Of a DNA stretch of 64,000 bases, positions 1 through 64,000 are shown piece by piece (position 1 is the first letter of the stretch; the number at the start of each line of letters is the position of its first letter). Source of the stretch: Podarcis tiliguerta. Taxonomy: Eukaryota. The stretch lies in the NCBI GenBank assembly GCA_965153285.1, contig OZ229110.1, one strand, 5' to 3'. Position numbers and translations under genes: made by a program. The notes beneath the pieces were generated by a model. It was given only the letters and a program-made list of their open reading frames with translations. It searched no databases and was not told the origin of the DNA.

Positions 1-3000
1 AGGTGTACCTCGGAGATATTATGGATTTGGTTCTAGGCGAGCACAATAAAGCAAATATTGATTTAAGCAATATTTTTTTGTTTTGTTTCCTAGTGCATAT
101 AAAAGTTGTGTTTTCTCTATGCTGTTGGCTACTAAGCCGGGGTCCCCCCCCCCCGCCCCTGTCATCAGGGGCAGGAGGAGGAAAGCCCAAGTCCAGCACT
201 AGTCAGCTCCACTCCTGTAGCCAGAAGAATTGTGGTAGCAGGGCGCTTCCTTCCCTTGGATGTGGCAGGGCTGCCTGCAGCTGCACCTGCATCCTTGTAA
301 GGAGCAATATCTGTGAAGCACAATAAAGCAAAGCACAATAAATGAGGTGTGCCTGCATTAATGAGAAATGCTCAGATTTTATTTGCGGTTTTGAGCCTGG
401 TTTGTGTCTCCTCCACTGCTGGGAAATCAGCCTCATCTGTCATTGGATTTATTTGGCAAACAGCTCCTAAATGATTATTCTTTTAACTTAGGGTCATGTT
501 TGATAACTACACATGCAGCTGTTCAGTAAAATGGGAGGAATTTTCACTCTGAGCACAGCATTTCCTCTATAAAGCTTATCTTGTTTAGCTTAATAAGTTG
601 AAAGCCTCTGCAGAAACAGACCTAGTTTCCTAATCTTCTGGTATGAAGAGAGATTCCCCCACTTTACTTACATTTTACGGTAAGAGGACAATTTCTTTCA
701 GAGGAGGAAAAACTGAGGGTGTCTTTATTGTGGTGCAACACTTAGGAAGGTTCACACATTCTTTAAGTGCTGACCTCATATGTTTCTAAGTAATGAATTA
801 ATTAGTATAACATGGAGACATGCAAGGTTAGTTTGCACAACCCTCTTTTCACTCCCATAGCAACTCCTTTGGTTTGGTTTCGTCTTTGCACATAATAATT
901 AGTTTTGATTTGTATAAGCATTACTCTAAATAGAGTTGTTATCACATGTCATGGAAGGCTTAGAGGGCATCCCAGGCAGGCAGCTAGATAAGAACATCAT
1001 TGTCTCCAACAAGAACAGAACCAACAAAAGAAACTCTTGAAGCCATTTAGATTTAACTAAGTCCAATGCCACCTATTGACCAAACCAGAGAATGACACTA
1101 TCCACACAACATCCCTTCCTTATTTAAATAAGCAATCAGGACATCAGTGCTGTTAAACTACTTGATAGTTCAGGTCTTCAGTCATTTACCTTGACAGCTT
1201 CCGAATAACTCGGAGTAAGTAGTAGTCGTGACAGTAACATTGCTGTTAGTTCTACAATGCAAGCCCCAGAGTTTGCTTTTGGTGATTGCACCTTCTCAGT
1301 GATAGGAAGAAGATATCATCAGTTTCTGTTAAGTATTCCATGTTCACTCTTAGCAGAATATAATCAGGCTCTTGTAGGACTTTGTGACAAGGTGTCTGCT
1401 ATGATCAATTGTTTTCTTGTAATATATTCTGCTACATGTTTTTTTCTTTAATCAAGGTCACAGAGGGATTATGGTCTGCGAATCTGAAAGAAGACAGATC
1501 ACATGGGTATCTGTAAAAGTTTTTGCATGCCCAAACACTAGCAAAAAATTCTCAATTTTTTCATAATATTTTTTTCTGCTCTAGTTAAGAGTTCTAGAGC
1601 AGAATGTGACTGACATCCATTCTGAACCATACAATTGTAATAGCACTCCTTCTAAATCTGTAGTTTCTTGCATTAGTGCTACCCATTGTAGGCTTGTGGT
1701 ACCCTAAAACTAAGATTGGCGATCATCTCATTTATATTTTTAAAGGCAGCCCACAGAACTGATCCACAAAACCAGGAAGTAGTGGATTTCAGTAATCAGT
1801 GTAGTGGTTGTTTATCTTTTGAAGTATTGTACAAATATCCTAGAAGATAGTTCAGCATTCCCAGAAATTGTCTCAGTTCTGCAGCCTTCAGTGCTTTCAG
1901 TTCTTTGATGGCATTTACCATCTCTAGGCATGGCTTTGTCCCATGTTGTGTGATTAGTTGTCCAAGTAATTCAACTTCACCTTGATGAAAAATGCATTTC
2001 TCCTTGTTTATATTGAGTCCAGATTAATGGATCTTATTCCTGACAGTGACCAGTGTTTTGTCATGGTCTTTTGTCCACTGATGTACTCTGTATTAGAATG
2101 TCGTTCAGGAAGACAATTACTCCGTTTATCTCTCTCAGGACTTCTGTCATCTTTGTTTAATAAATCTAAGAAGCACTCGCAATTCCAAATGGTAAGCGCT
2201 GAAAACAAAATCTCCCAAAGGGTGTGATAAATCTAGTCAGTGTAGCAGTCTAGTTTGTCAAAGGTACGGTATTTGCTAGATACTGAAGTATCCTATTTGG
2301 AAAATACTTTGGTTCCTGTCTCTTTCGGGAGAAGGTCCTCTAGTGTTGCAGGTACATATTTTTCTCTCACTACAGCTTCATTAAGCTTTTACAAAATCTA
2401 CACCTTTAATCATTGGTCCATTACACAAGAAAGGCATGGTAGTTTCCTTAATTATGCAGTGTTTCTTTATCCTTTCCAGCTCCATTTCCCCTTTGTAGTC
2501 TAAATAAATGGTGATTCTTGGTGGTGTTTTGTATGCTATATGATTTGACACCTGAATTCTAGACACCCCTTTTGTTTCTCCCACGGGTTTTAGGAGTCCC
2601 ATTCTAGCAGCTGTTCCTTGGTTGAGGAAATTGTCCATATTATGATCTCATATACACTAAACATAAACTCTGTGTGTGTGAGAGGGGGGGGGGGAGAGTT
2701 GGAGAACACACAGAGAGAAAGGAAAGCGTAATAAGGGATTAATGTCTGAAAATTGTATTCTTTAAAAAGAACAAAGGGTTTAAGTCTGTGGGTGCCAGTC
2801 ACAAAATGGCTGCCATGGGGGTGTGACAGAACATAAAATGGCTCCTGTGGGAGAATGTAGGACAGACCAAGCTGGTGCAATCAGGAAGTGAGCAATAAGA
2901 GCAAATAGTCCCTCATACATTATGGGTTTTTGAGGGGATATTTACTGATACCTTTTGAGGGTGTCATAGAAGGAACTGGTGGGCACATTGGTTCTCATGG

Positions 3001-4530
3001 GCATTGTGTTTGTGACCCCTGAGTTAAGTGACAGGCTTCACATAAATGGTTCTTCTTGCTTGGTAGTAGCAACGTTTTCCTCCCTCTTCTGATCTGTGCA
3101 TAGTGACCATTTGTATAGATTTTCTTTTGAAGTTTTGAACTACCATAGATCTTTTAAACCAGTCCATGGTCCTGTTTTTAAGCATTAAATAATACCACTT
3201 CTCTAAGCTTGTGCACTAGCATATTTGCTATGTCATTATAACTTGATGTTGCAATAGTATAGCTAGCTAGTTAGTGTGTTCTGTGCCAAGCGTTTAAAAG
3301 TACAGCATGTCTTAGGAGCAAAAACTGTTCCCCAGCTTTAAAACACACACACACAAACACACACATACACACACCAGGCACACCAATGGTGTTCTGTCTC
3401 TGGGGAATGCACAATATTTCCAGTCTTAGGGGTGCATCTCATATGGTATCATCCAAAAAACTGCTAGTGTAAACTTGCCCATAGGGATTAAGACTTGTTT
3501 CTTGGTCTGGTTTGAACATCAGTCAAAATAAGTTTTTGTTCATTCAAGTTTAGTGGTAAACCATGTTTTACACTTCTTCTGAGTTAAGTTGTTATCTTCT
3601 ACAGATTCTTCTAAAATGGATATGGGATACTGCTGTGCGTATCTCCTCCCTCACATCCGCAAAAGCAGTCAGATGGTTCTGAGAAAAAACATTAAACATT
3701 GGCTCAGAACAAAATCTGAGCCCACCAAAAACATTCTACTTGCTGGATTTTGGCTCAGGTCTCTCCCGATGACTCTGCAGCTTCTGAAATACAATCACTC
3801 AGTAGCATTATGGCTGCGCTGATAGCTGGTCAACTCCCTTCAGCTATCCAGGAACTGTGCCAGGTTACAGCTTTCTAAAAAGGGCCTTTGTTAAGCAACC
3901 ATTTAAAAAGTGCTTTAATATTTATACAAAATGAAAGGATGCCTGGGAAAGAAGGAGTGGAGAAAGTTAATGGAGAGGGAACACAAGGAGCTGAAGCTTA
4001 TTAGCTAGCCCCTCTGTGGGGTTGTCTTGCATTTCTGTTTGTCGGAAAGGAGAACCAGTGCAGCCAAGCAAGAAGAAAACCAAGCATTTTGCAGATAAGA
4101 AAGTGAGAGGACAGCTCCAAAGCCATTTCCCACACTGTTCTTTGGCACTTGAGTTGTAAACTATGACCTTAGGGTCCCTTTTGTGAAGGGCACAGGAAGC
4201 AAGTGCCTTTGCTTTGGAGGTTTCCTCTACTAACATTGCCGATGCAAACTTGTTCAGTGCTGGTCTTTCCTTTTCTCTCACCCGCAATATGACCTGTGTG
4301 TGACACAGCTGGGAGAACATCTAGCACCGTGCCGTGATTTGGCTTAGTGTTGTGTCCAATCCTGGGCTCATGGTTTATCTCGCTCCAGACAAACTGTGAG
4401 CTGTAGCCAAGGTTTGTTCTATGGTTTGCCATGCTCAGTTCACAGCAGCACGGCGGCAGCAGGACCAGAGAAAAAGCAAGTGACCAGTCTTCACTTTGGG
4501 AACCTGCATGTTTGATTATTCACTCTAAGT

Positions 4531-4666
4531 CAGGCATCCCCAACCTGCGGCCCTCCAGATGTTTTGGCCTACAACTCCCATGATCCCTAGCTAACAGGAC
4601 CAGTGGTCAGGGATGATGGGAATTGTAGTCCAAAACATCTGGAGGGCTGAAGGTTGGGGGTGCCTG
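4531..4666. mobile_element. 136-bp hAT-type MITE with 8-bp TSD CTCTAAGT
   Basis: CAGGCA...TGCCTG termini, near-palindromic body, exact TSD at 4523-4530 and 4667-4674. Confidence 0.9.
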
Positions 4667-7633
4667 CTCTAAGTCATGGTTTGGCTTAGTGTTATGTCTC
4701 ATCTGGGCCTCTGACAAGTGCAAGGCCAGTACCATTCCCTGCCATTTTCATTTCCCCCTTCTATCTTGCAGTAGCCCTAGGAGGCATGCACCTCTGAACA
4801 AGGGCACCTTTGATAATCACCACACTAATGTTTTTTAATCATAATGGATGAATAGATCATCTTTCCAAAATGTGTAGCCATTTCCACTTTCTTCCCAAAA
4901 AGTGAATGGAGGTGTCATTACCCAGAAGGCACTGTGCCAGATCCCAGTACAGTGTGTTCTGGGATATTATCCAGGAATTCATGCGTAGGTGGAATGTGAA
5001 CCACCATGCTATTACAATCTGATTAAAAGAGCATCAGAAAACCACCACAAATAAATGGATGACAGGAAAGGGAAGAGCCAAATGCAGTAAGATGGAGGAT
5101 AACTCGTATCTCAGTCTTATGAATTTAAAATGGAAGATGGAAGCCTCTAAATGAGGGTCAAGCAAAGACAAAACAACCTGACATGAGAGAGATAATTGGG
5201 GAAGTCAAGAGTCCTATAAAAATGAAATAATACTTTACTTGGCTTAGAAAATAGACAGCTCAGAGGGCACAAGCTAAAGTTTATACAATCATGAATGATG
5301 GGAAGAGAATGGAGAGAGAGAAATTGTCTACCTTCTCCCATAAGAACAGAACACAAAGTTGCTCAAGGAAGTCTAAGATGAAGAAAAAGTACTTATTCAT
5401 AGAGTGGTTCATTAACTAATGGCATGAATTGCCACGAGTACAGTGATGAGTTCAATCTTAGCTTACTTTTGATAGCTGTTACCCATGATTGCAAAACTGA
5501 TTCCCATGTTTTGAGCCTGCATCCCTGGTTTAAGTGAATACCAGCTGTTTGGAAACGAACTGAAGGGTATGATTGTTGCCATTTTTTTTTGTCTAGTGAC
5601 TTTGTCAGAGACACCTGGCTGCCCACATTCTGAGGCAGAATGATGGACTCGCTAGGTAGACCTTTGATCTGAACCAGCAAGGTACCACTTATTATGCCCT
5701 TGTGTTCTTTTTGAAAAGCTTTGAGCCTTTGTAGAGGATGAAGGTGTCTTTGGAAGAACTGACAAGCTCAAAGAGTGGAAGCTAGACAGTTGTCTTGTGG
5801 AAAACAAGGAGGTTCTGAAATAAAGGACATTTTTGTAACAGTAATTTACACTCCGGAAAGTGTGGGACACATCAATGTGTTTGCGAGCTTTTTGCTATGG
5901 TTTTGGCAGGTGCTACAATGGATGGCCTCTCCGAGCTATATAAGGTTTGGCTGCAGGCAAATCCAAATGACTAGGAACATATGGTGGACAAGAGGGACAT
6001 TGCAAGGGCAATGAGGGATAGCTTTGAAAATTAGGTTCAGGTCAGAGACCCTTGACAAGTTATTGGATAATTGGCTATGCAGTCATGTTGCCAACAAGCA
6101 TTTAAGGGTGATAATAGATAACCAACTGAGTCAACAGTTTCATGCAGTAGAGTGAAATGGAGGCCAGTGTAATTTTAGACTGAATTAACAGAAGCTTTCA
6201 TATCCAGGAATCTATCAAGCAGTAAATAGCCCTGTGCTACTCACCATTTATCAATGCTCAAGTTAGTGCTAGGATTTAATTTTTGCCAGGGTTCATTCCT
6301 AGGATCTGTTTCTAATGACAGGGTTCATCCCTGAGATATACAAAGTTAGGTTGACCAAAAGTTCCTCTGTGTAACTGCAGAAAACATATTCCACACTTCT
6401 GAGTAACTATAGTGTCCCCAGAAATGAGTTATCAATAGGAATGAAATATAGATCATAGTGAGAGCAAGGTCCTTAAAGGACATTGGTTAGATAAACCAAG
6501 GATGCAATCCCAAAAGCACCCAGGAAAGAACAATTTGGTGCATATAACGTCACTTGGCAAAGGCCTGGGTAGGTGAGAAAAAAGATAAGGTAATCCAGAC
6601 ACATAATCAACTGTTTCCCAACCAGACTACCTAGGACTAAAGATGTGACATTGCTTAAGAAGTTAGTACAGGGTTCTGAAGGTAAATAAAATCCTGAGTA
6701 AGGCCAGTCCCCGTGTGGTGGAGGATTCATAAGGTCAAAGGTCTGGTGGCTTCCACTTCTCTGAATTCCCTGGGCTGCCATAAGGTATGGAACTGTGTCA
6801 TAGACAGCCACCATGGTCTTTCATCACACAGGCTGCATGGTCTAAGATATATATTGCAGGAAGCCATGACGTGACATAGAATCTCTCAAATATAGATGGA
6901 GGATAGTGGTTTCTGGTGGACAAATAGCTATGTCTTGCTTACAAGTTTTCAGCTAGGAAAAGAATGCTGGATTAGGTGGATCCTTCTTGATGTACCTCTT
7001 CCTTTATTTCCAGGAACCACAACTTCTATGTGTAGTGTCCACTACTGTCCTCTTCTGGTCCCATGGAGGAGCCCATGTAGCAAGAAGACCTCTTAGTTGA
7101 GCAACTTGCTCAAACCAGAGGTGGAATTGAAAATTTGAGCCTCTGCCTCCAGTCACCTCTCCTAGGCTCCCCCGGCCTGAGGACTGGGACTTCTCCTGCA
7201 GTCTATAGCTTCCTACCTGGCACACACTCTTTGCCATTAGACTGGCAAGCTGGTATGAGAGGCACTCAGTTCCATGGGCCCTGGGGAAGATTCCATTTGT
7301 GGCTCCATCTCACGTTGTACGAGATGGGCTTCAGTGGTTCCCTGAACCAGCATTGGAGACAGAGTCAGGAACCTGATGTAGCACCTAGGCTTGTGATGCC
7401 TTGTGATGTGATGATATTTTGATATCCTGGTCACTCTGGAATCATAACACCCAGGGTCAGCCTGTGGCATCTCGAGTTAACGGGATCTCTCATTTCAGGG
7501 CTGAGAAGGACCTGTGCCTGGGACCCTGGAGAACTGTTTCCAGTCTGAGAGGACAATATTAGGCTAGAACAACCAACCGTGTAACAGTATAAACTAGTTT
7601 CCAGGATTAACTGGGAAACATAACATGGAAGTA

Positions 7634-7858
7634 CAGTGGTACCTCGGGTTAAGAACTTAATTTATTCTGGAGGTCTGTTCTTAACCTGAAACTGTTCTTA
7701 ACCTGAAGCACCATTTTAGCTAATGGGGCCTCCTGCTGCCGCCATGCCGCCAGAACATGATTTCTTTCTCATCCTGAAGCAAAGTTCTTAACCCAAGGTA
7801 CTATTTCTGGGCTAGCGGAGTCTGTAACCTGAGGCCTCTGTAACCCGAGGTACCACTG
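7634..7858 (+). mobile_element. Tc1/mariner-pogo MITE (TIR CAGTGGTACCTCGGGTTA, TA TSD)
   Basis: Perfect terminal inverted repeats flanked by TA; five copies in the window. Confidence 0.9.
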
Positions 7859-8103
7859 TAATTGAAGCCAAGACACTTGTTTTGATTAACATAGAAACTG
7901 AGGTCAGCCATGGACCCATAATCCAGACCTCTAGAATTTGAAGGGTAAAGTCTGATATTTTCATGCATATTGTATTTCTCCTTCCAAGTTTAGTTAACTC
8001 CAGCCAGTTGCTGTCCTGCTGCCCCAACTGTTGGACTGTTTGCCAAACAAAGCAATACAGTACTGTCCTTGCTAAATGAGCTCAATGTATTCTTGTCCTG
8101 CAG

Positions 8104-8192
8104 GCGGAAACTCCACCAATGGCCAATGCAGCACTCTGCAGCAGCACTACAGCTCCAGATCCCAGACAAATGGCACAGCCCCCAAAAGCTCT
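8104..8192 (+). CDS. PKP3: Plakophilin-3 exon 2 (head domain; GNSTNGQCSTLQQHYSSRSQTNGTAPKSS)
   Basis: cag|GC acceptor, TCT|gtaagt donor; 89 nt, phase 1 to 0, joins exon 3 in frame; resembles the PKP3 GQYHTLQ..FSSRSQ segment. Confidence 0.85.
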
Positions 8193-8661
8193 GTAAGTTC
8201 AAAAACCCAGCTCTTTCTGCTGCCTATTGATTGCTAATGAACTGCGATTGTGGGTGATGATGACTGTCGTGATGATTACCACCAGCGTTAAAGGAATCTA
8301 ATTCCCACTTTTGCCCTCCCTGCTTTTGTAAAACTGGTCCCCATGGTACTATGCAATCTTGCAGGGATTGTTTCAGTAAAATATCCCAGTGACGGTGTCA
8401 GAGCCAGCACTGCCAGCTTTTAAGATTCTGTGCAGAGCAGCATGGCTGTTAACTGAGAGCAGAATGTGGCCTGCCAGTTCACTGAGGATGGTGCCCATCA
8501 AGGGCAAATAAATGGGTGGTATGGAAAGACCCCACTTGACCTTGCAACTGGGGTGTGGCATTTGCAGGACAAACCAAATACTGTGCATTATTTCATTTGA
8601 TAGAAGAGTCTATCTCCTTTTGAAAATAAACATTGCACTCCCTTCTTTCCTCCCATTGTAG

Positions 8662-9395
8662 CTGTACCAACCACCAGCTGGAAAGAAAGGTTACAGCACC
8701 ATGAAAACTACTAGCTGGTCCTCTCGCTCAGCGGTGGACCTCAGACCCAACAAGAGAATGGCCTCCATCAGCAATGGCGTTGGGCCAAAGGGCCTGGCTT
8801 ATAGCCCAAATTACACAATGTCTCAGTCTGCCGGCACTGCCCCCCGCCCCAGGTCTTTTCACGAGCGGAACTACCGGGGGCATCAGAACTATGACACCAT
8901 GTCCCTGCGCTCCCTGCGCCTGGCGGATGGGCCAGGCAGTCCTGGGGGTGTGGATGACCACTACAGCGTTGTGTCTGAGCAGCTGGATCCACTGGCCCAG
9001 GCAGCGCTCTACAAAAACCGGGCAGGTGGCGGCTTCAGCAGATCCTACACCTTTGAAAGGCAGATGAGTGCCGGCTCCAACGCTGGCATGAAGGGGCCCA
9101 TCGACTGGATGGATGGTGTGGAGGCACCACAGAACAGGCCTGTCATACGTGCGCCGGCCATGCGCACCTTGCAGCGCTTCCAGAGCAACAACCGCTCCCG
9201 CCTTAGCACGGGCACCTATGGCACGGTCCAGGCTTCTCAGGCCGGGAACTCCTATGCAGGAATGATGGAACGCAGTTCCCGTGCCCCCTCTGTGCGCAGC
9301 TTGGCTGACTCCAACCACCATTTACAAGACCTGCGTGCCATTGACATGTACGATGGTCACAACACACTGATGTCTCAGCAGTCCTTCTCTGGAGG
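8662..9395 (+). CDS. PKP3: Plakophilin-3 exon 3 (large head-domain exon)
   Basis: ORF 8701-9399 with PKP3 motifs SWSSRSAVDL, YDTMSLRSLRL, DDHYSVVSEQLD, IRAPAMRTLQRFQS; ttgtag|CTG acceptor, GG|gtgagt donor. Confidence 0.95.
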
Positions 9396-9727
9396 GTGAG
9401 TGTCCTGTGGTTTACTTGCAGGGTGTGGGGCACTCTGTTCCCAGCGGAGGTGGTCTAAAAAAAGAGGAACAATCAGGGACACAGAGCATAGTGTTCTTCC
9501 TCACTTGGTGATTTTTTTTTATAGAAGTAGTTGATCATCACTTGTTTAATGCTGCTCAGTGAGTCATATGAATGTTGTCCCTCTCTGGAAGTATGCCTTT
9601 ACTCTAGCAGCAAAGTACAACTGATGGTGCTTCAAGGAAGATGATAGGACTTCTACTCTTCTTTCCCCCATAATTCCGAAACTTCATGTTAGGGTGCTTT
9701 GAATGTAACATCCTGAAGCCAAAGCCA

Positions 9728-10017
9728 AGGGGCCAGTCCACTGTTCCTCAGACCATGTGGTGGGCCAGACTATATTTTGGAAAAAAAATAATGAACGAAT
9801 TCCTATGCCCCACAAATAACCCAGAGATGCATTTTAAATAAAAGCACACATTCTACTCATGTAAAAACACCAGGCAGGTCCCACAAATAACCCAAAGATG
9901 CATTTTAAATAAAAGCACACATTCTACTCATGTAAAAACACGCCGATTTCCGGACTGTCTGCGGGCCAGATTGAGAAGGCGATTGAGACGCATCCGTCCT
10001 TAGGTTGCCTACCCCTG
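9728..10017 (-). mobile_element. hAT-like non-autonomous element with an internal ~70-bp tandem duplication
   Basis: Reverse complement of the 53885 element; cccacaaataacc...gtaaaaacac block occurs twice; ends ACCCCTG. Confidence 0.75.
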
Positions 10018-10079
10018 GCCAAGGTGATGTGACAGCCTCTGTCAATCCACTTGTTTATGGCTAGTAGGGTGTTGACTTA

Positions 10080-10215
10080 CAGTGAGGGGGGGGAAGTATT
10101 TGATCCCCTGCGAAGTTTGCCTGTTTGCCCTCTGACCAGTCCATAATTTTAATGGTAGGTTTTTTGTAGCTGTGAGAGACAGAATAACAACAGGGGGGAA
10201 AAACCCAGAAACCCA
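10080..10215 (+). mobile_element. Terminal fragment of a Tc1-family DNA transposon
   Basis: TA|CAGTGAGGG..AAGTATTTGATCCCCTGC is a Tc1-type terminus; no second TIR seen. Confidence 0.6.
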
Positions 10216-10795
10216 TTCTGTAATTCCCTTGGTGGGTGTGGGGTGGAATACTATACTTAACTTTCTGTTTTCAGCGTATCCATTGTGGAAGCACAGAACC
10301 TGGAATCCATTCTGGTATCTTTCATTCTGAGACTCTCCAGTCTCATAATTTTGAAGAACAAAGCATGCTTCTAGCCATTGCAGTTAGGAAGAAAGGCACA
10401 GAACTGCGAGAACCAAATAAGGGTTCAGAAAACAGAGTAAGCCTGACCAAAGGTTGCAGTTGTTACTCAGTGTGCTTTTCTGCTGTGCTGGACCCTCCTG
10501 TCCTTCATGCCTGTTTGCAGTCTTCTCCTTCGCCATCTAATTCTCAATTCCAAACCCCTCTATCCCTCCCCCTTTTTTACAAAATACTTTGGTTTTACAA
10601 AAAAGAAAAGAAAAACCCTTTGTATACCTCCAATCTGCAAACATAATAAAATAAAGATATTAGGATTTGCTTAATATACATTTGGATATATATATTTAAG
10701 CACAGTATTCAGGGGACATTTATTAGAGCTCTATGTGAATGAGGTGAAGATGGGAAAATGCACACTATCCCCTCTAACTAGGCCTTGGTTTTCAG

Positions 10796-10919
10796 GTTTG
10801 ATGACATTGATCTCCCTTCTGCGGTGAAATACCTGATGGCCAGTGACCCCAACCTACAGGTGCTTGGAGCTGCCTACATCCAGCACAAATGCTATAGCGA
10901 CAATGATGCCAAGAAACAG
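10796..10919 (+). CDS. PKP3: Plakophilin-3 exon 4 (start of armadillo repeats)
   Basis: FDDIDLPSAVKYLMASDPNLQVLGAAYIQHKCYSD; ttcag|G acceptor, CAG|gtgagg donor; 124 nt. Confidence 0.97.
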
Positions 10920-11220
10920 GTGAGGCAGCAGAGGCGATACTGGGAATGGGCCATGCCCAGGGCCTGAGCTTGTTTCCCAGGGGGACCAATGTGGCTTGCA
11001 GGTTTAGTCACTGATATGTCTCATTGAAAAGCCTGCAACAGTGCTCATTCTGATGCATTGGGCTCTTGCCTGTGGGGATGAGTAAGTTATCTGGAATGAG
11101 AACAGAGCAGGCAGCCTTAGGTGGCATGGCATACTGAAAAGTTCCACACAGAGACCTGCTTTCTTGTTTCTCTCTGACAAGTGTACTACTCTTTCTGTCC
11201 CTGTCTCTCTGCCTCAACAG

Positions 11221-11425
11221 GCTCGCAGCCTCCAAGCCGTGCCCAAACTAGTGAAGCTCTTCAACAACTCCAACCATGAGGTGCAGCGCCATGCCACTGG
11301 AGCCATGCGCAACCTCATCTATGACAATGCTGAGAACAAGCTGGCCCTGGTGGAAGAAAATGGGATCTATGAGCTGATGCGCACTTTATGCGAGCAAGAT
11401 GATGAGTTGCGCAAGAATGTCACAG
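11221..11425 (+). CDS. PKP3: Plakophilin-3 exon 5
   Basis: ARSLQAVPKLVKLFN...DDELRKNVT; caacag| acceptor, CAG|gtgaga donor; 205 nt. Confidence 0.97.
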
Positions 11426-11863
11426 GTGAGAGAAGTTTGCATCGGGCAAGTTATGATGAGGCAAGCTCTCCAGTGCTTAGAGCTGCACATTATATTTGCC
11501 ACAGAGCTGCTGCCCCAAATAGTCTCCCCATGAGTAGCCCCCTGCCCTACTGTCACTCCTAGGAGTGCTTGCTGCAGCTTGGATTCTGCCTGCCTGTACT
11601 CCATGGGTTTGGCTACCACTGTTAGGAGAGCAGAAACATGATGGCCCTGATCCTTGTGGTAGTGGTCAGATATTCCAGCAGGAGGGAGACAACATGTCTT
11701 GGGGAAACTATTTTTGGTGGCATCCCCAAGCAAGTGGACTATAGAACCGGGCTCTTAACTCCTGTGTCCGAAAAGGTCGGCATTACTAACACATGCAACT
11801 GACTATTAACCAGGGCCAAAAACTGCAAGAACATGGAAATACTGTGAACTGCCCTGAGACAAG

Positions 11864-11912
11864 ACAACACAACACAACACAACACAACACAACACAACAC
11901 AACACAACACAA
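11864..11912 (+). repeat. (ACAAC)n pentanucleotide microsatellite
   Basis: About 10 tandem units adjoining a SINE remnant. Confidence 0.95.
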
Positions 11913-13898
11913 TACAAATTTTCCAGCTCTCCTGGAGGTGCCAGGAATTGAACCTGGGACCTTCTGCATGCAAAGTAAGGGCTTGCCTACATTTGAGCAG
12001 TATTTTGCTGTTAATAAATCCACACCTCACCCCACCTTCAAATAAGACTAGATTAGCCCACACCTGCATGTATTTGAATTTGTATATGAAGACCAACTTT
12101 GGTCTTTTTCCATGCACCTTAATTGCATTTGGCCCATGAATCACCTTGCCTGCACCTGCATCATATTTTGCACTGCACACGATACATTCGCATCCAGAGC
12201 TTTTTTCTCTATGCTGTTCCCCTCCCTTTTGTCCCAGGTCCCCTTCAGAACTAGCCGCTCTCCTCCCCCCACCCCACCCCCTGCAACTCAGCTCAAATTT
12301 TCCAGGTGTCTCATTTCTCAGTTCACAAAAAGCTTGAAGGCACACTAATCTGTGAACAGAAGAAATCAGCAGGACACTAGCAACTCCCAGTCTATTGAAA
12401 CACTCTCTGAGCTCAGATTGGCACCCGTTCCCATTCACAAAGAGAACTGGGATAAGCACCAGCAAATCCTCATAGAGGAAAACATAAAACCTGGCAGAAT
12501 CCGGAGCGCTTCGTGGGCTGGGGGAGGGAGTTCCAAATCCTCAGATTACGCACTCTAGTTGCTCTGTATGTCATGGTGTGCAAAGGAAGGTGATAAATAT
12601 AGGTGGCAGGGAGGGCCAGGGTGTGGGTTGGGACCTGACTCCAGCCTGTCTGCAGCTGTCTTTTGCGCTGGGAGAGAGCAAGGGCACTGAATATAGAGGT
12701 CCAGCCAACAGGAGAGATTACATTTGCCTCTCTTACAAAAGGGCCTTCCTAATCCTGCCCAACAGGCTCTGATTGTCTAATCTAATACCAGGCTAATGGG
12801 AAAGTTAGGTCTAGGAGCTATGATGCAATGAGCTTTAACGCTTATTACAAGCATGGTGGAGTCTGTGAAAGTGGCTTTAGCTGAATACAATCAGAGGATG
12901 GAAAGAGTAATCCCCAGATATCACAGCCCAGGGCATACCTCGTTCTGTGCATGAGATTAGCCTTTTGCTGCTGGTATATATGGATTGGGGGTGGGAAGGA
13001 GACAAGACAACTGCATTCTTGCCTGCCTGTAGCTGTGTGTGTGTGCGCGCGCACATGCTGATCTCCCACTTTTTGCAACCCACATGACAAAATTTATAAT
13101 ATGTTTTGTGGGCATGTTTCCTTACCTTTCCTGTATACAGGGTATCCTACTGAGACATGTCATAGGCAAATCAGTAATCTGAAAACATTTAAAGCAAACA
13201 TAGCACTGATGCATTTATTGATTTGTTGTTCCACTTGTCCCAGTCGGACAGGGTGAATTGCTGTGCTGTGCAAGGCTGACTTTCTAAATCAGACAAACTT
13301 GTCCACTTTGCTAGCTTTTATGTAATAGTTCCCTATAATCCAAATCCTTCATCATCACCAGTGCACAATCTCAGTCTGGATAAATCCCATCCAAATCTGC
13401 ACCATGCCTTTAGTTTTCTCCTGAAGCAGGTTAAAACTCACTCCTTTTATCATGCCTGCCACTCACTCTTTTATGGGAATTTCCTCCCTCGTCGTCTTTA
13501 TCTTTTCTCACCCAATTACTTGCCTAGCCCTTTCATACTAAAATCTGTGTGTATAAATACACATTCCTTCTTCCAGAACTGCAACATCTTTTACCCAAGT
13601 TTATGTCTTAGTGCTCCCAATCCAATCCCAACATGAGGTGTATACAGTTAGCTTTGTTTCATGTGTGAATGAATATTGGCTCTTGGAAGCACTCTTGTGG
13701 GCTGAACTCTCATTCCTTCTCTGCCTCCACAGTAACACAAACTCTGTGAGAACCAGGCACTTGCTTATCCTGATTTATCTCATTTTTCCATTAAATAGAG
13801 CTTCCCCAGTAAAATTTTGATTTCTCCCCATTGCCTATTGTGTTACTCTGTTTCTCACAATGACTATGCATTTTTTCCTCTGGGGCATATTTTAATAA

Positions 13899-13900
<2 letters not shown>

Positions 13901-13934
<34 letters not shown>
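13901..13934 (+). repeat. (GT)17 microsatellite
   Basis: Direct observation. Confidence 0.95.
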
Positions 13935-13940
<6 letters not shown>

Positions 13941-15609
13941 CTTCCTTGAAAATTGTATCCAGAATATCTGTTGATCCTACTAACATAGTGGAACTGGGGG
14001 TCTATGCACACCAGCACTGACACTTTTCTTGCCCTGCCCCTTACCTCAGCAGCACCTTAATGTGCTGGGAGCCTGGTGGCTGCTCTGATTCCAGCCCTTT
14101 ACAGTCCTCCTGCCAGTGTTGGCCTAGAGTAACCCTACTCACCTGTGAATTCAAGGGGGGAGCTCATGGTTGCATTTGCCATTCAGCTTACCCAATCGGA
14201 GCAGTGCCTGATGAGCCCATGTCAGAACTAGGTGAAGAGAGAGCCCAGTGGTTGCAGCCCAAGGAACTAAGTGGTGGTGGGCATTGAGGGGCTGGTTTGT
14301 GCTGGGGGGAACTGAGGGCAGATGGCCCAGCACTCCCCTCCAAAAGATGGTGCTGGGCCTGGCTGAGGATCTGGTCTGTTTGTTGATGTAGAGCGTCCCA
14401 GTAGAGGTAAAGGAGAAAGAGCAAGCTGGTCTGGACAAAGCTGAGCAAGTCAAACATTATCCTGTCAGTACTGCAGGAAAGATCTCCGGTTTGAGGAACT
14501 GCAACAGGGAAGAGGTTAGATGAGTTCCTGGAAGAACACGGTTGACACATGGCAGAGCCTGCAGGGCTGTCTTGCTCCAACAAGTTCGTGTGACTCAACT
14601 ATTCTTGTCTTTGTAGTAAAGCATCCCAGTAATGTTGACAGTCTTACAGGGCTTGGATCCGTACAAGTTTCTACATGGCGTCTGTCTGCATCTTTCTCTT
14701 GCTGTCATTTCTTGGAGGAGTTGCTGGGGCTGCTGTTTGGTCTCATCCTGTCATTCAGGCTGATTTGCGTGGTTAGCAGATAACAGCTCAACATTCTAAT
14801 ATTTTCATCTATGGTGGCCCCACTGAAATTAGGAGTTATCTTACACACACACATGTTGATATTTGTACTGGGATGGAACCTTCAAATGATCCATTTGCCA
14901 CAAGGAATCAACACTTCAAGCACCCATTCCAAAATATCTAGGTATACCCTTGGAAACCATATGAATAGAAGGAAGTGCTTGCCACCACAAGATCAGAATA
15001 TGTCCCCCTGTTTGAATGGTGCATTTTGGTTCATTTTGAAATTTCTGTAGTTATGGATTTGAGCTTTGAAAATGTGCTGGAGCAAATAGATCTACTCTTT
15101 AAAAAAAAAACAACCCACCCATCATTTTATATATTTAAACAACCACAGCACCATGTGGTACATTATTTTCACAATACTAATGTAGATAGAAAATTTTCTT
15201 AGTTTCATTTGATAAGTCTTCTTACTTATTCCAGGATATCAGTCCAAAGAGTTTTGTGTTTGTATATTGGAATCCTGAGGCCACCTTGCCCATTGAACAA
15301 AAGCATACAACTGAGTGGCAAATATAGCTATTCTTTTGAAATTGCTTCTTGCAAAATTTGCAGAGCAGATACTTGGATTTTCAGTGCTTTGTTATTTTAT
15401 CCCTTTGGAACTGGTTAATTGCTTTGCAGGGTTTATAAGAAGGTTTTGAACATGGTTGATTGATATTTGCTTTTTTACATTGATTTTCCAATTCACTTCA
15501 ACTGTACTTTAAATAGCATAGTGTGGGAGGCTGCTTCCTAGCTACTCTTAATGTTTAAAGGGATAGCTGTCTGGAGATGTCATGACCAACTTCAAGGAAA
15601 CACCCTATA

Positions 15610-15821
15610 CAGTGGTACCTCGGGTTAAGTACTTAATTCATTCCGGAGGTCCGTTCTTAACCTGAAATTGTTGTTAACCTGAGGTACCACTTTAGCTAAT
15701 GGGGCCTCCTGCTGCCGCCGCGCCGCCGAAGCATGATTTCTGTTCACATCCTGAAGCAAAGTACTATTTCTGGGTTAGTGGAGTATGTAACCTGAAGTGT
15801 ATGTAACCTGAGGTACCACTG
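15610..15821 (+). mobile_element. Tc1/mariner-pogo MITE copy
   Basis: Same TIRs and TA TSD as 7634. Confidence 0.9.
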
Positions 15822-15909
15822 TATATAGAACCCCAAATCAAATGAAGTATGATGAGTTCCAGTAAAACCATTCAGCAGATAGCAAGCCATGTGCTATTCA
15901 TAGGAAAGG

Positions 15910-16087
15910 AACATATAGCAAGCTGCCTTATATCAAGTCAGAACACTGGTCTGTATAGCTCAGTGTTGTCTTCACTGACTGGCAGCAGCTCCCAAGGGTT
16001 TCATATGGGGGAGATTTCCAGCCCTACCTGGAGATGCTGGGGATTGAACCCTGGGACCTTTCTGCATGCAAAGCAGGTGCTCTGCCA
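15910..16087 (-). mobile_element. tRNA-derived squamate SINE (Squam-like); related fragment at ~11915-11985
   Basis: Reverse strand reads GTAGCTCAGTGGCAGAGCACCTGCTTTGCATGCAGAAAGGTCCCAGGGTTCAATCCCC, a tRNA-like A/B-box head. Confidence 0.75.
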
Positions 16088-16273
16088 CTGAGCTACAGTT
16101 CTTCCCTTTATGAAGAACTGAAGAAAATAAGGGCCTGGGGCTTGAGGTACCTTGTTTCACAGCCCTGTTCAGAGAATAGGTGTGCTGGGTGACCTTGAGA
16201 AAGTTGCCCTGTGCCAGGCTGGTGACAAGGGGAAGCCACTGTGGCAGATTGCCATGTTTCCACATGACAAGTA

Positions 16274-16515
16274 CAGTGGTACCTCGGGTTACATATGCTT
16301 CAGGTTACATACGCTTCAGGTTACAGACACCACTAACCCAGAAATAGTGCTTCAGGTTAAGAACTTTGCTTCAGGATGAGAACAGAAATTGTGCTCCGGT
16401 GGCACGGCGGCAGCAGGAGGCCCCATTAGCTAAAGTGGTGCTTCAGATTAAGAACAGTTTCAGGTTAAGAACAGACCTTTGGAACGAATTAAGTACTTAA
16501 GCCAAGGTACCACTG
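16274..16515 (-). mobile_element. Tc1/mariner-pogo MITE copy (inverted)
   Basis: Same TIRs and TA TSD; internal sequence is the reverse complement of the 15610 copy. Confidence 0.9.
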
Positions 16516-16894
16516 TATTTGTGGGAATGCTTTGAAGCACCTTTTAGGTCTGGGTTGTCCTAGGAAATAGCAGGCCAACTCAAGGGATGTCAGGGCCTTC
16601 ATAGGACTGATCTCCGCAACCTGCTGTTTTGCTGGCACATGTCAGGAAATGTTCCTGTAAACTGGGCCTCAGTTGCTTATCTGTGAATCTAAAGTATGAG
16701 TAGCCTAACGTGCAGGTTTATCCTGATGACAAGTGTGTAAAGACTGAAGCATTTTGCACAGTGATGATGATTTAATAGGACATGGGAGCCACCTAGGCAT
16801 GAAAAAAACACACTACTTCCTGCTTAGTTCCTCAGGAAGCTGTGAGTTTCCCCATCTTGTGGAGCAGTGGTTTCTGTAGTGAAGTTCCTATTTC

Positions 16895-17430
16895 TTTTTT
16901 TTTTTTAAATGATATTTATTAAGATTTTAAAATTACAGAGGAAAAAAAGAAACCTAAAAAGAACAAAAATAGACAAGAAAAAAAGGATTAAACAATACAA
17001 GTCAATAAAAACACACACACACACAATACATCAAAACCAAAAACAAAAGCAAACAAAAAATTTAAAAACAAATCCAATATTCCCAAATCTTTATCTTTCA
17101 TTAACTTGTTTCATCGACCTCCTCGCACCTCCCTTTTTTGTATTCGAGTTATTAATTGTATCTCAGCAAATCCTTTCCATCTTTCACAATATTCTGTCAA
17201 TAATTTACCTTAATTTATTTTAACCTTATCTTACCATAAAAAGCCCTAAAGCTTAAATCTTAAAACTTATTTATACATAATTCCTTATAGCATTTCTACT
17301 AAAGCCAAATAGTTTCATTCCAGCATTTTTTCTAACACTCATTAATTTTACAATAATTTTCTAAATAAATTTTTAAACTTTTTCCAATCTTCATCCATTG
17401 TCTCTTCTTCCTGGTCTCGGGTTTTGTCAG
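16895..17430 (-). mobile_element. L1-like LINE 3' end (ORF2 C-terminus, 3'UTR, polyA)
   Basis: Poly-T and TTTATT on + (AATAAA plus polyA on -); minus strand translates RDQEEETMDEDWKKFK; may extend to ~17720. Confidence 0.6.
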
Positions 17431-17765
17431 TCCTTTCTATCCTTTCCATCTAGTCCATCAACCTGGTGACCTTATATCCGAGGCTCTTAAGTCTTTTCCA
17501 TGTCCCTTCTGCAGGTCTTCTTCATGTTTATACCTGCACTTTACTTTGTCTTCTGCTGATCTTATTCTTAATTTCCCTCCTTTCTCACTGAGGGGTAGAT
17601 CTTGGGGAGACTCCAACTTGACAATATCTTTATCCCTTCTTGGCAGGTTAGCCCATTCTCCATAGTCAGCACTAAAATCCAAAAAATATTTGAGGGCATG
17701 TTTCAAAGTCCCTCCAAGGTTAAGGGTGAAGTTTCTTTACACATGTTTGTCTCATTGCTCTGCAG

Positions 17766-17940
17766 GAATTCTCTGGAATCTGTCTTCCAGCGATAACCTC
17801 AAGGACCGTCTGGCCCGTGACACCCTGGAGAAGCTCACAGACCTGGTCTTGATTCCCCTGTCTGGGACAGGCAATGCTGCTCTTATCCAGCAAAATGCCT
17901 CAGAGGCAGAAATCTTCTACAATGCTACTGGCTTCCTCAG
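17766..17940 (+). CDS. PKP3: Plakophilin-3 exon 6
   Basis: GILWNLSSSDNLKDRLARDTL...FYNATGFLR; canonical AG/GT; 175 nt. Confidence 0.97.
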
Positions 17941-18791
17941 GTATTTCTCCTTACTAAAGGAAAGACATATTCCATGGCTACTGGATCCTTATAAGACCAA
18001 CTTGGGAAAGCTATGCATGATGTGGCAATATTTCAATATCCTTGGTGAAGCAATATTAAAGAAACAGAGGCAGCGCTTCCATGGCAGGTCAAAGTGGTCC
18101 ATAGTGTAAGCTGGCACCAATGTTGTCATTCGCACTCTGCCCTTCTCTTAGTACATTGCTGCTGTCTAAGATGGCATGAACAATCAATTGGTGCACCATC
18201 CAGGACAGAAGCAAGGGGTTGGGAGGGGACTGTTAAACAATTCACTTCAGTTCAGCAATGTTTAACTGTTAAACAATGCACACAATGAAACGGCACTTTT
18301 GATTTTTAAAGCCAAGAACGTCACACTTATTAGCGGTGTCTATGAATAGCTTATGGGGCTCTGTCATGGATTGTAAAATGGGCCAGTTTGACTGACAATG
18401 CAGCCTTGCCCATTTCTCTTTGCATGGATCTCATTTGGCTGCCCCTGACAGTGAGACTTAAAGTGCAGTCCTAACTATGTTTCCTCAAAGACAATTTCTA
18501 TTGAATTCAACAGGCCTTGCTCTCAGGTAAGTAGGGTTAGGTCTGCAGTCTACTTTTGGGGTTCCATTGTCAAGATCATGTTCTTTCTCTGCCTTATATA
18601 TATGCAGCTGCCAGGTCAAGCAGAATAATTTACCCGAGAGATGCTGCTTCCCTCTGATATGTACCTGGCAGAATCTCCTGCCTTCTGTATTTAGTATATT
18701 AATTAGTTTGACCTTTTAAGATGTGATGGCAGGTCTCAGGTGACAGGAATATTATTCCTTGTGATGACATGCTTTTGTGTTTCCCTTCTAG

Positions 18792-18909
18792 GAATCTTAG
18801 CTCTGCCAGCCAGCAAACTCGTCAGAAAATGCGTGAATGCCATGGGCTGGTAGACTCCATGGTCAATTACATTAATAGCTCACTAGAAGTAGGGAAGTCA
18901 GAGGACAAG
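18792..18909 (+). CDS. PKP3: Plakophilin-3 exon 7
   Basis: NLSSASQQTRQKMRECHGLVDSMV...KSEDK; canonical AG/GT; 118 nt. Confidence 0.97.
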
Positions 18910-19272
18910 GTGAGTCCTCCCCTTGTTAGCTGGTTGCCTTGTAATGTGCTGCGGCTGTGGCTGAACCATTATCTACACAAGGCCAAGAGATCTTTATTCC
19001 AAGGCCAAGTTTTCTGTGGTTATTCTTGTACATGTAAACAATTGTGATGTGGAATGATTTCTCCCTAAATCATTGAGGGCCATCTTCTTAAGCCGAGGTT
19101 GTAGTTTCATTCTTCTGTACCAAGCTGGGCGATGCTTTTGTTCCTTACATCCACCAGATCTGTTCTTGTCAGGTGGTGGCAGAGAAGCAGCAGACTTCTA
19201 GATCCCGGCTCATGTTCTAGTCAAGAGTAATTCTGTTTTGGAAATTACTCTGTTTTTAAAGAGAGCATGACA

Positions 19273-19631
19273 GGGACGTGGGTGGCGCTGTGGGCTAAAG
19301 CCTCAGTGCCTAGGGCTTGCCGATCGAAAGGTCGGCGGTTCGAATCCCCGCGGCGGGGTGCGCTCCCGCTGTTCGGTCCCAGCGCCTGCCAACCTAGCAG
19401 TTCAAAAGCACCCCTGGGTGCAAGTAGATAAATAGGGACCGCTTACTAGCGGGAAGGTAAACGGCGTTTCCGTGTGCAGCTCTGGCTCGCCAGAGCAGCG
19501 ATGTCACGCTGGCCATGTGACCCGGAAGTGTCTTCGGACAGCGCTGGCCCTTGGCCTCTTTGAGTGAGATGGGCGCACAACCCTAGAGTCTGTCAAGACT
19601 GGCCTGTACGGGCAGGGGTACCTTTACCTTT
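19273..19631 (+). mobile_element. Full-length Sauria SINE with 14-bp TSD
   Basis: tRNA-like head (GTGGCGCTGTGG A box, GGTTCGAATCC B box), ACCTTT tail repeats, TSD TTAAAGAGAGCATG at 19256-19269 and 19631-19644. Confidence 0.92.
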
Positions 19632-20137
19632 TAAAGAGAGCATGCAGAAGGCATCTGTTTCTTAAGCCATCTTAATCATAATACAGGAAGGGCAAAACAT
19701 ACATAAATTATCTATGGATGCTGCTGGCTTTCAGAGTATTATTCTCTGGTATGACTGCCTCATGCACGTTTTCTCTGAGAGAGCCAAGAGTAGGTTGATA
19801 GTCTGCCTCAAGTAGGAGACCTCCCCCTAAGTCGGTGGGGAGAACCTTTGCCCCCTCCCCCCATATATTACTGTATAACAGCTGTCATCATCACTGGCCC
19901 ACTGGCCTTGCTTGCTAGGGCTGGTGGGAGTTGTAGTTCAGCAACTTCTGGAGGACCCAAGGTTCTCCACCCTTGCCATAAGTCAAAACTTCCTTTGTTA
20001 CTTTTCCTGACATGAGCTTTTCAGACAGACTTTGGGAAGCAGTCCAAAGACACGGCAAGCCACTTCACACATTACACGTAGACAAAGCAAGGTCTGCCAA
20101 CAAGTGTACACTCAGATTGGTGCTACAGCCGATCACA

Positions 20138-20139
<2 letters not shown>

Positions 20140-20171
<32 letters not shown>
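20140..20171 (+). repeat. (GT)16 microsatellite
   Basis: Direct observation. Confidence 0.95.
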
Positions 20172-20173
<2 letters not shown>

Positions 20174-21139
20174 ATTGTGTTTTTTACACTTTTCAGTTTA
20201 GACATACATATGGAATTTTTGGTGTACACCCAAAAATGGAAAGTGTAAAGCAACCCTTATTCATGTAGTGTAGTGAACAGAGCATCAGACTAGGGCTCGA
20301 ATGTCCTTGGTTCAGATCTGCCCTTAGCAATGAAACTCGCAGGATGATCTTCAGCCAAGCACTGATACTTGGCTAACCTACATCACAGAAGACCATGTAT
20401 GCTATAATGAGCACCTTGGAGGAAGGGCAACATAAAATACAAGAAAGAATAAAAGTCGTATTAGCTTGTAAGTGGTCAGATAAGAGTATATTGAATTCTT
20501 CCATTAAAATTCAGGGTATCTGCAGCAAACAAGTCAGCTAAAATGTGATTTGTGGGTTTAAAAAGACTTGAATTTGACTGTTTCTGTACATCTAAGTAAA
20601 ATAATCTAAGTTTTCTGTAGACCGTGAAATAATGCATTTTTCTGTGCCTGGGCTGCACTGGTTCAATACAATCAAATATGCTTGGTTGCTCCTTGGGTCA
20701 GAGCTGCCTGGGAATCTCCATTCCTAGCCTTTCTCATTCTTGGCAGAAATGGAGTGCAGATGTCTCCAAGCACAGATGTAGCCCATATCCCTTATCCTGA
20801 CTCCAAAGCCAGGGAGGAGTCTTCTTGTAAGCTGCTTCCAGTAAAAAACTGGAAAGGCAAAATATAAATTATGTGTGTGTGTATGCATAATATTTTACAT
20901 TTGGGGCTTCTCCAAATTTTTGCCTGAGGCAGCTGACGAGAAGAATCAAACACAAACAAAAATACATAAAATACTGAAATCTACACAGAACAGCATCTTA
21001 TAATACAATCCACAGCAACCACTTAAAAACATAATTCCTTAAGGGCTTGCCAAAAGAAAGAAAAAGAAATACTTTGCATTGGAAAATTTGCTGTAAATGG
21101 TTCGTTTAAAAGCACCCCCCGCTTTTGTTGTCCCTACAG

Positions 21140-21307
21140 AGTGTAGAGAATGCCGTCTGTGTACTGCGCAACCTCTCCTACCGTCTCTATGATGAGATGC
21201 CTCCTTCTGCACTCCAGAGACTGGAAGGCCAAAGGAGGGGCGAGGGGCCAACCATGACTAGCGAGCTGGTTGGATGCTTCAGCCCACAGAGCAGGAGAGC
21301 TCGAGAG
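21140..21307 (+). CDS. PKP3: Plakophilin-3 exon 8
   Basis: SVENAVCVLRNLSYRLYDEMPPSALQRLEG...GCFSPQSRRARE; 168 nt, phase 0-0. Confidence 0.97.
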
Positions 21308-22126
21308 GTGAGAGGGCAAATGGTGTTATTATGGGGGATAGAAAGAAGGGCCTGGCAGCAAATGTTGCATAAGGTAAGGAATTGCTGCATTGTCTTTTTA
21401 ATATTCGGTTGGGAGCTGCTCAGAGTGGCTGAGGAAACCCAGTCAGATGGGCGGGGTATAAATAATAAATTGTTATTGTTACTGTTATTATGTTAAGAGA
21501 TGGTGAAGTGAGCCTATGAAGGGGTCTGTGCATCTGAAGTCTGCATAGCTTAATTTGTGCCAGGGCTCTGCCCAAACATGTGTTTTTATTGTTGGCGCTC
21601 ATCCCCCATCCTCAGAATATGAAGTAAGAGTTTGTTAAAGTATCCCTGAAAATGTGAAGACATTTTGCTTGGTTCTGAGTAACTACAATGAAACCCCCAA
21701 TTTCAGAGATGAGTGGGAGGAACTTTCAGATCAGTGGTTGTTGCCTTGATCCTCATCATGCCTGTTGCTTGATCTAAGCACTAGAATAGAAGTTGCTTTT
21801 CAGGGTGTGAGGGTGACATCCCAAGGAGATCCAGAGCGTTATCAGTGGAGGTGTAAGCTCCTCCCAGTATTTTCACATTGAATGCTGGGAATTAATGATA
21901 CAGTGAAGTGAACGCATGAGAAGCAAGAAGCGAGTAAGATCCCAAAAGAGATTGAAGTGGATTTAAGGCGTGAGAAGCTTTGTCCATAGAAATGGATGAC
22001 AGCCATGATGGAAACAGTGCATGAGCTGAGGTCTGGGCGAGGTATGAAGGGGGTGATATGGTAGAAAATGGTTCTCTACACCCCCATAGAATGGTCATTG
22101 AACATTCTCTCTCTTTCCCTCCCAAG

Positions 22127-22312
22127 CTCCACATGAACTCAGACATTGTGACTTTCACAGAGGTCTCTAAGGATCCCAAAGGGATGGAGTGGCTGTGGAA
22201 CCCTCAAATTATAGGAGTGTACAACAGGCTGCTACAGAGATGTGAGCTAAACAAGCACACCACGGAGGCAGCCTCTGGGGCTCTTCAGAACATCACAGCA
22301 GGAGACCGGAGG
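22127..22312 (+). CDS. PKP3: Plakophilin-3 exon 9
   Basis: LHMNSDIVTFTEVSKDPKGMEWLWNPQI...ALQNITAGDRR; polypyrimidine tract plus aag| acceptor, AGG|gtaagg donor; 186 nt. Confidence 0.95.
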
Positions 22313-23337
22313 GTAAGGTTAACAGCCTGAAACATCCCACCAAGAGTCTGGTTGGGTACACTGGGATAAAATGGTGTGAAATTAAGCAGGGTGAATGCGG
22401 CTCACAATGTGTTCTCAGTCTATCACTTAGAGGGTTGTTTTTTTAAGATTGCAAACATTAAGAGAAGGTGCCTGTGAAGGAACTTCCCTTGCAGGCTGTG
22501 CCTGCCTTACCTTCCTTAGACCTGAACAGGCACTGCAGTGAGAATTCACCCTCCATGTCACAGATGATGAGAAGAAAGCATTCATGGGTGGCTTGTGCAA
22601 AATTTGAAAAGAGATGACAAGGCCTCCCTTACCTGCTTGAATCCAAACATGGCTAGGACAGAAAAGACTAAGAACCAATAGATCATACAGCACTGGGAGT
22701 AGATGAAGGGGAAGGCCAGACGGACTTCTCTGTTTGCAGTGTCCCAATACTTGTTGTAGGTATATAGGTCAATAGTTCTTAACCTGTTTTGGCCCACAGA
22801 CCCTTTTGAGGATTTGATGAAAGCTATAGACTTCCTTCCCAGAAAAATGCACATCAACACACACACACATGCACACAAATGTTTGTTGCAATGGAGGATT
22901 TCCCCGCTCCCTTTGTTCACAGACTTCCTGAAGCCCATCCATGGACCTTTGGTTAAGAATCCCTAATGTAGGCCAGTGAAAATATTTAAATAGTTTTGGA
23001 AGTGTACTTTGAAGGAGAAGGAATAGCCAAATATCAGTGCCAGTTCTGTCATTTGTCATAACCAGCTCTCCCCAATTCACAGTTGGGAAGAAAGCTTCCT
23101 GTTCTCTTTCCCCCTTACCCCTGAAGAATAACCTGATGCTTTCTGTGCTGTAGCACTAAATTGCTGTGCAAACCTGCCATGGAGTCATCTTAAACACAAG
23201 GGTTTATGATAAACAATGTTACAGCAATAAGCAGAAGGGATGTGGGAATCTCTCTCCCCACATCTGCAACTTGAGCTCAGATGCTTTATTGACTTGGCTG
23301 ACAACTCATCCTCTTGCTGGCTCCTGTTTCATTGTAG

Positions 23338-23491
23338 TGGGCTGGTGTCCTCAGCAGAGTGGCTTTGGAACAAGAGAGGATCCTGAACCCAGTGCTGGAC
23401 AGAGTCCGCACAGCTGACCATCACCAGCTTCGTTCACTGACGGGACTTATTCGGAATCTCTCCCGGAATGCGCGCAATAAGGATGAGATGT
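23338..23491 (+). CDS. PKP3: Plakophilin-3 exon 10
   Basis: WAGVLSRVALEQERILNPVLDRVRTADHHQLRSLTGLIRNLSRNARNKDEM; 154 nt. Confidence 0.96.
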
Positions 23492-23686
23492 GTGAGTGTC
23501 ATTCCAATTGGAAACTATAGCAAAGGTCACCATCCCAGGACCTGGAAGAAAGCTGGGAGGCGCTGTCCTCCATGCAGAATGACCTTGCCTACTCCATCCA
23601 CACAGTGTTTCTGCGGCGTGTCCCATTCCTTGGGGCTTCACCTGTAGTCACCTGCATCACTGATCAGTTTTGTTTTTGATTTGCAG

Positions 23687-23879
23687 CAACCAAGGTGGTG
23701 AGTCATTTGATCGAGAAGCTCCCAGGCAGCTCTGGAGAGAAGTGGCCTCCAACAGACGTGGTTGTCAACATTATTGCTGTGCTGAACAACTTGGTTGTGG
23801 AAAGCCCTGTTGCTGCACGTGACATTGTCTACTTTGATGGCCTGCGGAAGCTATTCTACATCAAGAAGAAAAGGGACAG
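23687..23879 (+). CDS. PKP3: Plakophilin-3 exon 11
   Basis: TKVVSHLIEKLPGS...FDGLRKLFYIKKKRD; 193 nt. Confidence 0.96.
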
Positions 23880-24145
23880 GTGGGGAAGACCTGGGGATTC
23901 CTCCTCCAATTCCATATGCTGAAACCACCAGTTATTCCAAGAACTCCATATTCAGTCACATTTTAGGCCATCTGGCTGCTTTATACCAATTGCAAGGGTG
24001 TGAAATTAGTCCACCTGCTGCTAAACAGTACGTCCTCCTGTCTAAATTTCTATTAAGGGGAGTGTTTGTGGATTTGCAAAGCTGTGAGTCTGTTCCTACA
24101 GACCATGCCCATTTGTTAAGACAGACCCATTTTCTTCCAGAAGTG

Positions 24146-24200
24146 TAAAGGTAAACGTAAAGGGACCCCTGACCATTAGGTCCAGTTGTGACCGACTCAG
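24146..24200 (-). mobile_element. Sauria SINE 3' fragment
   Basis: taaaggtaaacgtaaagggacccctg is the reverse complement of the SINE tail. Confidence 0.65.
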
Positions 24201-24600
24201 AAATGTAGCCCAAGCCTATTGGATGTATCACTGAATTTAGTAGGGCTTAGTCATAAGTACGTGGGAGGAATTCAGCTGAGTTGTCCCCCCTCTCTTCCCC
24301 TATGCCCTTAAATTTGTTCTGGAAGATGGGGGGAGCCCCCCAGAACAGGTTCAGGGGGGCACAAGGGGGGGGGAGTAGCTAAATCCCACTGCACAAGCAG
24401 ACCTTGTTCCTTGTGTCCATACCCCACTTAGCGTTATGTGGAATTCCTCACTATGTGTCTAAGGCTTGCTACCTTAATTCTCAGTGGTTCACTAATAGAC
24501 ATGATGTAACCTAGTATAAAATCCACAATAGTTTATGAAGGAAGAGAGTCTGTGTCTTAAAGTGCACTAGCAACGTGTTGTGTCTGTCTTTATTCTCCAG

Positions 24601-24688
24601 CTCAGACAGTGAGAAGTCGTCGAGAGCTGCTTCCAGCCTCCTGACCAACATGTGGCAGTACAGCAAGCTTCATCGGGACTATAAGACG
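24601..24688 (+). CDS. PKP3: Plakophilin-3 exon 12
   Basis: SDSEKSSRAASSLLTNMWQYSKLHRDYKT; 88 nt. Confidence 0.96.
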
Positions 24689-25631
24689 GTATGTTCCTTC
24701 CTCCCAATTGCTCTCTCTCCACTCCTCAGTGAGCTTACAGGGGAAGAACTGACTTCCTGCCCAGTCTAGAGGGGGAAGTATGGTTGCTCCTTCAAGTCCT
24801 GCAGTGTGAAAGCTTGCACTCCTGGACATACACATCACAAGAGAAATGACTTCATAGGGTAACTGTGCTGCAGTATGCATGAGTAGATTTCTGATTCTAG
24901 AAGAGGGAGAAGAGGTATCTTCTAGATATGATCAGCTACAAAGGCCAGCACGCCTGTATTATTAGTAGTTTTCTGGAAGAATGAATTTCAGTAAGTATAG
25001 TTTGTCATGGAGGCGTAAGAAAACATATACCTGCTCTACGCCCCTATTTTGAACCACTATTAACAGTATGGGAGCCCACCCTATACCCTTTTGCATCTAA
25101 CTTTAACAAGGGATGCTTAGTGGGTACCTGCTGTGCTTTGGGTTTAGCCCTATAGTACTGAATAGGAAAGTGACACGAGATGTGCTGTTTGTTCAGCTGC
25201 CATTTTGGCCTTAGCTGAGGATATTGCCCCAAATAGATCAATAACCTATAGTTTTAGTCCAGGAATCATGGCACTTATCTAAGGTGTCGGGAATGTGTGT
25301 CCTCCAAGGGCTTGGTAAGTGCCACTTGTTTTTAGGGCTCCCCCTTATTTTAAATGTTTGAACATTTTACCACACTAATAGAACATAACACATCACCCTT
25401 ATTTCCCAAGGTGGGGGGCTTCCATTTCAGCCATCAGGTACAAACTTCTCTTATGAGAGAGGAAGGGGCACCCCCTGCTGCAGGTCATTCTCTTCTGCAG
25501 TATCACAGATATGAATTCTAGATTTGCAGTTCTTTTGAGAATCTGTGCCATCTTGGGTCTTATATCAATAGGGCACTGGGTGGGTGAAATGATGTGCCCT
25601 TGTGATCTTTTTCTTCTTCTGTGTTTTACAG

Positions 25632-25667
25632 AAGGGCTATCGAAAAGAAGACTTTGTTGGCCTGTAA
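25632..25667 (+). CDS. PKP3: Plakophilin-3 last coding exon (KGYRKEDFVGL*)
   Basis: ttacag|AAG acceptor, TAA at 25665-25667; matches the PKP3 C-terminal KGYRKEDF motif. Confidence 0.95.
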   Translation, partial: KGYRKEDFVGL

Positions 25668-28322
25668 AGAAAAGGGAATGCAGAAATGGACTGTCCAGCC
25701 CTAACTCTTCATGAAATTTGTACGTGAATCACCATCATGGACTGTGGCGCCGCTGCATGAAGCTTGCCCTCTGCAGCTTCCCTCCTTTTTATAGATCTCA
25801 GGCCAATTTGGCTGGTGTGCCTTATTTTTTAATTATTCATTAGTGTTTCTTTTTCAAGCCTGCTGGAAACTCATCATCTTCTGCTGGCCATCTTATCTCC
25901 ATAAAAACAAATCTTAACTGTAAAGACGTGAGTCAGCACCAGGCAAATTCTCAGGACTCTCCTTCTCCTTCACATCTTGTACTGGATGCCCTTGGATCCC
26001 CAGTCATTATTTGAAATTCACAAACACTCATGTCATAGCAGGACCTCCAGTCTTGGGAAGGATGCTGAGGGGCCTTCCTTCTCCCTCCTAAAAGTCTTGC
26101 TGTTTGTAGGTCACTCCCCACCATCTTCTCTGAACCCCTAAAATGATGGGCTTCCTTTTCACTTTTAAAGATCTAGATCATCTTCTTTTCTTGAAGCATG
26201 GATCAATTTTAATGAGAACTATAAGCTCTACACATATGACACCAGAAAACCACTTGTTTCTGGTGGTATTGAACCTGTTAATGGAATTTTGAGGGATAAA
26301 TGCAATGTTTAAAGTTAGCACTGGCCAAAAAGTAGGGCAAGAATGCTTTGGCATATAATTTTATGGTGGAATTGGGTGGTGGATCCTTTCATTTTAATTA
26401 GTTTGTATGGTCAATAGCAGGAATCCTGAAGACAGGATTTTCTGAAGCTACACACACTGTATATGTGTACCGTTTCTGTTTGGGTGATAGCGCTGGTAAA
26501 GTAAGAGGTGGGTGGGATTATGCAAAAAGGGTGCTGGCTGGCTTAGAACCTGCTGGGGGAAAAGAGGTCCTTGGGCTGGTCTCTGGCCAGCTTTGCTGTG
26601 GTTTGTGCAAAATGTTACTTTGGCTCTATGCTGGCAGGAATGCCTTGGTGGCTATAAAGTGCCAGGTACTGGCCCACTGAACTGTATTTGATTATAGGGT
26701 AAAACCAACATCCTTGATTTAAAGTGCCAGGACCCTGTCAAATGAGCCAACACTGGCTGGGATAGAATATGTTAAGGCACAAGATGACCGGATTAAAGTT
26801 TTAGTAAAATTAAGCTGTCTTTTGTGTGCCAGTATTCTATATGAAGGAGGTTACATAACAACTAATTCACAGTAGCTTTCACTCAGGGGTACATCCTTCC
26901 TGCAGTCAAATGGCAGATTACTGGAATGTCCTATCAGAATGTTGGCTAAAGGGGAAGTTACTACAGAGGCTGTGATGGCAGACAAACATTGGTTATGGCT
27001 GTCATCTGGTACCTGTTTAGGCCAATGGGGAAGCTGGAGGCTGTAGGATCTAGTACTAGTCCCACTACATGCTATGTCCACCAATCTGACAGGCTTTTTT
27101 CACTGCCTAACTGAAAGCCATTGATTGAGAAGGTTTCTCTTATTGGAGTAGTTGTGCTGTTAACTGCACTACCTTTCACATAAACCAGCAGCAGCTCTCG
27201 ATAGCTGTCATTATCAAAGTGAGTCATGCAAATACTATGGGTGGTATTCAACTAATTTTTACTCAAGAGTAGACCTATTAAAATACTTGGCCTAATTTAG
27301 CCATGTTCATTTACTTTAAGAGACAAGCTGCTGTTGGAATGGCAGCTGAGTTCAGTATTTGGGAGGAAAGTAACTACCCCAGCATCATCTCTCTGACGTT
27401 CATGCTGTAATTGTTAAAATTTGTACCCGGCATAGATATGAGACCAGACTCTGCTCAGCCACAACGGGATGCCAAGATGGACTCGAGGGGCAATAAGAGG
27501 GAATAAGTTTCTCCTGTACATACTGTATATAGAATGCTTTTGTTTTTACTCAGTATAGTGGATAGGCTATTATCTTGTAAAATTGCTGCTTTTAACAACT
27601 CATTAACTTTGACAGCATTATGTATGCTTCCTTGGAAATCACAACTGTGCAACTGAAAAGCTGAAGTCACCTTAAGAAAGTGAATTAAGCAGCTGGCATC
27701 TTGTTTTAGTAAAATAGCTACCTTTGCTTGGTGCAGTGTGATGCACCACTCACCAGTTTCTCCAACATCTGACACTCTTCCTATTTTCAGAGGTGATCAT
27801 CTGTATATAAAAATTGAGGAAACAGCTCCCCTAATTTCCAAGTAAGGATGGGTGTTATTGTAGAACTATCCCTGTGGAACACACACACAGTCAAGCATAG
27901 AAGTAGAGCTGTTATCTCTTAACAACTGTCTGGGAGAGGGGAGGAGCCAAAAGCATCAACAAATGCACATAGCTCAGCAAGTTAAGCAGGTAATTAAAAC
28001 TTGCTAATTTGCCAGTCTGCTGCTTCTACTAATGTTGTTCGCCAAAGACCTGCCTCTGCTCTCCACAAAGAGGCACAATCATCCCTATTTCGTTTGTCAA
28101 ATGAGAAGCCTGGATGCAGGATTGAAAACCTTAGCCATGAACACAAGGAGAAAAGTGGGAAGACAAGTCATTTTGTGAAGATGGCCACAGCCTTTGGCCC
28201 ATTTGCTGGCAAAATACACCTGGTTAAAGTTTAAATTGTAATGAACATGGCAAGTAATAACTATACTCTCGGATTATCTCTTAGGAACTAAATGAGCTCT
28301 TAGGCGCTTCTCTAACTTCTGA

Positions 28323-28328
28323 AATAAA
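28323..28328 (+). terminator. Candidate PKP3 polyadenylation signal (AATAAA with downstream T/GT-rich tract)
   Basis: First canonical AATAAA noticed after the stop, followed by tttctgtttgtttt; an ATTAAA at 26792 is an alternative proximal site. Confidence 0.4.
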
Positions 28329-31300
28329 CATATTTCAATATTATATATTTCTGTTTGTTTTATGAGAACCTGAAGCACTGAAAGATAGGCATGTTAAATG
28401 CTACATCAAAGAACATGTGGGTGAAAGGACTAGGTCTTCTTCAGTGCTTCTGCTAGAGAGAAATATACCACAACTGGCAAGACAGCTTACTGACCCATCA
28501 GGTGATCAGCCTCAGTGGTGCAGTATAGAAGGAATTCCATCCAGTACAGCGTTTCTCACCCCTGTATGACATACATGTTGCACCTGCAAAAATTCTGTTT
28601 TCTGTACAATTATTAAGAACCTGGTCTTCCTCTGAATCTGACAATCTTTTGCACACTTTTGAGCATGCTCAGTGCATGCTCTCTAATTCTGAGCAGACTC
28701 ACTGATGTTGCTAAATAAATAAAGGCTTTGACCATTTATTGCTGTTACTTTTTCTTGTTATGCTATATTCTACATGTGTCAGTGGCATGTATACTTTGAG
28801 TTTACCACTCGGGCTTACCATTCTGTCTCCAGAGAACGCTGGGAACTGTGATTCCATGAACTGGAGAAAGGCTCTAGAACAGAATCCTCAACACCATCAC
28901 CAAAATACAATTCCCAGGATTCTTTGAGGGAAGGCACAACTGTAATGAATATCTATCATGGAGAGAATTTGTAACACAGTGAAAAACTGAAAATGCCCAG
29001 AGGATTACCTGTATCCACATAGAAAATGGCAGCTGGCATGCTCAAAGAACTACGAAAGACTTTTGATACAGGACTTTTTTGCATTCAGAAACCATGTTGA
29101 CTATTCCTCAAAAAGCCTTGTCTTCAGTAGCTGTAACAATTCTCTATTTAACATCCTTTTCATGATTTTACTGGAAGATATCTTTTAAAAGGGCTTCCCT
29201 ACACACACATGGACTGGCTATCCTTTAGTTAGCCCAGTTATAGTGATAGATTGCATATTTTTATTATTTAATGCTTCTTGGGTGCATTTCAACTGTATAT
29301 GAGGGATTTTTAATTTTAGCCCTCATACCTTACGCCGCATGAACTAAAAAAGTAGTTTAGTTCAATGCAAAGGATTATACTTTTCTACAATTTCTCTCTC
29401 CCCCTCTTTAACAATCTTACCACTCCATAGTTGTCTACAGATACAACTGCCTCATTGGCTGGTTTCCTGCTTCTTATGTATTTAAGTTTTAGATTTTTAA
29501 AATGTTCTTAGTAAAACGCTCTTCAAATTCTTTTGACACTTGCTTTGTTGTCAACTTATAACTATAAAAACACTATGAAATAGTGCCGCCTCTTTGCCAG
29601 CTTTCACATTGGTAACTAATGCTTTTAACAGCATTAAGTTATCTAATGCATTATTATTATTAGGCAACGTACACCAAAATCCCCAGCCCTCAAAAATACC
29701 ATTTTATTTTATTTTTTGCATGCAAACAAAATATCATGCTTCTGGCACTAAATTGGGACTAGCACAAATATAGCAAAATGAAAAAACCTTTAAAAAACTA
29801 ACCTCAGAAAAGCCCTTAAAAATGAAAGCAGTATTTCAGAAGTATGCTGATTAGAGTGCAACTGAAGAGGTTTCCTCTCCTGCTAGCTAATGATTTTGAA
29901 AGGAATAAGGCTGCGTCCTGTCTCCTAGTTACTATCCCCATTATTAAAGATGACTAGTGCATATGCCTTTCTTCCGTGACGAAACACATTCATAAATATA
30001 TCTAATGCCTTCAGTAGATATGCTTATGAGCCTTCAACCTATGTGGGGCAGTCCTGCTCATCTGTGTAAACAGTGCAAACATAAAGTGTTATCAGCAGCC
30101 TTACAGTGCATTGTATTTCTTTTCTCAGGACACAACTACCACTTTCACTGTGACCTAAAGAGCTGAACTGGAAGCAAGAGGAGGCCCCATGCAGACATTC
30201 ACTAAACTAGACCTCTTTGTGGCTGGAGGAAAGCAAGGGGCAAAAGTCATTAGCATATTCAGAGGAATTGTATCCAGATAAAGTGATATTTCCAGTTTGG
30301 CCTCAAGATTAAGCACCAATGGACTAGACAGTGCTAGTGTTCATGGTTGGGAAGAAATTTTAGTGCGTATAAAGACCATGAGAATGTCAATTCCATTTTC
30401 ATTGTTTTTAGCTGCTGGACCAAGTTAGTAGTGCCCATTTAGTCCTGACACAACTCAACCCTGATATGCAGAAGCTCCAGTTTTCCCCCCAAGTCAAGGC
30501 TTAACCCTTTAGATGCCAGTTAACCTGAAGACATCGGCTTTCTAGAGGCTGAAGGTGACAGCCCAGTGACTACTTATGCCACAAAACAGCTAGTTTAAAA
30601 TATTTATTTATTTAGCCACTTTCTGGTGTGCATACAATGTTTTTAAAGCAAGAACACCTGCCCAGTGAACTGTTTAGGCAGCAAACAACATTAGTAGCTA
30701 AACACAGCCTAAGAAACACTTTTTGAGGTGCCATTATTGCAATTAGGCCTTTTGGTGGGCGACTTACTCAGAGCCTTGCCAGAAGAAAACAAAGAAGCAG
30801 AGGACAAAGGACCATGTGCCAACCTTTTCTAAGACTTGCTGTGACAATTTTGTTAGCTGGAACGTAAGTAAAACTTGACCTTTTCATTCTGAACTTTCAG
30901 TGTCATTACTTTTCAAATCCTCCCTCCCCCAAAAGCTATGCTTTTCTTGAAGTTCAGGCAGATGTTCCATCAACATTATAGCCCTTTTCTTTCCATCCTA
31001 GGCATTGATCTGCACTTAGTGGCAACAATGTATTGCTAAGGCTGTACTCACAAACTACCGTAACTAACTTAAGGCAAATTTTCCAAGTAAATGTGACTAG
31101 GATCGGCTGTAAAGCTCTTAGAAAGTGCTACTTACCCAAGGGCTGCAGCTGTCAATGTGATTTTCATTCTGAAACTAAATTGCTAATCTAATCTGTTTTG
31201 TCCAAGACATTGCCTCCATTACACTGCTTTTGACTGATACGTTTCCAGCCACAACAGGGTCTCAGCAGTGCCAGACCAAATTGCTGTTATTTTCCTTTGT

Positions 31301-31949
31301 TCTATTACCTTAATGTTGGCCAGTCATCAGTGCCCATTTCTGAAATAGAAAGGGCTATCCAGAAATGTTAGCAAAAACAAAGGAGTCTGACAGACGTTGT
31401 TGGGGTCTCAGCATAGTGACCTAGTGCAAGATCTTCACCCAAGAACATACAATAGGGTCATTCGTTCCTAACAACTTCCCTTGATCCTGAGTAGTTATAC
31501 AAACTAAAGATAATCAAAGTATAAGGCACTAACAAAGTCTTGCACATTTCAGGATTAACAGAACTCTCCCCCCCCCCCACAACAATTACAGTGCTGAAGT
31601 GATATAAAACCAGAGTTGGAAGGGATACTGTAGACAAGGAGTGGCTAACATTTTGGGCCCAAAGGCTGCATTTACTCTTGACTAACCTTAACTCCTGCAT
31701 GTGTGCACATGCGTGCGCGCACACACACACCTGCATGCACAGGTATGCAGCTGGCCGCGTTCAAACACTGTCAATTTTGATTTTGTTTCTTCTTGCTGCT
31801 GCCACCAAAGTGCTGAGGTGTTGGGGGATGAGATAAAGTTAGGTGGGGGCCCACATGAACTCAGGTTAGATACCCATATTGTGGACTGTATCAATTCAGG
31901 TCCAGCCTCTTCATATAGACTTCCAGAGCAGGAAACCACCTCCCTTTAG

Positions 31950-32380
31950 GTAACTGGGTCCACTGCCACAGTTCCACTTCTGGTGACTTGGAAACCATGG
32001 TTCTATTAATGCTGCAAAAAAATCTTATTAGTCTGTTTTTGCAGCCATCTAACACCACTGACTCATACATAGTCAGCTTGTGATCAAACACAATGCTAAA
32101 ATCCTTCTCACATATACTATTGCCATGCCAACGTAGGTATTCCCACCACCCAAACCTGTGCATTTGAATTTTGCATTGGTCTCTGTTGAACTTCATGTGT
32201 TAATCAGCCTAGTTTCCAACCCACTGAGATCATGTTGATTTTTATTCCTGTCTTCTGAGATGTTAGTGATCCCTCCCATTTCCATGTCCTCCATAGATGT
32301 GCTAAGGATCCCCCTCCACCCCTTCTGCTAAGTAATTGATTAATATTATGAAGAGTGTGGGGCCCAGGACAGAGCCCTAC
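31950..32380 (-). mobile_element. Old degraded CR1-like LINE fragment just downstream of the SIGIRR stop
   Basis: Minus-strand ORFs MKFNRDQCKIQM..EKDFSIVFDHKLTM resemble CR1 RT; boundaries approximate. Confidence 0.55.
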
Positions 32381-32485
32381 AGCATTCAATTTGGTTGTTA
32401 TGGATCAAAGAAACTACCCAAGCCGATTGTCATTGTCAAGGCACATCGTGATAATCAGCTTCACCAAGGAAAATTCCAGCATCTC

Positions 32486-32679
32486 TTAGATATCATCCTC
32501 TGTCACCAGGCAGTAGAAATCTGTCCTTGCTCCATAGTTCCGAGATCCCAAATCAGAGATGTCAATCTCACTCCTTTGGTTTTCCCCAAGCTGTATTTCT
32601 TCCAAAGCACCAAGTGGAGGACCATCAGGGCCACTCATGGGAGGAGGCGGTGCGCCTTTGAAAATGGACCCCCTGCCAC
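32486..32679 (-). CDS. SIGIRR: SIGIRR last coding exon (C-terminal tail ...[27 protein letters not shown])
   Basis: Hand translation of the minus strand matches the SIGIRR tail motif [20 protein letters not shown]; tacag| acceptor, TAA at 32488-32486. Confidence 0.95.
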
Positions 32680-32793
32680 CTGTAGGATGGGAAGGAGAAG
32701 GTAGCAGTTAGCAGAGAGGAATGGATGGCAAGGCAGAATGAGACAAGTTGAAGTGCTTTAAAATGACCAGTGCCACTATACTTTCTGCAAGTA

Positions 32794-33019
32794 CAGTGGT
32801 ACCTCGGGTTACAGACACTTCAGGTTACAGACTCCGCTAACCCAGAAATATTACCTCGGGTTAAGAACTTTGCTTCAGGATGAGAACAGAAATCGTGCTC
32901 TGGCGGCGTGGCAGCAGCAGGAGGCCCCATTAGCTAAAGTGGTGCTTCAGGTTAAGAACAGTTTCAGGTTAAGAACAGACCTCCAAAACGAATTAAGTAC
33001 TTAACCCGAGGTACCACTG
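32794..33019 (-). mobile_element. Tc1/mariner-pogo MITE copy in the last SIGIRR intron
   Basis: Same TIRs and TA TSD. Confidence 0.9.
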
Positions 33020-34709
33020 TATTCACAAGGAGGACATATATACAGTTCAAGCTCATTTAAACACCAGTTTAAGTATCATTGCTTCCCAGCAACATTTCTG
33101 CGAGTAGCACTTCAGTGAGATTGCTATCCTTCCTCAAAGAACTAGTTGCTAAGGCTAGCCGGAGAGAAGGAAGAACTATTAAACCAATTTAAGTATCAAG
33201 TTGCGTGAGATGCAGGAGATCTATAACTGGGAGACAGTACAGATTGGGGTAATGGCACAGGGAAAAGAGTTCAAAATTTTTTTCCTCAGGCCTGAGGCTC
33301 AGGGTCACTGCTCTAATCAAAGCTGGAGCCTCTGGCTACTTTTAACTAAAAGCAGAAATGTCAGGAGATCTAATTATAGACCTCCTGCATCTCATGCAGC
33401 TTGGGAGTCAGTTGGCAGTTTTAAACTTAATTTAAATGTTCTATTTTAGAGCATGCCTTGACATGTCAGACAAGAGTAAGGGGCTTGAATATTTCAACAC
33501 CTAGGGAATCTGGAGGAGGCTTCAGTCCCGCCTTTCGCCAATCCCCAGGGTCTGAGAGGAGCTGCTCTTCCCCTTAGCACTAACAGGCAGCATTTCAAAG
33601 ACCTCAGGAGGGGAGCTGGGAAGAGAAACCGGTAACACCTTTGTAAGCCTCATGAAATACATTTAATGTGCATCACTTTCTCTCAAGCAGGAGAGAGGGT
33701 GTGTGTGTGTGTAAAAATATTGTGCTCCTAGTGAGAATGAAATGTCTTCCAAGCATCTATTCCCTTTGCAAGCGAGAGAATGAGGAGCCTCAAGCATCCT
33801 GGCATGCTGTTGTATGGAGCAACTAGACTAATGAGGAAAGCTTCCAACAAGGTGCACAGCCGCGCCACACAAGAAACAAGGCCTATTAATGACAGTGAAC
33901 GCAACACCCTCAGCAAAATAAGCCCAACGCTGCTGTCTCAACTAAAAGAAAAGCCCAGCCAAACCCATTATTTTCTCTGTTCTTCTCTTGACAATAAAAT
34001 CACCGTGTACAAGCGAGCTGGGCTTGCTCTTGCCAGTCGCTCGTAAATCTTTTATGACCACTGAACTTATTTTGCTCCTGTTACTAAAATTAAAATGTAT
34101 TGCTTTGCAAGTGCTCAGCCTGTGTTAACAAATCCCTAGGGCCAGAGCTTGTTCTTCACAACCTCTGGAACCGATGCCTCAGGTGCGCTTCCTACTCATT
34201 GATCCATTGTACAGCCATAGTCCCACAGGCCTAGGAAAAAGGATGTCAGGACTAAACCACCAAGCTCTCTGTAGTCTCAAGCTCCGAGAATGGAAAACTG
34301 CCCTTTGGTGGATATAAAACCCATTTCTTTTATGAAGTCTTGGGTATGTTTGCACATAAATGATAGATGGAGGTGGTAAATTACGTAAATTTCCACTCCT
34401 TGGTATTGCTACTCTAAGGAAGCATGTAGTGATAATGACACCATTATTTCCTTTCTTCCTCTACAAACACACAAATGGATTCATAGCCAAAATAACATGT
34501 TCTCTATGAAAACATGTTGCCCTGCTCCCTAACCAACGTTAGCAGTGAATGGGAAAAACAGATGAATTAATTCTTCTGCTACAAAATGTGCCACAGTATG
34601 TATGTGTGGACTGCTGCATGACAGGGAAGATAATTTCATTTGGATTGAGGCAATGGTTGTTTGACTGATGAAGGATCAGCTAATTAGGTGTAACTCTGGA
34701 ATGGCCATT

Positions 34710-34711
34710 GA

Positions 34712-34741
<30 letters not shown>
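34710..34741 (+). repeat. (GAAA)8 microsatellite
   Basis: Direct observation. Confidence 0.95.
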
Positions 34742-34743
<2 letters not shown>

Positions 34744-35560
34744 GGAAGACCTGTTATGCCATTTGGAAGCCACAGACACAGCATACAATGGTGACCAAGC
34801 CTGGTGATCAACCAAGGTAGACACATTCTGCCAAGTCAGATGGTATATAAAGGCCTTAAATAAATACTACTGCTTGTGATCTGACTACACTACACAGAAT
34901 TAAAGTGGAGAAAATAAATTTTAAGGAATCTGAAAGTGGGTGCAGAGGCTTCACTTCCATTGGTCTCCACTGTCACCTTTGGCTGAACAGGTTTTGATAA
35001 TTCTGAAATAAAGAAGAAACCTATTTCCTAGAGGTGAAACTAAGATGAGAATACACAGCACAATTTGATCACATATTCCAAAGCATCTTTAATTCGGGGG
35101 GCGGGGTGGTTACCATCTGACTAGCCTTAGCTTTTGTAATCAAAAGTGAGGCCTGATCCTACACATATCCACTCTAAAGGATTGAGTTCAATGGAACTTA
35201 CGTTAAAGTAAGTGTACATAGGGTTTTGGCATTCCATACTAAAATAGCTGTAATAATACAGGCAGGAAGCACACAGTTAGCTCATGGCAGTGTGTAGAAA
35301 GGCACCTGGCTGACTGATTAATAAAGCTGCTGGGCTATACTTTTGCTAATTTTAGCAAGTGCAGTGTTCTTCTATCAAGTGATTTTTTAATGGGGTTTTT
35401 TCTTTCAAACTTAATTGTGAGCCTCACTTGAGAATCTTTCTGGCTAACTGTGGACTAACACTCAAAAAAACAAAAAACCACAGAGCAGGATCAAGAGCAA
35501 CTGTGTGTTCTCCTGTTGGCATGCTATGGTGACAGAGTGAAGATTAAACAGTGCTGTTAC

Positions 35561-35735
35561 CAGAGTCTCCTTCAGGGTGCGAATCCCCCCGGAAATCCAA
35601 GTAATTGCTGTTGAGGATCAGCATAGGGTCCTTGTCTTCCTGGAAACTGGTCTGGGGGTCTCCCCTGAGGCCTTGATAGGACACTTTTCGTGGCAGGGCG
35701 AGGCACAGTTCCTTCCAAAAATCAGATGAAGGCGC
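35561..35735 (-). CDS. SIGIRR: SIGIRR exon (TIR box 3 and start of tail: [18 protein letters not shown]...EDKDPMLIL)
   Basis: Hand translation; ctag| acceptor, TG|gtaaca donor; 175 nt, phase 0 to 1. Confidence 0.95.
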
Positions 35736-36348
35736 CTAGAAGCAGTAAAGAGGCAGTATATTGTCACACGCTCATCAGTTACACACAAACGATATATCTG
35801 TAGGCAAGTCCCAGCAGCCCTGCCTTGAGGGTAGCGTTCTCACAGGCGCTCCTCGTCTATGAAGCACAGGCACCCTGTCTGGCTCCCAAAGGATTGAACA
35901 GAGAGAGATAAATGTTCGCTACAACGGAGGGATCTACAGCCCCACCAACAGTTTTCCCATTCAGCTTTGTTTCATCTTCGAGATGAAACGCACTGCAAAA
36001 TCTAAGAGGTATTAAGTGGCATTACTTCTGATGGAAGGCTTTCGTGACCAGATAAAGCAACAGATTTCGCCTTTCCATTAACCTAGGATTTCAGTGCAAT
36101 TTTAAATTGAGTGAATTCTTTTTCCCCCTTCTTTTAAAGTAAGGCTTTTGGCTTTGTCCTCATGGATAAAAGGCAAGAGAACATGTGGCTGGTATCCAGC
36201 AAAAACTCAGAAACAGACTGCAATGCTTCAATGCCTCGCACAGATAGCTTTCCCAAGCTTGCTATTTCCTAACTTCATCTCACCTTAGTGGCCCAGTCTG
36301 TACATCACAGTAAACCATAGCTGCAAGCTACAGCTGCATGCAGTAAGC

Positions 36349-36484
36349 CAGGTTTCCTCAAACTTGGCTCTCCAGGTGTTTTGAGACTACAATTCCCATC
36401 ATCCCTGACCACTGGTCCTGCTAGCTAGGGATCATGGGAGTTGTATGCCAAAAACATCTGGAGGGCTGAGTTTGAGGAAGCCTG
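36349..36484. mobile_element. 136-bp hAT-type MITE (same family as 4531) with 8-bp TSD CAGTAAGC
   Basis: CAGG...CCTG termini, exact TSD at 36341-36348 and 36485-36492. Confidence 0.9.
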
Positions 36485-36849
36485 CAGTAAGCCATAGCCC
36501 TAGAGGAGAAAGTGCCCTATAGAGGTTACAAGAATTTGAGACTGATACTGGGAGCTGCCTGCACCCTTGAGGTAAAGGGGCATAGCTGACAGGAACCTCC
36601 AGCAATGCTTTACAGCCTTTTCAGGCACAAGAAACCACAATATTTCCACGTAATCCATTCTGCGTCCTTGTTGCTACTTCAGCCTAACTGATCTGATAGT
36701 GTGCCTCTCTGGGGAACAGCAAGGTGGGTAGATATACAAATTAAATAGAGAATTATTTATATTGACCATTGGCCATATCAAGTCAAAATGTACAGCTACA
36801 TAGGACCAACACTGTAAATAAAACAGAAAGAATTCAAAAATGAAAACAT

Positions 36850-37480
36850 CATTAAACCAAAAACATTGGCAGGAAATTAACAGCCACCACAAACATTCAG
36901 CCTGGAGTCCTATTGCAGAAGCATCCACAAACTTTTAACAGCATTCGGCCACAGCTAAAGAAAAGTTGGTCACTGTGTTGATAATACCCTTTTTTGAACT
37001 TGCCAGTAAAAAATAAATTATTTGAAAGCCTGATCAATGGCAACATTCCCCCAGAAACTGATGAAAAAATTACAAGCTTTCTCAGAAATTGAGCATCCAG
37101 TAAGTAATGGGTTATATCTTTCACAGAATGTTCTCCACATAAGCAGATTTGGGAAGCAAAAGAAATATTTTTGCATCTCCCATGACAGGAAGTTGCATAC
37201 ACTGCATTGTGAGCACAGGGAAAGTCTTATGCTGGTGAAATTTGATAGATCCATCAGATACAATTCAATATGTTTATATTTAAACTTAACTGCCATGGTG
37301 TGATTTTAGAGTTGAAAACAAAATGTAGGTATTTCTGAATAAAGAGGTCACAAACACTATTCTTTAAATCAAGTTTTGCAACCGTAGAATTCCTGCTGGA
37401 AAAATATTCAACGGGGAAAAAAATTTGGTTACCAAGCATCAGAGTTGAATAAACTATCCCCTGACTATTAATTACAACAA
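36850..37480 (-). mobile_element. Degraded non-LTR retrotransposon fragment
   Basis: ICLCGEHSVKDITHYLLD resembles a LINE C-terminal CCHC knuckle; frameshifted; boundaries approximate. Confidence 0.45.
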
Positions 37481-40240
37481 CGTTTGGTTATATTGATTCA
37501 AAAGAATTGAGTTAATTCCAATAGTTAAAGAGTTAATTCCAATAGTTAAAGCAGGCTAGCATTCACTTTTACTTTTAGAGCTAAAATGGCCCATTTTTTA
37601 TTGGAGAAATGCTGTTAGCATATTTGATGGTGTTCTGAACCCAATCAAGTCGGATGAGAAGCAGACACACACACCCTGAACACCAAGATCTCAAATGCAA
37701 AGAGCAACTGCATAGTTGATTTGAACCCATTTTGGAATTGGCAATGGCATGCCAATATTTCGCGGTACTATTCAGCTGTCATTCAGCTTTTAGTTTTATG
37801 GAATTTCAGGGGAGCTGCGAACCACCAGAGATGGAATATGCAGAGCTCTTTCGCCGTGTGTGCCTGTTTCCAGCAGGGCAGCAGGTATGTACAGCCAAAC
37901 AGAGCACTATCAAACACCCTGCTCATCAGCTGGTGAGTGGAGAGCAGAGAGTATAATCTTGCCAGCTGAATGGGTTTGCTTTGCCAGAATGAATACTGGC
38001 TTATGGGCCAGAGGTTGCCCACTCCTACTGTATAACCTCCTTGCAAACCAATCAGGATGAACAATCTGCAATCCACCCTAAATATAGGAATATAGTTAGA
38101 CACAATCCACTTATGAGATAATTTAGCTTAGTTTTTAAGGGTAATGTTACTACCAAATTAACACATAGCAAGCAATGCTGGTGTTCGAGGTTCTCCAAGA
38201 ATGTATTTCTACTGATGTAATCAAAGGCAGTTTTAAAATCAACAAAAACTGCAAAGAGCTTATTTTTTCTGTTAACACAGGAATTAAATGAGCAAGCACA
38301 GAATGGTTGTCAAGCATTAACCAGCCAGCTTTAAAGTCAGCTTGTTATTCAGCAATTACATTGTGCAACATCGGCCATTCTTCAGATTCAAAACAGGAGG
38401 TATTTTACATGTAATTTTTAATGCTATCTATAAGACTGATTGGTATATAATTTGTGTGTCGCCTTTCTTGAAAACTGGGATCGCTGTGCTCAGATTCCAC
38501 CCTGATGGAATACAGCCAATTGGGGTTTTTTGAACCAAATCATTTAGCAATGACAGGACCACTCCACTGGATGTTACTTTAAAACCTCTCTTCATATTAA
38601 TTCCTCTCCTAATGCCTTAATTTGGAAAGAGTCAGATTTTTAATCTGACTAAGAAACAAGAAGCCAAAGATCGCACCTACAGAGCTCAAGACTGGCAGCC
38701 TGTTGCTCATGTACAGCAACAGTCTTATTAAAAATGTTAATTTGCTGTTCCCATTTTGTCTTAGAGATAGGAGTAAACAAAAAAATAGCGGACATATGGT
38801 GGTTTTGATCCACTCACTGCCAGAAGGAAGCAGTATCCTTACACCTAATGGCATTTTCCAGGCACTGTTAAAGCTGCTTTGAAATATTTTGGCTGTCGTA
38901 ACTTATTATTAGCTGGGGAGGGGAGTAGGTAGTTCCTTGAATGCTGTGTCTAAAAGGCCTGTTATCAAAGCTGCTTAGGATTCTTTACATTGTAAGTAAA
39001 ATCAAAAAGCCCCTTTCTTATGTCTTGAGGCATAGGTTGTGTGCACAGCAGAGTGTTAATTGCACAAGTGAGTTGCACAGCTCTGATTTTTCCATGTGGA
39101 TTTTTGTGCACATCTGTCCACAGGACCACCTTCAAATGAACTCTATTGCAGTGCTTCCTGTCCCCCAAGAGTGGGAGGTGCTTGATGGAGTCTCTTTGCA
39201 CTGTGTGCTGTTGTCCCCTCCCCTCCATTCCTTGCACTCCCTAAGTTCTGGAAACCTAAGGTCTATTGCAAGCATGCTTGCAGTTATTTGTTTACCTGTG
39301 TGTGCATCCTACTTATGTATTTAAATATTTATATGAGCTACACGTTTTGCATTATACCAGCTTACAAAAAACGATGGGTCCAGTTCTTTAAAAATACACA
39401 CATGTGTCATGTCAGTAGTTTTTCTAATTGTTGTAACCTGCCCTGGGACCGTGAGGTGAAGGGTGGGTGAAAAGCATAATAAAATAACTAAATATCCTGA
39501 TGTGCAACTGCAAGGAGTATTGTGAGTCACAAGCATGCTATTGTTCATTTAGCACAGATAAAGAAACAGCAATAACTGTAAACCAGAAGTTTCTATCCTG
39601 CTAGAATGCTCCCCTGCAAATGCTCATTTTAGGGAAGGGTTTGTGCTTTTTTCCTTCTCCAGTCTGTAGCTTCCCCCTCTCTTTTCATTTCTCTTTGCAC
39701 TGAGAGTACTCTGGGTGAAGCAAAGTATATGTTTCCAATTCTTATTTCTCAGGTTCTGGTGCCTCCCTGTGGCTCTGTTTGCTTCTTTACAGTTGGAGTT
39801 AAAATATAACTTATCTATATTTTCTGCAATGCTTACAACACTGCTCATGGCCTCCACGCATGAGTCATGGAGCAGTGAAGCCATGTACATCTAAAAAGGT
39901 ATCATTTGGCAAATCTCTGGAGCTGATGATTTCCTAGTCAACAGGTAAATAGCTAAAATAAAAAGTAAATAACAGGAGATGTCAAAATAATGGACAGACA
40001 AAAATATATTCAGCCTACTTTCATGAAGGTGCTACTCTTTAGTGCCAAGAAAAGCAGGTAACAGTTATTACTCTGGTATACATCACAGCAAGGTCAAGTA
40101 ATGGAGGACTGGATCTCAACCCTTCTTGGAAGAGAAGCTACTCCACACTTCTATGCTTCTTGAATAGCTTCAAGTACTGCCTTGCCACTGAGAAACATAA
40201 CCACAGTGATGAAGTTATGGCCTTGCAGCCCACAACTTAC

Positions 40241-40391
40241 CATGGATCCAGCGCGCCACATCAGAAGGGTCACTGTGCTCTTCTGCTGCTTCAGCAAGTT
40301 TATGGCTGGATGTGCTATTTCTCGGTACTGGCTCTCAAAGACAATGAAGATTGGCCTCCGGGATAGTTCCAGCAGCCTCCAAAGACCTTCC
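40241..40391 (-). CDS. SIGIRR: SIGIRR TIR exon ([50 protein letters not shown])
   Basis: Hand translation; tgcag| acceptor, ATG|gtaagt donor; 151 nt. Confidence 0.95.
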
Positions 40392-40972
40392 CTGCAAAAC
40401 CAGACAATTGGTTAGAGTCCTAAGCAAATCCACAACCAAACTATTGAAAAAGCTTTGAACCCAATCTAGTCACCCAAAATTTTAATTCTAAGCACGACTA
40501 GTTTCAGTTCAATGAAAACTTCAGGAACTGGTTTCAGAGGCATTAACACTAAACTGCCGTGCTTCATATCCAGATATATGAGAGAGATTCTGGGTGTTGT
40601 GATTGGAGGTGTATACAGAAATTGGATAAATTCAGAGGCCCTTCTAACCATAGATAGGAGAGCCAGGAACATACTCCCTCCTGCCTTCCTACTCCCTTCT
40701 ACCTTCCCTCCTCCTCTTATGAGTACAACTTATTGGAACACTTGACTGGTTTGACAAGCCATAGTTTACCAGGACAACCAAATAAGCAAACTGTGATTTT
40801 AGTGATCCCTCCAAATCAGAATTGCACATACTATTTGCCTGTTTGGTCAACTTGGTCAACTTTCTATTAAACAAGGTGGGCAATAGGAGGGAGTGCACAC
40901 TTGAGTCATTCCTGATCCTCCAAAAATGAAAGGAGGATCAGAGAACTTGTCTCTATCACTGACTCTAATTAC

Positions 40973-41075
40973 CTGAAATTATTGTTGCACCATTCCTGTT
41001 CCAGATATGCATTAGAGAGAACCACAATGAGGCGGCGGCACCGGCTGACATTCATAATCAGATCTGCAGAAGGTT
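40973..41075 (-). CDS. SIGIRR: SIGIRR TIR exon ([35 protein letters not shown])
   Basis: Hand translation; ttcag| acceptor, CAG|gtaatt donor; 103 nt. Confidence 0.95.
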
Positions 41076-42556
41076 CTGAAAGAGAGGAGAAAAACTAAAT
41101 CTCTTCTGAGAAGGGCCAGAACCATTGGTTTTGGATGTGAGTGCCTCTGGTGGAATACTCAGGACATTAAAAAATAAATAAATGAAGAGTATACTCAAAC
41201 ATTGCATTTTTTTATTATTAGACACACCACAAAGAGCACAAATGCTGTTTTGTGGTGTATTCTTGTTTAACCAGAACTGTCCACTGTGCACAGCATTACA
41301 GAATATGGAGGAGCTGCATTTTGTACACAGCTTGTTTTGCATCCCCATGCAAATGGATGCTGCATACTTTTTATAGAAGTTTTATTAAACAAAACAGTTG
41401 AAGATAAGAACAAATGGTCTGAAGGCACATGATTACAGTGATATCGCTGAAGCCAGAACAGTGGTGGCCCTGTAAACTGCCTGGATAGGAACTACACTTC
41501 ATGCTCTTTGGAGGAAGATTAAACAAGCTGTGCCCAAAATAAAGAAACAACACATTGTCAAACATATGCAATAACAGCCTGGAAACGTGGAGGCACAGGG
41601 AGAGGCAGCGGGCCAGCACAATGAAATGCATATCTGCAAGGTCATGCAAGTTAAGCAATGCATCATGCCACAGACTTTGAACAGGTGTAGAAAGCCCACC
41701 AGTTGTGCTGAGCATATACTGGGCAGATTGTGAATACATCCTACTTAATATGCAAATAGAACCTAACTGTGAACAACTGGGTGGTTAAGGAGAATACATT
41801 TTTCTTCGTACAACAGAGAGCCTGTCTATAAAATATTCAGCTCCTACTTTGCACAGCTTTGCCATTATTGGTGTTTAGAATTAAAGCTATTTTAGGTTGC
41901 TTCAGATGCACAAAATAGTGTGCCAAAGGACAAAGTAATTTTTCAGAGCCATACTTTTGCATCTATTAAGTAGCAAAGTGCAGCATTCAACAGGCTTCAT
42001 TTCATATACTGCATTGCAATGTTTGTGGCCCTTTTCTTCACTCTGAAAAAGGATACAGATGTGAAGCTGGGATCATATATGAAATGCACAATGGTGTCCT
42101 GAATGTACACACCTGCCTGTATTCTAATATCTCAGTCAGATATAGCACTGCACTATGTTTTACATCTTTCCAATCTACCTTGGAAATAGGGACATGGATT
42201 AAGCTGTACTTGAAATGAAGAATGTTGCCCTGAAGTTGCATACCAACTTTCATCCTGCTGTCTCAGTGTCTAATAGAAATAGTGTTTTTTTGCATTCTCC
42301 TCCTCTTGTTTGAAAATGGATGCAAGAGCTAACCTGATATTCAGACTTAGTGTGTGTACCAATTTCAATTTGATATTTTAACACTTAATAAAGCTATCAT
42401 ATTAAACATAGGATGCCAAATGGGCAAATTAAACTGAACGTTTCTCTTCATTTAGCCAACTAATCCATTTCAGATAAGTTATTTGCAGCCTGAACTCAAC
42501 AGCAAGTCTGAGTGCCCAGGTACATATTAAATGAGGTGTTGGACAAGGTTCTATAC

Positions 42557-42700
42557 CTGAATTGGGCAGGATGTCTTTATCATCCAGGAAAATCTTGTAG
42601 CCGTGACGATTCTCCAGCTGTGGCTTCACTATGAAGTTGACAAACTTTCTATCATCCGTTGAGTTAGAATAAGACACATAGGCATCATATAGCTTTCCAT
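42557..42700 (-). CDS. SIGIRR: SIGIRR TIR box 1 exon ([12 protein letters not shown]...[11 protein letters not shown])
   Basis: ORF 42429-42809; cacag| acceptor, CAG|gtatag donor; 144 nt. Confidence 0.97.
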
Positions 42701-42887
42701 CTGTGGGAAAGTACCAAGGGGAGAAATTTATTATAATTTTTTTTAAAAAACAACAACAACAAAACCTGTGCTGACTAGCTATAACAGGATAATTCTTGTA
42801 GAAGTTCACACTTTGGGTTGGACTGTCAGTGAAACTCGAATCTCACAAGGGGAAAAGTGACAGCCAACTCTCCAGCCCAATATTTAC

Positions 42888-43028
42888 CATTGATCTCCAC
42901 TTCTCCATGACGGTTTCTGTACCAGAGGAGCACATTCAGACGGCACTTCACATACATCACAGCCATTAGTAACAGCAGTGCCACAGTGAAAAGTGCAGCT
43001 AGCACAGCGCCCAAGTGCCCAGCAGTCT
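42888..43028 (-). CDS. SIGIRR: SIGIRR transmembrane exon (GHLGAVLAALFTVALLLLMAVMYVKCRLNVLLWY...GEVEIN)
   Basis: ORF 42826-43188; hydrophobic helix followed by YVKCRLNVLLWY; CAGCAG tandem acceptor (start 43031 or 43028); ATG|gtaaat donor. Confidence 0.95.
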
Positions 43029-44480
43029 CTGCTGTAATAGAAAGACATATTTTAAATAGCATTAAATGAGAAAACAGCCTTATAATTGATAGCATGGTAG
43101 AGAAAAGAGGAAGAGAAGAGTTGGGTTCTATGGTCTCCGAATATACCAAATTATAAAGAAAATGAGGGGTTATGTCATTCTTGAACAATTTTTAGTATCT
43201 TGATGACTGTTCTGACTATCAGAATGTGCAACCATGATGAGGAAGAGATGAGCAGAAGCTAAAAGACAGATTTATTCTGGTATCACATTGTTAGATCACC
43301 CTCCAAATTTTGCAAGTATCTCCTTTCACAAGATGCACATGCAGAAGTAAATCAAAGGTTTTCAGAGTAAAGATGTGCATGAACTAAATTATTCACATTC
43401 TCCAGTGCCAATTCAATTTCTTCCTGCAAGTGCGCGGGCATGTTCATTTAGACTTTTTGTAAAACACTCTGGAATACACTGTTAACTGAGCCATTTGCTG
43501 AATGTTGCTTTAAAATACACTGAGGCTCCAATCTCAGAATTGCTCCATCAGCCTATGGAAACTTCCAGATGGAGGAATTTGAAAGTGTTCAAGCATGCCA
43601 AAACAGCTGAGTTGCTTGGGGGGCAGCCTAGTAGCACGTTTGCTTTGGTGTGCAGAACCATTTGAGGCTGTGACTGATTGAAAACCTCAGAAAAGTTTCT
43701 ATTGTCTGCTGGTGCCATCATGTGGCAATTTTCTGCCATCAGATTCACTGATGACGCCATCATAAAATTGCTCTTGTAAACTGAGCCCCTAAAGCCTGCA
43801 TGGAGCAATACTGAGGGCACTAAAGGCTGTCTTTATATTAAACTCCTCTAGAGACATGGTAAGTCTGGTTCAAAGCCCTTTTTAGCAACCCTGCTACCAG
43901 TTAGAGCAAAAACATATTCTAAAATCTAAGAAGAGGATCAGGTAGGCTCAGCCGAGTTTCTTGAATTCCAAGATAAAACAGGGGAAACTTATTCAAAAAA
44001 AAAGGAAGGCATCTAGATACAGCATAAAAGCAAATACTCTTATCACCCCAGCTAGACTTCAGTCTATCAGATGGCCATGCATGGGCTAAAGTAAATTACT
44101 CTGTTTTTTAAATGAGAACAGTTAGTTTCTATACAGAAAATTAAGTCTTGCTTCTTCCTTAAAGAAGGAAAGCCAAGCTGAGATACCCAGTTCATAAATT
44201 CTCAGAGGGTCATACAATACTTTAGAATTTTGAACTAAGCCATCTTAGTTCAAAACTATGTTTCTTCCCCCCAAAAACACATTTGCCTTTGCAAACATGC
44301 CAAGAGTGATCTGAACAGTGGCACTACAAAGTGAAAAATGTGGACTGAATTATAAACTGAATGTATAGTGAAGCTGTCACACCTCTATAAACTCATTGTG
44401 GGTCAAACTCTGACCAGATTCTATGATACCCATATCCTCAATAGACCATACTGAATCCTGTACATTGGACCTAAGGATGT

Positions 44481-44790
44481 CATAGAATCATAGAATCATA
44501 GAGTTGGAAGAGACCACAAGGGCCATCGAGTCCAACCCCCTGCCAAGCAGGAAACACCATCAGAGCACTCCTGACATATGGTTGTCAAGCCTCTGCTTAA
44601 AGACCTCCAAAGAAGGAGACTCCACCACACTCCTTGGCAGCAAATTCCACTGTCGAACAGCTCTTACTGTCAGGAAGTTCTTCTTAAAGTTTAGGTGGAA
44701 TCTTCTTTCTTGTAGTTTGGATCTATTGCTCTGTGTCCGCTTCCCTGGAGCAGCAGAAAACAACCTTTCTCCCTCCTCTGTGTGACATCC
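44481..44790 (-). mobile_element. CR1 LINE 3' fragment
   Basis: (CATAGAAT)n, the reverse of the CR1 ATTCTATG tail; ORF 44560-44763 KNFLTVRAVRQWNLLPRSVVESPSLEVFKQRLD is a typical CR1 RT C-terminus. Confidence 0.92.
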
Positions 44791-44809
44791 ATATATTTGA
44801 ACAAGTTTC

Positions 44810-44813
<4 letters not shown>

Positions 44814-44842
<29 letters not shown>
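44814..44842 (+). repeat. (AC)n microsatellite
   Basis: Direct observation. Confidence 0.95.
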
Positions 44843-44845
<3 letters not shown>

Positions 44846-45586
44846 CCATTCCAAAGCACACACATAATGTGTGAAATGGCCCTTAGCATCTCACATACAC
44901 CAATGGAGAAATGAAATAATGATGCTGAGCCATGGATCATTTCTAGACTGTAATTAGAAAATGTAATCCAAAACACTTAGGCTACTTGAGTCTCAAGAGG
45001 AGGCAGACAGAATATAAATCACATTCAATTCCTCAGCTGCTGCACAATCTCAGATTTATCTAGTTCTGCCATTTTAATGACAAATGTACAAAGCAAATGC
45101 AAGCTCAGTTATCACACTTGCCCCTCCCATCATGCTTCAGATAAGAAGCCCTTCTAAAGATAATTAAATTAAAAAGAGTTTAAAGTATTGCATTCATGTT
45201 TATTTGTCATCTTGTTAACCAAAGTGCAGAACTGCTCTGGGGTGGGGTCAAAGATTTGTGTGTAAGAGAGAGACACTTCAAAGGCATCAGCCAATCAATG
45301 CTGCACACAGCCATATTCTTATCTATTGGTTTTCAGAGGTCAACTCTGAAACGGAAATTTACATTTGGATTGAATGCCATAAGTGTGTTTTCAGAGTAGT
45401 CTGACAACTCTTAAAAAAAAAAAGTATCTCCAACTCTCATTTCAGAAATACTAATGGGAATTCTACTATGGAATACAGTTAGTGAGTAGAAGAATCTTTT
45501 TTGAACAACTTAATAAAGATAAGCTTCAAATAAGGTACTGGGCCCACACCCAAATGCACATGGTATGAAGTACAAAGAAATGCTAC

Positions 45587-45717
45587 CTGATTTTTGCAGT
45601 GTGAAAACTGCTGTACTGTTTCTAACCCAGCAGGCAAATGCTCCATAATTTTCATCTGTTGTTATATTCATATCCAAAGTGCTGGAGATGAATATCTCTG
45701 ATTTATTGTCATTGAAC
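45587..45717 (-). CDS. SIGIRR: SIGIRR membrane-proximal Ig domain, second half (FNDNKSEIFISSTL...YGAFACWVRNS...)
   Basis: ORF 45510-45728; matches the SIGIRR YGAFTC motif; 131 nt, phase 2 to 1. Confidence 0.93.
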
Positions 45718-46722
45718 CTGGGGTGCAAATAGAAGAAGATTTAGGTTAGCACTGATTGAAAACAAACACTAGGAAATTTCAGTCAGAACCGGACAGGAAG
45801 GAAACTCAGAGGGCTCCACCCTATCAATCTTGGATTATACCAAACATTAAATTTGGACAAGGAATGAAAGGAATGAACTGTGAGTTGGTAACAAGAGTGT
45901 TCATTTTGAGTATCTATGATCTGGAAATACTGTCACTATTTTATCACGTTGGCCTTTGAAAACCTTTTCTTCCACAAAAACTAGTAGAAATTTGGGGACT
46001 TTCAAAATCATCTTTTTCCTTGTTCTTTTAAAGCAATGGATTAATTGTGGTTGCTTAGTTGTATGGGATCCCATTGTCTTACATAAAAGTACTTACTTTG
46101 TGGAACTATAGTAGCAATGTCCTATTGCTTAAAGTGCATTTTTTTCTTACTAGTGAAATGTCAATTTTTCTTCTCCCAGCTACAGCCTCCATGCCATTAT
46201 TGAGTGATGTACAAAATATTATATGAGTTCACAGTAACCTAGTAGAACATATCTATGACCCCACTGATAACGTACAACACAAGTCCCCTGCAGTGGGAAC
46301 ACTAAAATAAAGGGGGTGTTCATGAAACCAGATTCGTTCTGAAGCCACAAACATCTGAAAGGGTCTTCTTCCTCTCCCTCTCCCTCTGCCTCCCCATTGA
46401 AGACTGATACATAGAGCATTCTCTTAAGCTCTTCTCCAGGGCTTAAGTGTGCAATTTTCTTTTTAACAGAAACACAATCTCCCACTCTCACTCAATCTCA
46501 CCCTACTACAGCAAAGATATATCCTCCCATTGAAGTATATATATTACACTACTGCCCCTATTCCACAAACCTATAAGGCTAATAGTATACATAAGCCCTT
46601 AAAGATCCACCATTATCTTCAGAGTCTGGGAGACACTATTTTAATTCGTTTCTCTCCCTTTTGTTTCTTGTTTATACAGCCAATTTAGCTTTATTTTCCA
46701 TTATACATAAAAGCCTTCTTAC

Positions 46723-46912
46723 CAATGAGTAGAAGCAGCATAGGTCTCGTTGTCAAGCAACTGGTCATCTTTCATCCAATGGAGGCCAAAATCACAGCTT
46801 TTCTTGTAGGGCAGCTGCACAGTGCAGTTCAGTGTAAACTGGCTTCCCAAATCACGTTGCAAAGTCAGGTTGCTGGAGGGGTAAAGGAAACGAGGAAGGA
46901 CACTGCAAATAT
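46723..46912 (-). CDS. SIGIRR: SIGIRR membrane-proximal Ig domain, first half (DICSVLPRFLYPS...LGSQFTLNCTV...HWMKD)
   Basis: Hand translation aligns with SIGIRR VCDRAPDFLSPS..LGSSVALNCT..QWLKD; caacag| acceptor, TG|gtaaga donor; 190 nt. Confidence 0.93.
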
Positions 46913-48361
46913 CTGTTGGGAAAACAAAAACAGTACACCGTAAGAGAGCTTTTCAATGAGAGCACTGAACTTCCAGACTGCATAGTGCAAATCTTATATT
47001 GGCTATTTAGGTCTGGCTAACATAACAAAGAAAGTCAAGCTACTCTTGTCCCTGTGACCCTGCACCTAAGCACAATCTCCCTTGCACAGTGGGTTCGCCG
47101 ACTTAACTAGAGAAATTGCTGAGTATAACCTCTCTCTCAAGGCTGGTTCTGCAGTTCTGATTTGACTTGAGAAAACAATGAGAAATTCAGTAAGGACTAT
47201 AGTGGGAAAGACAGAATGTTCAGGTTATCTGGAAAGCATGTCATGTCCCATAATAGAGAAATGCCCAGGATAAAGGGGTATGCACATCACAGAAGTGCTG
47301 AATATGAGATATGGTATTAATTATTAACTTTTGAAGTCCTAGTGCCAGTACTTTAATTATTCTCACTGCCTGTTCAGAGTCCAGCACAGTGCTGTTCTTC
47401 CCCCTCTGTCTTTCATACTGTCAACTCATTCATCCATGCTAAATATTTTCAGCATATGTGACACATTTTCAGCATATGTGAGCGTGCGTTTTTTTAATGA
47501 AGAACTTTCTGAATCCTATTGCGGAAAATAGGGTGTTTAAGGTCACACTGCATTAAAAACTAGAATATGTCACAGGTACTTGTCCCTAATTTTCCTTTCC
47601 CTTACGTTCCCTTAAATTCTGAAAAGGCGAACTAGGCCATCATGGCCATCATTTTTTAAAATGTAAAGGCTCTCCCTTCTGTAGGTACCTCGGTGTGTAT
47701 TGGACTCATTTCCAAACTTTACCTTTATTTAAAAGGGAGAACAATACAAAAAATATTCTTTTTAGAGCCCATATCCAGTCCTTAGCCAATTCAGGAGAAC
47801 TTCCTGAGAAACCAGCAACTACCATCCTTATCTTAATGAATAAAAAAAATTGAAGAGTACAATCCTATACAAATCTTCTCAGAAATAAGACCTACAGTGC
47901 TTAGCAAGCCTGACTTCCAGGTCTCAGGATGTGTGTGCAGGATTTCAGCTCAAATGATGTATGATCTCCCTCTGACCATCTTTAGCTAATTTATGTTTCT
48001 AATAGCATAATGAAGTGCTCCAAAATGGTGATCCATCCTAGTTTAAGTGCACTATAAAAGATTAAGCAGAGACAAAAACACACTTATCTGTCCCAACAAG
48101 TCTGCTATTTTTTTTTAATCTCAGCATATATATTTTTTTAAACCTGTCTTTCCCCATTTCAACTCTGACAATGCAACTAGCAAATGGGGGACGGAGTGAG
48201 CTTATCTTGGTAGCTTCAGGTACCTCTCACCACATTTTAGGTACTATCACTTGTTATCACAGCTTTAGAAACATTAAGTCTTTTCTCTCTCTCCTAAACT
48301 GTGTCTCCACCACAGTGAAGCCTTCGTCAGGTTTATCTGTTTACACAGTTCTATCCGCCAG

Positions 48362-48435
48362 TAAAGCGAGATGAGCGCCGAAACCTCAGAGTCATCCCTG
48401 ACTGGACCAAACAGTCAGGGGTCCCTTTACCTTTA
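48362..48435 (+). mobile_element. Sauria SINE 3' fragment
   Basis: gagatgagcgccg...ggggtccctttaccttt matches the SINE tail. Confidence 0.7.
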
Positions 48436-48893
48436 TATGTCATCTTAGATATAACATAAAATGCAAAGAAGGCTCAGAAAGAGCTCCGTGTCTGCCTTTT
48501 TCTCCCAGGTAAAAGGAAGCCCTCTTCAGCAACAGCCACACATACAGTCACAGACATCAACCCACCAACTTCTGGTTGACAATGCATAATTTGGATCATA
48601 GCACTTGATAAATTGGCTCACATCCCCAGGGCTTATCTAATGCCATAACTTATTTGAGTATGATCAGTACCTTATGTTTAGGTGAAAACGGACAAAATCA
48701 TGCCCTACATAGTTAGATACTTCACAGCTACTATGTGTCTAATGAGCAACATAGGTTCCAGACTTAGGTAGACAAGTGGCCCATCTTGAAAGAGTAGCAA
48801 TACTGCTTCTCCTGGGATGGGCCCAAGAGGAGACGTCAGTGTTAGGTTAGGGATCCAAAGGCATGTTTGCAAATTCCCACTTCTTTCACTCAC

Positions 48894-49241
48894 CTGCCAT
48901 GACCAGCCGGACAGTGAAGGAGCTGTTTCTCTGATCGTTCAAGTAGAGCGTGCAGGTATAGTTGCCTGCATCGCTGGCATTTGCGTGCTCAAAGGTGAGG
49001 TATGTTGTTGTGTTCTGCAGTGTGCTGTGCAGGTGGCTTAACGCGGTGAAGTTAAGCAGATGACAGTTTTTGCTCCACTGGATGCTAAAGTTTGAGGTAG
49101 ACTGAAGAAGCTGGAGGCTCTGGTTATCCAAAGGGCAGAACAAATGATTAACCTGTTCTTGCTGGGTCCAAATGGTGTGATCATAGAAGTGATCTGGGTC
49201 CACACACGATAAATTAGATGAAACCGTCAGCGAAAAGAATT
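48894..49241 (-). CDS. SIGIRR: Extra N-terminal Ig-domain exon (IL-1R domain-2-like) of the SIGIRR locus
   Basis: Open 348-nt phase 1-1 exon (tttag|AA ... GCAG|gtgagt) with C..CP..QWSKNC..DAGNYTC..FTVRL Ig pattern; in frame with the next exon. Confidence 0.85.
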
Positions 49242-50556
49242 CTAAATAAAGCAAAGCAGTTAAATTGCAACTACTTCTGTGATGCCTAATCCAACCTACA
49301 TTTCTACAGCAAGCACAGAATACGCAACTCCAACAGCAACCAAGTCATTCATGCCCAACCAGGTCATAGACACTGCCCCCCTGGCTGAACTTACTTTTAA
49401 TATGCATACCATGTGATGGCTCCTGAAAGACTGTTTAAAGTGAATTTACTATAGAGAAGAGAGATAAATATTTATCATCCTGATAACAAGATCAGCTAAC
49501 TATGTGATTCTAACTAGAACTCTATCTATGCCATAGATTCCTTATTTATAATGAACAGAGAACAAATTGATAATAAGGGCATTAACACAATGATCACATT
49601 CAACAACCCTCCTCATAACACACACACCACACACAAAAATGCTAGGAGAGGCAATGCGCTGAAGCAAGCACTATAGAAAAAGGAAAGAACAGGGGGGAAA
49701 CCTAGCCAACCAAATACTGCTAATGTATTAAAAAAAGCACTGGTGGTATTCACTGGTCATTTGCACACCTGGAAACTTTTTTTAAAAAGATACTATAATT
49801 ATAATAAGTGCTTCAGAGCTACACGTTCAAAGGAAAAGCAATCAACCTTCAAAAAAACCTGTACAACACAGTACATTTTGCTGAGCATAAAGTTGCATGT
49901 CTATATACTTGTTAGTATTTGATATGAACTGGAACTGGAACAATGAAGTACATGAAATGGATGCACTTGTTTGTCCATGACAGTGAACCTCCACCTTATT
50001 TGATACCATTTAGAAATAGATAGAGGTTCTGTATCTTTTCCAGTGGTCAGACATATCCAGTTTAGCTGCTATAAACAAAAGTTGATAAGTCTTTGTAAGA
50101 ATAATAATCATTTTCAGAAATGTCCAGAAGTACAAAGCATAAATCATGTCTGACTGATCAATACTATTTTGGTGTGGGGTGACTTCCAAGTAAAATTCAT
50201 TTTGCACACATGGCCATCACATATGATAGTTAAATGACCTAAGTACCATCTATGTACCAGTTCTAAAATAGTCTCCCTCATGTTAGCAGATAAATTTAAA
50301 TGGGAATTTATTCCACATTGCGCTCTACTTGCCAAGTGATGTAGCACATGGAACATAATTTTCTCATGCAGTTCTCAATTAAGAGTAACTTATGTATTTG
50401 AGACCTTTTTATGTGTTGTTTGTATGCTATAAGCAACCAGAGATTCAAACCCAACTTCAAGGGCTCTGGTTGCCTGTTGATGGACTATTCTGGAGGCACC
50501 CAATGGTTCTTGACTACCACTGCTGGTGTAACAGTAGGCATAAATATGCAACTATA

Positions 50557-50936
50557 GGGAATAGGTGGCGCTGTGGTCTAAACCACTGAGCCCCTTGGGC
50601 TTGCCAATCGGAAGGTCAGCGGTTTGAGTCCACGCGATGGGGTGAGCTCCCATTGCTCTGTTCTAGCTCCTGACAACCTAGCAGTTCGGAAGTATACCAG
50701 TGCAAGTAGACAATTAGGTACTGCTGTGGCAGGAAGGTAAATGGCGGTTCCCTGGGCTCTGGCACTCGTCATGGTGTCCCATTGTGCCAGAAGCGGTTTA
50801 GTCATGCTGGCCTCATGACCCGGAAAGCTGTCTGTGGACAAACGCCAGTTCCCTAGGCCTGAAGCAAGATGAGCGCCGCACCCCAAAGTTGCCTTTGACT
50901 GAACTTAACCATCCAGGGGTCCTTAACCTTTACCTT
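50557..50936 (+). mobile_element. Sauria SINE (older copy)
   Basis: Homologous to 19273; ACCTTT tail; degenerate TSD taaatatgcaactata / taaatacgcaactcta. Confidence 0.88.
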
Positions 50937-51987
50937 GCCTAAATACGCAACTCTACTAAAGTTAATGCCACTGCTGGCAGAACGTCAAGTGAGAACTCAT
51001 ATTCAAGTGAGCACTTCCATTATCAAAGGTTTTCACTGTTGGTGGGACAGCAGTCCTATATATACAATGAATTGTTCACAACTATGATGTTCTGGCAGAA
51101 ATGGCAATAACTTTAGTAGATGCAAACACAGTTGTTAAAGTGCCACTGACTACTGTGATGCTTTGTCCTGAAAACACTCCAAATAAGCATTACTGCATTA
51201 TCATCATTGTTGCAGCTGTTGTTAAAGTTATATGAATGAAATTTCCCAGGTGGAAACTGAATTGCTTTGTATATGAATGGCTTCTTTTTTTGCTAACACA
51301 AAAGTTACATAGGATTGCAGTTCTATACCTTACAAGGGAGTAAAGCCCACTGCTCAGCATCTGAATACATGTAGCCTAATCCTACACATCTTTTATTGCT
51401 CTTGTCTGTTCTATCATGACCATAATTATTCTACAAAGAACTGCCAGAGTAGTACTGCCACAAAATTTCATTTCATTATTTCATCCTTGTATCCATAAAC
51501 TATGAATAAAACAACAACACCCTACTGTGACTGGGCTGGGTCCCTTCAAGTATGCATAATATGTTGCCTTTGTCTGCTAGACAAACATTCCCATACCTGA
51601 TCAGGAAGAAAATGAAGAAAGAAATGCTGCTCTTTTTGCTTACACACAGGAGCTGTTAAGTACACACCCAACCATCAGATAGTGGGAGGGAGTAAACGGC
51701 AGGTATGGATCCCAGCATTAAGAAGCAACCAAAGACTTATCTCAGAGGGTGCTAATTCTCATAGGGTCCTTTCACAAATATTTCACATACTGAATGCTGA
51801 TTTATAAATGGATTGTGTCACAGCAGGATACACTTACCATGCAGCTTAATTCAGGGCCGTTTCCACTATCATCCCTCATGCTTTTTGCACAGGTAGTGCT
51901 TTTGGTACAAGAATATCACATTTTCAGAGAAGTTACTCAAGCCAGTGCACTGTTGTACTGGTCAAATACAGCATATTTCTGACTCCT

Positions 51988-52335
51988 GGTCAACAAAAGA
52001 GGTTTAAAGACTGTCTCGAGGTAAATCTAAAAAAATGTAGTATAAACACTGACAACTGGGAAACACTGGCCTGCGAGCGCTCCAGTTGGAGAACAGCCTT
52101 TACCAAAGGTGTCATAGGCTTTGAAGACACTCAAACTCAGGACGCAAGGGAGAAACATGCTAAGAGGAAGGCATGCTTGGCAAATCCACACTGTGATCAA
52201 CTCCCGCCTGGAAACCAATGTCCCCACTGTGGAAGGACGTGTGGATCCAGAATTGGCCTTGACAGTCACTTACGGACTCACTGTTAAAACCGTGTTTATG
52301 GAAGACGATCTTACTCAGCTACAAGTGATCGCCAA
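51988..52335 (+). mobile_element. RTE-clade LINE 3' fragment
   Basis: Hand translation GQQKRFKDCLEVNLKKCSINTDNWETLACERSSWR...CPHCGRTCGSRIGLDSHLRTHC*, an RTE-type C-terminal C2H2 finger. Confidence 0.85.
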
Positions 52336-52650
52336 AGATTTCTGACTCCACAATGTATTTATAAACGCAAAAGAGATTGAATCATTTGTGTCAGGGGCAC
52401 TTTGTGGCTGCAGTTTGCTGCACAGTATCTCCTTCAGATCATGGTCTTATGCTGCATTATTTTTCAAGCAATGTTTGTGTGTTCCCTTCACTCAAACAGC
52501 CTACAATCTTCATTGTGTTTGCAGGAAGTCTAGAGGAAATGGATGGAATTCACTGGGACTGGAGAACAAAAATTGGTTTGGAAGTAAGACAACTACTCAT
52601 TCCATTTTGACCTCTGGTAAACAGGTTTCTGTATTGACTAAAAAACTTGC

Positions 52651-52708
52651 CAAACATGTCTGACCAGCAAAACAGAAGAAGCACACACATAAGAAAAGCT
52701 AATTTCAT
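52651..52708 (-). CDS. SIGIRR: Candidate signal-peptide exon (MKLAFLMCVLLLFCWSDMF)
   Basis: MK followed by a hydrophobic core and polar end; in-frame stop just upstream; ends phase 1 at G|gcaagt (GC donor), matching the phase-1 acceptor at 49241; possible upstream acceptor cttctcacag| with exon start 52931. Confidence 0.65.
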
Positions 52709-53028
52709 CTCTCTTCAAAAATTATTAGCGTTTCCTGTTTAAATTATCTGAAGTATCTTTTTTACTTCTGTTTCATTCAGAGGGCAGAGCAGGAAGAGGA
52801 GCTCATGCTGGGGCCTGTATGGTATCTGCTTTCACTCATTCCTTGCTGTGAAGTCAGCCCTTTATTCTTACTCCTGTTACTACTGCCACTACTACTACCA
52901 CTAGTCATAACTTAGTCCTGGCATGCTTGGCCTGTGAGAAGGGATCTGTGGTAGAGAAATGTATACTTCAGTCCTCACTACACCATGAAAGCATCCATTT
53001 CACGCTGTGTGCTCAAAATGCACATATA

Positions 53029-53247
53029 CAGTGGTACCTCTGGTTACGGACTTAATTCGTTCTGGAGGTCCGTTCTTAACCTGAAGCACCACTTTAGCTA
53101 ATGGGGCCTCCCGCTGCTGCCGCGCCGCTGGAGCACAATTTCTGTTCTCATCCTGAAGCAAAGTTCTTAACCCAAGGTAGTATTTCTGGGTTAGCGGAGA
53201 CTGTAACCTGAAGCGTATGTAACCCAAAGCATATGTAACCTGAGGTA
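53029..53247 (+). mobile_element. Tc1/mariner-pogo MITE copy with truncated right TIR
   Basis: Left TIR CAGTGGTACCTC and the same body; right end stops at GAGGTA. Confidence 0.85.
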
Positions 53248-53884
53248 TTCCTTTAAATTGAGACTACTTGTCCATGCATATACATGTATAATAGAGCATT
53301 GTATGTTCTGCATCCCAAGACTGGGATATTAGACTTAAAAATACAAAGGCAGTTCCTTTTATCTTCTAGTATGCAACTATGAGATTAAAAACCTGTCCCT
53401 TTTATTTTGTAAATGATTCTCAGATATCAATTTGTTATATCAGACAATGTACAGTAAGCAAGATTCCATTATTCATAATGCTATTATGGTCCCAAAGTAT
53501 ATCAAAGATCATGACCACTATCCACTACACACATAAGCTCTTGTGCCCCATTTTAAAAAGACTTCAGCACAGCTAACAGGTAGGGGCCCTTAAACCCATA
53601 TTTATTCCTCTGCTCTTATATTTTGCCTATTTCAGCCAGTACACAGATTTCCATTTCTTTTTTGGAATTTACTATTCCTTGTATTTTGCACAAATCAATA
53701 TTGACTACATAATTCTACATTTCAAAACAAAATGTAATTGTGTCATCCCTTTCAAATGTAAATATAGCACTCCTTCAACACCAACCATCCCAAATCCTGG
53801 GATCAGTCCAAAGTATTGTACACTTTAGACAGTAGCAGAGAACAGAACAATAGAGTTGGAAGACAGCACAAGGACAATCTACTC

Positions 53885-54139
53885 CAAGGGTAGGGAAACT
53901 AAGGCCCAGGGGCCAGATCCAGCCCAATCACCTTCTAAATCCAGCCCGCAGACAGTCTGGAAATCAGCGTGTTTTTACATGAGTAGAATGTGTCCTTTTA
54001 TTTAAAATGCATCTCTGGATTATTTGTGAGGCATAGGAATTCGTTCTCCCCCCCCAAAAAATATATATATAGTCCGGCCCCCCACAAGGTCTGAGGGATA
54101 GTGGACCGGCCCCCTGCTGAAAAAGTTTGCTGACCCCTG
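53885..54139 (+). mobile_element. hAT-like non-autonomous element inserted in a CR1 3' tail remnant
   Basis: CAAGGGT...ACCCCTG termini; homologous to 9728-10017; left flank tagagttggaaga resembles the CR1 tail at 44498. Confidence 0.75.
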
Positions 54140-56544
54140 ACTCTAACCCACTGCAATGCAGGAATCTTTTTTCCTAGTGTGGGGCTTGAATCTATGACAC
54201 TGAGATTAAAGAGTCTTCTGCTCTATCGACTATCTCCTCACATTTCTGATGAGTTAAAGGGCTTAATCGATAATCAATACCCTACTGCACTGTAGTAGAT
54301 ATATTTAATTTAAGGGGTAAGGAAACTCATCTGCTAGAACTGTAGTAATCTGGCACCTCACTTTTATGCATCTTATTACTTGGAAGCAAATCCTACCAAT
54401 TTTGAAATGTACCTCCAAGAAACTGTGCTTAGGATCTAAGCCACAGGCAGCTAACTAAACAAATAATGATAGGGAGAGCCTTTGCTTTTTGCAGGGGCAA
54501 CCCTATCATTACAGAATGAGGTAATTGTCTCAGGTGGTAACAATGCCACCCTGGATGTTCCCCCTAAGTCTCCTGGCCATTCTTACCCTCCTGTGCCAGT
54601 GAGCCTGCTTGTTGCTGGCCTAGTATGGCTATATGTCTCACCCAGTCACTTTCTTTCAACACGTCACAGTACAGGAAAGCCCCAGACTGAAGAAGTATGC
54701 ATTGCAAAGAGGCAACCAGCATAAGCCACACAGTCCAGAAACTTTAGCACATGCCCATGCAACACATGTTGCTACACAGCAGCATCTATCCGTGTTGGCA
54801 ATGACCCAATTAGGGCGAGGAGTAGAGAAGTGTTGAAAGACAGAACTCTATGTGCCATATGGCCTGTCCTGGGCTTGCTGATGCCTTCAGGTGAGGTGAA
54901 GGATGCTGTCTCGTTGCCAGAGTCAGCTTCTGTACATGGAAGGGGAGTGGAGAAGTCATGCTTTCCCTCTCAGGCAGCAAAATGCCTCAGGGCAGTTATA
55001 CCAACCCTAAACATCACCTGTTTCATTAACAAATATGGCAGGCTTCAACTTACAAACAACAAAGTGTGCATCCCTGCAAGATGGTAAACTGGTTTCACAT
55101 CATCATAAAAAGAGTCTGGAAGGGAGAATCAATTATCTACTTCATTATGTAATTGCCATAATAAACTTAAAACCAGTAACTGCTGTGCAAAATGCTTCCC
55201 TGCAAAACTGCACAGAATAACGTGGTTAAAGCAAAACTAAGGTGCAGTGTAAATGGCCTCAAAGAATTTTCATTTGTGGTCACACCCCTAGGACTGGTTC
55301 AGACATAATGCCCAAGCATGGGTTGGCACCATAAGTATGAGCCACACAGATCCATTTTCTTCCTCCTTTCTTTATTTTAAACAAACCACAATTTGGCATT
55401 TTGTCCAAACCAGGCTTGCACTGGAGTACATATTCAGTCCTGTTTCTATAAGTGAATGTCAGCATAGCTATCCCTTTGCAAAGGCTAACACAAATACAGT
55501 GCTAAATGAAAAGAAAACTGTGTAAATGTGTCTGTAAATGGTCTGGGAGGCACTCAAGGGTTCTCCCAGTATACAGAGAAGTCACAAAGAAATGTCACAA
55601 CAAACAACATACTTTGAAGATACTGACACCTAATACTGGCTGAGCAAACTAGCTCCCAAGATCACTCTCTCACTCCCCGCACCATGACACACACACTTTC
55701 TAGCCAGTTTGCTTCTTTGCAAGGTGTGGTCAATTTATACAAAAGCATTATCAATTAAAGCAGATTAGGTTGGTCTGTTGCAACAGCAATAACTGAAAAG
55801 GCACCTCTATGTAAAACTCAAAGATTATGGCTTATTTATTGGTCCTACTACAGACAGGAATGTTATCGTATTGACTTTGCCAGTGCTTTTCCCAGGATCA
55901 CAGCAGGCATACACAAACCCATATAACTGGGAGGGGCTGAGAAAGATAAGGGTTATCTCAATTTCTAACCAACTTATAGCTTTAAGACTCCTTCTATGAG
56001 ACAGAAAATTAAAATAGCCATTGATTTAAGAGGTTAGACCAAAGCAATATTGTATCTTTTATCCTCTTGGGCAACATGTATAAAGATTTCTGCACTACTC
56101 ATCATGGATACTCAGAGGGAATTTAAGAGACAAATCATATTGCAGAAGAAGAAAAATGCTTCTAAGAAACATCAAAATGTTGCACCCCACATCATCTTAT
56201 GTTGCTGTTTCAATTAGGCAAGCATAAATTGCCTAAGGGTGCCTCCAGACAGTCACTATTTTGCAAGTGGGATTCAAGAGCACATCGGAAACTTATGTCT
56301 GAGCCGTTAAATTGAACTGAAAGGCTCTGTTGCACTAGCTCAACAAATCCACTTTAAAAAAGAATCAGGCTTTCTGCGGTTTGGAAAGTCATGGGGAAAC
56401 ACACTGGAAGTATGGGATAAATGAATGAATAACAGAAGGGGGTATTATTATGCTGTGTATTTTGTGTTTTTATGTTGTAAGCTGGCCTATTGTCTTTGGA
56501 TGAAGAGTAGTATATAAATTTAAAAAATAATAGTAAACGAGGTC

Positions 56545-56870
56545 TGTTGGCAGACTGTGTTACAAAGATGTCTGCAAGTGTGATATGAAGGCTGGCAACA
56601 TTAACCCCACCATGTGGGAACCCTTTGCAGGCAATCACAGTGTCTGGAGACAGTCAGTAACGAGAGGAATGACCACTGGTATGAGCAAAGAGAGAAGAAA
56701 CACCATGGTGTAACTTTAGCAGCAAAACCAGATGCCTTCTTCTGCTCCACCTGCAAGAAAACATATGTCTCCTGTATATGTCTCTGGAACCACTGTAACT
56801 CTCCAACAGCTTGACTTCACTCCAAAAGGCACACTCGTCTATTGTCTCCTAAGACAGACGGATACCAACA
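56545..56870 (+). mobile_element. Degraded RTE-clade LINE 3' fragment
   Basis: YKDVCKCDMKAGNINPTMWE..VWRQ and FFCSTCKKT..NH zinc-finger remnants. Confidence 0.7.
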
Positions 56871-59232
56871 CAACCCTATTTAAGCATACGACTTAAGAGA
56901 TGCAGGTTGTGTCCCCATTGTCAATCGATGGAAATGGAAATGTTAGCATCCTTACCTTTGTAGTAGGATGTGTTATGAAAGAGTACTTCATCTCTGTACT
57001 AACAAAGCTATTTTACCAATACATAGGGATAGCAAGTTAAATCTAGAAGGAGCACAGTAGAGTTTCTTCATCGTGCACTGCCTGATCATTTTGTGAGCCA
57101 CATCAAAAATAAATCATAAGGAAGTAAAAATCTTGTATGCAGATATCTGTGACACTCCAGAGATAAATCTGCTCACTTCCTAGAATGACAGTTCAACTAT
57201 TTATTTATATGGTCATTTGAAAGCACTAATTATGGGAATAAATGTGTCAGTTCCATGTATGGCTAACCTAGTGTTTCATTGCTCCACCACATACTAAATT
57301 TAAGCCCATTGTATCCAGCTGTGGCACAAACATCACAGTGGCAAAGGCAGAATGAGTCTATGGCACTTCTGGACTAGAAGCTGAGGATTTATAGGCCCGA
57401 CTAAGGCAAAATCAAATGTATATTCTTGCCTGTCTCTTCAGCACTGCAATGACACCTACTCCTAAGATTAGAAGACTAGAGCGAAAGCCACTAGTAGCCT
57501 AACACACACAGGTTTGCACAGGTACTGTAATGCAATATAGAGTAGCACACTCACATATTTTGAAGATCCCTACAAGTTGGCCACTACTAATTAATTTCTT
57601 TTTAAAAAACAGTATTCCACTTCCTTCTACATATGTCCAAGGCAGCCAACAGTAATGCAAATGAAAAACAGAAAACAAATAAACACCATATAGCTGGTCA
57701 GCAAGTAAACTTAGGATTTGATCAGCCAATAGGATGACTATGTTGCTGTAGTAAGGCACCCCTTAGAATGCAACTGACTAGGCAGCATCCTGTGTTCCCA
57801 GAGAAGAATAGCCCATTTTTTCCTCCCAAGTTCCTGTATGCTTTGCCACTGGCTGCAGGGCCAGCATGGGCAGAGGCCAGAGTAAGACTGGATTGTATAG
57901 GTCAGAATAACAGTGTATGCACTATTCATTCTCTCCTAAAGCTCCATGCACCCCTACAGCAAATGTTAAGCAGAAGGCAAAGAGAATGATGGATAGACAA
58001 ATGTTGACTACTGAAAAGCCCTCACAGGACAGAAGCCAGCCATATCAAGCATCAGTGAGCTAATGTGAAGCCTACAGGAACCTGGCAATGTGTGTCATGG
58101 GAAAATGGAATTCAATGAGGCCTCAAGAACAAATGGAAAACATAGGACACCCCTATGATCAGATAGCAAGTGTTAAATACAAATGTGCGCACACACAAAT
58201 CTCACTGACCAAAAAACAACAATGGAAAAATAATCTCAAATTGGGAAGCAAGGCCTAGGAAAGCCCACTGTGCCAAACAGAAACAACAATGGAAATAGGC
58301 CTGCCATGTAAGAAGTTCCAATCTTCTCTCAAAATACTCATATTGTCTCATAAATAAAGTGTCTCTCTTCCAAAAAGAGATATCCAAACATAGAAGAGAG
58401 ATTAGTGGTTGAAGCACAAGTGACTGCAAAGGCAGGAGGCCTGATCAGGTCAAGCAAGAAGGGCACAGAGAAGAAAAAAACAGTGGGCCAGACTGCCTTA
58501 ATTGCTAAGCACCACTAGCCTACATATATTCATAAAACACACAGACCAACACCAGGAAAACTTTTTCTTTTCGTCTCACCTTGTAAAGCTGCTGTCCTTT
58601 CCTGCTCACTCCTTGTGGCAAGGCAGAAAGCCAAGAGCACAGATGGCACAGGCAGAAGAGAGAGCAATTTCACAGTCATTTTAGCTTATTCACAAGCAGC
58701 ATCCTACAAAATGGAAAAGCACAGGGGAAATAATTACCTTTATGGACTTCCCTCTTTGAGATTCAGGCAGCCACCTTCAAATCCTGAGACTCCTTGTGTG
58801 TCCTTGCTGTGCACTCCCTGATCGTAGCCATCTTAATCACATGACTGGCCAACAGACTGGCTTTGCCAGTTAAGTATCTCCCTCTGCTTTTTTTTTTGTT
58901 GTTGTTCATTCCATGTCCTCCTTAAATGACTTGTTCTATTCTCCACCCCCAATCACAATCTTCCAGGCCTGCACTCGGGACAGCCAGTTCCTCCCACCTG
59001 CTATCATTGCTCCACCCACCTTTCCACCTGCATACAAGGAGAAAATGAAACCTGGACTCTTAAAATCAACAAACCCACCCAGCGTGTTGGCAGCAAAACA
59101 GCCGACCAAGAGTTTGCTCAGTAAAGAGCCAGGAGGCAGGTTGCTCAAAAGCTCTGCAGCTGTGAGGATTGCCGCTCTGTGGCACTAAGCCAGCCGGTTA
59201 TCCTGGATCCTGGCAAAGACTGCTGTGGACTA

Positions 59233-59304
59233 TAAACAAGAAAATGCCCCAAGGAGTAAACAAGAACCCCCCTAAGGAGTAAACAAGGAAAATACACCAA
59301 GGAG
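59233..59304 (+). repeat. Three degenerate ~24-bp tandem units, each containing TAAACAAG
   Basis: taaacaagaaaatgccccaaggag / taaacaagaacccccctaaggag / taaacaaggaaaatacaccaaggag. Confidence 0.75.
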
Positions 59305-62300
59305 GCCTGCTTTCATGCAAAGGGAAAATGTTAGATCTCAAGACAAGACGAAACCTGACAGCTACACCATGTGTGTAAGTTCTGTTACTGAACTGAAAAA
59401 CAATACTAGTAGAGCTGAATTCTCTTTTTTAATCTGTAAAAGATGTGCTGCTGTTTTCTTTTTAAATGTAGCATAAAATACACACTCAGGGCTACTCATA
59501 ATTCTGATCATGAAGTGCAGCTGATATACAGTTCAGTTGTGAAAGAAAATGCATAAAAGAGGAACAACTCTCTGGTTACAGAGAAGCTTTCAGAAACCTA
59601 AACATGAAACATGGAATAACCACTAGGCTCCCCAAAGCTGTATTCAGAATCATTCCCTGATCAAAGCTGCTGTCCCATATAAGCAAGTAATCCTTAACCA
59701 CAATGACTATATGAATGGCAGGCAAGTTTTTAGTATGTAACAGTAAGAGGTATCTGATCTATGTCAAGTAACTTCCAAAAGAGACAAAAATGGCTTAATA
59801 CATTTTCCAAGAACAGAAAATGCAAATGACAAATCCATACAATGGTGGTAACAATATAATACTAAACTAAATAGCTGACACATTACAGCCCTTTGTTTAT
59901 GGCATTTGCATATCACCCTTCACACACAGGACGAGAATGCTCACAAACAGGAAATACTGTATATCAAGTATTGCCACAGAAGTCTTGTCTTGCAGACACA
60001 TGGATTTTAGTACAAAATTCTACTCATGCACACATTTCTTTCACCATCCTCTCAGGTACCACAGGCACTATCACCTGAGGCACACTAGCCCGCCCTGATA
60101 GATAGGGACAGGATTGCCCCTTGAACAGAATTGCTGTGCTCCAAGTAGAGCAACATTTACAAAGCAGACACCCACGGTTTGGGGTTCCATCCACTGCATT
60201 TCCTGTTCCCTTTCCTCTGTCCCATCTGTTCTGTGTTACCCATGGGCATGGGTACTAGTATGAGATGGAGCGTGTGGCAGTTGCCAGTTTTATCACTGCA
60301 CAACTGGTGCCTTTGCCTATGCCCTAGGAAGGCTCTGAATTACAGGCCCTGGCATCCAATATTCATTTTTAAATTAGTTATTTATAATTTACATAGTACT
60401 TTCAACATGCAAAGTGCTTTACAGTAATGGTCACATTTGGCCCATTTATATGGTTTGTGGTCACAACACTGGTAACAGTACTAAGGCGGGAGGTCTCCCG
60501 ATTCAAGGATTTTGCAGAGTGGCATCACACTCCTCCACACTCCACATATCTGACTTTCGTAAGACCTCACACAGAGCAACTGCAGTGTGTTGTGTTGGTA
60601 TATCCTGAGTATTTTGCTGCACTGCACTGATGCTATAATTGCTGCACAATTATGACCTGGCATGGTACTCCTTGTGATTCCTATTTGCCTTCCACAGGAG
60701 ACAACAAGATCAGGTTTTTGCTCTTAATATTGTGTTTCTCATTTAGTGCAATGGGAAGAGCAATATTCAGTCTAACTAACTACATCTGAAAAGCAGCTTG
60801 ATGGTAGACTACAAGCCTTACAAGCTTGAGCAGAATGGGGAGATATTTTATTATGGTTTATACATTTTGGCCGAAATGTTTTGTAACCTAAGTATATTGG
60901 CCCATAAAATCTGGTTCTTCAAGTCACAAAAATTATTTTCATCTGTTCTGTCCATGTGATGCTGTAGCATTGTCCCCAAGAAGCTCAAAATGATGCATTT
61001 CAGGGAACATCAGAGATGCATAGCTTATTAGTTATAATGTATCTTGAATTCTTAACAAATGTTGCTTTAATTTGCCTGGACAGTCCAAGGCACTCATGAA
61101 ATTAGGGTAGAATCTTACCAACAGATTATAGACTTCTCTCTTACGCATGGCTTCATTCTTTTCTGAACAGCTGCAGCGAAACCTGTTGCCCTAGAAACCA
61201 AGCCATACAATTTCATATCCACAGTATCCCCAGCAATCAATCATCTTCCAAACATGTCCACTTCCTTCCAATTATTCATTTTGTAGCTTATAAATTAAAA
61301 TTCAGTTTTACAACAACAGCTTCTGTATAAAATGTCCAAGATATCCAATATGATCTGGTAATGATATTCTATTTTAGGATTTTTTTAAAGCTCAGAAGCA
61401 ACAGTATAGTCGTCTAACAAAAAACTAATCACACCCAGCCAAAGTTAAGCACTTCCGAGTCCCATTAGTTTCAATAAGGAACAAAGGGTTCATGTGGCAA
61501 GCCTAAATGTATACTCAGCACTATCCCACCAAGTATAAGGAGGTCCTAGCTGCAATCATCTGTGCACTTACCAGGAATTAAGCCCCACTGAGCAAAGTTA
61601 CTTGCTTCTGAGTATATGTGTAAGTTTGTGTTGTTAAAAATGTCTCAAACATTGGCTAGATTGTGCGCCTACACTTTTTCAATGAACACAAATTAAAATA
61701 AGAAAACTGAATCTGTGGCTGCAGTCGTAAATACTGTTGCCTGGATCACTAAAATCAATTTGACTTGCTTAAATGGTTTTGAGATGGAAATGTTAAGTTC
61801 CTGTTCCCCACCCCACCCTTTACCTTTGTAGATCTTATGCCTGTTTACTCAAAAGCAGCAAGTCCTACTGTGCTCAATAGTAAGCAAGTATGCATACGAT
61901 TTTATCCAAAGCCTATATTCCTATGTTGACTTCCTTAGGAGTAAGCCCCATTCAACTTTGAACTAATGACTTCTAGGTAAACAGGATCAAGCTATAGGTC
62001 TTTTAGTTAGGGGAGTTCATGTTTTGTTTAGGTGTCCTAAGCCTTTTTCAAATAAAAATGTGGATTATTATCTCAACACAACGCTAGGCAAGCCCCCAAA
62101 CCACACACTTTGCCCCAGGGTAAGATAACAGGGGACTACTTCTACACCAAACAATTTCAAGCTGCAAATTTAACTTCAACCTCAATTCCTAACATGGGCA
62201 CTCATAATCACTGCTGAGGAATACCTGCAAAATAACGCTAAAATTGTGTTACAAAAAGGAAGAACGGATTAATCTTTACTAAAGGCAGCAATCCCATTTC

Positions 62301-62399
62301 CACTGTATGTCCCAAGGTACTGCTTTTGTACTGCACGAAGGCACAGCCCAAGGAACCAGAAGCTGTTACCTCTCCCACAGTAATAGTCTCACGTTGCCT

Positions 62400-63100
62400 A
62401 AGCTCCACTCTTGGAGGCCTTAAGAAGAAGCAAAAAGCCTGTTTTCTTATCACCATCATGACACGTGCGTGTTTCTCTCTTCCTGGCCTAGTACAGAGAA
62501 GACCCAGCACGCGAGACTCCAACGAATAATAGAAGCAACACCAACCTCTAACTCAAGAAGCCAGGCCCAGTTGCACCCCAAAAAACCCTCTTGCGGGAAG
62601 ATAACAATTTTAGCAGCTGAGGGGACAAGGAGGCGTCTTCATGACTAACCCTCTTCCCTGTTGCCATGGGAACCCACAACCTGCGCTCAGGTAGGCAAAG
62701 GGCGGCGCCTCACACCTCTCTTCGCAGAGGAATTCTGGGTAGTGTAGTGCGGCAGCTTCCTCGCTGCTAAGTTCCTTTCGTGAGAAAGTACTACGTCTCC
62801 CAGCATGCAACTGGCTGCCTCGGCCTTAGGCCCCACACACCTGTGCAGGCAAGTTGTTTACACTCTTCAGCGTAGACGGATCGAAGCAAGAGGGTAGATA
62901 GGTGGCTTGGAAAATATATAACTTCAACATGCTACCTTTTTACTTAGTCAGCAGGCTTGGAAAAAGTTGTTGTTCAGAGCCAGCACTTCAAGCGGTTGTA
63001 CTAGGGCGGAATGGGTCGCTTTGCGGCTGTTCCTTTTCGCAGTCCATTAGGCGCCAGCTGGGAGTCCCAGGAATACGGACAAAATGTCTTGCTTATGTAA
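62400..63100. promoter_or_regulatory. CpG-enriched promoter, probable SIGIRR 5' end, likely bidirectional
   Basis: Local CpG enrichment; ZNF143/SBS-like motifs at 62725-62748 (-) and 62790-62811 (+); RFX X-box GTTGCCATGGGAAC at 62660-62673; splice donors facing both directions (62369 minus, 63097 plus). Confidence 0.7.
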
Positions 63101-64000
63101 GTTTTGTGTATCAGGCCTGCATATTGGTAATGTTGTTGGCGACTTCCTTTCATAGGTCCATTAAAACTATCGATCTAGATAGATACTGATGTAAACTGTG
63201 CCGCAAACAAGAAACGGAGATAGACCTGATTAATAAATACCTGGTACTCTCAACTTCTTGTTTATAACGATATATACAGAGGAGAATGGAGAAAAGGACC
63301 GGCATCAGCTTCCCCCTGCTGTTACAGCATTTTCAGCCTTTTTTCTCCTAACTAAGATGCTGCTTGGGCTAGGTATAGATGCTGCTGGTTCTCTTCCTTT
63401 TCCAAGAGATGTGCAGGGAGTTGGAAGGCAGGGCTTTCTTGCAACCTTTTCTCTTATATAATCTTATGAAGACTGTGCTTTGAATCCTCAATGTGGTTTA
63501 CATGAAGCCCCATGAAACAAAGTGGATGTAGTTAGCTAAAAATAATATCCCCCGTTTCAGGGTACATTTAAGGAACATAGTGGGTTTCCAGACAGGGATC
63601 TTATATTGCAAACAGGTCATCAAGTCAAATTTTTCCTGTGTGCATTTTTGGCATGTTAGCCTCTACACATTTTCTTTATTCATTGCTCTTCTGCTGCTTG
63701 CTGAGCTTTGTAGAATGATTTGGTATGTTTCAGTTACGCTGCCTTGTCTATCTGTTTTCCTTATTAATGAATTTGAAGGTATTTGAGCTGTTTTTCTGCC
63801 CCTTTCCTCAGTTTCCAGGAATTTTTTCTGTTCTGGCCACGTGTCCAGCTATTTCTATACCTGTTTGTGTACAACTTAAACAAAAAAAAACCCTTCACCC
63901 AGGAAATGAACAGGAGTAAATATTACCAGCCCAGTAGAGCAATCTAAATTATAGGAATCTGCCATGTTGCATGGCTGCTGCCTGCAATCTTCTGGCATAA

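Follow-up and report, generated by a model that had tools for sequence, protein, structure and literature searches.

A second Ig-domain exon in the SIGIRR (IL-1R8) gene of the lizard Podarcis tiliguerta and the two-Ig receptor it predicts

The SIGIRR locus and its exons

The DNA analysed here, called the window in the following, is a stretch of 64,000 nucleotides from the lizard Podarcis tiliguerta (contig OZ229110.1). Its minus strand carries, over 26 kb, what is very probably the lacertid ortholog of SIGIRR (IL-1R8), with 49241..48894 as coding exon 2 and a two-Ig type I membrane protein of 559 amino acids as the predicted product. Ten coding exons were mapped by tblastn of the Lacerta agilis protein against the window, and their borders were set by reading the splice sites. 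The exact exon lengths total 1677 nt, which corresponds to 559 codons. The features of the gene are as follows (a slash marks the exon border at splice sites).

58580..58679, minus strand: exon 1, with the ATG at 58679, a 33-aa hydrophobic signal-peptide region and a phase 1 end (tblastn, CAAG/GTGAGA donor)
52651..52708, minus strand: signal-peptide exon of a preliminary description of this DNA, with a GC donor, probably outside the gene (sequence; without support among the fetched models)
48894..49241, minus strand: exon 2, D2-type Ig domain with four Cys, 348 nt, phase 1-1 (splice sites, Pfam, alignment, structure model)
48896..48901, minus strand: Met-Ala codons, two codons before the end of the D2 exon, with Met at 48901-48899 (alignment with N-termini of short models)
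46723..46912, minus strand: exon 3, N-terminal half of D3, the Ig domain next to the membrane, phase 1 to 2 (tblastn, splice sites)
45587..45717, minus strand: exon 4, remaining half of D3, phase 2 to 1 (tblastn, splice sites)
42888..43031, minus strand: exon 5, transmembrane helix and juxtamembrane segment (tblastn, splice sites)
42557..42700, minus strand: exon 6, start of the TIR domain (Pfam TIR match, tblastn, splice sites)
40973..41075, minus strand: exon 7, TIR box 2 with the SIGIRR-type Cys (tblastn, splice sites)
40241..40391, minus strand: exon 8, TIR domain, continued (tblastn, splice sites)
35561..35735, minus strand: exon 9, end of the TIR domain with the Ala-Leu site and start of the C-terminal tail (tblastn, splice sites)
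32486..32679, minus strand: exon 10, SIGIRR C-terminal tail, coding to 32489, stop at 32488-32486 (tblastn, splice sites)

Exon 2 consists of two nucleotides finishing a codon, 115 full codons without a stop and one trailing nucleotide. A pyrimidine-rich tract precedes the AG of its acceptor at 49243-49242, its donor is G/GTGAGT at 48893-48892, and the junction 48894>46912 keeps the frame, with CAG preceding the next exon at 46912. The preliminary description had claimed an intact 348-nt phase 1-1 exon with good splice sites that joins the normal SIGIRR Ig exons in frame, and the sequence bears this out. The peptide contains the motifs SCVDP, LFCPL, QWSKNC and DAGNYTC, and the four-Cys pattern reported before (N-terminal Cys, B-strand CP, QWSKNC, DAGNYTC) is found in full. 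With the curated Pfam cut-offs it matches Ig_2 with 29.7 bits (cut-off 27) and I-set with 24.1 bits (cut-off 23.7). Seven N-x-S/T sequons suggest that D2 could be heavily glycosylated. We propose that splicing places exon 2 after the signal-peptide exon 58679..58580 and before the exon pair that encodes the usual SIGIRR Ig domain, so that the predicted product would comprise a signal peptide, D2, D3, one transmembrane helix, a signalling-dead TIR domain and the long SIGIRR tail.

The exon 1 peptide is identical (33/33) to the N-terminus of the Lacerta agilis X1 and Podarcis models in tblastn. Among the models listed, no species equals every exon of the window exactly and Podarcis is closest. 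The preliminary description had the coding sequence begin at 52708..52651, joined by the junction 52651>49241 across a GC-AG intron to give a protein of about 544 aa, a length that the exon sum of 559 aa replaces. That interval does hold an ATG and, after it, a run of hydrophobic residues; its phase fits that of exon 2, and its border G/GCAAGT resembles known GC donors. However, none of the 14 lacertid models has it. The public lacertid models use 58580>49241 instead, from an exon that is fully conserved among them, ends in a canonical GT donor and encodes a signal peptide with homologs in Anolis, Python, geckos and crocodilians. The interval 52708..52651, with its GC donor and its absence from the 14 lacertid models, was therefore rejected as first coding exon, and it is extremely improbable in that role.

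Some further details of the locus were noted. At the start of exon 2 (window 49190-49241) lacertids carry six to seven added residues (EFFSLT...) compared with other squamates. An in-frame CCCAG/AT at about 49193 corresponds to the acceptor of the Zootoca isoform X3, which loses the first Cys, and where the Lacerta agilis X3 and Zootoca X2 models would place their acceptor, the window has GG instead of AG. Several overlapping open reading frames at about 44720-44860, between exons 4 and 5, translate into Cys-Val repeats, and the intron thus seems to contain a (GT)n-type microsatellite.

Identity and domain type of the predicted receptor

The orthology to SIGIRR that was claimed before is upheld by the neighbouring gene, the type of TIR domain and the position in the gene tree. 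On the plus strand, from 8701 to at least about 22300, a plakophilin-family gene with head domain and Arm repeats lies tail to tail with SIGIRR. Its best PDB match is plakophilin 1 (E 5e-11), and it is presumably PKP3. The same tail-to-tail arrangement of SIGIRR with a plakophilin gene is found in chicken and human (PMC4090809). Identity to lacertid models named SIGIRR is about 93-97%, as given by tblastn alignments that overrun the exon ends. In a maximum-likelihood tree of 37 taxa, the lizard protein falls among named SIGIRR proteins. The branching of this tree reproduces that of the species, in the order teleost, chondrosteans, sharks, salamanders, then tuatara, archelosaurs and squamates.

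SIGIRR is defined by Cys and Ala-Leu at two sites of the TIR domain and fish DIGIRR by Ser and Ala-Leu (PMC9448908). TIR box 2 of the window gene reads SRCRRL with the SIGIRR-type Cys, and Ala-Leu stands in place of Arg-Tyr. Crocodilians and salamanders have the same Cys and Ala-Leu residues as the lizard; sharks have the Cys in box 2, but Leu-Leu at the Ala-Leu site; the two-Ig proteins of sturgeon and teleost have SRSRRL, with Ser. The TIR part of the profile built from our alignment matches the solved SIGIRR TIR domain with an E value of 1e-81. On the extracellular side, the lizard gene encodes two Ig domains, as DIGIRR does, and not the single one of SIGIRR, while in box 2 it has Cys and not the Ser that DIGIRR retains. 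The earlier label "DIGIRR-like" thus holds for the ectodomain and fails for the TIR domain. Because of its SRCRRL-type TIR domain, its tail, its position in the tree and its locus, the lizard protein is, as judged by sequence, a SIGIRR with a DIGIRR-type ectodomain. Since sharks combine Cys with two Ig domains, and sturgeon and teleost combine Ser with two Ig domains, the TIR change and the loss of an Ig domain are unlinked steps.

Compared with mammalian and avian SIGIRR (IL-1R8, TIR8), the lizard gene shares the locus context tail to tail with the plakophilin gene, the D3-type Ig domain, the transmembrane segment, the TIR domain with Cys and Ala-Leu and the long C-terminal tail, and bird SIGIRR is 64-67% identical to it over the shared part. 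What sets the lizard gene apart from them is an added exon for the signal peptide and a complete D2-type Ig domain of about 105 aa. Mammals, which were compared by description only, are said to have a SIGIRR with a single Ig domain (PMC9020223, PMC3482685). Fish DIGIRR (Gu et al. 2011; reviewed in PMC3705552, PMC9020223 and PMC9448908) has, as in the lizard, two Ig domains, a transmembrane segment and a non-signalling TIR domain, and it is described as lying at the same chromosomal location as SIGIRR (PMC9020223). The D2 of a sturgeon cluster with an entry named DIGIRR is 54% identical to lizard D2, whereas the sturgeon and teleost proteins differ from the lizard in the Ser of box 2.

The preliminary description had assigned the extra domain to the D2 type of IL-1R family ectodomains, and the four-Cys pattern, profile comparison and a D2 HMM all agree with this assignment. 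The profile, built from the alignment of 27 sequences and searched against the PDB, matches IL-1R-family ectodomains colinearly over D2-D3 (IL-1RAcP 113-319, ST2 88-289 and IL-1R1 135-301). The D2 HMM scores 30 bits on the D2 of an IL-1R-like protein, 10 bits on the D1 of the same protein and at most 14 bits on SIGIRR D3. These results support, at the sequence level, an IL-1R-type D2 and a D2+D3 ectodomain. In the AlphaFold model, the exon 2 peptide forms an Ig sandwich (pLDDT 85.9). A Foldseek search with this model ranked generic I-set domains first; D2 of IL-1RAcP, IL1RAPL1 and IL-1R1 are the best structural matches, with a margin over generic Ig domains of only 1-2 Z units. The full-length model of the closest RefSeq protein, from Podarcis (P0247), has a mean pLDDT of 57 with a poorly modelled TIR domain, and from it the ectodomain alone, with a pLDDT of about 75-90, was used for comparison. 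It best matches D2-D3 of IL-1R family members, at a high rmsd and with a small margin. The modelled structures taken by themselves are not decisive for the D2 assignment. IL-1RAcP, IL1RAPL1 and IL-1R1 thus have a D2-D3 unit colinear with the two lizard Ig domains. They differ from the lizard protein in possessing three Ig domains, of which it has no D1, in a sequence identity of only 16-21%, and in TIR signalling residues that are absent from the lizard TIR domain.

Distribution and conservation of the two-Ig form

A HMMER scan of the exon 2 peptide against 1.84 billion representative proteins gave four relevant matches: a Logan ORF that is 100% identical to the peptide, an ORF of another lizard with 74% identity, a 547-aa sturgeon protein with 53% identity, whose 90% cluster holds the GenBank entry "DIGIRR [Acipenser sinensis]", and a three-Ig IL-1R-like protein aligned at its second domain. 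RefSeq models named "single Ig IL-1-related receptor" that contain D2 are 528-566 aa long, except for an N-terminally truncated Rhineura model of 511 aa. As shown by searches of the named protein collection, these models fall into three sets.

Lacertids (RefSeq): Lacerta agilis, Zootoca vivipara and three Podarcis species
Other squamates (RefSeq): Hemicordylus, Elgaria, Rhineura, Anolis, Sceloporus, Pogona, Varanus, Eublepharis, Sphaerodactylus, Python and Candoia
Non-squamates (RefSeq): all four crocodilians listed, two salamanders, three sharks, sturgeon and paddlefish

A teleost also carries D2, with 34% identity to lizard D2. In two D2-restricted, word-limited protein searches, no bird, turtle, frog or mammal protein with D2 was found. 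The exon 2 peptide is 97-100% identical to the lacertid models, which have the same two-Ig form, in agreement with the retention of D2+D3 claimed for this lizard. Public annotation already includes the exon in more than 20 species; exon and long protein are part of public gene models, and the sequence as such is not new.

Each lacertid RefSeq set, consisting of computational models, has the long form either as isoform X1 or as its sole isoform. Support for the long form at the transcript level comes solely from another lizard family, namely from a 2.8-kb Logan contig of the Pogona/Phrynocephalus cluster (agamid), which encodes a two-Ig protein of 552 aa. Since the gene spans 26 kb in this window, a contig of 2.8 kb must represent spliced mRNA.

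Conservation was examined in an alignment of 27 sequences from sharks to lizards, with identities calculated over 23 non-redundant taxa. All four D2 Cys are invariant or nearly so, and 17 positions of D2 are invariant in the 27-sequence alignment. Mean pairwise identity over the 23 taxa is 60% for D2, 53% for D3, 54% for the transmembrane region, 79% for the TIR domain and 65% for the tail. By these identities, D2 is at least as constrained as D3, the Ig domain common to every SIGIRR. As part of the overall reading of the gene, we are confident that this pattern reflects purifying selection on the two-Ig form.

Short models of about 410 aa exist beside the long ones. In birds, turtles, geckos and snakes they begin with MADLC, MEDLC or MAEFC. 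These N-termini align with ...VMA/D at the D2/D3 exon junction in the window, and the short models therefore start at the Met located two codons before the end of the D2 exon. Bird and turtle models begin at this Met, as does every colubroid snake model fetched, and the literature reports a matching pattern for mammals. Two turtle models begin slightly earlier, within the last strand of D2. The D2 HMM found no match in any bird model, long ones included. From these alignments, single-Ig proteins appear to start inside the old D2 exon, which would explain their missing signal peptide. The label one-Ig or two-Ig needs at least five changes on the 37-taxon tree, some of which may reflect the annotated isoform. 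In three Logan sequences (P0014, P0126 and P0127), whose contigs measure about 3 kb, the signal peptide is spliced to D2. They show 68% identity to crocodilians, lose the frame about two thirds through D2 and end at 128 aa; P0014 and P0126 are 98% identical to each other. By their sequence, the three could be remains of the exon that are still transcribed in a turtle or bird. In a paddlefish entry, P0117 (Polyodon spathula, 436 aa), the signal peptide is joined straight to D3. It looks like an exon-skipped single-Ig form with a signal peptide, a route unlike the bird and turtle truncation.

Exon 2 could in principle be a decaying relic that by chance is still open in this species. Relics of the exon do exist in some lineages, as shown by the frameshifted Logan transcripts, which derive from an archelosaur, probably a turtle, and join the signal peptide to D2, and by turtle models that retain only the last strand of D2. 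In Podarcis, however, the exon is intact, as it is in all fetched two-Ig models of squamates, crocodilians, salamanders and sharks. The four Cys are kept in every one of these except the truncated Rhineura model, which is without the first Cys, and D2 is still 47-54% identical to that of sharks and salamanders. Stops in related lizards, which had been named as evidence of decay, are absent at the protein level from D2 of every listed squamate model. Because D2 is at least as constrained as D3, we regard a pseudo-exon in this lizard as highly implausible. A less remote, though still unlikely, explanation is that exon 2 serves mainly as an alternative or leader exon, and that the dominant lizard protein is the short single-Ig form, made by use of the internal Met or by skipping, with the long form as a minor product. 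Skipping of a phase 1-1 exon preserves the frame, the paddlefish model has just such a direct joining of signal peptide and D3, and models of about 410 aa starting with MAD... are known from geckos, Python and colubroid snakes, including transcriptome-derived snake entries, and also from lacertids (412 aa in Podarcis lilfordi). Against a mainly short product stand the higher conservation of D2 than of D3 across the 23 taxa together with the stop-free squamate models, the rank of the long form as isoform X1 or sole isoform in lacertids, and the spliced agamid mRNA contig that encodes it. We thus favor the constrained two-Ig receptor as the product of the gene, while lacertids may make other forms besides the long one, or even mainly other forms.

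Evolutionary reading and significance

In the literature, DIGIRR is described as a teleost or fish molecule (PMC3705552, PMC3482685, PMC7144542, PMC9020223), and reviews present two Ig domains as an oddity of teleosts or as the mark of a "transitional" molecule (PMC3705552, PMC9020223). A survey of 400 species found SIGIRR-like proteins mostly with one Ig domain or none (PMC12108812). In the searchable literature, which omits most subscription journals, no paper on a two-Ig SIGIRR in tetrapods or sharks was found. The novelty of our analysis therefore lies in the evolutionary interpretation, since the sequences were already present in public gene models.

Two Ig domains are widespread in this receptor, with strong conservation in sharks, non-teleost fish (sturgeon and paddlefish), salamanders, squamates and crocodilians. 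Given that D2 is highly conserved in all of these groups and present in a teleost as well, and that the gene tree agrees with the species tree, the comparison of sequences supports the single-Ig state as a lineage-restricted reduction, in line with the late, lineage-restricted loss suggested in the preliminary description. We consider it somewhat more probable than the alternatives that the ancestral SIGIRR of jawed vertebrates had a signal peptide, D2+D3 and a Cys-type TIR domain. The architecture of fish "DIGIRR" would then be ancestral and not a fish-specific transitional one, and mammals, birds and turtles would each have been truncated separately via the conserved Met in the last strand of D2. 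That two Ig domains are the ancestral jawed-vertebrate state is already part of our main reading, in which we are confident, and it reorders the accepted story, with domain loss being late, repeated and independent of the TIR changes. If true, separate truncation at the conserved Met would explain why the mammalian protein has no signal peptide, and the homology of D2-D3 would tie SIGIRR to the IL-1R family, an ancestry for which a phylogenetic study found no evidence (PMC5861070).

For the function of the lizard protein, analogy offers a guide. In ternary complexes, IL-1RAcP contacts ligand:receptor pairs through D2 and D3. Because IL-1RAcP is the best structural match for D2, the domain could provide a docking surface like that of the accessory protein, and we hypothesize that the D2-D3 module docks on ligand-bound IL-1-family receptors in the manner of IL-1RAcP. 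The docked lizard protein would then deliver a TIR domain that is unable to signal. It could in this way restrain IL-1R/TLR signalling, as SIGIRR does in mammals and DIGIRR in fish, the latter being described as localized to Golgi or cytoplasm and as an inhibitor of IL-1beta/LPS signalling (PMC3705552, PMC9448908).

As a checkpoint of IL-1, TLR and NK-cell signalling, SIGIRR/IL-1R8 has been studied under a name and with models that presuppose one Ig domain. Natural receptors that contain D2, as predicted here for Podarcis, would provide a means to ask what the SIGIRR ectodomain binds.
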